Shown piece by piece: positions 1 through 64,000 of a DNA stretch of 64,000 bases. The translations under genes were made by a program, and so were the position numbers. Source of the DNA: Patescibacteria group bacterium (GTDB lineage: Bacteria; Patescibacteriota; Minisyncoccia; Ryanbacterales; GWA2-47-10b); assembly GCA_038065475.1 (NCBI GenBank), contig JBBTQY010000001.1:26145-90144 (forward strand), read 5' to 3'. The notes under the pieces were generated by a model that was not told the DNA's origin, did no database searches, and saw nothing but the letters and a program-made list of their open reading frames with translations. Position 1 is the stretch's first letter. The number at the start of each line of letters is the position of its first letter.

Positions 1-116
1 ACGCCATACTTGAGGAACCGCGCATTACTGCCCAACATAGTGTTATTGTAAACCTCGACAATCTCTTCTCCATACCAGATTTTCGTATCAACGAGCGCAT
101 ACTTCTTATACTCCAT
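1..116 (-). CDS. hypothetical protein, N-terminal fragment (gene continues beyond window start)
   Basis: Reverse-strand ATG at 114-116 opens a frame (MEYKKYALVDTKIWYGEEIVEVYNNTMLGSNARFLKYGV...) that runs off the window edge. No recognisable family. Confidence 0.3.
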   Translation of the reverse strand, partial: MEYKKYALVDTKIWYGEEIVEVYNNTMLGSNARFLKYG

Positions 117-242
117 CGATTTGCAGAAAAAGCATCGGAATCATTTGTATGGATCCAAACTCGCTTTCCGACACACCAACTTTTCTCGCATTTTATACGC
201 CAAGATACAAAAGGTTTTCTCCAGCAAGAATGCAGTGAACGC

Positions 243-524
243 ATGCGCGCCGGCCTCCCCCCTGCAATTTTGTTTATCAAGGCTACATTGCATGAGAAAA
301 ATCGAGAGCAGCGGGAACAGAAAATAAAAATATTTGAAGAGCTTATAACACCCTTCGCAGAATACGTGTCGAGTTATCCTGCCTTCAACGACACATCAAC
401 ACACAACCTTCTCATCAGCATAAATGAACAGGTCTGGATGGCGAACGCTGAAGATCTCAAGGGCATTTTAGCTACTCACAACGGAGAGTGGGACGTTGCA
501 GTAGATCCAGAAAATATCCTATAG
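243..524 (+). CDS. hypothetical small acidic protein (start uncertain)
   Basis: 93-aa ORF ending 7 nt before def. No recognisable motifs. Confidence 0.3.
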   Translation: MRAGLPPAILFIKATLHEKNREQREQKIKIFEELITPFAEYVSSYPAFNDTSTHNLLISINEQVWMANAEDLKGILATHNGEWDVAVDPENIL

Positions 525-531
525 TAGTCCC

Positions 532-1074
532 ATGGCTTCCGATATCGTAACACTTCCTGCGCCCGTCCTGCGCAAAAAAGCTCCTTTGGTGACAAGGGAG
601 GAATTTGGTTCGAAAGAACTTACTCATATCATCCGTAATATGTCGAGTGCCCTTCGCAAAACGCCAGATGGTATCGGTATTGCGGCGCCACAAATAGGCA
701 TCTCGAAACAAATTTTTCTCGCCTCTGAAGAAGCACTTGCTATTGATGAGGGCTGGGAGCCAAAAGATGCGGCGGATGAACGCGCAAAGAAAAAAACTTG
801 GCAATATATTATTTTCATTAACCCCACGGTTATGAAGGTCTCATCAAAAAAAATACCAGGCAGCGAAGGATGTCTAAGCGTACCAAAAACCTATGGTATC
901 GTACCACGTGCGGAAAAAATCCGCGTGCGCGCCTATGACGAGCACGGCAAGGTGTTTGAACGTGGCGCCTCAAAATTGTTTGCGCGACTCTTGCAGCACG
1001 AGATCGATCATCTTGGTGGTACACTCTTTATCGATCACGCAACCAAAATCACAAAGATAGCGGACAAAAAATGA
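532..1074 (+). CDS. def: peptide deformylase
   Basis: Motifs GIGIAAPQIG, EGCLSVP and HEIDHLGG (the three PDF signature motifs). Followed directly by fmt. Confidence 0.9.
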   Translation: MASDIVTLPAPVLRKKAPLVTREEFGSKELTHIIRNMSSALRKTPDGIGIAAPQIGISKQIFLASEEALAIDEGWEPKDAADERAKKKTWQYIIFINPTVMKVSSKKIPGSEGCLSVPKTYGIVPRAEKIRVRAYDEHGKVFERGASKLFARLLQHEIDHLGGTLFIDHATKITKIADKK

Positions 1075-1997
1075 AAAAGATCTCGATCGTATTTTTTGGT
1101 AACAGCGCATTTTCGGTAACGATACTCAATGCCCTCGTGCAAGCAAACTTTGATATACGAGCAGTCATCACAAGCCCCGATGAACCGAAAGGGCGCGGCG
1201 GCAAACCAACCCCCCCGCCAACCGCGCTCTATGCAAAAGAGCACGGATTGCCACTCTTGCAATCAACGCAACTAGATAAAAATGCCGTGCCGTCATGCGA
1301 TCTTGGCGTGATCGCATCATACGGTCACATCATACCCGATAGTATTTTGAGCGTACCCTCACACGGTACACTCAATGTGCATCCGTCACTTTTACCGCAC
1401 TATCGCGGGCCTACTCCAATTCAGACGGCGCTCGCAAATGGCGACACTTCTACCGGCACAACTATCATGCTTACTGATAAAGAGATGGATCATGGCCCAA
1501 TCATTGCTCAAGAATCTATCACTATAGACAGTAACGACAGCGCAATAACTCTTGAAGAAAAACTCGCGCGCACAAGCGCTAATCTTTTGGTAGACACGAT
1601 TCCTGCGTGGATTGAAGGTCGCATCCAGGCGCGACCGCAGGATCACGCAAATGCTACTTTTACCAAAATGCTTACAAAAGAGTCAGGTCATATCTGCTGG
1701 GATATGCCAGCGCGCGATATTATCAACAGTATTCGCGCATATAAAGCATGGCCTACGAGCTGGAATATACTCGACAAAAAAAATTTTAAAATCATCAATG
1801 CATCTATTTCAGATATACCTCGTGCCGCTAGCACGGTGCCGGGGACACTCATCACACACGATGGCAAACTCTATGCTGCAGCAAACGATTTTCTTGTACA
1901 TCTAGAAACAATACAGCCATCGGGTGGTAAACCGATGGCTGGTAAAGCTTTTTTTGCAGGACTGCGAGTAGACATCAGCACACTCAAACTCCTTTAG
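1071..1997 (+). CDS. fmt: methionyl-tRNA formyltransferase
   Basis: N-terminal FFG formyltransferase fold with HPSLLPHYRGPTPIQ (SLLP motif). 4-bp overlap with def in the classical def-fmt arrangement. Confidence 0.9.
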   Translation: MKKISIVFFGNSAFSVTILNALVQANFDIRAVITSPDEPKGRGGKPTPPPTALYAKEHGLPLLQSTQLDKNAVPSCDLGVIASYGHIIPDSILSVPSHGTLNVHPSLLPHYRGPTPIQTALANGDTSTGTTIMLTDKEMDHGPIIAQESITIDSNDSAITLEEKLARTSANLLVDTIPAWIEGRIQARPQDHANATFTKMLTKESGHICWDMPARDIINSIRAYKAWPTSWNILDKKNFKIINASISDIPRAASTVPGTLITHDGKLYAAANDFLVHLETIQPSGGKPMAGKAFFAGLRVDISTLKLL

Positions 1998-2004
1998 CTT
2001 TTCT

Positions 2005-3009
2005 CTACTTGAAAAGCACCCGCGCATCTTCCCAGAGTTCTGGCTCACCGCGTTCTTTGAGAGCATACCAAAACTCAACGCCCCAAAGATAAAACATATC
2101 GAAACCGGTGCGCGACGCGTACGCAGCCATTTCTGATAAATCGTCATCGCCAAAAGATTTCTCTCGCTCCGCGCGGGAAAAATTTTGTACTGCACCGGGC
2201 CCCCATGGCTCCGCTTGCAGCTCGATGACAACACTCTGACGCTTGTCGGTAAAAAGCGTGGCGAGAGCGTACTTGAGACGAAAAAATGAAGGCGGTAATG
2301 GATAGGTTACATACCCAAAGCGCTCCGTGTACACCGTACGATACATGGTTGTACCAAAAATATCTGCGCGCGACATAGCGGGCACCCACAATGACAATTC
2401 ACCTGAGTCAGTAATCACAATGGGACGCGAAGGGTCGAGTGAACGCACAAGCGCTATTTCCTGATCTAAAAATTCCTGATGAAATGGCGGGCAGATGCCA
2501 AATGGCAAAAATGGCTCATTCTCAACCTGCCATGCGACAATGGTATCCATGCCGCGATATCGCTCAACAACCATTTGTAGATAATTCAAAATAAGTTTGT
2601 CTTTTTCTGCATCAGTCATGTCGTGCGCCCATGCTGCTTCGTGACATTCTGGCCAACGTGGCACTTTGCGTCCAATCGCAACGATAACCTTTGCCCCTAC
2701 GTCGTCAGCGCGGCTCAACATATAATCGTAATCATCAAAATACCACTCGCCTTGTCGATGTTCGACCTCCGGCCAATAGACAGGAATACGCAAATGTCGC
2801 ACACCCAAATCTTGTAATATCGCCTCATACACCTCCGCCCACGCGATACCGAAGGATCGAGCATAGATATGTGAAAACGTTACCCCCCACACTTGTGGTT
2901 CACGTATGGGCGCGCGCACCACCAGCACATAACATCCGAGCAAAACTACTATCAATCCCCCCATAATGGCGCGAAGCACTTTGTGGCGTTTTCTGGCGTA
3001 ATACATCAT
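2005..3009 (-). CDS. membrane-anchored glycoside hydrolase, clan GH-A (GH5-like) TIM barrel
   Basis: N-terminal TM helix. WQVENEPF motif, typical of the NEP catalytic acid/base of clan GH-A hydrolases. Family assignment not resolved. Confidence 0.55.
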   Translation of the reverse strand: MMYYARKRHKVLRAIMGGLIVVLLGCYVLVVRAPIREPQVWGVTFSHIYARSFGIAWAEVYEAILQDLGVRHLRIPVYWPEVEHRQGEWYFDDYDYMLSRADDVGAKVIVAIGRKVPRWPECHEAAWAHDMTDAEKDKLILNYLQMVVERYRGMDTIVAWQVENEPFLPFGICPPFHQEFLDQEIALVRSLDPSRPIVITDSGELSLWVPAMSRADIFGTTMYRTVYTERFGYVTYPLPPSFFRLKYALATLFTDKRQSVVIELQAEPWGPGAVQNFSRAEREKSFGDDDLSEMAAYASRTGFDMFYLWGVEFWYALKERGEPELWEDARVLFK

Positions 3010-3896
3010 GCAAAAAATAAAAGATATGACGCAAGTCCCAATGCAGCGATACCGCCCATCTTTGCCATCAGTGCGCCGCGCGAAAAATCTTCAGCCTCGT
3101 ACTCAGGCAATACGCGCGAAAGGATACCAGCAAGTAAAAATGCAAACAGATATTCAAAGCTACCAAGCGCATGTACGAGGGAAACCGACGCGTGGGCAAG
3201 TGCAAGGTTAATAAGAAACAATGCTACCGCGCCGACAATTTTATTTATACCAAACAGCGCTACACCACGAGGAGCTGGGGTCTTTGTGGTACGAATAATA
3301 CGCCGCGCGCTGGGAATAAGAAAAAGCAACAAAGCAAAAAGTATAAGACCAAGGCGCGTCCATACGAGACCGTTGATAAATGATGTGTGATTAAATACAA
3401 GCCGTGCAAAAACAAAATGTGTACTCAAACCCAGAGCGGCCGCGAAAGTCAGACCTCCTAAAAGTGCGCTAAAGAGCGCCTGCCCCCTACCCTCCCACGC
3501 AAGCAACACACCGCCAACAATCAAAAGAGCGAAAACGCCCGCATTCCATGCGCCCACCTGTTCACCTAAAATTTCTGCCGAAAGTGCGATAGTAGTAAAG
3601 GGCGCAATACCCACAAAGAGCGGCACTACGCGTGAAACTTCAAACCTGCGCAATGCACTATAAAAACAAAAAAGTGAGGCACCAAACGCAAGACCTGATA
3701 CGAGTGCGTAGCCTGCAATTTGAGGCGACAATATCGAAAAATCATAAAATGCAAATATTACAACAAAGCTGCTCAAAACGCCCGTCCAAAAAGTATATAC
3801 TCGCGGATCGGGAATGGTGCCCGTCAAAAGCCCTTTATCGATAATCTTTGAAAGCGCTGCACAAAAATATCCTACAAGAGCTATGGCTGGCCACAT
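3006..3896 (-). CDS. EamA/DMT-family transporter
   Basis: Ten predicted TM helices arranged as two EamA-like halves (…SALRRFEVSRVVPLF…). 4-bp overlap with the downstream glycoside hydrolase. Confidence 0.65.
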   Translation of the reverse strand: MWPAIALVGYFCAALSKIIDKGLLTGTIPDPRVYTFWTGVLSSFVVIFAFYDFSILSPQIAGYALVSGLAFGASLFCFYSALRRFEVSRVVPLFVGIAPFTTIALSAEILGEQVGAWNAGVFALLIVGGVLLAWEGRGQALFSALLGGLTFAAALGLSTHFVFARLVFNHTSFINGLVWTRLGLILFALLLFLIPSARRIIRTTKTPAPRGVALFGINKIVGAVALFLINLALAHASVSLVHALGSFEYLFAFLLAGILSRVLPEYEAEDFSRGALMAKMGGIAALGLASYLLFFA

Positions 3897-3898
3897 AG

Positions 3899-4183
3899 TT
3901 ATTGATTTCCTAGTAGTATCTGAACTTCTACTAACCCCTCGCCGATGGCATGAAGCTCGATAGCGCGAAGATCTTCCTCAATGGCACCCGGATCCAGAGA
4001 ATCGCCTGAGGTGAGTATGCGCTCAATAGCTGGATCGCCAAGAGGGGCTGCCGGCAACTCTGCCGCCTGCGTATGCTCGGTCACGCGAACGATATCACGC
4101 ATCCAAAGCGTACTAAAAGTCACAAGCGCTGACATCAGCACAATAGCCGCCAGAGGTAAATGTGCCTTGAGATGCGGTATCAT
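3899..4183 (-). CDS. hypothetical small membrane-anchored protein
   Basis: 94 aa with an N-terminal hydrophobic helix. Tightly packed with neighbouring genes. Confidence 0.4.
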   Translation of the reverse strand: MIPHLKAHLPLAAIVLMSALVTFSTLWMRDIVRVTEHTQAAELPAAPLGDPAIERILTSGDSLDPGAIEEDLRAIELHAIGEGLVEVQILLGNQ

Positions 4184-4695
4184 TGGGTCTCTTTGAGCTT
4201 GAGTACAATGCCGATAAGCGTTGTGTGTGCTGCGCGCATCGGGGTGGCGACTTCTTTTTCGAAACGCATAATAATTCTACTGGCACGCGTACGCAACGTG
4301 GTGCGTATATCGGCGACTAAAATTTTTTCAAACTCAATTTTTATACTATCGAGAGCGTCTTGGGCTTCAGCAATACGCGTACGGCTGTAGGCAAGCTTGG
4401 TGCGCAATTGTTCAGAGTCTTCCGTAAGTTCTCGCGCACTCAATGCTCGCTCAATGCGACCTGCCTCATGTTCCAAACGAATGAGAGAGGCTAGCGTTTT
4501 ATTGTACGTAGAAAGAAAATGCTCTTTGAGTCGTGCACGTGTATCTACAGAAAGCATATATTCCGGTGCAGGGTTTTGAAAATCAAGAAATTTAAGTTCG
4601 CCTCGTAAAAACATCTCGCGAGGCCCTGCGAAGATAGCAAGCGGCAACGCAAGAGAAGATATAATAATGCCAACTACGAAAAAAGGCCGCATCAT
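4180..4695 (-). CDS. hypothetical exported coiled-coil protein
   Basis: Signal-peptide-like N-terminus followed by helical, charged sequence. 4-bp overlap with 3899..4183. Confidence 0.45.
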   Translation of the reverse strand: MMRPFFVVGIIISSLALPLAIFAGPREMFLRGELKFLDFQNPAPEYMLSVDTRARLKEHFLSTYNKTLASLIRLEHEAGRIERALSARELTEDSEQLRTKLAYSRTRIAEAQDALDSIKIEFEKILVADIRTTLRTRASRIIMRFEKEVATPMRAAHTTLIGIVLKLKETQ

Positions 4696-4770
4696 AAGCC
4701 TATTTTACGGCTCATCGCCTCCACAGGCTATGCATATCTTATCCACATGATATCCAGAGATATCGTATTT

Positions 4771-5202
4771 CTACTTTTCGCGGACAATCAACTTTCCTAC
4801 TTGGTCGTAATGACCTCGCGGCTTACCATCAATCACTCCGTCGCCGCAGGCAACCGAGCAATAAAACTGAAACTCCCCCGCTTGCGAGGCGATAAATTGT
4901 ATCGTTGTCGTGCTCTTTGGAAAAATACGTTCATTGACTGCAAATTCATCGAGACCGATACCGTGATCGTACGCATCTTCATTGTAAATATGCAAAATTA
5001 CTTTTGCGCCTTTAGTTGTTTCAAACATATTCGGCTCAAAAAGCCAGCTGCCCTCAACCGATCGCATGTTTCGCTCGAGCACCGTTACGCCATCCCAAGC
5101 GACAGCACCTATATTGGCAGGTCGAAAATATTTTTGATAGACAACGCCACCTCCAATCAAAACCGCAGCAAATAGAAGAAAAACAATATATTTGTTACCC
5201 AT
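4771..5202 (-). CDS. cupredoxin-like domain protein, membrane anchored (putative copper-binding)
   Basis: N-terminal TM. C-terminal FQFYCSVACGDG…HYDQVGKLIV matches the Cupredoxin_1-type pattern FxCxxxCGxxHxxMxGxLxV. Divergent from copA. Confidence 0.6.
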   Translation of the reverse strand: MGNKYIVFLLFAAVLIGGGVVYQKYFRPANIGAVAWDGVTVLERNMRSVEGSWLFEPNMFETTKGAKVILHIYNEDAYDHGIGLDEFAVNERIFPKSTTTIQFIASQAGEFQFYCSVACGDGVIDGKPRGHYDQVGKLIVREK

Positions 5203-5279
5203 AGGTATGCACAGGGAGCTTTATATTCCCGTGATAAGATAGAGTTAATACTATTACTATAGCATAATTCTTCTTTTTT

Positions 5280-7664
5280 ATGGCAACCATTCGTCAAAGT
5301 TATCGCGTACAGGGCATGCACTGCGCAAACTGCCAAGTACTCATCAACAAAATTCTCTCTGCGCAAAAGGGTGTCTCGAAGGCAAATGCAAATTATAGCT
5401 CCGAGCGCTTGATCGTCGAATATGATCCGGCGACCATCACCCTCGACGCTATGCAAGGTATTCTCAAAAAAGTGGGCTACGGACTTATCGTACCCAAAGA
5501 AGGGGCCTTGGAAGAAGAAGAAGTAGAAAAACATCGCCTCGCAGAGATAAAACACCTGCGCAACCGCACTATTATCTCGTTTTTGCTTGCCACGCCGATC
5601 ATCCTCTACTATATGGCGGTGCACATGTTTAACCTTCAGCACGGCCACGCGCTTTGCGCGGGGGGTGATGCCATCATCAAGGTAATCGATGGCGCATGCA
5701 CCAACGGCACCTTCATTGATCTCAACTGGATTTATCTGATCATGACTACGCCTATTCAGTTTTTTGTGGCATGGCCCTTCTATCGCAACGCCTATACAGC
5801 ATTGAGGGTGGGCTCAACCAATATGGATGTACTTGTAGTACTTGGTACTACAACCGCCTATCTCCTCTCTGCATTTGGATTTTTCTTCTCAATTTCATTC
5901 AAAGCTGGCTACCAAGACGTTTGGCAAGGTTTGAGTCATCCCTATTGGGAATCGTCAGCGGCACTCATATCATTTCTTATTTTGGGACGCTATTTTGAAG
6001 CGCGCGCCAAGGGGCAGGCATCGAGTGCCATTCGAAAACTTCTCAAGCTTGCACCCCAAGATGCCATTATCATTCGTGATGGCAAGGAAGTAACCGTAAA
6101 AATTGGTGATATCCAGATTGGTGATATATTCCTCGTAAAACCGGGCGAAAAAGTTGCTACTGACGGCATTGTAGTTGAGGGTGAGACTGCAATTGATGAA
6201 AAAATCATTACTGGTGAATCAATACCGGTTAACAAAAAAGCTGGCGATCAGGTTATCGGGGCAACGGTAAACAGCTATGGACTCCTCAAGTGTCGCGCAT
6301 CCAAAGTGGGCAAAGACACCCTACTCCATCAAATCGTAAAGATGGTAGAAGAAGCTCAATCAGCACGCGCGCCCATTCAAGATTTTACTGATCGTGTTTC
6401 CGAATATTTTGTACCAGCCATTGTGGTCATCGCCCTCCTTTCGTTTTTCTATTGGTATTACATCGCGGGCAAAATCATTGCGGTCGCACTCTTGGCCGCC
6501 GTCTCTGTCCTTGTAATCTCATGCCCTTGCGCTATGGGGCTCGCAACACCAACCGCCATCATGGTAGGTACGGGCCGTGGTGCCGAGTTTGGCGTACTGC
6601 TTAAGGGTGGCGAGGCACTCGAAAAAACTCGCTCACTCAACGCTATAGCCTTTGATAAAACGGGAACGCTCACAAAAGGTGAGCCTTCAGTCACCGACAT
6701 AGTACCTTTAGGTGAACTCTCGCGCGACGAGGTTTTGAAAATTGCTGCTACCGCTGAACGCGGATCTGAGCATCCGCTTGCACAAGCAGTAGTAAAAGCG
6801 GCAAAAGATTTAAATCCCCCAGAACCCAAAGAGTTTAAAAACGTTTCAGGCAAAGGAGTTTCCGCCCTTTATGAAGGCAAAACAGTTTTGGTTGGCAACG
6901 ACGAGCTCATGAAATCAATGAATATTGATTATATTGCAGGCGAGAAAGACCTTGACCGCCTACAGGGCGAAGCCAAGACCGCAGTTTTTATCGCCTATGA
7001 TGGCAAATTGATCGGCGTACTTGCGATGGCTGATACCCTCAAAGAATATGCAAAAGAGACTATTGCTGAGCTTAAAAAGCGCGGGCTTGAGATTATCATG
7101 ATCACGGGTGACAATCAAAAAACCGCAGACGCGATAGCAAAACTTGTTGGTATTGATCGCGTCATGGCGAAAGTTCTACCCGAGAAAAAAGAAGAAGTCA
7201 TCAAAGAGCTTCAAAAGCAGGGCAAGCGTGTGGCTATGGTCGGCGACGGGGTAAACGACTCCCCTGCCCTCGCGCAAGCTGAGGTCGGCATCGCTGTGGG
7301 ATCAGGTACTGATGTCGCCATCGAGACCGGCAGCATTGTACTCATCAAAGACGATTTGCGTGACATTGTGACGGCTCTCGATCTCTCACGTAAAACTATC
7401 CGCAAGATTTGGCAAAATCTTTTCTGGGCCTTTATTTATAATATTGTGGGTATTCCCCTTGCCGCAGGGCTTCTTTACTACATCGGGCAAAATTATCCTG
7501 CATTTGTTGCGGGTCTTCCGTGGGGCAAAAGTGCGTTTAACGCATTTCTCAAGCCTGAATACGCCGGTTTTGCCATGGCATTTAGTTCGGTATCAGTAGT
7601 AGGAAACTCGCTCCTTCTCAAATATTTCCGCGAACCCAAGATTGCGAGAGAAAAAGCAGCGTAG
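5280..7664 (+). CDS. copA: copper-translocating P1B-type ATPase
   Basis: N-terminal HMA domain (GMHCANCQ), CPC motif in TM6 (SCPCAMGLATP), DKTGTLT phosphorylation site and GDGVNDSPAL hinge. Confidence 0.9.
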   Translation: MATIRQSYRVQGMHCANCQVLINKILSAQKGVSKANANYSSERLIVEYDPATITLDAMQGILKKVGYGLIVPKEGALEEEEVEKHRLAEIKHLRNRTIISFLLATPIILYYMAVHMFNLQHGHALCAGGDAIIKVIDGACTNGTFIDLNWIYLIMTTPIQFFVAWPFYRNAYTALRVGSTNMDVLVVLGTTTAYLLSAFGFFFSISFKAGYQDVWQGLSHPYWESSAALISFLILGRYFEARAKGQASSAIRKLLKLAPQDAIIIRDGKEVTVKIGDIQIGDIFLVKPGEKVATDGIVVEGETAIDEKIITGESIPVNKKAGDQVIGATVNSYGLLKCRASKVGKDTLLHQIVKMVEEAQSARAPIQDFTDRVSEYFVPAIVVIALLSFFYWYYIAGKIIAVALLAAVSVLVISCPCAMGLATPTAIMVGTGRGAEFGVLLKGGEALEKTRSLNAIAFDKTGTLTKGEPSVTDIVPLGELSRDEVLKIAATAERGSEHPLAQAVVKAAKDLNPPEPKEFKNVSGKGVSALYEGKTVLVGNDELMKSMNIDYIAGEKDLDRLQGEAKTAVFIAYDGKLIGVLAMADTLKEYAKETIAELKKRGLEIIMITGDNQKTADAIAKLVGIDRVMAKVLPEKKEEVIKELQKQGKRVAMVGDGVNDSPALAQAEVGIAVGSGTDVAIETGSIVLIKDDLRDIVTALDLSRKTIRKIWQNLFWAFIYNIVGIPLAAGLLYYIGQNYPAFVAGLPWGKSAFNAFLKPEYAGFAMAFSSVSVVGNSLLLKYFREPKIAREKAA

Positions 7665-7678
7665 TATCATAACCTTAT

Positions 7679-7897
7679 ATGGCAATTGTAAAAAAACAAT
7701 TTGATGTAGGTGGCATGCACTGCGGCTCGTGTGCGGCAGGCATCCAGATGGTGCTCTCAACCCAAGACGGCATTAAAAACGCCTCAGTCAGCTGGGACAC
7801 CAAATCGGGCGAGGTTGAGTTTGATGACTCAAAAGTAACCGTAGAACAAATCCAAAAATCAGTCTCCGAGCTCGGATACTCAGCTACACCAAAGTAA
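7679..7897 (+). CDS. copZ: heavy-metal-associated copper chaperone
   Basis: 72 aa with GMHCGSC metal-binding motif and ferredoxin-like HMA fold. Lies 14 nt after copA. Confidence 0.85.
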   Translation: MAIVKKQFDVGGMHCGSCAAGIQMVLSTQDGIKNASVSWDTKSGEVEFDDSKVTVEQIQKSVSELGYSATPK

Positions 7898-7911
7898 TAA
7901 TACTCTGAGAA

Positions 7912-7948
7912 CAAAAAAAGCGTGACCCCATGTCACGCTTTTTTGTTT
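7912..7948 (+). terminator. rho-independent terminator after copZ
   Basis: Hairpin aagcgtgac-CCCA-tgtcacgctt followed by a TTTTGTTT run. Confidence 0.6.
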
Positions 7949-7966
7949 AGCCCAGCAGCACCGCGT

Positions 7967-8143
7967 TTACAAAAACGCGATGAGCAGCCAGCTGAGCGCT
8001 GCCGATATCACAAGTGCTATGAGTCCCGTGATGAGTGCGCGCGATGCGGAAATTTTTTCTTTTTTATAGAAGATGCCCGCAACTGTCGGGCCAGCGATAA
8101 AAAGTACCAGTGACGCGATCCAAACGACTGAGAGAAAATCCAT
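7967..8143 (-). CDS. putative 58-aa two-helix membrane peptide (below ORF-track cutoff)
   Basis: Translated by hand from the reverse strand: MDFLSVVWIASLVLFIAGPTVAGIFYKKEKISASRALITGLIALVISAALSWLLIAFL. Two hydrophobic helices. Starts 11 nt downstream of the stop of 8155..10083. Confidence 0.3.
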   Translation of the reverse strand: MDFLSVVWIASLVLFIAGPTVAGIFYKKEKISASRALITGLIALVISAALSWLLIAFL

Positions 8144-8154
8144 AATAAGCAGAT

Positions 8155-10083
8155 TTAGTGCGCGTGCCCACCGCCACCCTGCATCATCGAGCCCCCTTCG
8201 GGTCCTTGAGTGACTGAAATATCAAAGGTGGTTGTATATACGTCACCCCCGCGCGAAAACTGCGCAAATGCCCTATAGAGGCCTGGGTACGGAAATGCAG
8301 CATGAACGTCAATGAGAGGGCCAAATACGGCGTCTGGGGGCACCTCATGGCCGTAGCCGGGTACCTCACCATGCGTATGGATAAAATAACCAAGATCATA
8401 ACTCCAGATAGCCAAATGCATGGGCGCCCCAAGATACGCGACCATGTCATTTACTGGAGTGCCATCGTCGTTAGTCATTGTGTATTCAAGATGTGCTGAT
8501 ACGCCTGATTGAATTTGCCCCGGATCAGTTTTGAGGTTTACCGTAAGGTCATCAAATTTTTCTTCGCGCATCAGGTTTTTTGTGATTGCAACCGGCTCCG
8601 GTTTGCCACCTGGCACTGTCACAATATTCTGCACCGTGCCTGCGTGCCCCTGGTGCAAAAATCCACTCGCCAGCGAATAGGTACCCGCCTTAGGAAATGT
8701 GACGTAGATAGGATATTCTCCCTTGGCACGCATCTCGTCAGTGATCTGACCGTAATCATCAGGATGCACATGCATAAATGTCTCAAGGTCTTCAGAGACA
8801 ATGATGACGTGCACCAAACGCTCATGCTCGATCTTGAGATCTTGCAATGGTGCGCCGTTCTCATCTTTGAGCGCGATAGTTATTCGGGTCAACTCGCCAG
8901 GCCTTGGCATCAGTGGATCAGTAGTAACCACACCTTGAAACGCTGGCGCAGTTTCCATATGAGTCGCATGAAATTGGAAATTATGAGGCAATACCCAGCC
9001 AAACAGCGTATAGAGACCAATGCCGAGCCAAATTACAAAACCCAAATAGGTGCGTGACGCGGCAACTTTCTGAGCACGCTCCGCCTCAAGAGCCTCGTGC
9101 GCTTCTTTGCGCTTTTTCCACCAAATCCAGACAAACGGTATGAGCCATATGGTGACCATAACGTAGCTGCCCAGCCATAAATTGTCTCCCAGAGGTAACT
9201 CGTGCGCATGACCCAATTGGCCAATATTTGACCCTAGCAAGCCCGTAATCGCCTCTTCTTGCGTCACGCTCTCCAGATATGTGTGGATGCCTGAATATAC
9301 ATACCAGTCATGAGTAAAGGTACCGAGGGTAAACAAAAATCCTGCGACAAAGACCATTGCCCATCCGGTCGTCTTCTCAACCTTGGTGCGGTGTTTTACC
9401 AAAAAGCCAGTAGCGTTGACCCCCAAGATTGCGTAAAACGTCAAAATAAAGAGCGGAGTGACGCGCCCGAGTGCTTGCACTACCATGATAAGCCAGCCCT
9501 GAAACGCGCTGCCGCTGACCAAAATCTGCGGGATGATCACGCCATTGAACAACGGATTGGGGCACCCAACACCCACATTGCCCAAAAAGAGACCGAGCAA
9601 AAATGCTTTGACATATTCCTGCTGCTTTTGGATAAAATCAGGAAACGCGCCACCGTAGGTAGGCATCTTGATACCTTTAAGACCTATATCATGAAATGCA
9701 AAAAGGAGCCCCATGGCACCTGCAAACATATACATCCAATTTTTTGCAGTCTCAGCGCTACCCAAAAAGGTTTGGCCGATAGCGCCCAAAAGCGCCCCGT
9801 AAAAACTGAGAGTAATCGTCACACCAGCGGCAAATGCAGCTGCAATACCAATGCCACGAATATATCCCTTGCCCATGGCGAGCGGCACTACCACGAATGC
9901 AAGCGGCAGCGTGCAGGGCAAAAAGATCATAGTGAGACCTACCGCATAGTCATATATATAGAAAAAGGCGCTGTCAGTAGTGGGTGCGGCAAAAAATACC
10001 CACCGGAGGCCGATGGCAAAAACTGCAGTCAGGATAACGGTAAGGACAAGAAGCGGAAGGCGCGTCTTTTGGCTTTCTTCCAT
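8155..10083 (-). CDS. CcdA/DsbD-like thiol-disulfide transporter fused to a duplicated His-rich periplasmic domain
   Basis: The N-terminal ~370 aa is polytopic and carries the two conserved Cys of the CcdA/DsbD family (FLPCTLPL in TM1, GVGCPNPLF). The C-terminal ~270 aa contains two related ~110-aa repeats with H-x-H motifs (FMHVHPDD, FIHTHGEVPGYGHE) and ends in GGGGHAH. Confidence 0.65.
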   Translation of the reverse strand: MEESQKTRLPLLVLTVILTAVFAIGLRWVFFAAPTTDSAFFYIYDYAVGLTMIFLPCTLPLAFVVVPLAMGKGYIRGIGIAAAFAAGVTITLSFYGALLGAIGQTFLGSAETAKNWMYMFAGAMGLLFAFHDIGLKGIKMPTYGGAFPDFIQKQQEYVKAFLLGLFLGNVGVGCPNPLFNGVIIPQILVSGSAFQGWLIMVVQALGRVTPLFILTFYAILGVNATGFLVKHRTKVEKTTGWAMVFVAGFLFTLGTFTHDWYVYSGIHTYLESVTQEEAITGLLGSNIGQLGHAHELPLGDNLWLGSYVMVTIWLIPFVWIWWKKRKEAHEALEAERAQKVAASRTYLGFVIWLGIGLYTLFGWVLPHNFQFHATHMETAPAFQGVVTTDPLMPRPGELTRITIALKDENGAPLQDLKIEHERLVHVIIVSEDLETFMHVHPDDYGQITDEMRAKGEYPIYVTFPKAGTYSLASGFLHQGHAGTVQNIVTVPGGKPEPVAITKNLMREEKFDDLTVNLKTDPGQIQSGVSAHLEYTMTNDDGTPVNDMVAYLGAPMHLAIWSYDLGYFIHTHGEVPGYGHEVPPDAVFGPLIDVHAAFPYPGLYRAFAQFSRGGDVYTTTFDISVTQGPEGGSMMQGGGGHAH

Positions 10084-10131
10084 GCGATTAGTATAGCAAG
10101 CCGCAAAGCAAAACCGCTTGTTGATAAAAAG

Positions 10132-10749
10132 TCACTTAGGCTTCGATTTATTGATAGCGTGGTCGTTCTTCACAATTATGTCTGCAAGAGGTAACTGTTT
10201 CTCTCGAAATGGCACATCCGGCCGATAGATGCCTATGTAGTAATCAGCCGCATATCTTGGCATTTCTTGTCGTTGGAATTTCTCTGTGAGACTCTCTGCC
10301 GTCCAGTCTATCTCTTCGCTAAAATAAACACTTTGAGGCTTGCTGCCAGGTTTTGTGTGTGCCTCACCAAGCTTGCGACGCTCAACATCTAAACCGGTAT
10401 ATGCATTTATAGAACCCCCTACAGGCACTCCTCTTTTCGCCAACTCTTCTACGAGGGTGCGCCTAAAAAACGATTTACCGACGTTGACGGAGCTACCGTT
10501 AATAACGACGATAATATCCTCTTTTGCCTTCTCATATACGCTACTCAGTGCATCTGCCGCCTCGTGTACGCCCGCCTCAAAGTCATATTCTCGGACTTCC
10601 TCTATCTTACTCACCACTCCACGAAAATCTCTCTCATAGCCAACATTCACCAACTCCTCCATGGGAATATCTTTGATATTCTTGTGTGCTGCGATCAACT
10701 CCTGAAGTCTTTGTGATTGCTCATCGAGAGCTGGCATTTGCTCGGGCAT
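10132..10749 (-). CDS. hypothetical protein (weak P-loop-like GSSVNVGKS segment)
   Basis: 205 aa. VVINGSSVNVGKSFF resembles a degenerate Walker A motif but is not canonical. Family unknown. Confidence 0.4.
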   Translation of the reverse strand: MPEQMPALDEQSQRLQELIAAHKNIKDIPMEELVNVGYERDFRGVVSKIEEVREYDFEAGVHEAADALSSVYEKAKEDIIVVINGSSVNVGKSFFRRTLVEELAKRGVPVGGSINAYTGLDVERRKLGEAHTKPGSKPQSVYFSEEIDWTAESLTEKFQRQEMPRYAADYYIGIYRPDVPFREKQLPLADIIVKNDHAINKSKPK

Positions 10750-10904
10750 GTTTTGATTATCGCCTAAAATCAGCGCAAATCAACATCAAACCTATCTAGG
10801 CTCGAGCTGGTTTAATTAGATTGCCCAAGGCGTCAGCGCGCAGCACGTGACAAACTCTACGCGCTTGATAAACCTTTTGAGAGATACTTGAGGGCTGATT
10901 AACA

Positions 10905-10960
10905 ATATAAAAAACTCCCCCGACAGTACTTTGCGCTTCGCGCATTTCCTGTCGGGGGTG
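10905..10960 (-). terminator. rho-independent terminator after the SPFH-like gene
   Basis: ctcccccgacag…ctgtcgggggtg inverted repeat (11 of 12 bp) with a nested gcgcttcgcgc hairpin, followed on the minus strand by TTTTTTATATT. Confidence 0.5.
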
Positions 10961-10984
10961 ATACTGTCGCCTGCTTGGCGAAGA

Positions 10985-11917
10985 CTACTGCTTCTCGGGC
11001 TGCTGATCCTGCTGCGGGACCGGCTTGATCTGCCCACGAAGGTACTCTGCTGCTACCAGCGAGTCTCCCAGGGGGCTCGCCTCACCCGTGATGATGAGCG
11101 TATTGGTGCCCGACTTGGAGCCCGTCTCGGCGATGCGTTCGAGCGACTCCCACTTCATGAAGGTCACGTACTCGGGGTTGGCACGGAGCGCGGCACCGAT
11201 GGCGTTGATGGCCGTCACCTTGGCGGCGGCTGACGCACTTTGGTTTTGCGCTCCCCATACCGTCTCGTCGGGCTTCACATTCGATAGCGAGACGTTCTGG
11301 AGGTCGAGCGGAACACCGTTGGCAGCAAAGGTATCCTTGACCATCTTGGCAATCTTGTCGTTGACCGCCTGATAGTCGGAGTACACGGCCTGGTAATCGT
11401 CGTAGCCCGCGAAGATGGCGCGCACCTTGCTGCGCACATCCATGCGAGCGAAACGATTGTAGACGTCTTCGACCGTGATGTAGCGGACGAGGACATCATT
11501 CTTGCCATCGCGCGGCGTGACGAGCGCGAAGACGTTGTTGCGCTGCTTGTTCGCATCGGTATTGCCACCCGGAATCACCGCCCTGATGTAGACGTCGACG
11601 GCGAGTGGCGTACCCTTGCGAGTCAGCACGCGGTGATCCTGCTTGTCTTCGTTGCCCACGGCATCAGGAGCCATGAACTGCTCTTTGACCAGCGTCGAGG
11701 TCGCCTCGAGTAGCACCAGCGTGTTGTAGGTGCCGTTGGCATTCGACTGCCCAAGGTCAACCTGACCCGCTTCGCGGATGTCATCCTCCCAACCAGTGGG
11801 CGTGAGTATGCGACCCACGAATCCTGCTGGGATCTCCTTGACATTGCTGCACGCGCTACCGAACAGCGCCAGCGCGATGACAATGCCAAACACAAGCCTC
11901 TTGATATCTCTCTGCAT
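10985..11917 (-). CDS. SPFH/band-7 (HflK/C-like) domain lipoprotein
   Basis: Signal peptide with a Cys near the cleavage site (LFGSAC). The C-terminal …AIGAALRANPEYVTFMKWESLERIAETGSKSGTNTLII… resembles the HflC/stomatin C-terminus. GC-rich gene with a strong SD (gaGGAGGGcatcATG). Confidence 0.5.
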   Translation of the reverse strand: MQRDIKRLVFGIVIALALFGSACSNVKEIPAGFVGRILTPTGWEDDIREAGQVDLGQSNANGTYNTLVLLEATSTLVKEQFMAPDAVGNEDKQDHRVLTRKGTPLAVDVYIRAVIPGGNTDANKQRNNVFALVTPRDGKNDVLVRYITVEDVYNRFARMDVRSKVRAIFAGYDDYQAVYSDYQAVNDKIAKMVKDTFAANGVPLDLQNVSLSNVKPDETVWGAQNQSASAAAKVTAINAIGAALRANPEYVTFMKWESLERIAETGSKSGTNTLIITGEASPLGDSLVAAEYLRGQIKPVPQQDQQPEKQ

Positions 11918-11930
11918 GATGCCCTCCTCT

Positions 11931-12233
11931 TCAGTGAGCGTTGGAGTGGGCGTCGCCGGCCCGATCTTCGAAGCGATCGATCTGCCGATTGACGTCGGTA
12001 CGGTCGATGACCGCGCGTGGCGTCACGTTGACGCTCGCGGCTGCGAAGAGCTGCCAGATGAAGGCGGCCATGAGGATCAGGCCAAGAATGTTGCGCCCTC
12101 TGCGGATGAACACCTTGACGTCATCCTCGACCTCGGGCTGGGTCAAGAAGACCCACGCGACGCCAAACACGAAGGCGAGCGCTCCGAGCGTGCCTAGCAC
12201 ACCTGGATGTGCCCATCTCAAGAAATCTTCCAC
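11931..12233 (-). CDS. small two-TM membrane protein, co-operonic with the SPFH-like gene (NfeD-like partner?)
   Basis: 100 aa, GTG start preceded by AAGGGAG. 13-nt gap to the SPFH-like gene. GC-rich. Confidence 0.4.
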   Translation of the reverse strand: MEDFLRWAHPGVLGTLGALAFVFGVAWVFLTQPEVEDDVKVFIRRGRNILGLILMAAFIWQLFAAASVNVTPRAVIDRTDVNRQIDRFEDRAGDAHSNAH

Positions 12234-12454
12234 GACTTCTCCCTTCTGCCCATGCCTGCCGTTTGGTCAGGACTTATTGAGCATCCTCTGTTTATTGGAG
12301 CAGAAAGTGAACGAACAACCGAAAAAATAATACACTATTTTAAACTATATGTCAATCATCGCCGAGCGCGGGTTCTGAAAAATATTTCTAAGGATTGAGT
12401 CCGAAGTCAGCACAGCTGGTCCAGAATGGCTGTGGCTCTGCGTCAGCGCATATA

Positions 12455-12637
12455 CTACGACGACCGCAGCATGTCAAAACTGGGCAGTTCAATACCATAC
12501 CAACGAGCAACAAAAAATAGCAAACATACAGCGGCAATAAAGCAAACCAATACGATCAAAAATAGACCGCGCGGCTTGCCGCGTGCTGGTGGTTTTTCTT
12601 CTTCTAAATCATCAAGATTCCAAATTTCTTCTGGCAT
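12455..12637 (-). CDS. hypothetical small membrane protein
   Basis: 60 aa with one TM helix. Last gene downstream of GH6 on the same strand. Confidence 0.3.
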   Translation of the reverse strand: MPEEIWNLDDLEEEKPPARGKPRGLFLIVLVCFIAAVCLLFFVARWYGIELPSFDMLRSS

Positions 12638-12652
12638 ATAATAAATATATAA

Positions 12653-13885
12653 CTATTCAAAACGAAATGGCGAGTTTTTAATCATTTCGAGAGCTCTTTC
12701 CGTCCAAAATTTGCCCGTGGGTACCCCGCCGTTACATGGTCCATCGGATTCTCCTGGTAGTTTAACCCATAAAAGCGCATCTACAAGCACATTACCTGTC
12801 GTAGTAGTCGGCACCTTGCCTATAGTTACTCCAGGGGCATTACACCACTCTGTTTTATGCGGACCAGAACCATTGCGGCTCGTATCGATCACAAAGTGTT
12901 TATTACCAATAAGCGTGGAGACCTCTTGCCCAAAGGCAATCTCATCTGAAACGTACTGATAGTTAGAGACATTAAGAGCAAAGCCATCAGCCGAATCAAT
13001 GCCCGCTGTTTTAAGAAAATTAGCGATACTGCTCGCCTTGCGCCAATTGCTATGACCGGCATCAAGATATATTCGCGCTTTTGGCGCCTTGGCTCTCAGA
13101 GTCAAAATGGCTTTTTTGAGGTCCGCCAGACGGACAGCTTGGTCAGAATCACTCAAATTCGCAACAAGACCTATACTATCGGGCTCAAGGATGATCCAAG
13201 CATCATGATCTCCTATAGACTCAGCGACAGCGGTAACCCACTGAGCATAACTATCTCCCGCCGTTATGCCGCTCCAGTAACGTAGCGTTGTATGGTCAGG
13301 AATATTGTAAAGTACCAAAATAGGCATTTTACCTGCAGCTGTAGCCTTAGAAACAGTAGAAATTACGCGAGAACGAATAGTATCGAGGTTGTCGCCAATG
13401 ATCCATGTACCCTGAGGTCTACAAGAAATTTGCTGCAATAAATCAGCATCTGCTATATTGCCAGCGTTTCGTAATTCTTTCTCAACGCGAACTGCTTGCA
13501 TGGTGGGATCAACATAAAAATTTGTTGAATTTTTCGCGTATTCGCAGCTAAAAACCTTTTGTGGATTTGGTGGCGGGGGTGGGTTAACAACGACTACTGG
13601 AGGAGGAGTAGGGTTTACCGGTGGTGGAGGTGGGGAGATTGGTTTTGGCGGAGGCACAGGCAATACTGGTGGAGGAGGATTAACCACTTGAATGGGCGGC
13701 GGTACATTAGGTTGAGGAATTGTTGGTGGATTGGGAGAAATAACGACTGGAGGAATTTCTTCTTCTCTCTCCCAAGTTTGAGTCGTTTGTGTATACGTAG
13801 ATGCAAAAAGTACGAAAATAAAACCCGCAGCGATAAACACCACAGCAAGATACTGAATAAGCCCGCTTGTATTATCTCTTCCCAT
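12653..13885 (-). CDS. glycoside hydrolase family 6 (endoglucanase/cellobiohydrolase-like), membrane anchored with proline-rich linker
   Basis: N-terminal TM and a Pro-rich PPxP linker. Catalytic domain has the GH6 signatures AWIILEPDSIGL (cf. VIEPDSL) and DALLWVKLPGESDG (cf. WVKPGGESDG). Confidence 0.75.
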   Translation of the reverse strand: MGRDNTSGLIQYLAVVFIAAGFIFVLFASTYTQTTQTWEREEEIPPVVISPNPPTIPQPNVPPPIQVVNPPPPVLPVPPPKPISPPPPPVNPTPPPVVVVNPPPPPNPQKVFSCEYAKNSTNFYVDPTMQAVRVEKELRNAGNIADADLLQQISCRPQGTWIIGDNLDTIRSRVISTVSKATAAGKMPILVLYNIPDHTTLRYWSGITAGDSYAQWVTAVAESIGDHDAWIILEPDSIGLVANLSDSDQAVRLADLKKAILTLRAKAPKARIYLDAGHSNWRKASSIANFLKTAGIDSADGFALNVSNYQYVSDEIAFGQEVSTLIGNKHFVIDTSRNGSGPHKTEWCNAPGVTIGKVPTTTTGNVLVDALLWVKLPGESDGPCNGGVPTGKFWTERALEMIKNSPFRFE

Positions 13886-13890
13886 TATTC

Positions 13891-14619
13891 TTAGAATTTC
13901 CAGGCCTCCGAACGTTTTAAGGGAAAGGTGCGCCGATCACTATTGATAACGGTTTCAGCACGCTGAATGTCTTCCGGTGTTGATAGTGGATGCCAAAAAC
14001 TCGACGGCACCGCCATAATCTTTTTAGTTGCAAGCATTTGCCCAACAGCATGGGAAAGAAAATACTCACCAGTAGCGCTATGTACCTCGGGTGCGTAGTC
14101 AAAAACAGAATAATCGAGCAGCAAAACTCCCGTACTCACCATATTTGTTTTTGGATACAACGGTTTTTCTTCAATATCTCTAATATGGCCTGCGCGATCA
14201 ACTTCAACTACACCGTATGGGCGAGGATCATCGACCTCAGCAACTAAAAGAGCTCTATCATATTTTAAACACTCTTTAAATCCATCTGCTCCATGCAAAT
14301 CGTCGGCGAAGACAACAAAAAAGCGCTCGCCAGGCGACAAAAGATGCTTGGTCTTTTCTAGGGCTTTATATGTACCCTTGATCTCATCATCGCCCACATA
14401 GGTGACACGACGCCCCAAAAAATAATCTCCACAATATTCACGAATCATATCGCCGAGATATCCGACAACGATAACCAACTCATCCACCTGGCGTGGGAGC
14501 TGAGAAACCACATGCTCAATAAGGGCCCTTTTATTTACTTCGACAAGCGGCTTGGGCCTTTCAAGAGTTAAGGGGCGCATACGCGTCCCCTTGCCTGCCG
14601 CCAGAATAATTGCTTTCAT
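13891..14619 (-). CDS. sugar-phosphate nucleotidyltransferase (RmlA/GalU-like)
   Basis: MKAIILAAGKGTRMRPLTLERPKPLV is the canonical NTP-transferase N-terminus. Short (242-aa) form. Confidence 0.8.
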   Translation of the reverse strand: MKAIILAAGKGTRMRPLTLERPKPLVEVNKRALIEHVVSQLPRQVDELVIVVGYLGDMIREYCGDYFLGRRVTYVGDDEIKGTYKALEKTKHLLSPGERFFVVFADDLHGADGFKECLKYDRALLVAEVDDPRPYGVVEVDRAGHIRDIEEKPLYPKTNMVSTGVLLLDYSVFDYAPEVHSATGEYFLSHAVGQMLATKKIMAVPSSFWHPLSTPEDIQRAETVINSDRRTFPLKRSEAWKF

Positions 14620-14629
14620 GTTCGATCAA

Positions 14630-15505
14630 TCAAAACGGAATAGCCTTATAATCATCAAACGACACATCCATAAAATCCGTACGGATGCCCGCATACCCCT
14701 CTTTGACGATTGGGCTTACTCCGTACTTTGATCCTGTATCTTTTGCTTCCAATACTAGCGTCCAAGTGCCAGTTTTGCCTTTATCCATAAAAAGCTTTAT
14801 CGCGACACTGCCATCAGCATTATTTTGCGATTCACTGCGAAGGCCTATCCAAACATTTTTTGGCAATAAATTTGGATTTGTATCTCGATTATAGATGCCT
14901 GGAAATATTTTTTTATAGGCAATCGTGTGGTAAGTGCCATTTTGCTTCTTTTTGATAACCGCCGCTCCATCAACACGAGTACCTACGTAATACAGGTTAT
15001 TACCATCTTGATAGCGATTAAAAAGAAGAAGACCATTAGACGCGTCACGATTTGGGCTTTTACTCAGATTGTCTTTGTTGATCTTAAAATATGCTTCCTG
15101 CTTAAAATTGCCCCATTTGGAACGCGTTAACAAACGAAAAATGTTTTGCGGATGATACCCATTATCTGTATCGACAGGATTGGAGCTACTATAAATAAGA
15201 CGCCACTTATCAATAATGGATAAATTACCATCTATAGTTTTTCCAACTCCATCAACAATATGTAAGTAAGCACCGGAATTTAACCACCAATACGGACTAG
15301 AACTATAATCCATCTGCCCACTCTCCACTAATTTGCCGGGAACATTAAAAGTATAAACAAAATTAGAAGTAATAATCGCTGACGGTGTCTTTAACTCTGC
15401 AGCTGACAGTAAAGCTAAGCCCAATGTATTATCAAAATAATACTGACTAATGCCCGCAAGAATAAAAGATATTAACAATAACAAAATAAAAATTGGTCTT
15501 TTCAT
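14630..15505 (-). CDS. secreted hypothetical protein in the EPS operon
   Basis: Signal peptide. 291 aa, β-rich and Asn/Tyr-rich. 4-bp overlap with the deacetylase gene. AT-rich. Confidence 0.5.
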   Translation of the reverse strand: MKRPIFILLLLISFILAGISQYYFDNTLGLALLSAAELKTPSAIITSNFVYTFNVPGKLVESGQMDYSSSPYWWLNSGAYLHIVDGVGKTIDGNLSIIDKWRLIYSSSNPVDTDNGYHPQNIFRLLTRSKWGNFKQEAYFKINKDNLSKSPNRDASNGLLLFNRYQDGNNLYYVGTRVDGAAVIKKKQNGTYHTIAYKKIFPGIYNRDTNPNLLPKNVWIGLRSESQNNADGSVAIKLFMDKGKTGTWTLVLEAKDTGSKYGVSPIVKEGYAGIRTDFMDVSFDDYKAIPF

Positions 15506-17118
15506 AGTAATTTCTCAACAATTAATTGATTAACGATCACCTCGCTGTTGTTTTCAACAGGATCCCATACTTTAAACCCTATACCACCGCGATCTAAAGA
15601 GGAATCCAAGGAATCTACAGACAAAAGCTCTTCGCCATCAATAAAGCACTTTATGGTGTTCTTGTGAACGGACAACTCGAAGGTGGCATTATCCCAAGAA
15701 AAATTCTGATCTATGGAAGTTTCGGCGATCTTCTTTCTTTCTCCGTTTATAGATTCATCTATACGAATAAAACGTCCAGAGACATTACAAGAAGTAAAAT
15801 TTTTACTATCTTTATATCGCGCGACCAGAGATAGCGATTCTCCTCTCGTCCAATCAATTAATGCCTTCAAATGATAATTTTCCCAATTACGCGTACCGTC
15901 TAAAACAACAGCAGCACCCGTTGTTTTTTCTCCTGCGCGCAAAACTAGCGAAGAATTCTTTAATCCTATGTTTCCCCATTCCTTTATCCATTCCTCATTA
16001 AGAGAAAAATCATAAATATGTAAAGGTATTTCTTTAGACCGCCCCGCATTCAATACCCTTAATAAGTCTGCATCTGTCCATGCTCCTCCAACATCTATAC
16101 GCTTAACTAAAAAAGTATTGTCGTCAAAATAATTTTGAGTAAAACCAGCACTAGGATATGTTTGGAAAAATGCTAAATCATAATTATCTTTAACTGAATT
16201 GAGCAAAACCCTTTGGGCCTCGGGATAATTTGTTATATTTTGGGCAAAGTCACCATAAGGAAAAGCGAAAGAAACAGAAGCTATATCCAAAACTCTCTCA
16301 ATTTTTTCCTTAACTAAGCTTATATCATGCCCGATACGTTGCTCATATTCATCATCTGTCTCTAATCTTCCAAGCTCTTTCAACCAAAGTTTATTAGTAT
16401 AATAGTGTCCCTGTTCGCCGTTTATAGAGATTGATTGAAAAACATGGCCACTATCGGCATGTGCTTGAATCTCCCAACGTCCACTGCGCTTCATCGCCCG
16501 TAGTTCATTAGCATTTAGATAATAAGAACTTTTTCTATCACTATCAGTCAACGAATGGCCACTGATAATAAAAGTGACAGCATTATAATCCAATGCTCTC
16601 AAAATGGGATCGACTGGGTAGTAACTTGACTTCGCTCCATCATCAAACGTTAATAAAAATGATTTATTCGGTAGGGTCTTTTCACCCTTAACGAAGGAGT
16701 TAAAATCCTCGACACTTATAGTTTTCCAGCCAGCTTGTTTGAGCGCAAACATCTGAGCCTCAAAATTCGTTTTCGTAATATTTTCTCCATCAGGGATGTC
16801 TACAAGGCCGTGGTAAAGAAGCACGGGTACAGACTCCGCGGTACCCGTAACAACGACGTTTTCTACTGTTGATCTATTTGAGAATATTCTCGCTAGACTG
16901 CCGAGCATATCATTCTCCGCATAAGCCAATTTTGCAGCATAAAAGCCATAAGCTGCAGTTTCTTTGCTATCCAAAATCATTCCGTCGGTAAATTGGGATA
17001 AACTCTCCCTAATGAACAAGAAGGCATAACTGCCACAAAAAAGTAATATAGCAATTACGGTAACTCGCAAAACCTTTAATCTTGAAAAATCTAAATATTT
17101 CATTATCGAGTTCCCCAT
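15502..17118 (-). CDS. polysaccharide deacetylase (CE4/NodB-domain) with C-terminal β-rich domain, membrane anchored
   Basis: N-terminal TM. NodB-type motifs (LLTFDDGAKS, …HADSGH). A ~250-aa C-terminal extension gives a PgaB-like overall layout. Confidence 0.75.
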   Translation of the reverse strand: MGNSIMKYLDFSRLKVLRVTVIAILLFCGSYAFLFIRESLSQFTDGMILDSKETAAYGFYAAKLAYAENDMLGSLARIFSNRSTVENVVVTGTAESVPVLLYHGLVDIPDGENITKTNFEAQMFALKQAGWKTISVEDFNSFVKGEKTLPNKSFLLTFDDGAKSSYYPVDPILRALDYNAVTFIISGHSLTDSDRKSSYYLNANELRAMKRSGRWEIQAHADSGHVFQSISINGEQGHYYTNKLWLKELGRLETDDEYEQRIGHDISLVKEKIERVLDIASVSFAFPYGDFAQNITNYPEAQRVLLNSVKDNYDLAFFQTYPSAGFTQNYFDDNTFLVKRIDVGGAWTDADLLRVLNAGRSKEIPLHIYDFSLNEEWIKEWGNIGLKNSSLVLRAGEKTTGAAVVLDGTRNWENYHLKALIDWTRGESLSLVARYKDSKNFTSCNVSGRFIRIDESINGERKKIAETSIDQNFSWDNATFELSVHKNTIKCFIDGEELLSVDSLDSSLDRGGIGFKVWDPVENNSEVIVNQLIVEKLL

Positions 17119-18389
17119 CTAGAATCGCGAATAGTTATCATCGCCCAAGGCAGTTGCCACATAAGCATCACTGTATAAAACCAAAAAGTCATCACGGACA
17201 AAAACCAAGCACGCGGACCCACTTGAGTACGATAATAAATCCCGTGCAATAATAACATTAAGAATAAACCAGCCAAATAGGCGAGAGGAATGCTTCCTGT
17301 CAAATACGGATGCCAAATAACAGCCCTTATAAAAACAATGGGCGCACTAAGGGCAAGAATGACATAGGAATAATACGATAGAGCAGCAAAAAAATTTTTA
17401 CGCCACATAAACGCGCTGGCAATTAGCGTCTCTCTAATCCAAGATTTTTTCCATCTCTGCTGCTGTTTAATATATTTACCAAGCGTATCTGGCACAACTG
17501 TGTGCGCCTTTGCTTCTGGAGAATAAACAGCTTCATATTTTCGAATAATAAAATTTGTTAAACTTCTGTCATCACCGAATGTACACTCACTTCCTAAGAA
17601 CCTCTGATTTAGCCAAACGTCAATAAACTCGAGTAAATACTCTCTACGATATGCAGAACAACAGCCGGGACAGCAAGTTACATTACCAAAAACGGATTCA
17701 GCTGCCTTATAAACACTAAAAGCGATAAAATATCTTGTGGCCTGCATCTGTGTTAAAAGATTTGTATCTCTATTAAAAACATCTGTATGCCCAGAGACAG
17801 CTCCAACTCTCGGATTAGAAAAATATTTTACAAGATGCTTGACACAATCAGGGGCAATAAAACTATCCGAATCAATAAATATAACTATTTCATGGTTTGC
17901 CCTTCTTACCCCTTCTGCCATACCTGCTCTTTTACCGCGATTAACTTTCCAATTAACAACGGTAACTGGTATTTCTTGACCTATCTCCTTTTTAATTTTC
18001 AACATCTCAGCATAGGTACTATCTGTTGAGCCATCATTAATAGCAATAATTTCTATTTTTTCTTTAGGATAATCCGCATGCAAAAAGCGCCTAATCGTCT
18101 CAGCAACATTATCTTCTTCGTTTTTTGCTGGAACAACAAAAGTGATTGAAGGCTGATAGCCCTCATCATGCTTAATAGATCTATGGAAATATGCAAGAAA
18201 AAATCTTGAAATAATATAAATAAAAATTAAAATACTATAGAATTTAAAAAAGGTTACCCCCCCGACAAAGCTAGTCGTGCTAATTTTAAATAAAAGTATC
18301 AAATAGAGCACAACAAAAAAAAGAAACCAAAAACCAAAATCACTAAATACTGCGAGCCTTTTTTTAATTTTATTAAAAATTTTTGCCAT
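17103..18389 (-). CDS. processive family-2 glycosyltransferase (PgaC/HasA/cellulose-synthase-like synthase)
   Basis: Two N-terminal TMs, then a GT-A domain with DGSTD and DSDS motifs and QQQRWKKSW (QxxRW), then C-terminal TM helices. Confidence 0.8.
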   Translation of the reverse strand: MAKIFNKIKKRLAVFSDFGFWFLFFVVLYLILLFKISTTSFVGGVTFFKFYSILIFIYIISRFFLAYFHRSIKHDEGYQPSITFVVPAKNEEDNVAETIRRFLHADYPKEKIEIIAINDGSTDSTYAEMLKIKKEIGQEIPVTVVNWKVNRGKRAGMAEGVRRANHEIVIFIDSDSFIAPDCVKHLVKYFSNPRVGAVSGHTDVFNRDTNLLTQMQATRYFIAFSVYKAAESVFGNVTCCPGCCSAYRREYLLEFIDVWLNQRFLGSECTFGDDRSLTNFIIRKYEAVYSPEAKAHTVVPDTLGKYIKQQQRWKKSWIRETLIASAFMWRKNFFAALSYYSYVILALSAPIVFIRAVIWHPYLTGSIPLAYLAGLFLMLLLHGIYYRTQVGPRAWFLSVMTFWFYTVMLMWQLPWAMITIRDSRWGTR

Positions 18390-18391
18390 AC

Positions 18392-19690
18392 CTATCGCCC
18401 TATACCATTGTAGATAATATTGGAGTCCAAAAATATATCTTTTTCTAGACAGTTACGCCCGTCTACAATTGTTCTGACTCCATATTTTTTTAGATCATCA
18501 GGAGTAAGTTTCTTGAAAATGCTATGTGCGGTGGCGACGATAACACCGATTGATCCCTGTAAGGCTTCCTCTAAAGTTTTTACATCTGAACGATCAAGTA
18601 CAAATGGATCATAGGCAACCACCTCTGCTCCAAACTCTTTCAAAATTTTAATAATCTCAAACGATGGGCTCTCGCGACAATCATCAATATCTGCCTTATA
18701 TGAAAGTCCCAATACAGCTATGCGTGACCCATTGATAGCAATCTTCTTTTCATTGAGTCCTGCGATCAATTGCTCAACGGCGAAATGGGGCATGCCGTTG
18801 TTTATACGGCGAGCGAGCGCCAAAAAATCATGATCGAAACCATTCTTTTTTGCATACTCAATAAGATAATACGGATCAACAGGTATACAGTGTCCGCCTA
18901 CACCGCAGCCTGGATAGTGAGGCATAAAAGCAAAGGGCTTGGTGGCTGCGCCATCAATTACATTTACTACATCAATGCCGAGGCGTGAGAATGACCGCGC
19001 GAGTTCGTTTACAAATGCAATATTGATATCTCGAAAAGAATTCTCAACAACTTTAACTGCCTCTGCCTCTTTGAGGTTTCCCATCGGCTTTACCGTGCCA
19101 GTCAAAATTGATTCATAAAATGCCACGGCCTTTTTGAGTCCTGCCTCATCAAAGCTGCCAACAACGCGCGGTATATTTTCCACGTTCCATTTTTTATCAC
19201 CCGGATTGATACGCTCAGGACAGTGTGCCAAAGAAAAATCTTTACCACACTCCATGCCGGAGATTGATTCGAGTATCGGTAATACCACGCTCTCTGAAAC
19301 TCCCGGGTTCACTGTTGACTCTAAGATAACTAAGGTATCTTTTTGAAGATACGGAGCAATCGAGCGCACGGCATTTTCCACCGGCTCAAGATTTGGCATA
19401 TGATTTTCATACACCGGTGTTGGTACGCAAATAATCACAATGCCGCAATCTTTAACTACAGAGAAATCATGGGTGGGTGTAAATGAAACTTCCTGCAAAG
19501 CCTGCTCAATCGCCTCATCCTGTATTGGGGATTTCTTTTGTTTTAAGAGCTCTATCTTCTGCTGGCTGACATCTATGCCAAAAACCTCATAGCCCTTGCG
19601 GGCCGCAAGCAAAACAAGCGGAAGACCCACATACCCAAGGCCTACAACCGCTATTTTTTCCTTATCTGGTAATGTTTTTTTGGCCTCCAT
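18392..19690 (-). CDS. nucleotide-sugar dehydrogenase (UDP-glucose / UDP-N-acetylhexosamine 6-dehydrogenase family)
   Basis: N-terminal Rossmann motif IAVVGLGYVGLPLV, central catalytic Cys region, and a C-terminal UDP-binding domain. Confidence 0.85.
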   Translation of the reverse strand: MEAKKTLPDKEKIAVVGLGYVGLPLVLLAARKGYEVFGIDVSQQKIELLKQKKSPIQDEAIEQALQEVSFTPTHDFSVVKDCGIVIICVPTPVYENHMPNLEPVENAVRSIAPYLQKDTLVILESTVNPGVSESVVLPILESISGMECGKDFSLAHCPERINPGDKKWNVENIPRVVGSFDEAGLKKAVAFYESILTGTVKPMGNLKEAEAVKVVENSFRDINIAFVNELARSFSRLGIDVVNVIDGAATKPFAFMPHYPGCGVGGHCIPVDPYYLIEYAKKNGFDHDFLALARRINNGMPHFAVEQLIAGLNEKKIAINGSRIAVLGLSYKADIDDCRESPSFEIIKILKEFGAEVVAYDPFVLDRSDVKTLEEALQGSIGVIVATAHSIFKKLTPDDLKKYGVRTIVDGRNCLEKDIFLDSNIIYNGIGR

Positions 19691-19955
19691 AGTTGGCCTA
19701 GTTTACAATAAAATAATAAAAGAGTCAATAGCTCCCTAGAGTATAGAGAACCATTTCCATTAACAATAACGTTCTAACTGGGGTTGTGTGATGATAACAC
19801 CGCCATCCACCTACTAACTAAGCCTCGTTCGCTTAAGATTTATTACAACCCTATAAACTTATACAACAAAAAGAATTCTTAAAAAGAATACGGTCAGGCC
19901 CAGAAAAAACATTGCGGTCAAAACTGATACTTGCGCCTGTTGAGACATATAATAT

Positions 19956-22900
19956 TTAGAGTTGTGTAATGCTGGCGGCGTTATTTACCCACTGATAGAG
20001 CCCTGTCCAGTTGAGTTTAATAACGCCAACCGCTACGCGATAGGTGCCTGGGCCTGGCGGCGTAAATTCATAGTTAAACACACGAGACTCACCTGCTTGC
20101 AAGGTTTCGCCATTGTAAAATTCTTGGAATACTTGCGTGCCTCCAGCGTCGTACACTTCAAGATTGAGTACTACATGACCGGGTTGAGTGCCGGTATTTT
20201 GAAGGGTCACATCGATATCACGCATACCGGACGCTCCAGTGACCACTGTACTCGCGTGTGTGGGCACAAAATCGGTCATCGGCGTGGTAGATCCGCCCAA
20301 TGACCATGCAGGGTCATTTACATCAACATCCGCCGTTGAACCAAATCGCCCATGGTGACCACTATTTGATCGATCGATAATATCTTGCCCGAAGTTTTCA
20401 TTGAACTTCCAGTATTTGATAAGACCAATCTGAGAGCCGATAAGAGGTTGACCGAGCGTCGCCAAAATATCATCATCTGCACGCACAATATTCCAAACAC
20501 GCATATCCTCGAGAACACCTTTAAATCCCCTTGCGGAATGATCCGCAGGATTGCCGCCGATCACCACAGGAGCTGACGTTTGTGCGATATTGCCCGTTTT
20601 CGGCACCGTTGCGACCACCGCTCCATTTTTATAGAGCCGCATCGCAGCACCGTCATAGCGCGCAGCAATGTGCGTAGTCTCGTTGAGTCCAAATGAACCG
20701 CCAACAAGTTTTGTGACTACACCGTCAGTATTAAGCCTAAAAACAAATTGATTTTGATCATTCACCCCGATAGACCAAACATAATCATTGTCAGTAATAC
20801 CTGTAGCCTTCGCGAGTAGGTCTGCGTTGCGACCAAGCTCTGACGCCTTAAACTCGGCCTCGAAAGTAAAGGTGGGCTCTTCTACGTCCCACACTCCGAT
20901 ATCGACATAATCATTTACACCGTCAAAAACGAGCGCGCCATCGTTATTCGTTGGTATAACAGAAGGTACACTCGCGCAATCGCCAAACCCCTCTGCTGGA
21001 TAACTAAAGATAGCCGTATTATCACCCCACTTATTTTTGACCCATGATGCAGGTCCGGGTGTTTCAAACGATGGATTCTTTACAAGATTGGAAGTATCAT
21101 TACCCTCCTTGCGTACATAAAACTGATCAACAGTTAATGAGCCGACACCATCAATAATATGGAAAAAAGTAACCGTACCTGTATTTGGGGGCGTCAGTAT
21201 AGATGCAGTGGCATCTTGCCATGTTGCTGCGGCGGGCAAAGTACCAAGCCCTCGATATTGTACCGATCCGTCATGCATTCTAAGCACCGCAACAATACGC
21301 GTTGGTACAGTTGCCTTATATTTATCTGAAAAATAATAAGTTAAATCTGATGCAACTACTAACGGCTCGTGATACCACTTGGCATCACCAGTCACATATT
21401 CAGTGATCTCAACTTTCGCTCCACGAACGGTGCAGGCTTCTATTTTTTCATATTCAAAGTTAACGAGTGCAGCGTATGCATTTTCATAGTATTCAAGCTT
21501 CATCGTATGGATTCCGGGTGTCATTTGATGAGTAACAGTATAAGTTGTCGCTGCCTGATCATGCCACTCATCTATGACAAGAACATCATCAACATAAAGC
21601 CGCACACCATCGTCAGCTGTTACAGTAAATTGATAAGTTGCGTCTTCAAAGTCTGCTTGCTTTATCCAGCGCGCTGAGAACCGGTCTGGTTGGATAAGTG
21701 CATGCGGAGAATTAAGCCCCCAATCAAAATTGATCGAGGCATCTTGCTGTACAACGCTCGGAGCTCCGCTCAGATTTATGTTATTGAAATATGATGCGCA
21801 AAATTCATCAGCACCGACGACACCCGATACCGGATAAGAAAAAGTTACCGTATTATCGCCCCAACTATTCTGAGCCCAGTTATCTGATCCTCCCTCTTCA
21901 AATGACCAATCGCTAATAAGATTATTTTCTTGATCTGATATATCGTAAAGTTCATAAGCATCCACTTCCAAAAACCCTACAGATCGAATGAGATGAAAAA
22001 TAGAAATACGTTGAGCATCCTCGGGTACAAAAAACGTTTTTTCGTTTTTTGTCCAGGTGTCAGACGGCGCCACTTCTCCTAACCAGCGGTACAAAAACGT
22101 TCCGTTGGTCAGACGGATTTGCAAAATTAAAGTTGAGGAAACATCTGATCGAGAGTAATTAGAAAAATTATATAATCCAGCGCCTGGCACAACATCTACC
22201 TCTTTCATGCGCCACTTGGCGTCACCGGACGTATATGCCGACATATCAATGCGAGCTGCCTTCGCGCTACAAATATCTTTCTTGGCATACGCAAGTTTTG
22301 CGACCGCCGCAAAACCATTTTCATAATATTCCATACGAATAGTATGGAGCCCCGGAGTGATTGAGCGCTCAACGGTATGAGCTGTCGCTGCTTGATCGTG
22401 CCATTCATCTATGATAGCGACATCGTCAATAAAGAGGCGCACGCCATCATCAGCATTTACCGTGAACTCATATAGCCCTCCATCAAAATTTTCTTGTCGC
22501 GTCCAACGAGCAGAAAAATGGTCATCAGGAATTACAGGATTCGGTGAACCAAGCCCCCAATCAAAATTGATCGAGGCATCACTACGCGTAAGAGCTGGCG
22601 TACCTATCGGCGTTTGAGTATTATAATACTCGCCGATAAAACCATTCGAAGCATCAACTAATCCTATATTAATACTTTTCTTCACAGAAAGACCTTGGGA
22701 ATCTGTTGCTGTTAAAGCAAGCTCGAAATATGTATCACTACCATGATCAGGAACGACGAAGCTACCAGACTCGCCCGTCATATCTAATAGAGGATGGTTA
22801 TGACACGTGCCAAACGGACAATGATGAACAATAACCACCCACTGAAGACTGCCCCCAGCAAGGGCACCGTCCTCAAGGTCACTGGCGGATCCGGAAAAAT

Positions 22901-24497
22901 TCAATGTATCACCTTGATGTACTGATGTTCCGTCAGTTGGAGCGATGATTGTCGCTGTAGGCTGATGATTGCCTGGCTGAATCTGCACAGAAGCCGAACC
23001 GGCTGCATTAAAGCTATCGGTGACAGTTAATGTTACGTTAAATATGCCAGCTGTCGTATATGTATATGTTGGATTTGCCTCTTCAGAGGTTGCCCCGTTA
23101 CCAAAATCCCAATGATAACTAATAGTATTTCCATCTTGGTCGGAAGATCCAGCGCTTGAAAAATGTACAGTCATTGGTACAGAGCCGCCTACTGCATCGG
23201 TAGAAATTTTTGCTGTGGGGGCATGATTATCGCTCGAGTAACGCACGCGCACAATCTCATCAGGATAAATAGAAACATAATAAAGATGCCCATCCGGCCC
23301 CATGGTGATATCCACCGGTGTTGCAACCTGCTGACTAAAAATCTTGTTACTATCAGGAACAAGGTTATTTAAATCGTCCAACCTTAAGGTACGCATTTCA
23401 TTGCGGCCGTAATCACTGAAAAAGAAAGAGCCCTGATACTCAGCCGGGAACTCTGTACCGGTATAAAAAGTACCACCAACTACCGCAGCTCCCGGCGGAT
23501 GATTATACGTATAGAGAGGTTTTGTATCTCCGCCTGCCGCATAAAAATCTTGGCACGCACCCATAAAATGATACCCCTCCTGCTGCTCGTCTCCCTCCCA
23601 ACATGGCCATCCATAATTGCCACCTGGAGTAATAACGTTGATTTCTTCAATAGCCGACCAGCCAACATCGCCTACAACAAGAGTGTTCGTACCAGGCTTA
23701 ATATTAAAACGGTATGGATTGCGAAACCCATATGCCCATACTTTTGAGCGATTTTCGTTTGGATCGCCAGTATAAAAAGGGTTTGATTCAATACCGGTGC
23801 CGTCTGTATTAATGTGTAAAATTTTACCCGCCAAACTATCAAGGTTTTGGGTACGCAACGCAAGCGGATCTACTGTCGTGAATGACGAGGCGTCACCTGA
23901 ACTGACAAAAAGAGTACCATCATCGGCAACCCGAACAGATCCAATAGTATGGCTTGGGGAGTCGCTCGGAATACAATCAGCACCTACGGGAAGATCTTCG
24001 CAAGACGCGGCACTAGCCGTCCCTAAGATGATCGTTTCACTGCCAGGTAGAGCAACATCGCCATCAGCGACAACACGAGAAAGACGACTTGTTTTAGTGC
24101 CAGTGTAATCATCGGGATTATTTTCATAAGTATAGAGTAGATAAATAAAATGGTTCGTCTCAAAGTCCTTATCAAAGGCAAGATCAAGTAAACCACGATC
24201 ATTATAATCATTGACGTGTGAGAGAGTGATAAATGGCGTAGGTAAAACAACACCATCCTTTACAACTTTCACCACTCCTCCCTTTTCCACCACAAACATT
24301 CGGCCATCGGGAGCAAAGCGTGTCGCTACGGGCAAATTAAAACCAGAGGCTACAGACTCAAGGTAAAAACCTGCTGGCAAATCAGTTGCCGCAGCACCCC
24401 ACGATACGGGGATGAAATGCCAAACACTCAAGGCTAAAAAAAGCCCGAGAACTATAGATATTTTTACTTTTATGGATTTCGTTTTCATGCTTAGCAT
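19956..24497 (-). CDS. giant secreted multidomain surface protein: GSDH-like β-propeller + PKD + 2×(PA14 + β-sandwich) + LamG/ConA-like + CARDB-like
   Basis: Signal peptide MKTKSIKVKISIVLGLFLALSV. GSDH motifs (VASGFNLPVATRFAPDGRMFVVEKGG). PKD domain (…YHWDFGNGATS…). Two PA14 domains (…DHFSARWTRQ…DDGVRLFIDDV and …DRFSARWIKQ…DDGVRLYVDDV). LamG-like and CARDB-like C-terminus. The ORF track extends to 24593, but the signal peptide begins at the internal Met (24488/24497), which also removes the overlap with the upstream GT39 gene. Confidence 0.8.
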   Translation of the reverse strand: MLSMKTKSIKVKISIVLGLFLALSVWHFIPVSWGAAATDLPAGFYLESVASGFNLPVATRFAPDGRMFVVEKGGVVKVVKDGVVLPTPFITLSHVNDYNDRGLLDLAFDKDFETNHFIYLLYTYENNPDDYTGTKTSRLSRVVADGDVALPGSETIILGTASAASCEDLPVGADCIPSDSPSHTIGSVRVADDGTLFVSSGDASSFTTVDPLALRTQNLDSLAGKILHINTDGTGIESNPFYTGDPNENRSKVWAYGFRNPYRFNIKPGTNTLVVGDVGWSAIEEINVITPGGNYGWPCWEGDEQQEGYHFMGACQDFYAAGGDTKPLYTYNHPPGAAVVGGTFYTGTEFPAEYQGSFFFSDYGRNEMRTLRLDDLNNLVPDSNKIFSQQVATPVDITMGPDGHLYYVSIYPDEIVRVRYSSDNHAPTAKISTDAVGGSVPMTVHFSSAGSSDQDGNTISYHWDFGNGATSEEANPTYTYTTAGIFNVTLTVTDSFNAAGSASVQIQPGNHQPTATIIAPTDGTSVHQGDTLNFSGSASDLEDGALAGGSLQWVVIVHHCPFGTCHNHPLLDMTGESGSFVVPDHGSDTYFELALTATDSQGLSVKKSINIGLVDASNGFIGEYYNTQTPIGTPALTRSDASINFDWGLGSPNPVIPDDHFSARWTRQENFDGGLYEFTVNADDGVRLFIDDVAIIDEWHDQAATAHTVERSITPGLHTIRMEYYENGFAAVAKLAYAKKDICSAKAARIDMSAYTSGDAKWRMKEVDVVPGAGLYNFSNYSRSDVSSTLILQIRLTNGTFLYRWLGEVAPSDTWTKNEKTFFVPEDAQRISIFHLIRSVGFLEVDAYELYDISDQENNLISDWSFEEGGSDNWAQNSWGDNTVTFSYPVSGVVGADEFCASYFNNINLSGAPSVVQQDASINFDWGLNSPHALIQPDRFSARWIKQADFEDATYQFTVTADDGVRLYVDDVLVIDEWHDQAATTYTVTHQMTPGIHTMKLEYYENAYAALVNFEYEKIEACTVRGAKVEITEYVTGDAKWYHEPLVVASDLTYYFSDKYKATVPTRIVAVLRMHDGSVQYRGLGTLPAAATWQDATASILTPPNTGTVTFFHIIDGVGSLTVDQFYVRKEGNDTSNLVKNPSFETPGPASWVKNKWGDNTAIFSYPAEGFGDCASVPSVIPTNNDGALVFDGVNDYVDIGVWDVEEPTFTFEAEFKASELGRNADLLAKATGITDNDYVWSIGVNDQNQFVFRLNTDGVVTKLVGGSFGLNETTHIAARYDGAAMRLYKNGAVVATVPKTGNIAQTSAPVVIGGNPADHSARGFKGVLEDMRVWNIVRADDDILATLGQPLIGSQIGLIKYWKFNENFGQDIIDRSNSGHHGRFGSTADVDVNDPAWSLGGSTTPMTDFVPTHASTVVTGASGMRDIDVTLQNTGTQPGHVVLNLEVYDAGGTQVFQEFYNGETLQAGESRVFNYEFTPPGPGTYRVAVGVIKLNWTGLYQWVNNAASITQL

Positions 24498-24531
24498 TAC
24501 TAGGATATTCTTAGCACACAACAAGCCCCCA

Positions 24532-26133
24532 TTACAAAGCCTCGGGCACCGTGAGATCGCTGTTTTGATTACAGCCAAGTGTAGCTGCGACACGCTGCGA
24601 CTTGTCTCGAAGCTTATAAATCTTCACATCTTGATACGAATACACGCAATCAAACTCGCTCGCCAACCACTCACCGCTACGAAATCGCTCATCAATACGA
24701 TCTTTTTCTCTTAACACGGCCCAATCAACCGCGCGCTCAGGCGCCTCTAGTGCGGCGCCGAAAAGCTTGGGATCGCCCACATGCACCCAATACTTGAAAG
24801 GAATACGACTTGCAAAAGGCACAGCATCATTATTAAAAATATCGACCAAGATTAAACCGTGATCGTAATTATCTTGCAACCACTCACCCGCTTCCAGTCG
24901 ACTTTCATTGGCGTGCGCTCCGGCAAAACCATCAACAGCCTCATGCAGAGTTATAATATTATTACTAAGCAACATAACACCGTACTCAATAAAAATTACA
25001 ACGAGCATAAAGATACCAACCTTTTGAAATCGCGCCCCGATAACACCGACAAGGATGGCAAAAAATGGCACAAACATAAGTGCGTAGCGAACATTAAATA
25101 TAAGATACGGTGCTAGTTGGGGAACAAAGATAACGGCATTACCGCCAAATATATTGAGAATATAGTAAACGATGTGAACACCTATCAAGAGAACAAAAAG
25201 ATATCTTAATTGTTTATGCTTTAAGATTTGCCACACAATATATATGAGCCCGAAAATGCTAAAAATAATTAAGAACCATCCTGAGACCATTTGCGCCGCA
25301 TACCATATGTGAGCCAGGGTATTTTCAAGGTCGCCACGCGAGGGTAAGAAGCCGGCAGCTGCGAGTGACTCTTGTTGACCCTTCGAAGAATACTCCCCTA
25401 CTGCAAAATAAAATGGGTTATCAAAAATTGCATAATTCCAAGTAAGCCATAGAACGGGGCCGAGGAACGCAAGAGACGCAAATAAAATAATGGTTGCCTC
25501 AACCTTTTTAGAATCTCGAGAAGTAAGATATAAATAGAGAGCAACAACACATACCGTTGCGATAGCAAAAATCCAACCATCATAACGCGATAGCGTCGCG
25601 AATAAAAACGCTACGCCACTGGCGACCAAATAAATATCTTTAAGAGAACGTGCCCACAGCAAAGCATACATTAGAGCACCGAGCATGGCAGCTATATAAA
25701 ACATCTCTGACAAAGGCGTAGCCTGCATATAAAGCGTATTGGGATTTAGCATAAAGATAAGAGCTGCCAAACCCCCAGCAATCGGTCCTGCCAAAGTCTC
25801 TCCAATTTTGAAAAGAAACCATGAAGCAAGAATGTAAGCGAGCATCGAGAAAAAAATACCAGCAAACCCCGAATAGTAGAGAAAATCTATCCAGATAAAC
25901 GGCAGCATAACAAGGCTTGGTGCAGGCAACCATACATATCCCAATTGAGAAAATCCCGGAGACGTGCCGTCGACCACACGTCGCGACAAATTTAATCGAG
26001 CGGTGGCATCACCGCTAGCATTAGCGAGATCAAGATACATTACTAAAGCCGTCACGACCAAGCTCAAGAAAATAGCTAGAGCTAAAACAAAATATTTTAT
26101 ATATGGTTTATATTTTTCGATCATAGCAATCAT
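24532..26133 (-). CDS. GT39/PMT_2-family membrane glycosyltransferase (protein O-mannosyltransferase / ArnT-like)
   Basis: 533 aa with ~12 TM helices and the loop/TM layout of the PMT_2/ArnT superfamily. 4-bp overlap with the upstream GT2. Confidence 0.65.
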   Translation of the reverse strand: MIAMIEKYKPYIKYFVLALAIFLSLVVTALVMYLDLANASGDATARLNLSRRVVDGTSPGFSQLGYVWLPAPSLVMLPFIWIDFLYYSGFAGIFFSMLAYILASWFLFKIGETLAGPIAGGLAALIFMLNPNTLYMQATPLSEMFYIAAMLGALMYALLWARSLKDIYLVASGVAFLFATLSRYDGWIFAIATVCVVALYLYLTSRDSKKVEATIILFASLAFLGPVLWLTWNYAIFDNPFYFAVGEYSSKGQQESLAAAGFLPSRGDLENTLAHIWYAAQMVSGWFLIIFSIFGLIYIVWQILKHKQLRYLFVLLIGVHIVYYILNIFGGNAVIFVPQLAPYLIFNVRYALMFVPFFAILVGVIGARFQKVGIFMLVVIFIEYGVMLLSNNIITLHEAVDGFAGAHANESRLEAGEWLQDNYDHGLILVDIFNNDAVPFASRIPFKYWVHVGDPKLFGAALEAPERAVDWAVLREKDRIDERFRSGEWLASEFDCVYSYQDVKIYKLRDKSQRVAATLGCNQNSDLTVPEAL

Positions 26134-27704
26134 TCTAATACTCTCTGCTCACGTAAATGGCTCCCGTGACGCGTCTTCTCCCAAGTGTGTGGGCTACTGA
26201 TCATCTGTAAAACGGCGCGCATAGTGGCAACGGCCAAAAGCATCCAATAGAGCGGGGTCAGCAAAACATATTTTAATAGGGCGTAACGTTTGCGACGATA
26301 AACAGCTAAAAGATTCATATACATGAAAACAAAGTTTCCTACCAAAAAAGAAAAAATAGAGAAATAAAGTATCAGAGGAGGATAGAGTCTCTGGATAAAA
26401 GCAGCTTCGGTGGTGAACCAAATAAATTGAGTGATCCAAGATAAAAAATTGAGCAAGTTAAGAACAATTGTCCCCGGTACAATATATAAAAATGCAAAAA
26501 AGTTAATCCAGCCGCCTATCTCTTTTTTAAAACGAAAAGGATGTCGTAAATGTACAATGCTTGTCTGTATAAAACCCTTCATCCAACGAGTACGCTGCGG
26601 AATCCAAGAATCGAGAGTACTCGTAGCCTCTTCTAAGCTCGCACTATTAAGCATACCAACCTGGTAACCTTTACGATGAAGGCGCATACCGATATCGCAA
26701 TCTTCCGTAACATTGTATGGGTCCCAGGCGCCTATCGCTTTTAATGCCTCCATACGAAAGTGAGTGCTATGTCCAGATAATGGTATTGGAAAGCCTAGCT
26801 TTTGAAGACCTGGCAAAAATAAATCGTAGTAAAAAGCAAATTCTGCGTTAAAAAGCCTAGTGAGAATATTTTGATCAGCATTGTAATGATCAAGCCTTAC
26901 CTGGAGCGCTCCAACATCTGGATATTTTCCAAAAGCAAGAATAGCTTTTTTAAGCTGATCAGCATCCGGAATAATTTCTGCGTCATAAATAACAACATAC
27001 TCCCCCTTGGCCTGGTGCAAGGCAACATTAAGTGCCTTTGGTTTTGTCTTTGGCTTTACATTGGGCAAGATGAGAACACGAAAATTGTCCGGAGGATTTA
27101 TAGCTTTAATAGCATCGTGGGTGGCTTTATCATATTCTTCGAGAGTGATAATAAACTCGAGTTTTTCTTTAGGATAATCAATAGCTTTCATTGCACGCAC
27201 AATCTGCGGGATCACTTCGGCTTCATTTAAGAGCGGAATAAAAACAGTATAAAAAGGTAAATCATCTGTAAGCTCGGCTATTTCTTTCTTTGAGAAATCA
27301 ATGAGCGGATAATGCGAACCCTTATAGACTACCCAGAGCTTAAAAATAACGAAAGTAAAATAGAAGAGCGCTATCAATCCGGACAAGATAGCAAGAAATG
27401 AAAGATTAAGTGCTAGGTGCAAAAAAATTATAAAAAACGCAAACAGTACGGTAACGAATGCGCCCGCAGCGACAGTTTCATGATATACATGTTTTTTTGC
27501 GCTATGAATCTCCGGAAGAAACAGAAAATCGCCAGAATTATCAAAATCATGACCTCTAGCTTCTGAATGATGGGGATGATCTAAAAATTTGAATACAAAG
27601 AAAAACCAGACGCGCACCGTGCGCAATAAAGCCAATATAAAACCAGAAACCTCGTCCAAGACCGAGGAAATGAGAGGCTTAACTATTTTTACCATTCTTT
27701 CCAT
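26130..27704 (-). CDS. family-2 glycosyltransferase with QxxRW motif and flanking TM bundles
   Basis: GT-A core (YDAE, TED) with QRTRWMKG. Hydrophobic N- and C-terminal segments. Confidence 0.75.
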   Translation of the reverse strand: MERMVKIVKPLISSVLDEVSGFILALLRTVRVWFFFVFKFLDHPHHSEARGHDFDNSGDFLFLPEIHSAKKHVYHETVAAGAFVTVLFAFFIIFLHLALNLSFLAILSGLIALFYFTFVIFKLWVVYKGSHYPLIDFSKKEIAELTDDLPFYTVFIPLLNEAEVIPQIVRAMKAIDYPKEKLEFIITLEEYDKATHDAIKAINPPDNFRVLILPNVKPKTKPKALNVALHQAKGEYVVIYDAEIIPDADQLKKAILAFGKYPDVGALQVRLDHYNADQNILTRLFNAEFAFYYDLFLPGLQKLGFPIPLSGHSTHFRMEALKAIGAWDPYNVTEDCDIGMRLHRKGYQVGMLNSASLEEATSTLDSWIPQRTRWMKGFIQTSIVHLRHPFRFKKEIGGWINFFAFLYIVPGTIVLNLLNFLSWITQFIWFTTEAAFIQRLYPPLILYFSIFSFLVGNFVFMYMNLLAVYRRKRYALLKYVLLTPLYWMLLAVATMRAVLQMISSPHTWEKTRHGSHLREQRVLE

Positions 27705-27821
27705 ATATGTAGCCGTCTAGACATTCGTACAACATATTAATTAAATTGTCAATACTCCTTTAAGAAAAAAGCGAGGTAGCCGATGCTACCTCGCTGATGA
27801 TGAGACGCCTTCCAAGCCCTC

Positions 27822-28400
27822 TTACTGGGCCCAGCAAAACGCCTTGCAATAGTTGAACCTTGCTCGGCATTGCTTGATGGACACTCCGAGCGAAGCGCAC
27901 AAGCCCCTGGTGCAGGGGCGCTCACCGACTATCGGGTCGCAGATCTGCTCGCAGCAGTTCACCTCGGGCGGGCACTGCCCGCAGTACTGGCCGACGCATG
28001 TGCGCCAGACCTGATTGACGTAGCGCAGCGTGCACCCGTTTTGTCCGTACATGCCGACGCCGATACCGTGGTTACCATCCTGAGCGGTGAAGGACACCTC
28101 GAAGGTGTCGGACGTGAGTGCGCCGAGGACAACGTCGGAGTAAGGCTGATGCTCGATCCTGACGCCGTCTCGGAAGACGTCGAGTACGATCGTGACCGGC
28201 ACGTTGGGTGCGAGCGTCACATTCGTGATCTCGGCCGAGCAGTTGACCGGCTGACCTGCCGTCGGATTGTCCGGCACGCAGGTCGTCTGGATGTGGGCCA
28301 GCGGTGAAGTGGCCGGGCACTCGGCCGTCGCATGCGCATCCTCGGTGAAAACGGCGCAAAGCACGGCGAGAGCGATGATCGTTGCGGTAATGAACTTCAT
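27822..28400 (-). CDS. secreted Cys-rich protein (paralog 1)
   Basis: Signal peptide. Cys-rich C-terminal tail ending …CKAFCWAQ. GC-rich with a strong SD (AGGGAG). Paralog of 28426..29019. Confidence 0.55.
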   Translation of the reverse strand: MKFITATIIALAVLCAVFTEDAHATAECPATSPLAHIQTTCVPDNPTAGQPVNCSAEITNVTLAPNVPVTIVLDVFRDGVRIEHQPYSDVVLGALTSDTFEVSFTAQDGNHGIGVGMYGQNGCTLRYVNQVWRTCVGQYCGQCPPEVNCCEQICDPIVGERPCTRGLCASLGVSIKQCRARFNYCKAFCWAQ

Positions 28401-28425
28401 GTCTTTCTCCCTTGTGTTGTGACGG

Positions 28426-29019
28426 CTACTGCCAGTAGCCGCAGGTTTCTTTGCATTCCTTGAGAAGGGCGGCGCACTTCGAACTGTTCTTCTTCTGCCA
28501 GACGCACTGACCGTACGCCTTCATGTTGGTCATGTTCTCGTAGGCCTTGCACTCGTCTGAGCACGCAGGCGCTGGCGGCGCCTCACACGCCAACTCCTTC
28601 ACATCGAGAACGGCGACCTCATTCCATGCGTAGTTGGGACACCAACCGACACCGTACAGACCGAGGCGAGCAAAGTGCTTGCCCGCGGGCAGTACACATT
28701 GGAACTCGAGGATCTTGATCTCGTCCTGATCGAACCAGACCCCCTCGTTCTGCACCTTGCATGAGGTCTCGCCGCCATTATAGAAAACTTCGAGTAGCAC
28801 GACGAAGTCCGCGCCCACTCCGCGGTTCTCGATCCACGCCTTGCAGACCGACACATCGCCCGCACTTGCGGGGACGCACTCGGTCCGGTGATGCTGGAGC
28901 GGCGAGCAAAGCGCATCACCACAGGTCGCGCTGGCGAAGGAGGCGAACACGCCGAAGATGAGTGCCGCCAGCAACGAAACTGCTGACCGGACCCAGCGCC
29001 CTCTCTTGATTCTTTTCAT
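28426..29019 (-). CDS. secreted Cys-rich protein (paralog 2)
   Basis: Signal peptide. Colinear with paralog 1 (TECVP/TTCVP, GLYGVGWCP/GMYGQNGCT) and ends …CKETCGYWQ. GC-rich. Confidence 0.55.
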   Translation of the reverse strand: MKRIKRGRWVRSAVSLLAALIFGVFASFASATCGDALCSPLQHHRTECVPASAGDVSVCKAWIENRGVGADFVVLLEVFYNGGETSCKVQNEGVWFDQDEIKILEFQCVLPAGKHFARLGLYGVGWCPNYAWNEVAVLDVKELACEAPPAPACSDECKAYENMTNMKAYGQCVWQKKNSSKCAALLKECKETCGYWQ

Positions 29020-29195
29020 AGCGTCACCCCAAATTGTTACAGAATATCTCTGTAACGCCCGAATCGTCGGGTCCGCGGTTATGAGTTAGAGTAGAATATA
29101 TTGTCAACGAACGTATTAATGAATATCAAGAAATCGTCGTTTTGTCAATAATTTATCTGGCGCAGTTTTTAAAAATCCTACATACTAAGATACAT

Positions 29196-29984
29196 ATGCA
29201 AAGCTATTTTATCGCAACGCTTTTAGGACTCATACAGGGGTTTACTGAATTTCTTCCCGTCTCCTCTACTGGGCATCTCATCGTTTTTGAAAACTTTTTT
29301 GGCATTGCCGCCTCAGATGCCGTGCCGTTTGATGTAGCGGTACACTTGGCCACCGTACTTGCCGTCATCTGGTACTTTCGTGCCGATTGGATACATCTGG
29401 TCAAATCATTTACTTCACGCATTGATACGCGCGGTAGGCAGCTGTTGCTAAATATTATTTTGGGTACGATACCTGCGGGTATTGCGGGTATTTTATTTGA
29501 AGAAACCATCACCAATACTTTTCGCACACAAATGGCGGTCGCCATAGGACTGATTGCGGGTAGCGCACTCATTGCTGGCGCCGAATATATGCGCCATCGC
29601 AAAAATCGCGACAGCGGCATGATCTTGCCCTATGAGGGCTTTATCATTGGTATTTTTCAGGCGATCGCTCTCTTTCCAGGCATTTCGCGCTCAGGGGCGA
29701 CTATCTCTGGTGGATTGCTCTTGGGTAAAACGCGCACCGAAGCTACTCATTTTTCTTTTTTGCTCTCAACGCCCATCATTTTGGCGGCGGGCCTCAGAAC
29801 GCTTGCCAGCAAACCTGAAATCATCATCACAGGCCCCAATATTTTTGGATTTATCGCCGCGTTTATCTCTGCTATTGCCGCCATCAATCTCATCAGCCGC
29901 ATTGCCGAGCGCTCAACACTCATGCCGTTCGTCTACTATCGCCTCGCACTCGCGGGGGTGATTATTCTCTCCTTGACTTTTTAG
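29196..29984 (+). CDS. uppP: undecaprenyl-diphosphatase
   Basis: GFTEFLPVSSTGHL signature plus the second conserved PGISRSGATI region. I start at the internal Met at 29196 rather than the ORF-track start at 29142. Confidence 0.85.
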   Translation: MQSYFIATLLGLIQGFTEFLPVSSTGHLIVFENFFGIAASDAVPFDVAVHLATVLAVIWYFRADWIHLVKSFTSRIDTRGRQLLLNIILGTIPAGIAGILFEETITNTFRTQMAVAIGLIAGSALIAGAEYMRHRKNRDSGMILPYEGFIIGIFQAIALFPGISRSGATISGGLLLGKTRTEATHFSFLLSTPIILAAGLRTLASKPEIIITGPNIFGFIAAFISAIAAINLISRIAERSTLMPFVYYRLALAGVIILSLTF

Positions 29985-30048
29985 ATAAAAGTTGTAAAAA
30001 TATTTCCAGCTCCAAACGTCCTTCCACGCAAACAAAAGGAGAACACGC

Positions 30049-30558
30049 GTGACCGATGAAGACAATATCAAGCCGAAGTTCCTCACGAAAGACGTTGCGG
30101 AAACCGCCACCGATAGGGTCATCGCGATGGCCACACGCGACTTCCCCCTCAAGCGACAAGACTGCCACATCGTGGTGCTCGCTCCGTCTATGGAACAAGA
30201 CTCCATGTGGCCGAACTACAACATCACACCATTCGTCCTCTACGAGAAAAGCGTCGGCGCAAGAAGTGAATGGCAACACTCTTACGACGTGATTGCACGG
30301 CGCAAAGCGGCGCAACTCTGGCAAGAGCGCAACGACGGCCGCACCGACTGCATGCCGCATCTGCTCTTCCCCGGTGACACGCCCTACTGGGGTGGCGTGG
30401 AGCGAGATGGCATCGTCGTCGCCTGCTCCGGCTTCCAAGCCTGGTTCGATAAAATGGTCGCTGGCATGATCGCCGATGCATGCATCGCACTCGCCTACAA
30501 TCTCTGGGTGGAAAGCGACGACAAGCGCAAGGGTCTCGACTTCCTCTCACGATTCTGA
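30049..30558 (+). CDS. hypothetical protein (GC-rich island)
   Basis: GTG start preceded by AAAGGAGA at optimal spacing. Terminator immediately downstream. No recognisable family. Confidence 0.5.
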   Translation: MTDEDNIKPKFLTKDVAETATDRVIAMATRDFPLKRQDCHIVVLAPSMEQDSMWPNYNITPFVLYEKSVGARSEWQHSYDVIARRKAAQLWQERNDGRTDCMPHLLFPGDTPYWGGVERDGIVVACSGFQAWFDKMVAGMIADACIALAYNLWVESDDKRKGLDFLSRF

Positions 30559-30570
30559 CCAACACACCAA

Positions 30571-30603
30571 CCTCGCCACGAACCGTGGCGAGGGCTTTTT
30601 TAT
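30571..30603 (+). terminator. rho-independent terminator (bidirectional; overlaps the DedA stop)
   Basis: Hairpin cctcgccacgaaccgtggcgagg followed by a TTTTTTAT run. Confidence 0.55.
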
Positions 30604-31211
30604 TTATTTCGTTTTTTATGCGCCAAATACTCGCGCCCTATGTGAAATACACCCGGCAGCATTGAGATAGTAATGATGACTAAAATAATTGGCAGTAGAT
30701 ACTGATCGACACCGGGTACAAATGCACCCAAGAAATACCCGAGAAGCGGCATGCCAATAGCCCACAACACTGCGCCGACAACATTGTAAAACAAAAAAGT
30801 TGGGTAATGCATATGGCCCACGCCCGCAACAATGGGCGCAAACGTACGAATCACGGGCGTGAAGCGCGCAAGCACCAAGGTCTTGGGCCCATGCTCTTTG
30901 AAAAATGCCTCGGCACGACGCACATGATCTTTGTGAAAGAAAATAGAATCTTCTTTTTTGAAAATGTGCGGCCCCACTCGCCTGCCAAACGCATAGCCTA
31001 CGTTGTCACCCAAGATTGCCGCTGAAAACACAAGCGGCACCAGAAACCAGATATTGAGAAAATCTTGCGAGGCCAAAAATCCTGCGGTAAAGAGCAATGA
31101 ATCACCTGGTAGAAAAAAACCTATGAAGAGGCCTGATTCGGCAAAGACAATAAAAAACAAACCGATATATCCGGCTGTCTTGATTAAAAATACAGGCTCG
31201 AGAAAACTCAT
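30600..31211 (-). CDS. DedA/VTT-domain family membrane protein
   Basis: …FAESGLFIGFFLPGDSLLFTAG… is the characteristic DedA motif. Confidence 0.8.
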   Translation of the reverse strand: MSFLEPVFLIKTAGYIGLFFIVFAESGLFIGFFLPGDSLLFTAGFLASQDFLNIWFLVPLVFSAAILGDNVGYAFGRRVGPHIFKKEDSIFFHKDHVRRAEAFFKEHGPKTLVLARFTPVIRTFAPIVAGVGHMHYPTFLFYNVVGAVLWAIGMPLLGYFLGAFVPGVDQYLLPIILVIITISMLPGVFHIGREYLAHKKRNK

Positions 31212-31283
31212 AGAGTTACTGAGCTTAGTGTAGCAGGAAAATACTTTCGTAAAAAAGAAAAAAGCGGCGGGTGAACCCGGCCG

Positions 31284-31811
31284 CTACGGCAACGTGCAAA
31301 TGGCGATGATGAACACCACGTAGTGTGCTGTGAGCATGCCGCCGGGTACGACACCCAGCGCCTTGAGCCTTGCATCGTATGTCTGACACCCCTTCGCTTG
31401 ATATTCTCGATAACTCGACGGAATGAAGAGAGCGCCCAAGAGCGCACCCGCCACCGTGATACCGAGAGCAAACTGCGGCGCCGTCCAGAAGAGAAAGGTG
31501 GGCCACACAAGCACGATCAAGCTGATAGTGCCCATGACGAGCGCTGGCCGCAAGATACGCCAGCATGTTGCGATGAATGCCGCTGTAGCCCTGCGGGGCC
31601 GCGTGATGTACTGGCGTCGAGCATAGCGAAGTACCTTCTTGCCCCGGCGCCAACCATGGCGCAGAGGAATTCGCATCACACGAAACGGTCGCGTAACCCA
31701 TGTATGCCGTAGTGAATGGTTGTCTGCCATCCAGACAAAACCTCCAAACACCGCACACGCCATGGCAGCTGCAAGTATCAACCCGAACCCCCAAAAGAAC
31801 GTTGGCTTCAC
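31284..31811 (-). CDS. hypothetical membrane protein (GC-rich island)
   Basis: Hydrophobic segments alternating with basic loops. GGAGG SD upstream. I prefer this over the alternate-frame ORF 31225..31854, which has Cys/His/Arg-rich wrong-frame composition. Confidence 0.4.
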   Translation of the reverse strand: MKPTFFWGFGLILAAAMACAVFGGFVWMADNHSLRHTWVTRPFRVMRIPLRHGWRRGKKVLRYARRQYITRPRRATAAFIATCWRILRPALVMGTISLIVLVWPTFLFWTAPQFALGITVAGALLGALFIPSSYREYQAKGCQTYDARLKALGVVPGGMLTAHYVVFIIAICTLP

Positions 31812-31872
31812 AAGAGACCTCCTCGGTTAGGTAATCTGTGTTAGAGGTTAGCAAAAAATCTATAGTAAAACA

Positions 31873-31897
31873 AAAACCCTCGCATGCGAGGGTTTTT
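31873..31897 (-). terminator. bidirectional rho-independent terminator
   Basis: Perfect palindrome aaaaaccctcgcatgcgagggttttt. Confidence 0.5.
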
Positions 31898-31910
31898 GTT
31901 TTGTTACCGC

Positions 31911-32114
31911 TTAGCGGCGGAAGCCGCCTCCACCACCACCTGTGCGAGGTTGGCGATTGCGGTTACAGTCGCGGCAGAAGATGCGGCCGTAAGTTCCATC
32001 ATCACGCTTTGTGGGCGCAAACGGAAGCTCGGTCACAGCGTTGCCACAGCTTGCGCACGTGATTCCCAATGATGTGACATCGTGAATCTGGCGCGCTGGT
32101 CGTTGCATATCCAT
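31911..32114 (-). CDS. small C4 zinc-ribbon protein with Gly/Arg tail
   Basis: CASCG…(19 aa)…CRDC and a C-terminal GGGGGGFRR. Confidence 0.4.
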   Translation of the reverse strand: MDMQRPARQIHDVTSLGITCASCGNAVTELPFAPTKRDDGTYGRIFCRDCNRNRQPRTGGGGGGFRR

Positions 32115-32244
32115 GTGAATGTGCCGTTGCCTAGTTTTCTTTATAATCTCTCCTTCCGGCTAGGCAAACGACTTCTTGTTTCTCAAACTCTGAAAATTGC
32201 CTAATCGTTGAGTGCATTCATTGTGCCACCCACACCCAGAGAGG

Positions 32245-32835
32245 TCAAACACCAACGTGCACAAGTGCAAGAAGTGCCCAGATACCAATCGTATTGAGCA
32301 CGAAAGATATGATTAAAAATGTTTTATTACTCATGCGCGAGAGACCTAAAAGCCCTACGCCCAGCTCGTCCGGTAGCGGTGAGGCAACAATAATTGCGCC
32401 GATAACGGGCGTAATCATACTAAAATAGCGCGAACGAAATACGTGCAAAATATGGAACCTCTTTATACCACCGAAAAGATGTTTGAGATCTTCTGCGAGG
32501 CCGTCTCGTACAAATCGAAAGATAAAATAATCACCTAGCGAGGCACCAAAACCCGCGCATAAGGCAGTTAGAAATATACTATCAAGCTCGCTACCCAAGA
32601 GTATCAACGCCGCCGATGCGGGTATGACAGTAAATGAGCTTACAAACGCCATCCCTACAGCAAACACGCTTATATACCCATACCCGTCAATATGCGTAAT
32701 AACATATTGAAAAATGTGTGCCTGCCAAAACGCCCACGTCAGCACAACGCTCGCAAGAAATGCGGTAACGTTATGATAAATATACCGATGATGATTATTT
32801 GACTTCATTGGGTTTTTTCTGCCACAAAAGGGCAC
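32245..32835 (-). CDS. hypothetical polytopic membrane protein
   Basis: ~5 TM helices. Start may be the internal Met at ~32808. Confidence 0.45.
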   Translation of the reverse strand: MPFCGRKNPMKSNNHHRYIYHNVTAFLASVVLTWAFWQAHIFQYVITHIDGYGYISVFAVGMAFVSSFTVIPASAALILLGSELDSIFLTALCAGFGASLGDYFIFRFVRDGLAEDLKHLFGGIKRFHILHVFRSRYFSMITPVIGAIIVASPLPDELGVGLLGLSRMSNKTFLIISFVLNTIGIWALLALVHVGV

Positions 32836-33013
32836 GACTCAGCACCATACCTACCGCAACACCTATCAAAAATCCACCGATAGCGGCAGGTGTTTGTAAT
32901 GGTACTGCAGCCACTGGGGGCTCTTCGTGCGGTTCATCAGACGCGTGCGCACTCAGAGTCAACGGCACCGCAAGTACCGTCACCATAAAACATACGCCAA
33001 AAAACTTTTTCAT
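32795..33013 (-). CDS. small exported/anchored protein
   Basis: 72 aa with a signal peptide and a C-terminal TM. 4-bp overlap with the upstream gene. Confidence 0.4.
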   Translation of the reverse strand: MKKFFGVCFMVTVLAVPLTLSAHASDEPHEEPPVAAVPLQTPAAIGGFLIGVAVGMVLSRALLWQKKPNEVK

Positions 33014-33525
33014 AGTATTTTTTTATAGACAACAAAGCGCGCGAATACAAATCCAACTATCAAGCCGGCTATCGCAGCGTAAATCAAAGCGATAGCATCA
33101 CTCGCCTGCTCTCGAGGCTGTATGTCGAGCAAATAATCTTCAGCGTGAAAGATTTTTTTAGGCTCATCCGCAAACGCAAAATCAATATAGATCTCATGAA
33201 ATCCTTCTTCGGTAAAATCATAGGTATACCCCACGGTCGAGCGTTCAGCTTTGATGTCGCGTTCTTCAAAAATAAATTGCGGCTCGTCCCCCGGGCTTGC
33301 GAGTCGCGCTACACGTATATGCATAATTGCATCGTGATCAAGTACATTGCCTGACTTGATGTCTGATATTGAGATAAGAAGCTTGGTGGGTGTGCCTACA
33401 CGCGGTGTGAATGGCGCGCGCGACATGGTGACAATATATTTGCCATCAACCACACGCTGCTCGCCACCATGCGCACCCGCCAAAAACGGCAGAACAAAAA
33501 ATAGCGCGAAAAATATTTTTTTCAT
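33010..33525 (-). CDS. YtkA/FixH-like exported β-sandwich protein with C-terminal TM anchor
   Basis: Signal peptide. …PRVGTPTKLLISISDIKSGNVLDHDAIMHIRVA… resembles the repeats in the periplasmic domain of 8155..10083. C-terminal TM. Confidence 0.45.
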   Translation of the reverse strand: MKKIFFALFFVLPFLAGAHGGEQRVVDGKYIVTMSRAPFTPRVGTPTKLLISISDIKSGNVLDHDAIMHIRVARLASPGDEPQFIFEERDIKAERSTVGYTYDFTEEGFHEIYIDFAFADEPKKIFHAEDYLLDIQPREQASDAIALIYAAIAGLIVGFVFARFVVYKKIL

Positions 33526-34181
33526 TAGTATTCCTTGCCCGTCATCTGGGGCACATATTCGGGGCCCTTATCACGATAGCGATCAATGAAATCTTGTACG
33601 CGCACAGCATCAAAACTGCCATCGGCATTGAGATTGAACGTATCGAGCCGATTCCATGCAGCCAAAGCTACGTCAGTTTCATTAGCATTTCTGATGCTTA
33701 CTACTATGCGCACATTGTCACGTGCGATTGCCTTGAGTGCCTCTTTGGTGCTCTCGGGAATACTTGATTTATAGGAAATCCAAATGCGACCGTGCTCGAG
33801 CGAATGCACTACGCCCTCTTCGGGCAATTCTTTGTCATAAACCCCGTCACGCTGAGGGTCGGGCCAGTGCGGGCCTGATGTGGGCGGGTTTGATTTCCAA
33901 GTGGTTGTCTTTTCACCTTCTGTTGTATGATCGCTTCCAGCATCTTCAGTAGCGCGCGAATAATCAGTACCCAATTCACGAGCCTCTGGCAATGAACGGT
34001 AGATAAAATACCCGCCAGAGACAACAAGCAATACAATCAAAACCCAAAAGCCAATCTTTTTTGCTTTGCGCATTTGTACGCGGCGCAGCGCTGCGGCATC
34101 ACGCGCGGCGCGCTCTGCCATGCGCTGGTCTTTTTTAGTTGGCCCCTCTGCTATTTGAGGTTGTATTTGCTCATCTTCCAT
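33525..34181 (-). CDS. DUF3105-domain membrane-anchored protein
   Basis: …SGPHWPDPQRDGVYDKELPEEGVVHSLEHGRIWISYKS… matches the DUF3105 signature. Confidence 0.7.
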   Translation of the reverse strand: MEDEQIQPQIAEGPTKKDQRMAERAARDAAALRRVQMRKAKKIGFWVLIVLLVVSGGYFIYRSLPEARELGTDYSRATEDAGSDHTTEGEKTTTWKSNPPTSGPHWPDPQRDGVYDKELPEEGVVHSLEHGRIWISYKSSIPESTKEALKAIARDNVRIVVSIRNANETDVALAAWNRLDTFNLNADGSFDAVRVQDFIDRYRDKGPEYVPQMTGKEY

Positions 34182-34199
34182 AGAAACCAGTATATAAAA

Positions 34200-34991
34200 T
34201 CACGGGCCGAAAAGCGAGTTTTGCTTTTTGACTCTTGGTTTTTTGCCAAGCGGCTTCAAGGCCTTTTCTGCCTCAGCGCGATACAAGCAATATTGGCAAC
34301 CGCCGCCTGATGGTGGCAACTCGTCGCCGGAAAACGCTTGATGAATAGCTTTGATGGTGCCTTCAAGCCATGAGTCATCGCCTATGTACGGGATAATCTT
34401 TACATCAAATTCAAGCTTGGCATCAAACGCCGCGCGGTCACGCTTGCCATTGGCGTACACAAAATAACCAGTATTGGAAACTTTGAAACCAACGCGACGC
34501 AACAACCACTGATAGATCTCCATCTGACGCTTATAGCCATCTTGCCATTCGGCATCAAGAGTTACCTCGGTATCTTTGCTGGTAGCTTTGTAATCAACCA
34601 CGTGGAGTTCGCCCTTGGGGTTTACCCAAATATCATCAACGGCTCCTGTGATAATAAAGTTGGTCGGCTCGTGATGATACTGCACTCCCACAAAGTTCTC
34701 GCGCCACCTGTCTATCTCCGGGTGATCAAAAGGAATAGCATCAACACCATAATGTTCCATGAGCGGATGCGCGTTGCCACGCGCCCGATGCACATCAAAT
34801 TCTTTTTTGAGCAAATGATCAACCGCGCTGTTGAGATTAAATGGATACCCATCAGGCTCGGAGACACCCAAACGCCTATCAAGATATGAACAGCGCGGGC
34901 AGCGCATATAATTTTCGATCTTTGAGCGCGAGAGTCGAAAAGGAGCCGAAGATTTGGGATCGTAAATATTTGATCTACGCCTGACAGCCAT
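34200..34991 (-). CDS. PD-(D/E)XK nuclease, Cas4-like with Cys cluster (stand-alone)
   Basis: N-terminal CPRCSY, core GAVDDIW…ELHVVDYKAT (D…E-x-K), and C-terminal CQYC. No CRISPR or cas genes nearby. Confidence 0.7.
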   Translation of the reverse strand: MAVRRRSNIYDPKSSAPFRLSRSKIENYMRCPRCSYLDRRLGVSEPDGYPFNLNSAVDHLLKKEFDVHRARGNAHPLMEHYGVDAIPFDHPEIDRWRENFVGVQYHHEPTNFIITGAVDDIWVNPKGELHVVDYKATSKDTEVTLDAEWQDGYKRQMEIYQWLLRRVGFKVSNTGYFVYANGKRDRAAFDAKLEFDVKIIPYIGDDSWLEGTIKAIHQAFSGDELPPSGGGCQYCLYRAEAEKALKPLGKKPRVKKQNSLFGP

Positions 34992-35458
34992 TAGATTGAT
35001 TTTTGATCAGCCAATACTTGATCTGCATGCTCTTTGGGTTTTACCTCACTATACATCTTGGCGATCTTGCCCTCAGGATTTATGAGAAACGACATACGCC
35101 TCGTACCCATATACGTGCGCCCCATAAATTTCTTCTCACCCCACACACCATACGCCTCTACCATTTTTTTGTCAGTATCGGCTAAAAGTGGAAATGGCAA
35201 CTGATACTTTCGGGCAAATTTTTCATGCGAAGTAATCGAGTCAGTGGATACTCCCAATATCGCTATCTTTGATTTTTTAAAATCAGTAAAACTATCACGA
35301 ATAGTACACGCCTCGGTGGTGCATCCCGGAGTATCGTCTTTGGGATAGAAATAAATCAGCAACCACTTGCCCACATAATCTTTGAGCGAGTGGTTGGTGC
35401 CCGACTGATCGGGCAAATTAAATGCTGGCGCTTTAGATCCTTCTTTGAGTTGTGCCAT
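34991..35458 (-). CDS. bcp: thiol peroxidase / peroxiredoxin Bcp
   Basis: FYPKDDTPGCTTEAC active-site motif. Internal Met at 35458 chosen as start. Confidence 0.85.
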   Translation of the reverse strand: MAQLKEGSKAPAFNLPDQSGTNHSLKDYVGKWLLIYFYPKDDTPGCTTEACTIRDSFTDFKKSKIAILGVSTDSITSHEKFARKYQLPFPLLADTDKKMVEAYGVWGEKKFMGRTYMGTRRMSFLINPEGKIAKMYSEVKPKEHADQVLADQKSI

Positions 35459-35463
35459 GCTCC

Positions 35464-35661
35464 TTAGTGTAGCGAGATCAGCGAAGAAAACCAACCCGAG
35501 CGAATACCGCTACGCTCAAGACGTGCGAGCTGCCTCGTGAGCATGCGATGACGCTCAGCATCTTTGCGATATGGTCTGCCGCGTAAGATCTTGATATCAA
35601 TGCGATCATTGACCCGGCCAATCTCGTGAACGATGCTTTTGTGAAGTTGTGTTTTGCTCAT
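35464..35661 (-). CDS. hypothetical small basic protein in the lexA operon
   Basis: 65 aa, sandwiched between lexA and bcp with 5–10 nt gaps. Confidence 0.35.
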   Translation of the reverse strand: MSKTQLHKSIVHEIGRVNDRIDIKILRGRPYRKDAERHRMLTRQLARLERSGIRSGWFSSLISLH

Positions 35662-35670
35662 ATAGATGGG

Positions 35671-36240
35671 TTAGCGATATTTTCTGATAATGCCGGTTAC
35701 GACCGCGCCGATGTTGAGTGATTCTTCGGCAAATATTGGTTTGAAATTTCTATTTGCAGGCTCGAGATACGTAGCACCATTTTTCTTGCGTAAATATTTC
35801 ATGGTCCATCCGCCATCAACTTCAGCTATGACGATATCTCCCTCTTTCGCGGCTCTACCGTGCTCTGCTACTACCAAATCACCATCGCGTATACCTGCCT
35901 CAATCATCGAATCGCCTTTTACAGTCAGTACATACGTATGTTCGCGATTTCTGATCAAAAGTTGATCGATACTGATCATTTCGGCTGCTTCTTCGGCGAG
36001 CGACGGGATGCCAGCTTCTACTACACCAAGCATTTTAACTTCACCGAGCATGCTGGTGGGCACCAGGCGCCCTTGCGAATCTTTGTCGAGCACGCCCATC
36101 CCTATCAATTTATCAACTACTTTGGAGACAGCGTTTTTTGATTTGAAGCCCAATATGGCAGCAATCTCGCCATAACTTGGCATGCGCCGATTGCCTTCAT
36201 AAAAGTTTAAAATTTTTGATTTGTAACGCTCAATACTCAT
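35671..36240 (-). CDS. lexA: LexA repressor
   Basis: N-terminal winged HTH and C-terminal S24 peptidase domain (VKGDSMIEAGI, …KYLRK…). Internal Met MSIERYK taken as start. Confidence 0.85.
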   Translation of the reverse strand: MSIERYKSKILNFYEGNRRMPSYGEIAAILGFKSKNAVSKVVDKLIGMGVLDKDSQGRLVPTSMLGEVKMLGVVEAGIPSLAEEAAEMISIDQLLIRNREHTYVLTVKGDSMIEAGIRDGDLVVAEHGRAAKEGDIVIAEVDGGWTMKYLRKKNGATYLEPANRNFKPIFAEESLNIGAVVTGIIRKYR

Positions 36241-36253
36241 GCAATTATCATAA

Positions 36254-36269
36254 GTGAACGGTCGTTCAC
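36254..36269. promoter_or_regulatory. LexA box (Cheo-box type GAAC-N4-GTTC), autoregulatory
   Basis: Perfect palindrome GTGAACGGTCGTTCAC 14 nt upstream of the lexA start codon. Confidence 0.6.
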
Positions 36270-36380
36270 CGCGCAAGACGTAACACACAAAAAGTTGTGG
36301 ACAACTGCGTGTATCTTTACAAAAAAGCTCATGTGTGATTTGGTAAAGAAGAACCGCAACTTACAACGAAAGGAGCAGCG

Positions 36381-36497
36381 ATGCCTCACACAGATAGAGA
36401 ATCAGGCTCACCGTACGTGCGGCTCGCCGCCATTGTACTGGGAGTAGTGGTAGTTGCCTGTGTGGCTACTAGGGTCATCATGGCATTTGTGCGCTAG
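36381..36497 (+). CDS. tiny hydrophobic peptide 1 (38 aa)
   Basis: Hand-translated as MPHTDRESGSPYVRLAAIVLGVVVVACVATRVIMAFVR. AAAGGAG SD at 36374–36380. Confidence 0.35.
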   Translation: MPHTDRESGSPYVRLAAIVLGVVVVACVATRVIMAFVR

Positions 36498-36505
36498 GAG
36501 GAGAG

Positions 36506-36730
36506 ATGGCCGCAAAGGTCGTAAAACTCAATCCGGATCGATTTCGCCCCAAGCACGCCTCTGGCAAACCGAAGAGATGGAAACCCGTCAGCAACATGGT
36601 GGCGCGACGCAAGAAAGCCAAAGCGACAAAAGGCAGAGAGTTCTTTCTCTATGTACTGATCGCAGCACTCGTGTGCCTGATCCTTTCTGGCGTCACTCGA
36701 GATCTCTTTCCCCCGCTGTTCGGCCGCTGA
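36506..36730 (+). CDS. small basic protein with C-terminal TM (74 aa)
   Basis: GGAGGAGAG immediately upstream of the ATG. Lys/Arg-rich N-terminus, then a TM helix. Confidence 0.45.
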   Translation: MAAKVVKLNPDRFRPKHASGKPKRWKPVSNMVARRKKAKATKGREFFLYVLIAALVCLILSGVTRDLFPPLFGR

Positions 36731-36751
36731 TATATCACGGAGGACAATCGG

Positions 36752-36856
36752 ATGCACAAAGCGTACATTGTACCTTTGGTGATCGTCGTTGTCGGCTTCC
36801 TCTGGGTGAGACACGACTCGCGGCCGAGAGGCAAACGCGACGAGAATGACTCGTGA
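36752..36856 (+). CDS. tiny hydrophobic peptide 3 (34 aa)
   Basis: MHKAYIVPLVIVVVGFLWVRHDSRPRGKRDENDS, with a GGAGGA SD. Confidence 0.35.
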   Translation: MHKAYIVPLVIVVVGFLWVRHDSRPRGKRDENDS

Positions 36857-36863
36857 CTCTCGC

Positions 36864-36950
36864 AATGTGGGCAATGCTGTGCGCCACGACAGCGCAAGCA
36901 GCACTGCTCATCTACGCTTTCGTGAAAGACTGGCGCGACCCGCCGCCCTG
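36864..36950 (+). CDS. tiny hydrophobic peptide 4 (28 aa)
   Basis: MWAMLCATTAQAALLIYAFVKDWRDPPP, followed directly by a terminator. Confidence 0.3.
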
Positions 36951-36952
36951 AC

Positions 36953-36988
36953 CCCCAAGCACTCGATGCTTGGGGGGATTTTTTATTC
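36953..36988 (+). terminator. rho-independent terminator
   Basis: cccccaagcactcgatgcttgggggg hairpin followed by a TTTTTTAT run. Confidence 0.55.
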
Positions 36989-37013
36989 AGTATAAAATTC
37001 AGTATGTAGTTTT

Positions 37014-37186
37014 TCAGCGGCGATATAACGTAGCGAGATTTTCGCCCTCGAGCTGCAAGGCTACAGCTTCTTCGATATTCTTTGCAAGCTCATCGAGCGT
37101 AGACGCCTCTGTCACAACAGGCAAATCAACCCCTTCCGCCACATAAGAGTGTTCACCGCGCGTGATACGAAATTGGATGATATTTT
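37014..37186 (-). pseudogene. possible HicB/UPF0150-like antitoxin remnant
   Basis: Reverse-strand frame …FRITRGEHSYVAEGVDLPVVTEASTLDELAKNIEEAVALQLEGEN… resembles the HicB N-terminal domain but has no ATG; an in-frame TAA lies just upstream. Confidence 0.25.
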
Positions 37187-37299
37187 AATAACACAGTGCC
37201 TCTACGTAGACAAACAGCTATTTATATGGTACTAATAATACGAATTTGATCTTCAACAACGAGAACGAAAGTTCTCCTGACGGGAAAGGAAACACGAAA

Positions 37300-37866
37300 A
37301 TGAAAACGCAAAACGGACGACCGACCTGCAAGACAAACCTCTGGGCAGCGATCAACCACACGGCGATCCTACTCGCCTTCATCATCGGCTTCATCGCCGG
37401 CAGCATCGCCACCGCGCATGCCGAGGCGCTATGCCGACCCAAGAGCGGAGTAGCCGTGCGTGTGCGTACCGAATGCAAGAAGCAGGAAGTGCAGCTCGAC
37501 CCGATCACCCTCGGCCTGCAAGGCCCTGCTGGCCCCACCGGCCCGCAAGGTCCTGAAGGAATACTGCCAGCGGGCTTCCTCCCAACTCCGGCATTCGACA
37601 GCGGCTGGATCGAACTACCGAACCATGGCGCGGTCATCGATGTACCACACAACGTCGGAGGAGATTACAACGACTACTTCATCGAAGCCAGCTACAGACG
37701 GCCCGCTGAAAACGGTACGCTGAAATCTCATCAAACCGCAGCGGATGTTATCTGGTGGGAAGACGTGACACCAAATAACATCCAAATCGTCACAAATGGA
37801 GATGTGACGAACAACTTCGATGCAGCGCGTATCAGAATCTGGATCATTCACCAGGGCCAGCCCTGA
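37300..37866 (+). CDS. secreted protein with collagen-like (GXY)5 repeat
   Basis: Signal peptide, then GLQGPAGPTGPQGPEG, then a ~100-aa C-terminal β-rich domain. GC-rich. AAGGA SD-like element. Confidence 0.55.
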   Translation: MKTQNGRPTCKTNLWAAINHTAILLAFIIGFIAGSIATAHAEALCRPKSGVAVRVRTECKKQEVQLDPITLGLQGPAGPTGPQGPEGILPAGFLPTPAFDSGWIELPNHGAVIDVPHNVGGDYNDYFIEASYRRPAENGTLKSHQTAADVIWWEDVTPNNIQIVTNGDVTNNFDAARIRIWIIHQGQP

Positions 37867-37891
37867 CCATCGCGCACAGTGCGACACACGC

Positions 37892-37922
37892 CAACCGGCA
37901 ATACCGGCTGGCGATTTTTTTA
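37892..37922 (+). terminator. rho-independent terminator (bidirectional)
   Basis: caaccggcaataccggctgg hairpin plus a TTTTTTTAT run. Confidence 0.5.
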
Positions 37923-38642
37923 TTCAAAAATTATTTTTGCGTCAATCGCATCTGCCCACAGTTTGTATCCAGCATCGCTCGGATGAAAGCGGTCATTGGC
38001 ATAATATATATCAGGCTCATTTTGAAAATGCCCTTCATCAACCGCATACATATTGACGTATGTTACGTTTGGCATATCTTTTATAACGCTCGATACATGC
38101 CCACCGAGCTGTGAGCTTCCGCGTGACCAAAATTTGCGCACGGGATATGGCATATTGAGCACGTCGCCCAAATCACCCGGCGTGAGCAACACGATACGCT
38201 TTGTTTTTTTTGACACGGCATCAAGCGCATTTTGTAAATCACGCTCAAAGCTTGACCACCGGGTCGCATGCGTTACATTATTGCCACCGATCGATATGAT
38301 GGCAAGATCGCTATCGCGCATTTCTGTTATTTGACTCATCAAGTCACCCACACGCGCACCGACTATACCTTTGTTTTCTACATCAAAAGAATATGTATCT
38401 TTATGTCGTTCTAAAACTTGATAATGATACGTCTTTGTATAATCGCTCGCTCCCGTACCTACTGACGCACTATCACCAAGCACTGTTACTATTAATTTTT
38501 TAGAATCGCCCTCGATAATATAATTTTTTGCTGGCGTTACCTCTATCAACGCCCAGGTACGACTCAGATAAAACCAAAAACGCGCACCTGACGCGAGCGT
38601 ATAAACCACCAAAAATATAATAATCGCTTTAATAAATATCAT
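37920..38642 (-). CDS. SGNH/GDSL-family hydrolase, membrane anchored
   Basis: N-terminal TM. Block I VLGDSASVG, block III IGGNNV, block V DRFHPSDAGY. Confidence 0.7.
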   Translation of the reverse strand: MIFIKAIIIFLVVYTLASGARFWFYLSRTWALIEVTPAKNYIIEGDSKKLIVTVLGDSASVGTGASDYTKTYHYQVLERHKDTYSFDVENKGIVGARVGDLMSQITEMRDSDLAIISIGGNNVTHATRWSSFERDLQNALDAVSKKTKRIVLLTPGDLGDVLNMPYPVRKFWSRGSSQLGGHVSSVIKDMPNVTYVNMYAVDEGHFQNEPDIYYANDRFHPSDAGYKLWADAIDAKIIFE

Positions 38643-38899
38643 GTACGTGGCTTGTATCCTTCGGCGCGTAATTTTTGCGCTTTTACTTTTGTGCCGCCCA
38701 TACTGTACCCACCGAGTGTGCCGTCACTGCGAATCACGCGGTGACATGGTATCTGTGGGCTGCGGTTAGTACCGATGATATTGCCCACCGCACGCTGGGC
38801 ACGTGGGTTACCCGCGCGGCGAGCTACCTCACTATACGTGAGTACTTTACCTCGAGGAATCTTTTTTACTATTGAAAAAACTTTATCGCGAAAGGTCAT
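38639..38899 (-). CDS. MGMT-family (methylated-DNA–protein-cysteine methyltransferase DNA-binding domain) protein
   Basis: IPCHRVIRSDGTLGGY contains the PCHR active-site motif. Short single-domain form. Internal Met start. Confidence 0.65.
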   Translation of the reverse strand: MTFRDKVFSIVKKIPRGKVLTYSEVARRAGNPRAQRAVGNIIGTNRSPQIPCHRVIRSDGTLGGYSMGGTKVKAQKLRAEGYKPRT

Positions 38900-38903
38900 A
38901 CCA

Positions 38904-40322
38904 TTAGTATGACAAAAGAAGCTCGACAAGCAAGCGCACTGGCTCGCCAGTTGAACCCTTGGCAAGAAAATCTCCGTCGGCAGTACCTATACGGGATCCT
39001 ATATCAATATGTACCCACGGTGTACCTTTGATAAATTGCCACAAAAACATCGCACCCTCGATAGTGCCTGCGCCCCGCGTTTTACTCGAGTTCGTCACAT
39101 CTGCAAACGTGCCCTTGATCATTCCCTCGTACTCTTCCCACAATGGTAGTGGCCAGATATAGTCACCAGACTTCTCACTAAAATTACGAATTTTCTTCTC
39201 GAGCATTTCGTCAGTAGCAAAAAAAGATGATGCCTTTTGACCGAGGGGTCCCATGGTCAGTGTTGCCACATCAATGACAACCTCTGGCTTGTAGCGCTTT
39301 GAATATTCGAGTGCATCGGCGAGCACCACGCGTCCTTCTGCATCAGTATGACCAATCTCGATCGTCTTGCCGTTCATCGTGCGTAAAATATCACCCACGC
39401 GATAACTGCGACCCGATGGCATGTTTTCTGCAGCGGGTACCAACGCCACGATATTGCGTTTAATGCCAAGCTTGGCCGCCGCCGTAATCGCGTGGATGAC
39501 CGCGGCTCCACCTGACATATCCATATGCATCTCCTCCATACTGTTGCCGGGTTTGATATTGAGCCCGCCCGTATCAAAAGTGATACCCTTGCCTACCAAT
39601 ACTATCGGCTTTTGCCCCAAGTCGCCTGCCATATATTCCATGATGATAAATTTGGGCTCTGAGTCTGATCCTTTGCCAACGCCCAAAATACCGCCCATAC
39701 CCAAAAGCTCCATATCAACAGAACCCAATACCTGTACGTTGATATCCGTACCGTCGGCTGCATCCATCGCCGCGCGCGCAAGTACGGCAGGTGTCATCTC
39801 ACCGCCCGGTGTATTGGCAAGGTCGCGCATCTTGTTGGTTTCCGTGGCGATAATCTGACCTCTACGAAAGCCATCGCGCATGTCACGGCTTTTAGCTCCT
39901 TTGATAAAAATTTTCTCAACACCATTCCAACCTTCTTTGGGTTTAGTTTTGTAGCGATTAAATTCATAGTTTGCGAGCTGCATGTTGACCGCGCACATCT
40001 CACCAATGTCAGCGATCGCTAACGCCAAGTTGGCAAACGCGAAGTCATTCATGTCGATTGAGAGCTGGCGTATATGGTTTTGCTTGGCAATATTAATAAC
40101 GCGACGAAAGAGTGTCTGCAAACGTCGACGCGTCATCTTTTTGAAAGAATCAATACCAATACGAATCTCGCGTCCACCGGTTTTGGTGCGCGTGACCTCA
40201 GTTTCTTTCGACTCAAGCAATACGATGCGGGCAATGTCTTTGCCCTTGGGAAGTGAGTCCACAAAGCTAAAAATGATTGGTTTCATCGCCATTACCCTAG
40301 CAGGTGGAAGAGCTTTTTTCAA
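38904..40322 (-). CDS. pepA: leucyl aminopeptidase (M17)
   Basis: NTDAEGRVVLADAL signature and VGKGITFDTGGLNIKP. Start could be one of the Mets in MKKALPPARVMAMKP. Confidence 0.85.
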   Translation of the reverse strand: MKKALPPARVMAMKPIIFSFVDSLPKGKDIARIVLLESKETEVTRTKTGGREIRIGIDSFKKMTRRRLQTLFRRVINIAKQNHIRQLSIDMNDFAFANLALAIADIGEMCAVNMQLANYEFNRYKTKPKEGWNGVEKIFIKGAKSRDMRDGFRRGQIIATETNKMRDLANTPGGEMTPAVLARAAMDAADGTDINVQVLGSVDMELLGMGGILGVGKGSDSEPKFIIMEYMAGDLGQKPIVLVGKGITFDTGGLNIKPGNSMEEMHMDMSGGAAVIHAITAAAKLGIKRNIVALVPAAENMPSGRSYRVGDILRTMNGKTIEIGHTDAEGRVVLADALEYSKRYKPEVVIDVATLTMGPLGQKASSFFATDEMLEKKIRNFSEKSGDYIWPLPLWEEYEGMIKGTFADVTNSSKTRGAGTIEGAMFLWQFIKGTPWVHIDIGSRIGTADGDFLAKGSTGEPVRLLVELLLSY

Positions 40323-40339
40323 TATGGTAGAATGACCCC

Positions 40340-41569
40340 ATGCCTGAGGTGCTTGCGGTCGCTCTGCCGCTCTCGAAACTCGCGCGTGAACTCTACTTCA
40401 CCGATGTTTTTGACGTGCTCATGGTGACCATCATCATGTATGCGGGGCTCATGCTCTTTAAACGGACACGTTCAAACTCGGTCTTTGCGGGCATCGCCAT
40501 CGTGGTAGGTATCTACGCCGTCTCGCAAGTATTCAACCTCTATCTTACCTCACTCATACTGCGCGCATTCTTTGGCGTATTTATCGTAGTATTGGTAGTC
40601 ATTTTTCAAGACGAGCTGCGAAGATTTTTTGAATTTTTAGCTCTTCTCGGCACACGCCGTGAACAGCGCGATGAAGCCATGGCGGTCTCGCCCCTTATTA
40701 ATAGCCTGTTGCAGGCGGCAACCAACCTTGCGTACCGGAAGATTGGGGCACTCGTCATACTCAGTGGTATAGAAAACATTGACCGACATGTGGAAGGCGG
40801 ACGGGTGGTTGATGGTATCGTCTCACAAGAACTTTTGGAAAGTATTTTTGATCCCACCTCGCCCGGACACGATGGCGCTGTCATCATCAGACACAATCGT
40901 ATCGCTATGCTCGGCACTCATCTGCCACTCTCAAATGATTTTGAACAAATTGGTAAATATGGCACGCGACACGCCGCAGGCCTCGGTATCGCCGAGCGAT
41001 CTGATGCGCTCGCACTCATCGTCTCTGAAGAGCGGGGGCAGATCTCGATCGCGCAAAATGGTAAATTTGAAACCTTTGATGATATCAGCAAAGTAGAAGA
41101 TCGCCTGCGCGATTTCTTTCGCGTTAAATTCCCGCGCGAAGCGTCACCCGTGTGGCGCAATATTGTTCGCAGAAACACAAGCGAAAAAATAGGCGCACTC
41201 GCCATCTCGTCAGTCCTTTGGTTTTTCTTAGTATATCAAACGGGAACCGTGCGACGTGATTTTGTAGTCCCCATCACCTACCGCAATCTCAATGAGACAC
41301 TGGTGGTTGAAACCTCAAACCCCAAGGAGATCACTATCACACTCGAATCACGCGGACGCGCATTTGACCAGCTTGATCCTGCATCACTCGAGATACTGGT
41401 GGATGCCAGCGGCTTTACACCCGGTAAGAAAAAGCTTGTCATTGGTGACAACATGGTCAAACGGCCACTCACCTTCTCGGTCATCTCACTCTCACCACCC
41501 AACATTCAGCTGACTATCGGTAAATCTCCCGAAATACTAGAGACTGATTTGGCACCTCAGGGCCGCTAG
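40340..41569 (+). CDS. cdaA: diadenylate cyclase CdaA fused to a YbbR (CdaR-like) domain
   Basis: Three N-terminal TMs, then a DAC domain (DGAVIIRHNRI, GTRHAAGLGIAERSDALALIVSEERGQISIAQNGK). This is followed by an additional TM and a YbbR-like β domain (…ILVDASGFTPGKKKLVIGDNMV…). Confidence 0.8.
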   Translation: MPEVLAVALPLSKLARELYFTDVFDVLMVTIIMYAGLMLFKRTRSNSVFAGIAIVVGIYAVSQVFNLYLTSLILRAFFGVFIVVLVVIFQDELRRFFEFLALLGTRREQRDEAMAVSPLINSLLQAATNLAYRKIGALVILSGIENIDRHVEGGRVVDGIVSQELLESIFDPTSPGHDGAVIIRHNRIAMLGTHLPLSNDFEQIGKYGTRHAAGLGIAERSDALALIVSEERGQISIAQNGKFETFDDISKVEDRLRDFFRVKFPREASPVWRNIVRRNTSEKIGALAISSVLWFFLVYQTGTVRRDFVVPITYRNLNETLVVETSNPKEITITLESRGRAFDQLDPASLEILVDASGFTPGKKKLVIGDNMVKRPLTFSVISLSPPNIQLTIGKSPEILETDLAPQGR

Positions 41570-41625
41570 CGCGCCATTGACAACTAACCCCTTACGGGGG
41601 TTTACTTGACTACGGAGGGGAGCCG

Positions 41626-42513
41626 TTGGGGTTCCTTTTGTGTTTTAGGATCTTTGACTACACAACGGGGGGAAATGTGAGCCTAGACACTTTACGTGCA
41701 AAAGCGAAGATCTGGTCCTCCAGATTCATTCCGCCACAGCATTGCATACCTCTATCCAACGAGGCGTATCGGGAGATCCGATTCTTCCGGCATCCAGACG
41801 TACGCGTCCTCGACGGCGTGATCCATCACAAGGTCAAAATCGAAAACGGCGTGATCGTCCTCATGTGCTGCGACGGCGATCGCTTTCTTGCTGGACTCCT
41901 GTCCATCGCAGGGCTGTTCGCGACCAAGCACCGGTGGTCGACGCGCGTCGCAAGCTGGATGAAACGTACTTCGCTACTCTTCATCTGGGCCTTCGTGTTC
42001 ATCTATCCACGCATGCACGTCATCTCACGACACGCGGGTGCCCATCGAGTCGTGAAGGGGTCACGCACCAATGCGCCGGGTCGCGCAACAGACAAAGACC
42101 TGCTCGACGACATCATGATGGCGATAGAGCGCATGGGCATCTACCAGATTGTCCTGCTCGACCACTGCGCCTGCCTGAAGCTTGGCGATCATAACTTCAC
42201 GGTCAACGAGCAATTCCACGATCTATTCGAAGCTCGAGATCGCATTGTCGCAGAGTATGCGAAGGTGCGATCTGAAAAAGCCGTTCGTCTTGCTGCGGAT
42301 GGCGACCTGCACGCAGCGACTACCTTGCCAAACCTCCAGGTCATCTGCATGTGCCAGGTCGACTACGGAAAGAAAACTTGGTGGCAAAGACGAAAACTAC
42401 GCACCTACCACCTGGATGGTGCACGGCTCATCGAAGTCGACATCACCAGGCACAAGCCGGCTCACAACCCGAAGATCGCGCGAGCGATCTCCGACTATCT
42501 CGAGGCTGCCTGA
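41626..42513 (+). CDS. hypothetical protein (GC-rich island)
   Basis: TTG start preceded by GGAGGGG. Terminator follows. No recognisable family. Confidence 0.45.
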   Translation: MGFLLCFRIFDYTTGGNVSLDTLRAKAKIWSSRFIPPQHCIPLSNEAYREIRFFRHPDVRVLDGVIHHKVKIENGVIVLMCCDGDRFLAGLLSIAGLFATKHRWSTRVASWMKRTSLLFIWAFVFIYPRMHVISRHAGAHRVVKGSRTNAPGRATDKDLLDDIMMAIERMGIYQIVLLDHCACLKLGDHNFTVNEQFHDLFEARDRIVAEYAKVRSEKAVRLAADGDLHAATTLPNLQVICMCQVDYGKKTWWQRRKLRTYHLDGARLIEVDITRHKPAHNPKIARAISDYLEAA

Positions 42514-42532
42514 AAGCAACTTCGGACACCAA

Positions 42533-42575
42533 AAGGCCAACGCGACATCATCGTGCGTTGGCCTTTTTTATTTTC
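42533..42575 (+). terminator. rho-independent terminator (bidirectional)
   Basis: ggccaacgcgacatcatcgtgcgttggcc hairpin followed by TTTTTTATTTT. Confidence 0.6.
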
Positions 42576-42578
42576 TCT

Positions 42579-44270
42579 TTATTGATACTCGTGTGCAATA
42601 TTGAGCTTGAAACCAAGCGTCTCTAATGCATCGGCAGTATGAGGAAATACTTGACCGTGCTTTTCGAGTCTCTTGAATGCATGACTCTGGCGCAAAATAT
42701 GAATCGTCAGATCGTTGGCTCCGGTGATATATACTTTTTTTTCACGCCGCTCGATGATGGAGACAATTTCATCAAACGCATCAACGCCATCGAGATCGAT
42801 AAAGTAAAGCTCGCGAAGACGTAAAATAATATTTTCATAACCATTGAGATTTAATTCAAAGCGAGAAATGTGTGCCTGACTATCAATATAGGTCAGATGA
42901 CCCTTAATAGAATATACAAGCGTGTGAGAATTTTGCGTAATCTCACCGATATCATGACCTGAAAGCCGACCGACAATTTTTTTGTTCGTATCATTGATGA
43001 CGAGATCGAACTGCCCGCGTGAGAGCGTATCAAGAAAGAGTACCAGCGACACAGCAGCGCCTACCAAAATACCAGCGATGGGATCTTCGTAGATGGTAAT
43101 ACCCGCTACAATCAGTGCGATGATAAAACTCTTTTTATCAATAAGCCACATGCGACGAAAATGCTCGCGCTCAACCATGCGCACCGCAACCGTCACCAAA
43201 ATAGCTGCGATCACCGCGAGCGGTATATATTGAAACGACGTTAAAAGCAGAAAAGAAATCAGCGCTACAAAAAGTGCGCTCATCGCGGCGGACACTTTGT
43301 GGGAAGCGCCACTCTTAATATTGAGCGCGGTTCGAGCCAGCGCAGCCGTCGCAGGTATACCTCCCGCAAAACCTGAAGCAAGGTTTGCCAAACCAAGCCC
43401 AAGCATTTCATTTCGCTTGTTGTGCTTGGTTTTGGTCATACCATCAGCAATTTTTGCCGAAAGCATCGTCTCAAGGATAGCGATAAGTGCAATAGTTACT
43501 GCAACGACAAATAACGAGCGATCGATGTGAAATTCAAATGAGTACGGCAAAAAGAGTCGAGGCGCCATATCGGTATAACGCATACCAAGCGTCTGTAAAC
43601 CTAACGCCACTTTCCCCGTTGCGGACAAGTATCCTAAAAGAATACCGAACGGAGTCAAAATAACAGCTGCGGGTAAATGTGGCACTTTTGGTATTTTTCT
43701 CCATGCGCGCTCAACCGTAAACATCAAGAAAAAGAAAACGGCAAATGTTGCGAGAGCCGCCAAAGACGAGTCGCCAATATGCCGAAAAGACTCGATAAGA
43801 TTGTCGATAAACGCTTCGTGTTTAGGAAGACCGGAGAGTCCAAACGCAAAATTAAACTGATTGAGCCCGATAATAAACGCAACGCCCAACGTAAAGCCCT
43901 GAATGGTATTGGCTGGAATATAAATCAAATATCGTTCGAGCCGAAAAAACCATGCGACTAAGATAAGTGTACCTACAAGCACGGTCAGTAACCATAAACT
44001 GTTTGCGCCATTTGTAAAAACAAATGTTGCCAAAAGACCTGAGAGCGCGCCCGTGGGACCCGTGATATTGTAGTTGCTTCCGCCGAAGATGCCCGCAATA
44101 ACACCTGCCCAAATGGCAGTAACAATGCCTTGGGTCGGTGTTGCACCTGCTGCCACCGCAAGCGATATAGAGAGAGGAATAGCAACTAGTGAGACAGTGA
44201 GTGCCGCCTTCCAGTTATGCTTTGCTTGCTCGAGTGAAAACGGAAAAAAGTAAGAAGCACGCTTCTTCAT
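42579..44270 (-). CDS. SulP-family anion transporter with C-terminal STAS domain
   Basis: Polytopic Sulfate_transp core followed by a ~120-aa STAS-like C-terminus. Confidence 0.85.
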   Translation of the reverse strand: MKKRASYFFPFSLEQAKHNWKAALTVSLVAIPLSISLAVAAGATPTQGIVTAIWAGVIAGIFGGSNYNITGPTGALSGLLATFVFTNGANSLWLLTVLVGTLILVAWFFRLERYLIYIPANTIQGFTLGVAFIIGLNQFNFAFGLSGLPKHEAFIDNLIESFRHIGDSSLAALATFAVFFFLMFTVERAWRKIPKVPHLPAAVILTPFGILLGYLSATGKVALGLQTLGMRYTDMAPRLFLPYSFEFHIDRSLFVVAVTIALIAILETMLSAKIADGMTKTKHNKRNEMLGLGLANLASGFAGGIPATAALARTALNIKSGASHKVSAAMSALFVALISFLLLTSFQYIPLAVIAAILVTVAVRMVEREHFRRMWLIDKKSFIIALIVAGITIYEDPIAGILVGAAVSLVLFLDTLSRGQFDLVINDTNKKIVGRLSGHDIGEITQNSHTLVYSIKGHLTYIDSQAHISRFELNLNGYENIILRLRELYFIDLDGVDAFDEIVSIIERREKKVYITGANDLTIHILRQSHAFKRLEKHGQVFPHTADALETLGFKLNIAHEYQ

Positions 44271-44281
44271 ACAAGAAAAAC

Positions 44282-46817
<2,536 letters not shown>

Positions 46818-46818
46818 A

Positions 46819-48345
46819 CTACTTTATAAATACTTCAGTAAATGATTGAATAGCAGACTTGAGCGCAGTCTCGGTGTCATCATCAATCGCACGACTCGAG
46901 GCAATCTTACTAAATATATCGCCTTGCATTGATTCGATATATTGTAAAAGACCCGCCTCAAACTCTTTGATGCGTGGCTTTGGAATCTCATCGATATACC
47001 CGCCGAGCGCCGCATAAAGCACAACCGCTTCGCGCTCAAACGCGAGCGGCTGGAGATCAGATTGCTTGAGTACTTCGGTCAAAATTTGCCCGCGGTGAAT
47101 TTTTGCCTTGGTAGCGTCATCGAGGTCTGATGCGAATTGCACGAATGCTTCTAGCTCGCGAAATTGTGCGAGCTCAAGACGCAGGCGGCCTGCTACTTTT
47201 TTGACTGCTTTGGTCTGTGCAGCAGATCCTACGCGCGAGACTGACAAGCCCACATTGACCGCAGGACGCAAGCCCTTGGTAAAAAGATCTGACTCGAGAT
47301 AAATCTGCCCGTCCGTAATTGAGATAACGTTGGTGGGCACGTAAGCCGAGATATCACCAAGCTTGGTCTCGATAATAGGAAGTGCCGTGAGTGACCCGCC
47401 ACCAAACTCGCGCGAGAGACGTGCGGCTCGCTCCAAAAGGCGTGAATGCAAAAAGAAAATATCACCCGGGTAGGCCTCTCTACCTGGCGGGCGGCGCAAG
47501 AGAAGCGAGAGCTCGCGATAGCTATCCGCATGCTTTGAGAGATCGTCGTACACGACCAACACATCTTTGCCCTGATCCATAAAATATTCGCCGATGGCGC
47601 ATCCGGCGAACGGCGCTAAATACTGTAATGCCGCGGGAGAAGATGCGGGAGCTGACACCACAATAGTATATTTGAGCGCATCTGCTTCTTCGAGCACGCG
47701 CATGATGCGCGCTATTTTCGCGCTCTTCTGGCCAATAGCTACGTAAATACAAATCGGGCGATTTGATTCATTTTTTTGATTTAAAATGGTATCGATAGCA
47801 ATTGCAGTCTTACCTGTTTGGCGGTCACCAATAATAAGCTCGCGCTGACCACGACCAATCGGGATCATGGCATCAATCGCTTTGATGCCCGTATGAAGAG
47901 GCACATTGACTGATTCACGCGCAACGACTGATGGGGCCTTGCGCTCGAGCGGTGCGGTTTCTGCATCGTCAACATCTTTAAAAAGCGATCCCTTACCATC
48001 AACAGCAATACCCAAAGGACTGACCGCGCGACCTATCATCTCTTTACCTACCGGGATAGAAAGAATTGCACCCGTACCACGTACCTTGGCGCCAACGCGC
48101 ACAGCGGTCGCCTCACCCAAAAGTACCGCACCGATAAAATGTTCTTCGAGATTAAATGCTACCGCGAACACTTCGCCTTCCGGTGTTTCGATTACTAAAA
48201 GTTCTTGTGACTGAGCACGCGAGAGGCCTGAAATTTTTGCGATACCATCGCCCGCTTCAACGACCGCGCCGACAGACTCAAGACCTGGTTCATCACGAAA
48301 ACCAGCGATTTCTTTTTTAAGTTTTTCGACAAGATCGTATTGCAT
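46819..48345 (-). CDS. atpA: ATP synthase alpha subunit
   Basis: GDRQTGKT P-loop. Conserved alpha-subunit architecture. Confidence 0.95.
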
Positions 48346-48352
48346 ATATTAA

Positions 48353-48730
48353 TTAACGAAAAAGTTTTTTAATACGACGCAGAGCCGTGTGATCAAACTC
48401 GCGTTCATGATCGATGGTGATACGCACGCCTGCGACAAGTTCAGGTTCAGTATGAAATATCACCTCATCATGTTTTGCAAAAAGCCCGCGAAACGCATCA
48501 AGTACTGATTTTTTATGACGACGAGCAAGAGCAATTTCAATAAGCTTACCGCCCGTTTTCTTGCGTTCAATTTCACTCACCGCTGCCGTGATAAGAGGCA
48601 AAAGACGCAAATCGCCTCTACGGTGTATGGCCGATATAAATCTCTTGATAATCCCCGCGTGCGTCGAGGCAGGAGCTGAAGCGAGAGAATCTACAAGCGC
48701 TTTGGCGTAGATGCGGGGCGTATATTTCAT
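48353..48730 (-). CDS. atpH: ATP synthase delta subunit (short form)
   Basis: 125 aa, OSCP-like, in the canonical operon position. Confidence 0.65.
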   Translation of the reverse strand: MKYTPRIYAKALVDSLASAPASTHAGIIKRFISAIHRRGDLRLLPLITAAVSEIERKKTGGKLIEIALARRHKKSVLDAFRGLFAKHDEVIFHTEPELVAGVRITIDHEREFDHTALRRIKKLFR

Positions 48731-49236
48731 AACGCTTTTTGTTTTCTGATATACGCTACTGCTTCGCCTATCAGCTTATCATCAACCCTAGCAGATTCTG
48801 TATCGATCGCTTTAGCGAGTGCGGAGCGCACAAGTGAACGCGCGCTATCGGCAAATTTTTCAAACTCTTCTTGCTCACGCTGAGCGATAACTTCGAGTGC
48901 CGCTCTGCGCAATTCTTCTGCGCGCACATCAGCCTTGTGAACAATATCAGCACCTTTTATTTCAGCCTTTTTCTCTGCTTCACGAATAATACTAAACGCT
49001 TGTTTGTCTGCCTCGAGCGTACGCTCGCGCAGCACTCCATCAATCTCGCCGAGTTGTTGCGTTGCCTTGTCGGCATCGCGTAGGCCTTCTTCTATTTTTT
49101 CTTTGCGCTCGCGCATGACACGCAAGAGCGGACGCCACACCAAAAACGTAAGAGCTGCGAGCAAAATAAAAAAGTTAACTCCTTGGGATACCAGAAGTTT
49201 CCAGTTGATGCCCAGCTGGCTTGCAAGCTCACTCAT
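48727..49236 (-). CDS. atpF: ATP synthase subunit b
   Basis: A single N-terminal TM followed by a long charged helix. Confidence 0.8.
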   Translation of the reverse strand: MSELASQLGINWKLLVSQGVNFFILLAALTFLVWRPLLRVMRERKEKIEEGLRDADKATQQLGEIDGVLRERTLEADKQAFSIIREAEKKAEIKGADIVHKADVRAEELRRAALEVIAQREQEEFEKFADSARSLVRSALAKAIDTESARVDDKLIGEAVAYIRKQKAL

Positions 49237-49257
49237 ATATGGCGCCTAAAAAATAAT

Positions 49258-49497
49258 TTATTCGACGAATTTCAAGACGAGCGACACAACAAGCGCGTAG
49301 ATGGCGATCGCCTCCGCAAATGCGATAGACAAAATCATCGCTGTTTGGATTTTGGGAGCAGCCTCGGGATTGCGACCCATAGCGTCAACGCCCTTTGAAC
49401 CCATCCAACCGATTGCGAGCGCTGGCGCGATAGTACCAACACCCATAATAAACGCGATTGACATGATCTTGATTACTTCAGGACTCATTCCTTCCAT
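49258..49497 (-). CDS. atpE: ATP synthase subunit c
   Basis: Helical hairpin with the conserved carboxylate in …AFAEAIAIYALV…. Confidence 0.85.
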   Translation of the reverse strand: MEGMSPEVIKIMSIAFIMGVGTIAPALAIGWMGSKGVDAMGRNPEAAPKIQTAMILSIAFAEAIAIYALVVSLVLKFVE

Positions 49498-49541
49498 AGT
49501 GATGTTCTTTCAGTCTTATAAATAATGACCTTTCATCTCGT

Positions 49542-50303
49542 TTAGTGGGATGGTTCTTCGCTCGTTGCCATGGCCACAAAAACCATCGTAAGCATGGCAA
49601 AGATAAATGCTTGAATAAATCCTACAAAAACTTCAAGGAAAAGAAATGGGAGAGGTACTATGTATGGCACCAAAAATCCAATAATGATGAGTAGTACCTC
49701 GCCCGCAAACACATTGCCAAAGAGTCGAAACGAGAATGAGATTATTTTAACAAATTCGGCTACAAATTCAAGGAGCCCGACAAAGGTAAAGACAGGATTT
49801 TTAAAAGTAAAATATTTTGAAAAATGCTTCACGAAACCTACTGCGAGCACTCCAAAAAACTGCACTGCGAAAACTGAGATGATAGCAAGCGCAATAGTAA
49901 AGTTTAAATCTGCAGCCGGCGCGCGCAAGAGCGGTACAAACGCTTCATGTCCATCATGAACCACATGAAGACCCAGCGATCCTACAATTGGCAACAGACC
50001 AAACCAATTGGAGATCATAATAAACAAAAATACTGTGGCAATGAGCGGAAAATATTTTTCTGATGTGTGGCGATTACCAAAAACTGAATCCATCACGCCT
50101 AAAAGCTGCTCCATTAACAACTCGAAAACGCTCTGAAGTTTACCGGGTACAAGCGCTATTTTTTTTCGCACCACCAGCGCGACGATAAGCAAAACGAGAA
50201 GTGTAATGACGGAAAGCAAAAAAGAATTTGTCACACTAAACGTGCCGATATGAAAAAGTTCTTCTGCTTTGATAGAGATTTCAGTCATGAATAGGCTTAT
50301 CAT
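49542..50303 (-). CDS. atpB: ATP synthase subunit a
   Basis: FSFRLFGNVFAGE (the a-subunit Arg motif) in the penultimate TM. Confidence 0.85.
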   Translation of the reverse strand: MISLFMTEISIKAEELFHIGTFSVTNSFLLSVITLLVLLIVALVVRKKIALVPGKLQSVFELLMEQLLGVMDSVFGNRHTSEKYFPLIATVFLFIMISNWFGLLPIVGSLGLHVVHDGHEAFVPLLRAPAADLNFTIALAIISVFAVQFFGVLAVGFVKHFSKYFTFKNPVFTFVGLLEFVAEFVKIISFSFRLFGNVFAGEVLLIIIGFLVPYIVPLPFLFLEVFVGFIQAFIFAMLTMVFVAMATSEEPSH

Positions 50304-50328
50304 GCCAAAAAATAACGCTTTTTGGATG

Positions 50329-50357
50329 TTGACATTTACTTAAAAATAGAGTATAAT
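50329..50357 (+). promoter_or_regulatory. consensus sigma70-type promoter (TTGACA-17-TATAAT)
   Basis: Exact TTGACA at 50329–50334, a 17-nt spacer, and exact TATAAT at 50352–50357. Lies between the atp operon start (minus strand) and a GC-rich ORF (plus strand). Confidence 0.45.
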
Positions 50358-50422
50358 GCACATAGGTACGTTCATCTTTTTTTTCATCAACAGCGCGACA
50401 ATAGTCGCAGGAGGACATAAGA

Positions 50423-50674
50423 TTGGCAAAACAAGTAGAGTACAAAGGCCCCCCGTGTCCGACTCACGGAGAGGATACGACGGAGAAATGCAGAGAGCTC
50501 TGCGTCTGGCCAGACAGCGAGCTCGCAGCGCGAGTAGCGCTCGTGCCCGCAGCTCCCAACTGCTCGACAAAGCCAGTCGACGGCCTCTGCGGCAAGCACG
50601 GAAGGCCGATGGAGCGCGGCATGAGCCGTCGCCATCCGCGCCGGCCTCTGTGCGTGGGCGCCTTCCCCTCCTGA
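50423..50674 (+). CDS. Cys-rich 83-aa protein (GC-rich island)
   Basis: TTG start 8 nt after AGGAGG. 8 Cys residues. Two stem-loops after the stop, the second with a T-run. Confidence 0.4.
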   Translation: MAKQVEYKGPPCPTHGEDTTEKCRELCVWPDSELAARVALVPAAPNCSTKPVDGLCGKHGRPMERGMSRRHPRRPLCVGAFPS

Positions 50675-50705
50675 CTACGCTCGTGGCGTAGTCGCCAACC
50701 CCAAC

Positions 50706-50746
50706 CCGCCAGCAGTCACGACGACTGCTGGCGGCTTTATTTTTTG
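50706..50746 (+). terminator. rho-independent terminator
   Basis: Perfect 12-bp stem ccgccagcagtc/gactgctggcgg followed by CTTTATTTTTTG. Confidence 0.6.
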
Positions 50747-50777
50747 TAGAAAAAAACGGCCCGTGATGACCGTTTGA

Positions 50778-50966
50778 CTATCCGAGATATTGACCGAAGC
50801 GATCGCGCACAGGACACCCCTCGGGATCGCAATAGGCTTCACGTGCTGGATCATAGTGAAGCCCATGCGCCTCGGCTACCTGAATATTGCGTGGATTGTC
50901 CGGCGAGAGATCCGGATCGAACCCTGGCAACCTCTCGTCATTAGTACCTTGTTTACTGTTCTCCAA
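50778..50966 (-). CDS. hypothetical small protein
   Basis: TTG start preceded by AAGGAGG at 7-nt spacing. 62 aa. Confidence 0.4.
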   Translation of the reverse strand: MENSKQGTNDERLPGFDPDLSPDNPRNIQVAEAHGLHYDPAREAYCDPEGCPVRDRFGQYLG

Positions 50967-51023
50967 TGCAAAACCTCCTTAATGAGCTAGAAAAAATATA
51001 CCACACCGTCTAAGAAACCAAAA

Positions 51024-51056
51024 TCCCGCCGAAGGCGGGATTTTGTGTTTTTTAAA
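51024..51056. terminator. bidirectional rho-independent terminator
   Basis: aatcccgccgaaggcgggatt hairpin flanked by A- and T-runs. Confidence 0.5.
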
Positions 51057-53055
51057 ATTCTTTATCCATCGCGGGTTTGTCGGCGGTCTTGCCGTAACCG
51101 CACTGTGGGCCCGGGTCAGGTACGCGTGTACCGTCGGTAGCGGTTACCACGCCTTGGGCCGCATGCCAGTGATCAGCCCCACACCCAACCTCACTTTCAA
51201 TAATCAACTGGTCAACAGGCAAATATTTGCCATTGTATTCGATAACTTTTATTTTCTTTTTCTCTGTAGCGCCAGTTGCGCCACCTCCGGTAGTGCCTGC
51301 TGCTGGCGGATCAATATCGCGTATGGGCTGACCGGGATCAGTCATGGGAGGCGGAGGAGTTTTCGCATCAATCGGACACTGAAGTTCGCCGGGCTTACCA
51401 TCAGCACCGTTGGGCTTGCCAAGACCTCCTTTGCCTCCACCACCCGGGCCGCAACCATCGCCGCCATTGCCACCAACGCCACCAGTCTCATCTTGCACAA
51501 TACCGTCAGCGCCATCACCTGTCGTTCCTTTTCCGGCCTTTCCAATCTTTGTAATTGCATTACCTCCGTTGCCACCTTTGCCGCCGGTCGGTTTCAAGGG
51601 GCAGTTGCCTCCAACGCCGCCATCAGCGCCGTGTGCATTGGCATCGCCGCCATCACCACCAACCGCCTCGCCTGTAGCCCCCGTAAGTTTTAATGACGCA
51701 TCGCCACCTTTGCCACCAGTTGCATTAGCACTGCCACCCTTGCCGCCAGCACACTTGCATCCTGTGCCATTGCCACCCCTACCGGGTTTTGCGAACGCGG
51801 GGCCACCCTCGCCGCCCTCTACTTTATCAACCGTCACACTGCCAATACCTTCAACGGCACCAAGGGCCGCGAGTTCTTTTTTGTTTTTGCCGCCATCACC
51901 ACCTGTTGCAATCGCATCCCCACCCTTGGTACCTGGACAAGCATCGATACCTGGCTTGCCGATTGCAGTGGCTGACCCACCCTGGCCACCCATACCTGGT
52001 ACCACATGAAAATTATTGATAACAATTTTTCCAAGAGCTGTCATTTTGAAGTTGCCAGCAGCACCTCCCACTCCACCGGTCGCATGAGCAGAATCACAGT
52101 CAGCCGTGGTCTCTGCGTCACCTCCTTTGCCGCCATCACCGAGCTCCAGTCTAAAGTTATCAATAGTAATATTTGCGGCATTCACGCGCATACGAAACGC
52201 ATCCTCACCCTTGCCGCCACGCGCGTTGCATGACTTACCAATATCATCATCACCATCGCGCCCATCGGGACCCACAAGATGAAAATCTTTTATCTCAATA
52301 TTACCCTTGTCTCCAAAATCAAAATTGAGAAGGATCTTTTTAACATCTTTTGGTGGTACCGGCACCGCAACGCCAGAAGGAGCTGTGCCTCCGTTGCCGA
52401 TCGTCCACCTGCCGCTCAATATTACTTGTGGCAAAAGATTGCCATCTTTGTCGCGCGCGTCTTGCGCATGAGCCTCACGTATTAAAGAAAACTCTGGGAT
52501 TGATACGGGTTGCCCATTGAGACTTATTTTCTGTATAGCACCTTCGGTAAATGGACCAATGCGCGTCCCCGCGCCACTATTGGTACCCGCTTCCAAAAAC
52601 AATGCGTCGATCTCGCCTTGAGTTTCTTTCGCGAGCGCCGCACTTTGTACAATCTGGACAGAACCATTTGAAGAAACTTCGGCGTCTTTGCTAAATGTTA
52701 TAGGGCCCGCAACCGCCAACACAATACCGACGCCGTCGGTACTGCCATCAGGACGTATACATTCAATGCGACGATTTACTTGGAGCGCGCCTGAAACCTC
52801 TATCGACGCGGAACCACCATCACACGCAAGCACTCCGTCAATCGTAAGGTCACCATCAACGGCAAGTGATGCATTGTTTTGCAAAACCATCTTGTGGTCA
52901 GATGCGATCGCCTGGCTACCGGCGAGCTTTGTGTCATTTGATATAGTATCGACAATGAACTGCTCTTCGGGCGTATCAGTATTACTGCCCAAATACCAAG
53001 ATCCGCCAATTACCAAAAAAAGTACAACGAGAACAACGAGGATTTTATTAGTCAT
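51052..53055 (-). CDS. glycine-rich repeat surface protein
   Basis: N-terminal TM/signal, a β-rich N-terminal domain, then ~250 aa of GG(K/D/N)GG-type repeats. Confidence 0.6.
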   Translation of the reverse strand: MTNKILVVLVVLFLVIGGSWYLGSNTDTPEEQFIVDTISNDTKLAGSQAIASDHKMVLQNNASLAVDGDLTIDGVLACDGGSASIEVSGALQVNRRIECIRPDGSTDGVGIVLAVAGPITFSKDAEVSSNGSVQIVQSAALAKETQGEIDALFLEAGTNSGAGTRIGPFTEGAIQKISLNGQPVSIPEFSLIREAHAQDARDKDGNLLPQVILSGRWTIGNGGTAPSGVAVPVPPKDVKKILLNFDFGDKGNIEIKDFHLVGPDGRDGDDDIGKSCNARGGKGEDAFRMRVNAANITIDNFRLELGDGGKGGDAETTADCDSAHATGGVGGAAGNFKMTALGKIVINNFHVVPGMGGQGGSATAIGKPGIDACPGTKGGDAIATGGDGGKNKKELAALGAVEGIGSVTVDKVEGGEGGPAFAKPGRGGNGTGCKCAGGKGGSANATGGKGGDASLKLTGATGEAVGGDGGDANAHGADGGVGGNCPLKPTGGKGGNGGNAITKIGKAGKGTTGDGADGIVQDETGGVGGNGGDGCGPGGGGKGGLGKPNGADGKPGELQCPIDAKTPPPPMTDPGQPIRDIDPPAAGTTGGGATGATEKKKIKVIEYNGKYLPVDQLIIESEVGCGADHWHAAQGVVTATDGTRVPDPGPQCGYGKTADKPAMDKEF

Positions 53056-53147
53056 AGCAAATTAAGAAAACCAGTAAATGATTATCTTCAGCCTAGCAAA
53101 AAATACACCCGCGCGTCCAAGCGTTAAAAAGAAAAACTATTTTCTGA

Positions 53148-54365
53148 CTACTCTGTCAAGAATGCACGCGCCACTTTATAAATCACACCTGCATGATCGT
53201 CGGAAATATACATTGTGCCGCCTGGCTGAATGAGAATACCTACAGGTCTGCCGAGCGCGCCATCGGGCGTGAGCCAGCCAGAGATAAAATCTTCGATGCC
53301 TTCAAAGTTGCCCTGCGCATCAAGCTTTACGCGTACTACTTTGTAACCGGTAGGGGTCGTACGATTCCACGATCCGTGATAAGCGACCAACAAATCGTAC
53401 CAATACTCTTCGGGCCAACCCTCTTCAGGGATAAAGCCAAGCCCCAGCGGCGCCGAGTGTGCGGGTAAATCAACGCGCGAAGGAATTTCAAACGGCTCCA
53501 TACAAGGGTTGCGAATATACGTATTTTTATCAAAATCGGTATCGTGAATATTTTTGCCGTAACAAATAGGCCACCCATAGTTTTTATCTTCTTCAATAAT
53601 ATTTATCTCATCGGGCGGCAAGTCATCGCCCAGCAAGTCTCTACCCATCTCGGTCGCCCACATGCGACCATCAACATAACTCCAAGTAAAAAATGGCGCG
53701 TTGCGAAGCCCTCGCGCAAATTCTTTAAAATCTGATCCATCAGGGTTGAGTGAATAAATAGCTGCGCGACGTTGATCCTGTTCGAGACATACATTGCAGG
53801 TAGAACCCATTGAGACATAGAGGCGCCCATCAGGACCAAAGCGCAGCGAATAGTAGTTGTGATTGCCGCCTGAGGGCAATTCGATGACACGTGTGGGCGC
53901 CTGCGCCTTGGCAGTATCAACGCGAAGCAACTCTCCTGCGCTCGCGATGTAAAGCACCTGCGGCTCACGATAATCAAATGCGATGCCGTGCGGGCGGCGC
54001 AACCCAGAGTAAACAACCTTTTGCTCGCCCGCCCTACCATCTTGCATGGCAATACGTATGATCTTGCCTTCACTCGTTTGCGAGAACCAGAGAGCGCCAT
54101 CGGGACCGAACGCCATGTCACGTGCGCCCGGAATATTTTTTGCAAAAATAGATATATCAAAACCCGGCGGTAACTTGAGCGGCATGTCAGTACTATTGGT
54201 ACCTGGTAACAACTCTTTGCCCGTCTCGGGAATTTTTTCTGTAATATCTGCGGGTGGTGGTTTGAGTGCAAAAAATGCACCACGAATATTGGGCCAGAAG
54301 TAAATAGAAGGCAGTACCACTATAAAGGAAAAGACAATAACAAATACTTTTCTCATTGCCTTCAT
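53148..54365 (-). CDS. soluble glucose/sorbosone dehydrogenase (GSDH/YliI)-family β-propeller, membrane anchored
   Basis: …RDMAFGPDGALWFSQ… and DEINIIEEDKNYGWP (the GSDH NYGWP motif). Confidence 0.75.
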   Translation of the reverse strand: MKAMRKVFVIVFSFIVVLPSIYFWPNIRGAFFALKPPPADITEKIPETGKELLPGTNSTDMPLKLPPGFDISIFAKNIPGARDMAFGPDGALWFSQTSEGKIIRIAMQDGRAGEQKVVYSGLRRPHGIAFDYREPQVLYIASAGELLRVDTAKAQAPTRVIELPSGGNHNYYSLRFGPDGRLYVSMGSTCNVCLEQDQRRAAIYSLNPDGSDFKEFARGLRNAPFFTWSYVDGRMWATEMGRDLLGDDLPPDEINIIEEDKNYGWPICYGKNIHDTDFDKNTYIRNPCMEPFEIPSRVDLPAHSAPLGLGFIPEEGWPEEYWYDLLVAYHGSWNRTTPTGYKVVRVKLDAQGNFEGIEDFISGWLTPDGALGRPVGILIQPGGTMYISDDHAGVIYKVARAFLTE

Positions 54366-54409
54366 TGTAGTACGGCCTTTCGCACTTGTATAATAAAGAT
54401 GTGTAGCTA

Positions 54410-54441
54410 TAAAAAAGCGCCCTAGTGGCGCTTTTTTGTTT
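54410..54441. terminator. bidirectional rho-independent terminator
   Basis: aaaaaagcgccctagtggcgctttttt. Confidence 0.55.
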
Positions 54442-54449
54442 CATTCGTC

Positions 54450-55376
54450 CTACTCTTTCTTAAAAAACTGAAAACTCTTTATGAGATCCTCCATCTCTGT
54501 AATCGCTTGGTCAACGCCCTCTGATACGCTGGATGGCAAATTATTGGAATCTTTGCGCACCTCTTCTAACTGACTTTCGGTTACTTTGGCTGAATAACAT
54601 GCACTGGAATCCCCCGTTCGATAGGTTGTTTTATCGCTATTTTCAAAAAATATACCGACATTATCGTAGACACAAAACACCTGACAATCTTTCGCGCCAA
54701 GCTTTGATTGGGGTCTCAATTCTATTTGTTTTTCTCTTTGGTAGGCTGCTTCGCCTGCAACCGTTTTTAATTTTTTAAAAATATGAGCATCTCTATAAAG
54801 CGCATTATCAGACCATTCCCTCATCTCACTATCGAGGGTACTGTGCGGCGGCTCTCCGGGCGGAGTTTCCGTGGTAGATAGAGAAGCACGCGAGTTAAAA
54901 CCTAAAATTAACAGAGACCGATCACACATACCCCCATTATCTAAATAAGCACCGAGCCTCTCTCGAAACGCCTTCTCAACCTCAGGTTCCCTGATATTAG
55001 CAAACCTTGGTAATAAATTGGGAGCATTTACGAACGTCCACTCACCATTTCTTTTCATATCGACAAACGAGTATGCTCTCGGTGATGTAAAAGTAAAAAA
55101 AGCACCTGGATGATGCGGCAAAAATCCATCAGGGCTTTTAACGAGGTGAGGCCCTTCTGAAGAATTTTTATTCCCCTCATCCAATGACTCCATGACAGTC
55201 AACAAACCAAACTGCCATGCAAGCAGACCCATCGCTACCAATACCACTATCATGATAATGATAATCACCCATGCATACGATTTCGGCCGACCGCCTTGTG
55301 GTGTCATGGAAGGTACTTGCCCAAAGGGTGGTTGGGATACCGGCTGATTTTGCTGAAATGAGTCTTGCTCGTTCAC
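54450..55376 (-). CDS. hypothetical membrane-anchored protein
   Basis: Gln/Pro-rich N-terminus, one TM, then a ~230-aa extracytoplasmic domain. 4-bp overlap with the ABC permease. Confidence 0.5.
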   Translation of the reverse strand: MNEQDSFQQNQPVSQPPFGQVPSMTPQGGRPKSYAWVIIIIMIVVLVAMGLLAWQFGLLTVMESLDEGNKNSSEGPHLVKSPDGFLPHHPGAFFTFTSPRAYSFVDMKRNGEWTFVNAPNLLPRFANIREPEVEKAFRERLGAYLDNGGMCDRSLLILGFNSRASLSTTETPPGEPPHSTLDSEMREWSDNALYRDAHIFKKLKTVAGEAAYQREKQIELRPQSKLGAKDCQVFCVYDNVGIFFENSDKTTYRTGDSSACYSAKVTESQLEEVRKDSNNLPSSVSEGVDQAITEMEDLIKSFQFFKKE

Positions 55377-56146
55377 TCCCTTATTTTATATCCGATCTTG
55401 AATAGATACCAGACCCAATAACCGAGGCCGAGGATAAGACCTATGGTAAGTGCCATGCCAGCAATCATATTGGACTCAGAAATACCGAGCATCGTGTAGC
55501 GAAGACCATCGACAAAATAGAAAAACGGATTGAGCCGCACCACCCACTGCAAGAGCGGCGGCATCATGTAGATCGAGTTAAACACGCCGCCCAAAAAAGT
55601 TAATGGCGTGATAATAAAAATACTCGGGAGCGAAAGCTGTTCGAAATTTTTTGCCCAGAGCGCGACGAGCATACCCGCGAGTGAGAAGATGGTCGAGATA
55701 GCAGCCGCGTAAAGAATCATCAAGAAAAAATGTGCAACGGTAGCCTGAGTAAAGAAAACCCCTAGAGCATACACACCTGCGCCCACAATGACGCCTCTGA
55801 CCACGCCGCCTGCCAAAAATCCAATAATCATCTCAAAATATGAGAGCGGCGCTACAAGCAACTCATCGATCGCGCGGAACCACTTCATGACGTAAAGTGA
55901 GGTCGAGGTATGCGAAAATGCCGAGTTCATAATATTCATCATCACGATACCGGGAAGCACGAAATCAATATAAGATACGCCAGCAATCGTATCGATGCGC
56001 TGACCTACAACGTGACCAAAGATCAAAATATAGAGAAGCGAGGAGATCCACGGTGCGCCCAACGTCTGGATCCACACGCGAAACATGCGCCCCGTCTCGC
56101 GAGCAACAAACGTATAAAGACCTACCCAGTTTATTTTATGCATCAT
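55373..56146 (-). CDS. ABC-2 type transporter permease
   Basis: Six TM helices and ABC-2 family topology. Overlaps the ATPase gene. Confidence 0.8.
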   Translation of the reverse strand: MMHKINWVGLYTFVARETGRMFRVWIQTLGAPWISSLLYILIFGHVVGQRIDTIAGVSYIDFVLPGIVMMNIMNSAFSHTSTSLYVMKWFRAIDELLVAPLSYFEMIIGFLAGGVVRGVIVGAGVYALGVFFTQATVAHFFLMILYAAAISTIFSLAGMLVALWAKNFEQLSLPSIFIITPLTFLGGVFNSIYMMPPLLQWVVRLNPFFYFVDGLRYTMLGISESNMIAGMALTIGLILGLGYWVWYLFKIGYKIRE

Positions 56147-56871
56147 AATGATTTGCCATCCTTGGTAATTTCCAAATATGTCTGCTCGAGTTTTTTACCA
56201 CCTGTCGTAAACTCGCTCTTGTCTCCTATTGCTGCGATCTTGCCACCACTAATAATCGCGATGCGATTACATAAAAACTCTACTTCTTCTAAATAATGAG
56301 ATGTGAGCAAAATAGTCTTACCGGCTTTATTTAAGTCCTGTAAATATCGCCATAGGTCGTGACGCATCTCTACATCAACGCCTGCGGTCGGCTCGTCGAG
56401 AATCAGCAGATCGGGATCATGCACCATGGCACGCGCAAGCATCACGCGACGCTTGAGCCCACCTGACAAGGCCATAAAGCTTTTTTTGCTGTGCGCGCCG
56501 AGCTCAAAGCGTTCAAGTACATCATCGACTCTCTTTTTGCGCGAAGCACCCGGGATGCCATAATAACCACCCACGTACCATAAAATATCATACGCGGTCG
56601 CAAAAATGTCGACATTAAAATCTTGCGGGGCTAATCCAATCTTTTTGCGTGCTTCACGATAATCAGCAACCACGTCGATACCAAATACTTTGATCGTACC
56701 GCCCTGAAACGATGCAATGCCCGTCGTACATTTGATAGTCGACGTCTTGCCGGCACCATTAGGTCCTAAAAAACCGAAAAACTCACCCGGCTCGATAGAA
56801 AACGAGATTTCTTTGACGGCGTCCGTAGCACCGTATGATTTGCGCAGATTTTTTATTTCAAGAGCTTTCAT
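56143..56871 (-). CDS. ABC transporter ATP-binding protein
   Basis: Walker A GPNGAGKTS, signature LSGGLKRR, Walker B LLILDEPT. Confidence 0.9.
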   Translation of the reverse strand: MKALEIKNLRKSYGATDAVKEISFSIEPGEFFGFLGPNGAGKTSTIKCTTGIASFQGGTIKVFGIDVVADYREARKKIGLAPQDFNVDIFATAYDILWYVGGYYGIPGASRKKRVDDVLERFELGAHSKKSFMALSGGLKRRVMLARAMVHDPDLLILDEPTAGVDVEMRHDLWRYLQDLNKAGKTILLTSHYLEEVEFLCNRIAIISGGKIAAIGDKSEFTTGGKKLEQTYLEITKDGKSL

Positions 56872-56875
56872 AATA

Positions 56876-57253
56876 TCATTTTACCGTAGCGCCAGGTGGC
56901 ACCTCTCTGTCGGGTGTTAAGAGTACCGGCACATCGGCACCAGCCGCAAGTAGCATCCCCTGACTTTCCAAACCCATGAGTTTACGCGGCTCGAGATTGA
57001 TAACCACCACAATCTGACGACTTATCAAATCTTCAGGCGCATATCCTTTACCGATACCAGCAATAATCTGACGCGGCCGCTCGGTACTTGCCTCATCGAC
57101 TTCTCCGGTATCAACCGAAAGACGAATCAATTTATCAGAACCCTCGACGCGCTCGGCGGCACGTATCGTGCCTACACGCAGTTCAGTTTTTGCAAAATCG
57201 TCATAAGAAATCGTCATGTCTTCTATCATGCTATGCCTGAGGTCAATTGGCAA
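56876..57253 (-). CDS. tRNA-binding (CsaA/Trbp111-like OB-fold) protein
   Basis: …FAKTELRVGTIRAAERVEGSDKLIRLSVDTGE… resembles the MetRS C-terminal/CsaA tRNA-binding domain. Start may be an internal Met. Confidence 0.65.
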   Translation of the reverse strand: MPIDLRHSMIEDMTISYDDFAKTELRVGTIRAAERVEGSDKLIRLSVDTGEVDEASTERPRQIIAGIGKGYAPEDLISRQIVVVINLEPRKLMGLESQGMLLAAGADVPVLLTPDREVPPGATVK

Positions 57254-57256
57254 CTT

Positions 57257-58417
57257 TTAGATGCGTCCCGCGCGAATATCATCACGCACGCGAGCAACCA
57301 ATGCATTAAAATAAAAAAGATTGTGTTTTGAAAGAAGTGACATCGCCGTCATCTCACCTGCGCGCCACAGATGTGTGATGTATGCGCGCGAATAAGTTTT
57401 ACATACTTCGCACGCACATTTCTTATCAAGCGGTTTTTGATCTTTGAGATAGGCGATTTTTTTTATATCAAGCTTGCCGGTACTCGTATAGGCAAACCCG
57501 CGACGAGCATAGTGAGTAGGTACAATACAATCAAATGTATCGGCACCCGCCCTAACGATTGGTACAATATCTTCCGGATATCCAATACCGAGCAAATGCC
57601 GAGGTTTTTCTTCTGGTAGTTCGTCTACTACCCAACCTACCATCCGTGTCATAGCACTCTTGTCATCACCAAACTCGCCACCAATACCAATACCATCAAA
57701 CGGCAATGCCCCCGTAAAACGCGCCGATGCTCTGCGCAAATCTTCAAACTTGCCGCCCTGCACAATACCATAGAGCGCCTGTTTGTTTTTCTTTTTATAT
57801 TTAAGACAAAGCTTGGCCCACAGGTGACTCCGCTCAAGTGAACGCTCAGTATAGGCGCGATCGGCTATCGGCGAGGTGCACTCGTCAAACGCAAAAATAA
57901 TATCAGCACCTAGTTGCTCCTGAATACGCATTGATTCACGCGGGCCGATAAAGATTTTGGCGCCATCGATTGGCGAGCGAAACTCGACGCCTTTGTCAGT
58001 AATGCGCAGTTTCTGCGGTTGTGCACCTTTTTTTATTTCCTTATCACTCTTTTCTTTGAGCATTTTACCCGTACCAAAATCATGCCCAAAGCCAAGACTA
58101 AATACTTGAAATCCACCCGAATCAGTCATCAGCGGCCGCGGCCACTGCATAAACTTATGAAGCCCGCCTGCGCGCGCGACAACCTTCTCACCAGGGCGCA
58201 GGTGGAGGTGAAACGTATTGGCAATCAAAAGTTGCGCTTTTGCGTCAAGTGCATCTTGTGAGGTCAGCGTTTTAACCACTGCTCGCGTCGCTACCGGCAC
58301 AAACGCAGGAGTTTCTATCTCACCGTGCGCGGTACGCAAAACCCCGAGACGCGCTCGGGATTTTTTGGATTTTTTTGTTATGCGAAACGAGAACATAATC
58401 GGCCAATCATACGGCAA
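57257..58417 (-). CDS. tgt: queuine tRNA-ribosyltransferase
   Basis: TIM-barrel TGT and a C-terminal zinc site CACEVC…H. Confidence 0.9.
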   Translation of the reverse strand: MPYDWPIMFSFRITKKSKKSRARLGVLRTAHGEIETPAFVPVATRAVVKTLTSQDALDAKAQLLIANTFHLHLRPGEKVVARAGGLHKFMQWPRPLMTDSGGFQVFSLGFGHDFGTGKMLKEKSDKEIKKGAQPQKLRITDKGVEFRSPIDGAKIFIGPRESMRIQEQLGADIIFAFDECTSPIADRAYTERSLERSHLWAKLCLKYKKKNKQALYGIVQGGKFEDLRRASARFTGALPFDGIGIGGEFGDDKSAMTRMVGWVVDELPEEKPRHLLGIGYPEDIVPIVRAGADTFDCIVPTHYARRGFAYTSTGKLDIKKIAYLKDQKPLDKKCACEVCKTYSRAYITHLWRAGEMTAMSLLSKHNLFYFNALVARVRDDIRAGRI

Positions 58418-58426
58418 ATCAAGTAC

Positions 58427-60337
58427 TTACTCAAGCCTTCCCCCCTTCCAAACTAAAATCGAAAGTTTATCTGCTGGGATGCTGATCGGACGATTCTTGA
58501 ATGTAAACGAAAGACCTTCTTGCTGCTGCCAATTATCAATCACAAACAATTCCTCGCGCGAGCTTCCACGAAAGCGTCTGACATCAATGCCCGCAGGAAT
58601 ATTAGAAAGGCTAATACGGTCCATGTAGACAGGCTTGCGCGCCCACCAGTTTTTTTCATTACGCTCCTCAACGATCATTTTGACTGCTGTGTTGAGTACG
58701 CCAGCTGCTTCCTGCCCAGTCTCAAATGGCCGCATGATATCAAGCTTTGCGCCGAGCAAAAATGCCTCCCGCTCCGTAATGTAGTTGTTGGCAACACCCC
58801 AGTACGCATGACCACCGTTTGATTCTCCCAAAAACATTGCTTGTCCATTGAGAAAATATCTTCCGAACCGAGGAAAACGTGTACGCGCCCCGCCCGGATC
58901 AACCACGTCATTGTTGTTATCAAGAAATCCGCTGATCAAAAACGCGGCAGGATAAATATCATGCACTCCTTCAATGACCGCATCTTTGGGCAATCGATCA
59001 CGCAAGAAACGCGCGACCGTCAAAATATCGCCAAAATCTTGCCGCGCAAAGATATCGATATAGTGTGCATTTGCCTTGTACTCATCGCGATTGCGCGCGA
59101 CCCAGTCAAGGAGGTACGCGGTGTTTGTAGTATTTTCAACGCCGTCTACACCAAAGAGTGGACCGCCCTCGGTGATCAAATGCGGGCGAGAATAATAACC
59201 TACGCGACCTCCGCTCACCGCAACGGACTCTGCAAACTGCGGTAATGACGACACGTAGCGCGGATGCATTTCTGTTTTATCAACACAGCATCCTACCAGT
59301 TCACCTGGGAGCGGCGACGGCACCGCAAGATTGGGCGGTCCTGCATACGTACTCATTTGCCCCCACAGCTGCATCCAAGGAAAATGGGTCTTTGTCTTAT
59401 CATAAAGTGCTTGAATGCTTGCAATATCAAATGACGCGCGATTCTGAAGCTGCACGTTGATCCAGCCGTGAGATGTATTGAGCCAATCGGGGTAAGTTGG
59501 CTTTTCGATTTTTGCGACGCGCAACTGCCGATCAAGCCACGAGCGATATTTATCGACTGCCGTTTGCCATGCTTCTGCTGCACCCACCGTTTTTTTCTTT
59601 TTTACTTTTGCAATGAGTGTTCGGTAGGTTACAGACGTATTGAGAGGCACATCTTGCTCATAACGCAACACCATACGATTGAGTGAATAGAGCGGGGTAA
59701 CTGTGCGTGGGGGCCAGTTTGTCGCAGCGACAATCTTTGCCTCCATATCATTTGCAGAGACTACTAGCGGCGCATAAATGGCCCCCGGGTATTCCAAGCC
59801 CTGCCAACCCCATTCGACAAGCGTGGAATCTTTTTGCGCAGCGCCAAGAAACACCGTACTGTAAATAACCGCATCATCACGCAGAGGATTGAGGGGGTTA
59901 CGCTGAGCTTCCCACGGAAAATAGACTTGGGTAATCGTGCGTACTTTTGTAGTCAGTGTTAACTGCCACTGATCGCGCCCGGCGCGGATAACCATGGCAC
60001 CTACATCAACATCACTTACCACCCCGCTATCGGGAACCGCATACTGTTTGAGTGTGCCATCAGAAAATTTCACCGCAAAACCCGGATACACACTGCCGGC
60101 GACCGATGCACTTTGAGCAAACGTAAGTGGAACATCTTCTGCAGCAAGGGCTTCGGCATCATCCGTGCTGGCGGTAACAATGCTTAATAGCTCTGCGAGG
60201 CCGTGATCAATCGCCTCAACATAAACACTGTAACGCCACCCGACAAACGAAAGAAAGAAAAAAACAGAAGCAGCAAGTATAACGACAACAAAACTTTTAT
60301 CGAGAATTTTAAACATCATGCGCTCCATCATCCCCAC
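58427..60337 (-). CDS. hypothetical large membrane-anchored extracytoplasmic protein (possible glycoside-hydrolase-like)
   Basis: N-terminal TM. 636 aa. No family recognised. Confidence 0.45.
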   Translation of the reverse strand: MGMMERMMFKILDKSFVVVILAASVFFFLSFVGWRYSVYVEAIDHGLAELLSIVTASTDDAEALAAEDVPLTFAQSASVAGSVYPGFAVKFSDGTLKQYAVPDSGVVSDVDVGAMVIRAGRDQWQLTLTTKVRTITQVYFPWEAQRNPLNPLRDDAVIYSTVFLGAAQKDSTLVEWGWQGLEYPGAIYAPLVVSANDMEAKIVAATNWPPRTVTPLYSLNRMVLRYEQDVPLNTSVTYRTLIAKVKKKKTVGAAEAWQTAVDKYRSWLDRQLRVAKIEKPTYPDWLNTSHGWINVQLQNRASFDIASIQALYDKTKTHFPWMQLWGQMSTYAGPPNLAVPSPLPGELVGCCVDKTEMHPRYVSSLPQFAESVAVSGGRVGYYSRPHLITEGGPLFGVDGVENTTNTAYLLDWVARNRDEYKANAHYIDIFARQDFGDILTVARFLRDRLPKDAVIEGVHDIYPAAFLISGFLDNNNDVVDPGGARTRFPRFGRYFLNGQAMFLGESNGGHAYWGVANNYITEREAFLLGAKLDIMRPFETGQEAAGVLNTAVKMIVEERNEKNWWARKPVYMDRISLSNIPAGIDVRRFRGSSREELFVIDNWQQQEGLSFTFKNRPISIPADKLSILVWKGGRLE

Positions 60338-60735
60338 AATGCCAATATGCTCGCCATCACCAAAAATGCAACGAGCTGATACGACACATAGATGAGGAAA
60401 CTCGTCTTGCTCTGACTTTCAAAAGCAACGTCGGCAAGTTTGGTTGTCACAATATATCCAAGCCACGTCCAAAACGCGAGCGGCAATGCGCCACCTACCG
60501 TTGTAATGTCGAGCATTTTAATAAAGTGCGCGAGCACAAACGCCGTGAGCATCGCGCCTACAAACCCCCACGCCATTGCCTGCACCTGTCCACCTTTTTT
60601 TAAATCTTCTTCGGTCTTACCTGATGCTGCCATCCACGCCTTGGCAAAGAGCAACGGTGAATACCAAAGCCCACCGATAATAAAATTGGCGATACCTGCC
60701 GCCAACACTGCCCAGTAATTTACAATGATATCCAT
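60328..60735 (-). CDS. DUF1761-family membrane protein
   Basis: MDIIVNYWAVLAAGIANFIIGGLWYSPLLFAKAW matches the DUF1761 N-terminus. Confidence 0.6.
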   Translation of the reverse strand: MDIIVNYWAVLAAGIANFIIGGLWYSPLLFAKAWMAASGKTEEDLKKGGQVQAMAWGFVGAMLTAFVLAHFIKMLDITTVGGALPLAFWTWLGYIVTTKLADVAFESQSKTSFLIYVSYQLVAFLVMASILALWG

Positions 60736-60764
60736 AAAAAATATATTTTTTATAAAGTGACCGT

Positions 60765-61106
60765 TTATGAACCTAAAATATGCTCAATTTTTGCCGCTAG
60801 AATAAAATCGTTTTCTGAAAGCCCCTTGATCGCATGCGTCCAAAGCTCGATCGTCACGATGCTATATGAAATGTGAATATCGGGATGATGACCTTCACGC
60901 TCTGCGATATCTGCCACTTTATTTACAAAACCAATGGCATCGCGAAACGTACCGAACTCAAACTCGCATAATATTTTCCCCGCATCGGGTGCAAGTTCCC
61001 ATGTTGCACGCAAGTCAGATATCTGACGAATTGCCTGCTGGCGCGTGAGTGGCTGAGCACTTCCTTCGCACGGTACACATTTTTTATCGAGCAATGAACT
61101 TACCAT
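60765..61106 (-). CDS. pterin-4a-carbinolamine dehydratase (PCD/DCoH)
   Basis: …EREGHHPDIHISY… (the [EDKH]-H-H-P motif). Confidence 0.8.
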   Translation of the reverse strand: MVSSLLDKKCVPCEGSAQPLTRQQAIRQISDLRATWELAPDAGKILCEFEFGTFRDAIGFVNKVADIAEREGHHPDIHISYSIVTIELWTHAIKGLSENDFILAAKIEHILGS

Positions 61107-61164
61107 ACACACAGTATCTCACGGTAAGAAAAAACGGGCAAAGAAAAAAGCCGCGCCCGATTGG

Positions 61165-61644
61165 CTACGGCTTTGCCTGACGAGATTTGCGACGAGCCTC
61201 TCTAATGCTGTGCTTTGAGGTGCCCGCGATCCTGCGAACAGAGAGGTACTTTGGCAATTCCTTACCCTGAAGCTTTTGCTTGCGCCATTCCTGGAGACCG
61301 GACCGCAAGTTGTCAGCGTCAAGATCGCAGGCCGAACAGATATTCGCGAACGAATACGGCCAGGTGATGTTCTGAGATTCGATCCAAGCCTGAGCCTCAC
61401 GAAAAAGTCTTTGTCCACGGCGGTTGGAAGGAGCGGCAGACGCATATCTCTGGTAGGTAGCGATGGCATCAGTGAGCACGGCGAGCATAAGCCGCATCTC
61501 CGCCCTGTCTCGAATTGCAGAACTACCACTCTGCGAAACCCCACCAAAGAACTGGCCGGGAAGAATTGCATTGCCGCCGAAAATCGTCACCGCTGAACTA
61601 CTCGCAAGAATGCCGGCCACTCGCGCATGAGCAGACATCATCAC
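61165..61644 (-). CDS. hypothetical protein, paralog A (GC-rich island)
   Basis: Shares the LAVLxDAIAxxQ…AWxxS…WPYSFxxICS…LRxxLxxWR module with 61651..62121. GAGGAG SD. Confidence 0.45.
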   Translation of the reverse strand: MMMSAHARVAGILASSSAVTIFGGNAILPGQFFGGVSQSGSSAIRDRAEMRLMLAVLTDAIATYQRYASAAPSNRRGQRLFREAQAWIESQNITWPYSFANICSACDLDADNLRSGLQEWRKQKLQGKELPKYLSVRRIAGTSKHSIREARRKSRQAKP

Positions 61645-61650
61645 CTCCTC

Positions 61651-62121
61651 TTAGTCACGAGCTTGAACAGAATGTCGATGTACTCGGTTAGCACGCCGCG
61701 GCGTACGAGGAACGGGCAGGACAATCATCCGACGCCACTTCCAAAGATTTTGACGTAGCTCCGTGGAGTCGAATCCGAAAAGACTGCAGATACTCTCAAA
61801 GGAGTAGGGCCACGAGCAATCGCGCGAGGTAAACCATGCACTCACCTCTTCGAACTGCTGCTTATCTCTTCGCCCAAACGCGCAAGCATGCAGCTGGAAG
61901 AGAGCAATCGCGTCTTCAAGTACCGCCAGCGCCAAACGGTATTCCCCCGAAAGATCGTCAACACCCACTTCGATACCTTGTGCGAATGTACCGAAGAAAA
62001 CCTCGGGCGGAACCCAGTCGGGTTCTAAGAGGCCCTCAACCCCATCCCGAGAAAAGACATTTCCGTACGTGTTGCCGAACCCCCGCTGTACCATGTTGGA
62101 AATAACGCCGATACGAACCAT
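61651..62121 (-). CDS. hypothetical protein, paralog B (GC-rich island)
   Basis: Same conserved module as paralog A. GGGGGAGGG SD. Confidence 0.45.
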   Translation of the reverse strand: MVRIGVISNMVQRGFGNTYGNVFSRDGVEGLLEPDWVPPEVFFGTFAQGIEVGVDDLSGEYRLALAVLEDAIALFQLHACAFGRRDKQQFEEVSAWFTSRDCSWPYSFESICSLFGFDSTELRQNLWKWRRMIVLPVPRTPRRANRVHRHSVQARD

Positions 62122-62244
62122 CGCAATGTCCCTCCCCCAAAGTAAGAAATCTGAATAAGATTGTAGAAGAAAGAAGAAGATTATGCAAGAGATTGACTAG
62201 CTTGTCAAAAACCTCTATCAATAGAGAGGAAAGGAGTTCGCACA

Positions 62245-62468
62245 TGAAAACTAAAAAGCCGTGCTCATCTTACGGCTACCATTCGATACGCGTAATCTCG
62301 ACAAAGCGTATCGCACGCGAAAAACAATCGACCATCCCCGGCCTTGGTGCGCTCGCCCTCTCATGGACGGAAGTGCGTACCCGGCACCGCTGCCGTACCT
62401 GCCGCCGCCAACGCACGATCATCACGCGGGAAAACTATCGCCAACAGCACTCGCCGCCTCCTACCTAG
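62245..62468 (+). CDS. small basic protein (74 aa)
   Basis: AAAGGAG 7 nt before the ATG. Lys/Arg-rich. Divergent from the paralog pair. Confidence 0.35.
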
Positions 62469-63067
62469 GGGTGGCTTTCTTTTTCCAATGCTTCAATTAC
62501 CTCTTTGCTATTCATATATTTATAAAATATTCCCACCACAATAAGGGCTACTAGTGAAAGCACAAGAGCGTACGCACCAAAAATATCTTCGGTCTTACCA
62601 AAGAAATATCCGATCGCCAAAAAGATAAGCGACCAGAGCCATGACGAGATAAAAATAATCGGCACAAAAACCGCGCGATGCATTTTAGAAACGCCCGCGG
62701 GAATCGGCGCGAACACTTTGATGGCTGGCAACATCTTTGCTACAAATAAAAACCATGCTCCTCGCCTCCGAAACGCGATAATAATTTTTTTTACTTCACG
62801 CTCAGGAAACATCGCCCATTTGGTAATATACGCAATACCATATGCGCGCACTAACTCATAGAGTATAATATTGCCGATCGTGTTACCAAGCGCACCCACA
62901 AGTGTAGTAATCCATATATTGAGGTGTCCTAATGAACCAAAATATCCAGCGACAATATATAAAACCTGACTCGATGGAAAGCTGATAAACCCATTGGCAA
63001 TCATCAGCAAGAAAACGCCTGCGTATCCTAACGCCTGCAAGATAGATTCAAAGGGTACGGCAAACAT
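62465..63067 (-). CDS. DedA/VTT-domain family membrane protein
   Basis: Second DedA paralog in the window, with the conserved G-rich re-entrant region. Confidence 0.75.
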   Translation of the reverse strand: MFAVPFESILQALGYAGVFLLMIANGFISFPSSQVLYIVAGYFGSLGHLNIWITTLVGALGNTIGNIILYELVRAYGIAYITKWAMFPEREVKKIIIAFRRRGAWFLFVAKMLPAIKVFAPIPAGVSKMHRAVFVPIIFISSWLWSLIFLAIGYFFGKTEDIFGAYALVLSLVALIVVGIFYKYMNSKEVIEALEKESHP

Positions 63068-63076
63068 ATCTCTATA

Positions 63077-64000
63077 CTAGCGAATCAGCATCGCATCACC
63101 AAAAGAATAAAAACGAAACTTTTTACGTATAGCGATTTTATAGAGATCGACGACTCCTCGCCTTGCGTGCTTGTGCTGTAAAAATGCGTCAACGAGCAGC
63201 ATAAGTGATGATTGGGGTAGATGAAAATTGGTAATCAGCCCATCGATGATGCGAAATCGATACGGCGGATAGATAAAAATATCCGTTGCTCTCTTGCCCG
63301 CCAAATGTGAACTCTCGCGCGCCGCGCTCTCGAGTGCTCGCGTGGCTGTCGTACCCACAGCAATGATAGGATGTCCCACTTTTTTTGCATCATTGATGCG
63401 GCGCGCGCTCCCACGAGAGATTTCATAATATTCGGTAAAAAGTTTTTTGGTGCGTAGTTCACGCTCACCAAAGGGTGCGAACGTACCCATGCCCACATGC
63501 AACGCTACCTCTGTATGTGTAACATGTTTTTTCTCAAGTGTACGAAATACCTGTGGCGTAAAATGAAGTGATGCGGTGGGCGCCGCAACTGACGCCGCAC
63601 GCTTGGCAAAAATACTTTGATAGCGCAAACGCAACGTGCGCTCGGGCATTTCGCCGCCCGCAAGATATTTTGGTATCGGCGTCTCGCCTACCTTTGATAA
63701 AAACCTGATGAGCGTCTCGCGCGAAACATTTGGCTTGAGAAAAAACAATTTTCCTTCCTGCCCCACCACACGAAATTGATGACGCGCGCCAGCGCGCAAT
63801 ATCTGACCAACCGTTACCTTGCGATCGCAAAGCGCCTTGAGCGGTTCTCCTGCACGCCATTCGTTGATCAGCAACAATGCAACCACCTTCCCACCCGTCT
63901 CCTTGGTGAGCGTAATACGCGCCGGTACTACTTTTGTTTCATTGAGCACTAACAGTGACTGGGGCGCCAGATACTGTGCGATGTTTCGAAACTCATCGAA
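63077..64000 (-). CDS. queA: S-adenosylmethionine:tRNA ribosyltransferase-isomerase (partial; N-terminus beyond window end)
   Basis: GTTATRALESAA, FHLPQSSLMLLV and RFYSFGDAMLI motifs. The frame stays open upstream of the annotated GTG (…FDEFRNIAQYLAPQSLLVLNETKVVPAR…) to the window edge, matching the QueA N-terminus. Confidence 0.85.
   Translation of the reverse strand, partial: FDEFRNIAQYLAPQSLLVLNETKVVPARITLTKETGGKVVALLLINEWRAGEPLKALCDRKVTVGQILRAGARHQFRVVGQEGKLFFLKPNVSRETLIRFLSKVGETPIPKYLAGGEMPERTLRLRYQSIFAKRAASVAAPTASLHFTPQVFRTLEKKHVTHTEVALHVGMGTFAPFGERELRTKKLFTEYYEISRGSARRINDAKKVGHPIIAVGTTATRALESAARESSHLAGKRATDIFIYPPYRFRIIDGLITNFHLPQSSLMLLVDAFLQHKHARRGVVDLYKIAIRKKFRFYSFGDAMLIR

Follow-up and report, generated by a model that had tools for sequence, protein, structure and literature searches.

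The DNA beside the atp operon of this Patescibacteria contig raises the question of whether a short GC-rich unit, which begins at a consensus promoter and ends at a terminator, encodes a protein or a structured RNA, and what its product might do. We addressed this question in the window, by which we mean the whole 64-kb stretch of DNA that was analyzed, and in related genomes. The unit contains an open reading frame (50423..50674, plus strand) with a TTG start for a Cys/His-rich protein of 83 aa, which we annotate as a CDS on the basis of three orthologs, a coding signature and the alignment. As the initial annotation had noted, the unit is much richer in GC than the atp genes, with 65% GC in the ORF against 41% in atpB and 47% in the whole window. 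The length of the ORF alone is weak evidence for a gene, because other frames of the same GC-rich stretch are also open, over 111, 82 and 76 aa.

The neighboring gene, atpB (49542..50303, minus strand), encodes ATP synthase subunit a (PF00119 on the product) and is the first gene of the atp operon. The unit had been placed upstream of this operon; its position beside the operon holds, but it is not upstream on the same strand, since atpB lies on the minus strand and the two are divergent. For atpB, the ATG at 50288 is a more probable start than the first ATG (50303), because most relatives align from residue 6 (MTEIS...); neither of these minus-strand ATG codons has an obvious Shine-Dalgarno sequence. 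No promoter-like site was found on the minus strand between atpB and the small gene, so the control regions of the two genes probably overlap.

The comparison rests on four closely related orthologs, namely the window and three loci that we refer to as L002, L015 and L082. Two of these come from metagenome-assembled genomes of Candidatus Ryanbacteria (L002, SICQ01000015; L015, CALRCC010000001), in which AtpB is 87% and 85% identical to that of the window; AtpB identity is thus at least 85% in the two loci for which it was measured, and the AtpB proteins of the next relatives are at most 72% identical. With nhmmer the unit was found 5' of atpB in two loci, L002 and, as a weak match, L015; the third, L082, is a contig from Hainich groundwater that came from scanning metagenomes with a degenerate pattern. 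All four loci share one layout, in which atpB is followed by a short intergenic block, the promoter, a Shine-Dalgarno sequence eight nucleotides from a TTG, an ORF of 71-83 codons and the terminator. The block of about 60 bp that reaches from atpB to the -10 hexamer is near-identical in the window, L002 and L015. On an identical contig in the Logan assembly (L001), no gene is called between atpB and the next ORF, and gene callers mostly miss the gene, with the L015 copy being called.

The promoter is of the sigma-70 type, TTGACA-17-TATAAT at 50329..50357 on the plus strand, and agrees with the consensus at 12 of 12 positions. The initial annotation had described it as exact, and it is in fact the sole exact occurrence of this pattern in the 64-kb window; with at most one mismatch allowed, the pattern occurs three times in the window against 0.51 expected. 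The promoter and its spacer are near-identical in the window, L002 and L015, while L082 carries TTGACT-17-TATAGT. Directly 5' of the -35 hexamer, the sequence reads as an A/T-tract inverted repeat, CCAAAAA-N7-TTTTTGG (50305..50325), inside the block that is near-identical in the same three loci; this repeat may be a UP-element-like tract or a control region common to the divergent atpB.

The second-best promoter of the window, TTGACA-17-TATTAT (12355..12327, minus strand), has a spacer that resembles the one at 50329 (AAAATAGnGTAT). It precedes a two-gene unit of 60% GC with a GC content at third codon positions (GC3) of 0.77, in which an ORF of about 100 aa that looks by eye like a membrane protein (12233..11931, minus strand) is followed by the gene for an SPFH/Band-7 protein (11917..10985, minus strand; PF01145). 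Both near-consensus promoters hence drive GC3-rich genes. Three further ORFs, 27822..28400 (minus strand), 28426..29019 (minus strand) and 41626..42513 (plus strand), have a GC3 of 0.68-0.80 against about 0.35-0.55 in most window genes and gave no Pfam match. There seems to be a distinct class of GC3-rich genes in this genome, either highly expressed or acquired.

The predicted 5' UTR of the small gene (50364..50422, plus strand) contains a small hairpin, GCGAC-AATA-GTCGC (50395-50408), that abuts the Shine-Dalgarno sequence AGGAGG (50409-50414). The TTG at 50423 follows this AGGAGG after eight nucleotides, just as originally proposed, and the arrangement AGGAG[GA]-N8-TTG is preserved in all four orthologs. 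Only the window and L015 have the hairpin; L002 and L082, with leaders of about 20-25 nt, lack it. The sole database entry of the family, the L015 ORF (3904..3668, minus strand; P0002), begins at an upstream ATG whose bases overlap those of the Shine-Dalgarno sequence; the conservation of AGGAGG-N8-TTG points to a start seven codons further in.

Two hairpins close the unit at its 3' end. The first (50672..50694, plus strand) lacks a T-run, and its stem of 10 bp shares bases with the stop codon; in L002 the stem has 9 bp and differs on both sides (GACTACGC/GCGTAGTC vs GACCTCGC/GCGAGGTC), in L082 it is reduced to 6 bp, and it is missing from L015. The second (50706..50746, plus strand) is an intrinsic terminator with a perfect 12-bp stem (50706-50734), a loop of 5 nt and then CTTTATTTTTTG, and six pairs of its stem keep pairing through two-sided changes across the four orthologs. 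The two hairpins that had been reported are therefore real, as are the perfect stem and T-run of the second, but the description as a tandem terminator is an overstatement because the first has no T-run. The promoter hexamers at 17-bp spacing and the terminator stem with its T-run both conform to their consensus and are kept in the orthologs.

The unit is very probably a real protein-coding gene, to judge from the way its four sequences differ. Frame +0 stays open throughout the four orthologs, whereas every other frame has stops in at least one of them, and the insertions and deletions are of whole codons, among them a 12-codon insertion that the window copy carries. For the closest pair, L002 and L082, we counted 10, 8 and 27 differences at the first, second and third codon positions, so that 27 of the 45 fall at third positions (chi-square ~14.5, P ~7e-4), and dN/dS is 0.11; between the window and the other three orthologs it is 0.29-0.37. 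The residues of the Cys/His motifs are kept through differing codons (TGT/TGC, CAC/CAT), and C12, H15, C23, C27, C56, H59, P62, R65, G66, P72, R74 and C77 are invariant in the four-sequence alignment. The gene is under purifying selection, with the scaffold of potential ligands retained. The earlier proposal of a translated, Cys-rich and possibly metal-binding protein behind a strong promoter gains comparative support from the frame, the excess of third-position changes, the dN/dS values of 0.11-0.37 and this scaffold. A gene on the minus strand or in an alternative frame was rejected, as those frames contain stops in the orthologs.

The protein of the window has six Cys (C12, C23, C27, C47, C56 and C77) and three His, which corrects a previous count of eight Cys, and its scaffold reads C12-P-x-H15 ... 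C23-x3-C27 ... C56-x2-H59-x17-C77. Across the orthologs, which are roughly 70-83 aa long, the acidic N-terminal half (pI ~5) holds C-P-x-H-x7-C-x3-C and the basic C-terminal half (pI 9-10.8) holds C-x2-H-x17-C-x2-C, the latter complete in three of the four. The window copy is the atypical one: in the alignment it has Ala in place of the final Cys of C-x2-C, and it has gained H71 as well as C47, which is carried by the 12-codon insertion. The C-terminal site is perhaps altered in this copy, since the last Cys is missing. None of the features of a signal peptide or of a leader/core architecture is present, and conservation extends along the full length of the protein.

The family is fast-evolving, with 30-49% identity among its members compared with 85-87% for AtpB, and searches for relatives returned almost nothing. 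The proteins gave no matches in Pfam, NCBIfam, PHROGs or PADLOC, and the native sequences gave none in Pfam even at E <= 10. An exhaustive phmmer search of 1.84 billion representative proteins found one spurious repeat protein and no credible relative. In a word-indexed search of 5.8 billion proteins, the L002 protein as query found nothing, and the sole sequence recovered with the four-sequence alignment was the L015 ORF itself, from one 552-bp contig. Scans with profiles and regular expressions of the six-frame ORFs at about 80 other atpB loci yielded no further members, and a scan of viral contigs yielded no relatives. In the next relatives (L003 and L004, AtpB 70-72%) other genes lie 5' of atpB, and no such ORF is found there. 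The protein is a lineage-restricted orphan, and its family is known so far from one small clade of Candidatus Ryanbacteria only.

Our preferred reading, which we hold by a narrow preference, is that the unit is a monocistronic gene for a cytoplasmic, two-site zinc-finger-like micro-protein with a regulatory binding role. The transcript would begin about 7 nt past the consensus -10 hexamer and end at the conserved intrinsic terminator, and translation would begin at the conserved TTG eight nucleotides after AGGAGG. The strong promoter and Shine-Dalgarno sequence suggest an abundant protein, and perhaps the conserved, weak TTG start tempers its translation. That the protein binds metal we regard as probable from its residues, and the metal is most likely zinc rather than iron. 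Each half would hold one metal ion, likeliest a structural zinc, by three Cys and one His, and the C-terminal half would fold as a zinc ribbon similar to the DksA/TraR finger in spacing and in flanking residues. This basic C-terminal ribbon might dock on a nucleic acid or on a protein such as RNA polymerase, which would make the protein a small regulator; taken by itself, the role of a regulatory binder is a tentative suggestion that we would sooner doubt than adopt.

Several other readings of the same evidence need to be weighed against the one that we prefer. A GC-rich structured non-coding RNA in which the ORF is incidental would account for a 383-nt unit that folds better than its shuffles (z = -4.56), for 65% GC within surroundings of 47%, for several open reading frames and for an ORF left uncalled by gene callers. 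Much of the fold signal of the whole unit, however, is due to the two 3' hairpins, which together give z = -7.1 on their own, and the CDS alone gives inconsistent z-scores in three orthologs (-2.4, +0.4 and -2.3). RNAalifold on the four orthologs finds compensatory changes essentially confined to the terminator stem, at six pairs, and the 5' UTR hairpin occurs in just two of the four. Across the whole window no Rfam 15 family reached its gathering score, and a search of 50250-50850 at E <= 10 gave chance-level matches only (E >= 0.27, far below gathering); ARAGORN found no tRNA and no tmRNA. GC-richness, which had been taken as characteristic of the unit, is not conserved either, as the orthologs have 65%, 60%, 60% and 46% GC, the lowest being L015, and several other window genes match the ORF in GC3. 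The composition is thus a trait of the lineage or of a gene class and not a sign of RNA structure. Together with the third-position substitutions and whole-codon indels, these observations make the structured RNA raised by the initial annotation extremely improbable. Among specific candidates, RNase P RNA, tmRNA and 6S RNA, first suggested by size and GC content, were rejected. The same annotation had raised a precursor peptide, and a RiPP precursor or a secreted Cys-rich peptide would likewise be small, Cys-rich and fast-evolving; yet no modifying enzyme, transporter or protease adjoins the gene in any of the four loci, and the lack of a signal peptide or leader/core division and the even spread of conservation also speak against it, so that we consider this very unlikely.

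Metal-binding proteins of another kind deserve more weight. Ligation by three Cys and one His is found in zinc sites and in some [2Fe-2S] proteins, and the two such sets in this protein could hold Fe-S clusters or iron in a small iron-sulfur or redox-active protein, the sequence being unable to tell which metal is bound. The pattern C-x2-H-x17-C-x2-C with its basic loop is instead typical of zinc ribbons, the nearest matches are zinc fingers, no Fe-S family in Pfam or NCBIfam is matched, and no Fe-S assembly or redox partner adjoins the gene, which leaves this reading unlikely, if less so than the RNA or the peptide. A partner of ATP synthase, be it a factor for its assembly, an inhibitor or a dedicated regulator of the divergent atp operon, is suggested by the location of the gene, which is divergent from atpB at every ortholog locus, by the near-identical intergenic block with its inverted repeat, and by the probable overlap of the control regions. 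Because the four genomes are so close, the synteny with atpB carries little weight, and the next relatives have other genes in this place; neither Pfam nor NCBIfam, moreover, links the protein to any known ATP synthase subunit, inhibitor or assembly factor. We regard such a partner as improbable, somewhat more so than an iron-sulfur protein, and from the arrangement of the locus a link of the small gene to the atp operon is possible.

The other neighbors across the four loci are an ORF of about 229 aa, an ORF of 62 aa and a Gly-rich protein of 667 aa. The 229-aa ORF is convergent to the small gene in L082 (4288..4977), L002 (2949..3638) and L015 (2933..3622) and looks by eye like a HAD hydrolase. 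In the window it is replaced by a segment of about 300 bp (50754..51045) with the 62-aa ORF (50778..50966, minus strand), which starts at AAGGAGG-N7-TTG and has no Pfam match; a terminator of its own (50775-50754, minus strand) and a bidirectional terminator (51019-51045) flank the segment. The 667-aa protein (51052..53055, minus strand) has, by eye, a hydrophobic N-terminal stretch and long Gly-rich repeats of the GGxGG type. No Pfam family matched this protein, which has a conserved counterpart of 666 aa in L082 and may be a surface protein.

With the two-site zinc-finger-like micro-protein as the preferred reading, the gene amounts to an annotation correction and a candidate regulator. It fills a blank in pipeline annotations with a real, conserved small gene, and it exemplifies how atypical composition hides small genes in Patescibacteria, none having been called on the identical Logan contig. 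Since Patescibacteria commonly contain small orphans restricted to one lineage, a further example will not surprise a specialist; as it stands, the protein is one more lineage-restricted orphan zinc-finger-like micro-protein, useful for annotation. If it were a TraR-like or DNA-binding regulator beside the atp operon, it would offer a handle on the control of energy metabolism in organisms that are unculturable alone. The most specific version of this idea, in which a lineage-specific two-zinc micro-protein with a diverged finger of the TraR/DksA type sets the expression of the atp operon in an ultra-small symbiont, by direct action on RNA polymerase or through the shared divergent control region, strikes us as a long shot; if true, the protein would represent a new class of TraR-like regulators, distinguished by His in the finger and by a second, N-terminal knuckle that replaces the channel-inserting helix.

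How far the likeness to the DksA/TraR family goes can be judged from several comparisons. In this family the N-terminal part forms a long helix or coiled coil, and its acidic tip (D-x2-D-x-A) is inserted into the secondary channel of RNA polymerase. Like the 73-aa TraR (PF01258), the protein described here is small, with an acidic N-terminal part and a basic finger region, and it shares the spacing ligand-x2-ligand-x17-C-x2-C and matching G, hydrophobic, P and L positions. It differs in that the second ligand of the four-Cys finger C-x2-C-x17-C-x2-C is His in all four orthologs and the fourth is Ala in the window copy, in that the finger lies at the extreme C terminus, and in that an additional C-P-x-H...C-x3-C knuckle takes the place of the long helix and its tip, whose motif is missing from the protein. 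The best PDB sequence match of the C-terminal half is a DksA finger (2kq9, E 0.66). An hhalign comparison with TraR yields P = 1.7e-4 and brings the four ligand positions into register; the TraR sequence used scores 50.7 bits as a Pfam control, which confirms its place in the family. Against E. coli DksA, hhalign is not significant, and the native sequences do not reach the gathering score of the PF01258 profile. When His is changed to Cys in silico, the top Pfam match of the mutants is zf-dskA_traR (E 0.006-0.036), at 14.5-17 bits against a cut-off of 24.9. The C-terminal half resembles a DksA/TraR zinc finger, with every score below threshold.

The AlphaFold model of the window protein has a pLDDT of 52.6, too low for use. 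That of the L015 ortholog has a pLDDT of 61.9, with moderate confidence in the C-terminal part only (block means of 64 for residues 41-50 and 75-82 for residues 51-78); residues 41-78 are modeled as short strands and a terminal helix, and the N-terminal half as a short low-confidence helix only. Foldseek against the PDB returned nothing below E = 4, and its top rows are zinc-ribbon-bearing proteins at chance level.

A second known zinc ribbon has the same pattern and spacing, C-x2-H-x17-C-x2-C. This is the CHC2 ribbon of the DnaG type (PF01807), which in E. coli DnaG reads C40-P-F-H43...C61-x2-C64. The small protein lacks primase domains and any Pfam match to this family, and hhalign against the N terminus of DnaG is not significant (P 0.04) and aligns the N-terminal C-P-x-H knuckle only.

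In kind, the closest counterparts are the C(P)XCG zinc-finger micro-proteins known mainly from haloarchaea, among them those of Haloferax volcanii (PMC6562870, PMC10716476, PMC11241148). These belong to another domain of life and have no detectable sequence homology to the protein described here, but they too are single-gene products of about 60-80 aa that are often unannotated and carry knuckles of the C-P-x-[C/H]-G type. Two or more C(P)XCG-like knuckles in fewer than about 70-80 residues characterize the class. The orthologs of our family, at 72-83 aa, carry the knuckles C-P-x-H-G and C-x-x-H-[G/A] in addition to C-x3-C and C-x2-C, with His in place of the second Cys of C(P)XCG proteins in both. 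Halobacterium Brz is encoded directly upstream of the gene that it regulates (PMC2253796), so that its gene stands beside its target as the small gene stands beside atpB, with the difference that brz has the orientation of its target and the small gene is divergent from atpB. Several predicted fingers of the C(P)XCG type do not bind zinc (PMC11241148). The protein would belong in kind with these small zinc-finger micro-proteins, its zinc binding being a prediction.

Follow-up and report, generated by a model that had tools for sequence, protein, structure and literature searches.

Two adjacent genes of a groundwater Patescibacteria genome, here called A and B, are by sequence similarity diverged members of a very large unnamed protein family of about 130-200 amino acids, and in this lineage the family is found in a slot of variable content, with a resident promoter on one side and a pterin-4a-carbinolamine dehydratase gene on the other. 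We are highly confident in this description of what A and B are and where they are located. Our preferred account of what they do, namely that they may be small regulatory or nucleoid-associated proteins that bind nucleic acid, most likely DNA, is tentative, and we rate it a little below an even chance. Throughout, the window is the whole stretch of 64,000 nt that was analyzed.

In the list of open reading frames for the window, A and B are neighbors on the minus strand, and each is preceded by a ribosome binding site:

61651-62121, minus strand: gene A, 156 aa, first gene of the transcription unit, identical to deposited protein P0001
62130-62138, minus strand: Shine-Dalgarno sequence GGGGGAGGG of gene A, 8 nt before the ATG at 62121, read from the sequence
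61165-61638, minus strand: gene B, 157 aa from the ATG at 61638, matching deposited protein P0003 at 100%
61644-61650, minus strand: Shine-Dalgarno sequence GAGGAGG of gene B, within the gap between A and B, read from the sequence

The mechanical ORF for gene B spans 61165-61644 on the minus strand, with a GTG start at 61644 and 159 codons for amino acids; the ATG at 61638 is most likely the true start, giving the 157-aa protein as deposited. The two proteins share 38% identity over 125 residues (BLASTP, E = 7e-25), in agreement with the earlier note, which had described an adjacent pair of paralogs of about 157 residues with strong Shine-Dalgarno sequences. No third copy was found by tblastn in the whole window. 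Only 12 nt separate the stop codon of A (61653-61651) from the start of B, and because this gap carries the Shine-Dalgarno sequence of B, the two genes are expected to be co-transcribed and their translation is probably coupled. A recent tandem duplication was rejected as the origin of the pair, since identity between A and B (33-38%) is the average between family members, leaving them as far apart as members drawn at random.

An exhaustive profile search returned 5,033 clusters (at the level of 50% identity) at E<=1e-10, a number that rises to 9,268 when the limit is relaxed to E<=1e-3; the matches extend over nearly the full length. The family is defined by profiles A1 and A2; A1 was built from seven sequences with A and B among them, so that the scores of A (1.7e-54, the best match) and B (2.1e-51) are partly circular. 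Single-sequence searches with A alone and with B alone, which are independent of the profile, also recover family members. The 80 genome loci that we fetched all belong to metagenome-assembled or uncultured genomes, mostly labeled Binatia, “Deltaproteobacteria” or Myxococcales and a few of them Patescibacteria. Seven IMG/VR viral contigs encode members, and members on viral contigs are found among early-region genes. Neither A nor B has a match in Pfam, NCBIfam, PHROGs or PADLOC, and scans of 86 family members against Pfam, NCBIfam and PHROGs gave no match to the core. The earlier note had likewise recognized no family, and the homology search leads to a large unnamed family rather than to a known one. 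No account of it was found in the literature, which was searched both by lineage and with the motifs, and no curated database describes it.

AlphaFold predicts a four-helix core (pLDDT 93.7 and pTM 0.81 for the core model; core overall pLDDT about 94-97), with residues 59-134 of A above 95. The core is flanked by an acidic, low-confidence N-terminus that carries an LPxQFF motif and by a strongly basic, low-confidence tail; by region, the median net charges are -3 (N-terminus), +3 (helix 4) and +6 (tail), and the median pI is 9.0. The module that the earlier note had seen in both proteins (LAVLxDAI...F.EAxAW...WPYSFxxICS...LRxxLxxWR) proved to be the conserved core of the family. A leucine in helix 1, a tryptophan in helix 2 and a cysteine in helix 3 are invariant, the cysteine being present in 86 of 86 members, and P, Q, E, R, F and W residues are nearly so. 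The patterns E-[KR]-R-L, F-x-E and R-x-x-L-x-x-W, together with the invariant Leu, Trp and Cys (L63, W96 and C112 in A), all occur in both proteins. At the N-terminus, B has the canonical LPGQFF, and A has PPEVFF, in which P and FF are retained and the usual Q is replaced by V, a change common to two other Patescibacteria copies (L014 and P0018). The C-terminal tails, PRRANRVHRHSV in A (+5) and VRRIAGTSKHSI in B (+9), share a basic motif, RR-x-x-G..HS[IV]. Protein A has a pI of 6.3, which together with its missing motif Q runs against a nucleic-acid-binding mechanism. The basic tails would also fit binding to RNA or to the ribosome, or mere solubility. In longer members the tails become low-complexity and rich in Ala, Pro, Lys and Arg, and they contain no Pfam domain, bar one member with an added C-terminal HTH_23; domain fusions were for this reason rejected as a clue to function. 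That single added HTH could itself mean that the core binds no DNA. Three members carry the IMG label “transposase-like protein”, which Pfam does not support.

The earlier note had suggested that the module is helical and might bind DNA or a regulator. Its helical nature is borne out by the confident four-helix prediction, and binding remains plausible given the basic tail, a helix-turn-helix-like pattern and a weak excess of helix-turn-helix (HTH) matches, none of them significant. The pattern is the segment SFENICxxLGLDPxYLRRGLxxW, which spans helix 3, a turn and helix 4 with a spacing like that of an HTH. When 62 core-only sequences were scanned, 24 Pfam families appeared below threshold, five to six of which are of HTH type (HTH_29 in three members, HTH_17, HTH_AraC, FeoC, PaaX, Sf6_terminase); the best core match, to HTH_29, had E = 0.013, also below threshold. 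As each of these matches is individually insignificant, we regard the excess as a soft signal. Tests for membership of the HTH superfamily gave neither a significant profile match nor a tri-helical fold match. Sequence-profile searches of the PDB had no match, whether the query was the alignment at full length, the core or only the segment of helices 3-4, and fold searches of the PDB had none either and did not return HTH proteins. That neither an HTH family nor any other family of DNA-binding proteins was matched significantly counts against the mechanism.

In a different role, the family would consist of protein-binding adaptors or modulators. Their LPxQFF motif would dock to a machine found in all cells (for example RNA polymerase or a sigma factor, a chaperone or a protease), and the core would be an effector or dimerization module. 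We consider this unlikely. It would account for a motif, [ILV]LPxQ[FY]F, that lies in an acidic, low-confidence stretch and in which the P and the Q both reach 93% conservation among 86 members, for the absence of a DNA-binding fold match, and for the many paralogs per genome that share the motif and differ in their tails; in two loci, genes for ECF sigma factors are found at a distance of a few genes. It does not explain the strongly basic tails, the Patescibacteria clade that includes A has lost the Q yet keeps the core, and no partner gene is consistently adjacent to the family across its eight or more synteny groups. To our knowledge, LPxQFF also differs from the consensus of clamp-binding motifs and from that of the PIP box.

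The region that contains A and B is flanked by the pterin-4a-carbinolamine dehydratase gene and a DedA gene, which are native, as the earlier note had stated. In five related genomes the slot contains two, one, one, one or no family genes at exactly the same site and with clean junctions. A toxin-antitoxin pair was considered and rejected, because A and B are paralogs and relatives function with one copy or none. The varying copy number raises the possibility of a cassette of mobile or phage origin (a moron, anti-defense or host-takeover gene) that came to lie beside a resident promoter and plays no part in the physiology of the host. Such an origin would also be in keeping with family genes standing 7-8 GC points above their own locus in three other Patescibacteria, with the members on the seven viral contigs, and with the nearest relatives of B being found on non-Patescibacteria contigs. 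Several observations nevertheless make it distinctly unlikely. There is no integrase or transposase gene in the 20 kb around the locus, and flanking repeats are at chance level only, amounting to a short T/C-rich stretch. Searches of GenBank phages and PLSDB plasmids (tblastn) had no match, just as PHROGs and PADLOC had none; the phage or defense context that the earlier note had raised was thus found neither with these two collections nor in the surrounding 20 kb. In Binatia-like genomes the chromosomal positions of the family are stable and vertically inherited, and the empty site in one relative (L086) is most simply a loss, since no two of the genomes are closer than L086 and L014, which has a family gene (96% identity in DedA). 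Finally, the composition of A and B lies within the normal range of genes. Their GC contents of 0.54 and 0.55 compare with 0.482 +/- 0.055 for the other long ORFs of the window (n = 55; z = 1.1-1.3, and 0.6-0.7 for GC3), and several of these background ORFs reach 0.58-0.62. The excess is small, which makes the earlier description of a GC-rich islet a weak one, and a compositionally distinct island is not supported; by mobility genes, repeats and composition alike, the locus lacks the marks of a genomic island or mobile element.

The signals that surround the pair are as follows:

62180-62208, minus strand: sigma-70-like promoter upstream of A, TTGACA-17 nt-CATAAT, 11/12 matches, from a promoter scan
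62193-62208, no strand: TTGAC-N6-GTCAA, a perfect palindrome made up of the -35 boxes of two divergent promoters, back to back
61141-61174, minus strand: terminator-like hairpin AAGCCG...CGGCTT followed by a T-run, directly behind B and ahead of the dehydratase gene, read from the sequence

Judged from these signals and from the gene spacing, A and B are one tightly packed predicted transcription unit behind a sigma-70-like promoter. The promoter is conserved in four relatives (L014, L100, L086 and L101), and in L086, with no family gene, the equivalent promoter directly precedes the dehydratase gene. In five genomes the arms of the palindrome are conserved and its spacer is variable, and the copy here is the sole exact one in the window; its occurrence in L086 as well led us to reject it as a family-specific operator. 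The hairpin after B was not called by a simple terminator scan. In L100 and L101 a clearer hairpin is present behind the family gene, its T-run ending in ...CGGCTTTTTTCTTT, and in L014 the CGGCTTTTTTCTTT end is kept after the family gene and a clear stem could not be made out. Rfam had no match across 60500-63200. These features also speak to whether one or both ORFs are non-functional remnants or unexpressed, a reading prompted by the fast divergence of A from its ortholog in L101 (74% amino-acid identity) despite a nearly identical promoter. We find this very improbable, as both ORFs are intact and keep all the invariant family residues, both have strong Shine-Dalgarno sequences and A a near-consensus promoter, the same proteins recur on contigs from several samples, and the AlphaFold core is highly confident.

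On the opposite strand, a short gene lies between this promoter region and DedA:

62244-62468, plus strand: 74-codon ORF with AAGGAG 7 nt upstream
62453-62485, plus strand: hairpin with T-run where the 74-aa gene ends, in overlap with the stop codon of DedA, from a terminator scan

The earlier note had correctly placed a divergent 74-aa ORF with its own Shine-Dalgarno sequence here, and had counted the small basic protein as part of the islet. Four related genomes carry a 74-codon ORF with identical start and stop, and dN/dS is 0.18-0.40 in this frame only. The antisense and shifted frames were rejected as the true coding frame because of stop codons or a dN/dS of about 1, the antisense frame that shares its wobble position with the ORF having four to seven stops. 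The gene is present in L086, where the family gene is absent, and so does not belong to an islet with A and B; it is a real, conserved native gene under purifying selection and independent of the family genes. Its hairpin and T-run are conserved in L014. The protein has no match in Pfam, NCBIfam, PHROGs or PADLOC, and its conserved C7, H13, C50 and C53, together with a conserved C-terminus (RENxRQxHxPPPT), suggest a small zinc-binding protein.

The survey of homologs and their neighborhoods that the earlier note had proposed extended the picture beyond this locus. With synteny groups taken from GC3-aware gene calling, Binatia-like genomes carry the family at no fewer than eight (at least 8) different conserved chromosomal positions. 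A single conserved neighbor gene was rejected, as these synteny groups have no common partner. Most adjoin unrelated housekeeping genes (HU/CoaE, ParB/PurM, UvrD, acyl-CoA dehydrogenase), and five of the positions adjoin genes for DNA-binding proteins (HU, ParB, LexA-like, MerR, Rrf2), a pattern expected of local regulators or nucleoid proteins and not of pathway enzymes. Some neighborhoods point elsewhere, toward thiol- or iron-sulfur-linked sensors or accessory factors in which the invariant cysteine, of which each monomer has one, would bind a bridging cluster or form a redox switch in a dimer. Two different subfamilies stand at the end of Fe-S assembly clusters, one after IscS-IscU-IscA-HscB-HscA-IscX (L087, L089-L092) and the other after cysteine desulfurase-IscA-desulfurase-Rrf2 (L088, L054, L064, L075), two other groups adjoin GCS2 glutamate-cysteine ligase, and the cysteine is accompanied by conserved Glu, Arg and Trp. 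We judge this role quite improbable for the family, since iron-sulfur neighbors occur at only about 5 of 82 genome loci, a lone buried helix cysteine is often just structural, and where a genome has many paralogs a few such neighbors are to be expected by chance. The locus in the window has no iron-sulfur genes, and an iron-sulfur linkage or accessory role in the ISC system was rejected as a general rule because it is confined to two subfamilies.

Taken together, we tentatively prefer nucleic-acid-binding regulators. The resident TTGACA/CATAAT promoter would transcribe A and B as one unit that ends at the weak hairpin and T-run, and each protein combines the acidic N-terminus, the four-helix core and the basic tail. 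We infer that helix 3, which is short, and the Arg-rich helix 4 could, with the turn between them, act like an HTH, the tail adding non-specific affinity, and that helices 1-2 may be a dimer interface through which A and B form homo- or heterodimers; the N-terminal motif may dock onto a conserved partner. Nucleic-acid binding, dimerization and any regulatory target are all putative parts of this scheme. A bolder version, which we think improbable, is that uncultivated bacteria (Binatia, Myxococcota-like lineages and some Patescibacteria) have here an unrecognized class of small regulators or nucleoid proteins with a four-helix fold of its own, the invariant cysteine as a thiol- or Fe-S-responsive switch, and paralogs at housekeeping operons including isc, which would spread as a promoter-proximal cassette and so give rise to zero, one or two copies in sister genomes.

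With thousands of sequence clusters and no name, domain model or solved relative, the family is part of the protein “dark matter” of soil and groundwater bacteria. Importantly, one promoter-proximal site with two, one or no copies in close relatives provides a clean natural experiment on the effect of these genes on the host or on the downstream operon. Should the proteins be DNA-binding or redox-sensing regulators, they would be a new family among the regulators of not-yet-cultured lineages; if not, they would constitute a new domain of unknown function worth registering.

Among known systems, small HTH proteins (Fis/HTH_8, sigma-70 region 4, HTH_17/23/29) resemble the family in their small all-helical build and in the HTH-like spacing of its short helix, Gly/Asp turn and Arg-rich helix (SFENICxxLGLDPxYLRRGL). 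The family differs from them in its two long front helices, its invariant Cys and Trp and its N-terminal LPxQFF, and also in that no profile was significant and no PDB sequence or fold match to an HTH was obtained. Nucleoid-associated proteins with basic low-complexity tails, such as the mycobacterial HupB C-terminal domain and histone H1-like tails, offer a second comparison, made here from general knowledge. Whereas the core of the family was not an HU/IHF, H-NS, Lsr2 or histone fold in the searches run, its proteins likewise consist of a folded core followed by a Lys/Arg/Ala/Pro-rich, low-confidence tail, and genomes have many chromosomal copies of the family, some of them adjoining the genes for HU or ParB.

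Genes A and B, two neighbouring paralogs from a Patescibacteria metagenome-assembled genome of Hainich groundwater, lie together with the following elements.

Features of the locus
61651-62121, minus strand: gene A, ORF of 156 aa
61165-61644, minus strand: gene B, ORF with likely start at ATG 61638, giving 157 aa
62208-62180, minus strand, as A and B: near-consensus promoter TTGACA-17-CATAAT, from a promoter scan
61174-61141, minus strand: weak hairpin and then a T-run, 3' of B, read from the sequence
62244-62468, plus strand: divergent 74-aa gene, with start, stop and length identical in four genomes

The tandem pair described in the earlier note was borne out, as A and B are adjacent on the same strand and align with 38% identity over 125 residues (E=7e-25), with no third family copy in the whole window. 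The strong SDs claimed for both genes were likewise found: GGGGGAGGG sits 8 nt upstream of the ATG of A, and GAGGAGG lies inside the 12-nt gap between the A stop and the B start. The spacing of GAGGAGG makes ATG 61638 the likely start of B, and the protein read from there exactly matches a publicly deposited one (P0003, 157 aa). Given the promoter upstream, the short SD-bearing gap and the hairpin with T-run after B, A and B look like a single transcription unit. It is firm that both belong to a large family without a name and that both look expressed; the contrary reading, that A and B are not expressed, is very improbable.

The description of the region as a GC-rich islet proved weak. The GC of A (0.54) and B (0.55) deviates little from that of the 55 other long window ORFs (mean 0.482, sd 0.055; z = 1.1-1.3 for GC and 0.6-0.7 for GC3), several of these background ORFs are richer, and the region stands apart only from the two AT-richer neighbours right beside it. 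The locus is not a compositional island, nor does it carry a defence or mobile-element signature.

Four further genomes keep the local order QueA-(methyltransferase)-DedA-[74-aa gene]-...-dehydratase and differ in the slot between the resident promoter and the pterin-4a-carbinolamine dehydratase gene.

Content of the slot
Window: A and B
L101: A ortholog only (74% identity), then a hairpin, then the dehydratase gene; near-identical promoter
L100: one copy
L014 (Ryanbacteria, Lake Baikal): a single copy that shares 58% identity with that of L100; both copies ~36-43% identical to A or B
L086 (Hainich well H51): no copy; this promoter stands directly before the dehydratase gene

The slot is thus variable and promoter-proximal. 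Its junctions are clean: B sits exactly between ...CGTGAC and AAGCCGTA... in the window, and these are only one base apart in L101. Since no two of these genomes are closer than L014 and L086 (DedA 96% identical), the empty L086 site is most simply a loss. A fresh duplication was rejected, because the identity between A and B (33-38%) is no better than the family-wide average and B finds its nearest relative, at 43%, in a protein from outside the Patescibacteria; the pair is thus either old or assembled from separate sources.

In the wider neighbourhood, QueA and TGT (queuosine genes) bracket window 57257-63949 together with the dehydratase gene, and do so too at loci L003, L014, L086 and L100; local gene content varies. 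Three relatives have a methyltransferase gene between QueA and DedA and the window has none; DUF1761 is present in the window and absent from L014 and L086. Between the DUF1761 gene and the tRNA-guanine transglycosylase gene, 58427-60337 (minus strand) encodes a 636-aa protein with an N-terminal hydrophobic segment, of 631-636 aa in the syntenic L014 and L086, with no NCBIfam match and no recorded Pfam match at the syntenic loci.

The 74-aa gene, which the earlier note had counted as part of the islet, exists in L086 without a family gene, and is therefore a native neighbour, independent of A and B. Its own frame has the lowest dN/dS (0.18-0.40) in all six pairwise comparisons, third-position changes are in excess, and the antisense frame with the same wobble position contains 4-7 stops; the gene is under purifying selection in the four genomes. 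It has its own SD and its own hairpin with T-run, and at its 3' end it overlaps the stop codon of DedA. The protein matched nothing in Pfam, NCBIfam, PHROGs or PADLOC; conserved C7, H13, C50-x-x-C53 and a C-terminal RENxRQxHxPPPT suggest that it may be a small zinc-binding protein. At 62180-62221 the divergent promoters stand back-to-back with -35 boxes forming a perfect palindrome, TTGAC-N6-GTCAA, single-copy within the window, whose arms are kept in 5/5 genomes while the spacer varies. It could be an operator for some regulator, and is present regardless of whether a family gene is.

That no family had been recognised was confirmed for A and B in Pfam, NCBIfam, PHROGs and PADLOC. Word-indexed searches with A and B returned few relatives; an exhaustive search with a seven-sequence profile against 1.84 billion representatives brought up 9,268 clusters with E<=1e-3 (of these, 5,033 with E<=1e-10 and 91 with E<=1e-30), the listed matches covering nearly the whole profile in proteins mostly of 110-220 aa. 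A further search, this time with a profile of 86 sequences, scored 8,000 candidates, of which 2,033 proteins reached E<=1e-5; nearly all of these that bear any name are called 'hypothetical protein'. The searches yielded a very large family but no curated name: the 86 members matched nothing in Pfam, NCBIfam or PHROGs within the shared domain, the motif strings had no match in the literature searched, and no remote-homology or structural assignment was obtained. The family is absent from every curated resource tested and is without a solved relative. All 80 loci fetched from species-representative genomes are metagenome-assembled or uncultured, labeled mostly Binatia, 'Deltaproteobacteria', Myxococcales or Thermodesulfobacteriota, with a few Ryanbacteria, Saccharibacteria, Margulisiibacteriota or Terriglobia; median GC of the fetched loci is 0.66.

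Architecture from N- to C-terminus, read from the alignment of 86 members
Acidic N-terminus, ending ..LFEPD
[ILV]LPxQ[FY]F (P in 93%, Q in 93% of members)
Short variable linker
E-[KR]-R-L-M-L-A-V-L-E-D-A-[VI]-x-x-[FY]-Q, with an invariant Leu
F-x-E-A-E-x-W, with an invariant Trp
W-P-F-S-F-E-N-[IV]-C-x-x-L-G-[LI]-D-P-x-Y-L-R-x-G-L-x-x-W, with an invariant Cys
Basic C-terminal tail, often ..YRFPFRRVNGRRHSI..

An AlphaFold model of A with the family alignment has helices at 59-77, 84-98, 108-115 and 119-134 (pLDDT >95), with residues 1-58 and the tail at low confidence; the core alone reached pLDDT 93.7 and pTM 0.81. Median net charge across members is -3 in the N-terminus, +3 in helix 4 and +6 in the tail, and longer members (~194 aa) have low-complexity tails rich in Ala, Pro, Lys and Arg. 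In a permissive Pfam scan of 62 core sequences, 5-6 of the 24 sub-threshold families were HTH-type (HTH_29, in three members, HTH_17, HTH_AraC, FeoC, PaaX, Sf6_terminase), each match individually insignificant; we take this share, on a rough estimate, to be far above that of HTH families across Pfam, and the apparent excess is a soft signal. The conserved [ILV]LPxQ[FY]F motif would also suit a motif-mediated protein adaptor, an unlikely reading.

GC3-aware gene calling at 78 high-GC loci placed the family gene (F) at at least six conserved positions, plus two more at Fe-S clusters.

Conserved positions of the family gene
HU > F > CoaE
ATP synthase a and c, ParB > F > PurM
GCS2, unknown < F > YkuD
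AMP-ligase < F (F) > UvrD
MerR > F > acyl-CoA dehydrogenase
DacC < F < LexA-like
Fe-S position 1: IscS-IscU-IscA-HscB-HscA-IscX > F
Fe-S position 2: desulfurase-IscA-desulfurase-Rrf2 > F

No partner gene is common to all positions. The two Fe-S positions and the invariant Cys could speak for a Cys-based redox or Fe-S factor, a role that we regard as improbable. In Binataceae-like L087 and L089-L092 (6001-6585), a 194-aa member comes immediately after IscX and closes a complete isc operon without the usual ferredoxin gene, and in L088 (6001-6459) a member of another subfamily follows the Rrf2 regulator of a cysteine-desulfurase cluster.

Paired copies recur outside the window, as 25 of 82 loci have a second family match within 6 kb, conserved tandem pairs among them (ten of the 25 are weak matches, with E values from 1e-3 to 2.6e-5). 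A tandem pair beside a UvrD helicase gene in Binatia-like L013 (4914-5360 and 5992-6378), conserved in L009, L015, L018 and L020-L022, combines a divergent upstream copy (E ~1e-16) with a canonical one (E ~1e-41), 120-650 bp apart, and resembles the arrangement of A and B.

As for the phage or defence context raised earlier, GenBank phages and PLSDB plasmids lack family members and the A/B locus shows no defence or mobile-element signature. Members are encoded on seven IMG/VR viral contigs, in some cases among early-region genes and in one case within a tail module. A mobile or phage-derived cassette with no host role, which the viral members would favour, is doubtful. Viral members include L093 4959-5408, L095 5007-5390 and L097 4256-4579; by neighbours read from sequence only, one is flanked by a tape-measure-like gene on one side and a P2 GpU-like tail gene on the other, and the others lie among methylase-like and VRR-NUC-like nuclease genes of early-region type.

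Taken together, the way charge is distributed, the HTH-like spacing between helices 3 and 4, the soft HTH excess, the basic tails of low complexity and the family's many fixed places on chromosomes, next to DNA-related genes, lead us to infer, tentatively, that the proteins are small regulators that bind nucleic acid, or nucleoid proteins, the reading we hold as the likeliest though short of even probability. The evidence here demonstrates no new mechanism for the family, which most resembles the familiar small helical proteins with a basic tail.
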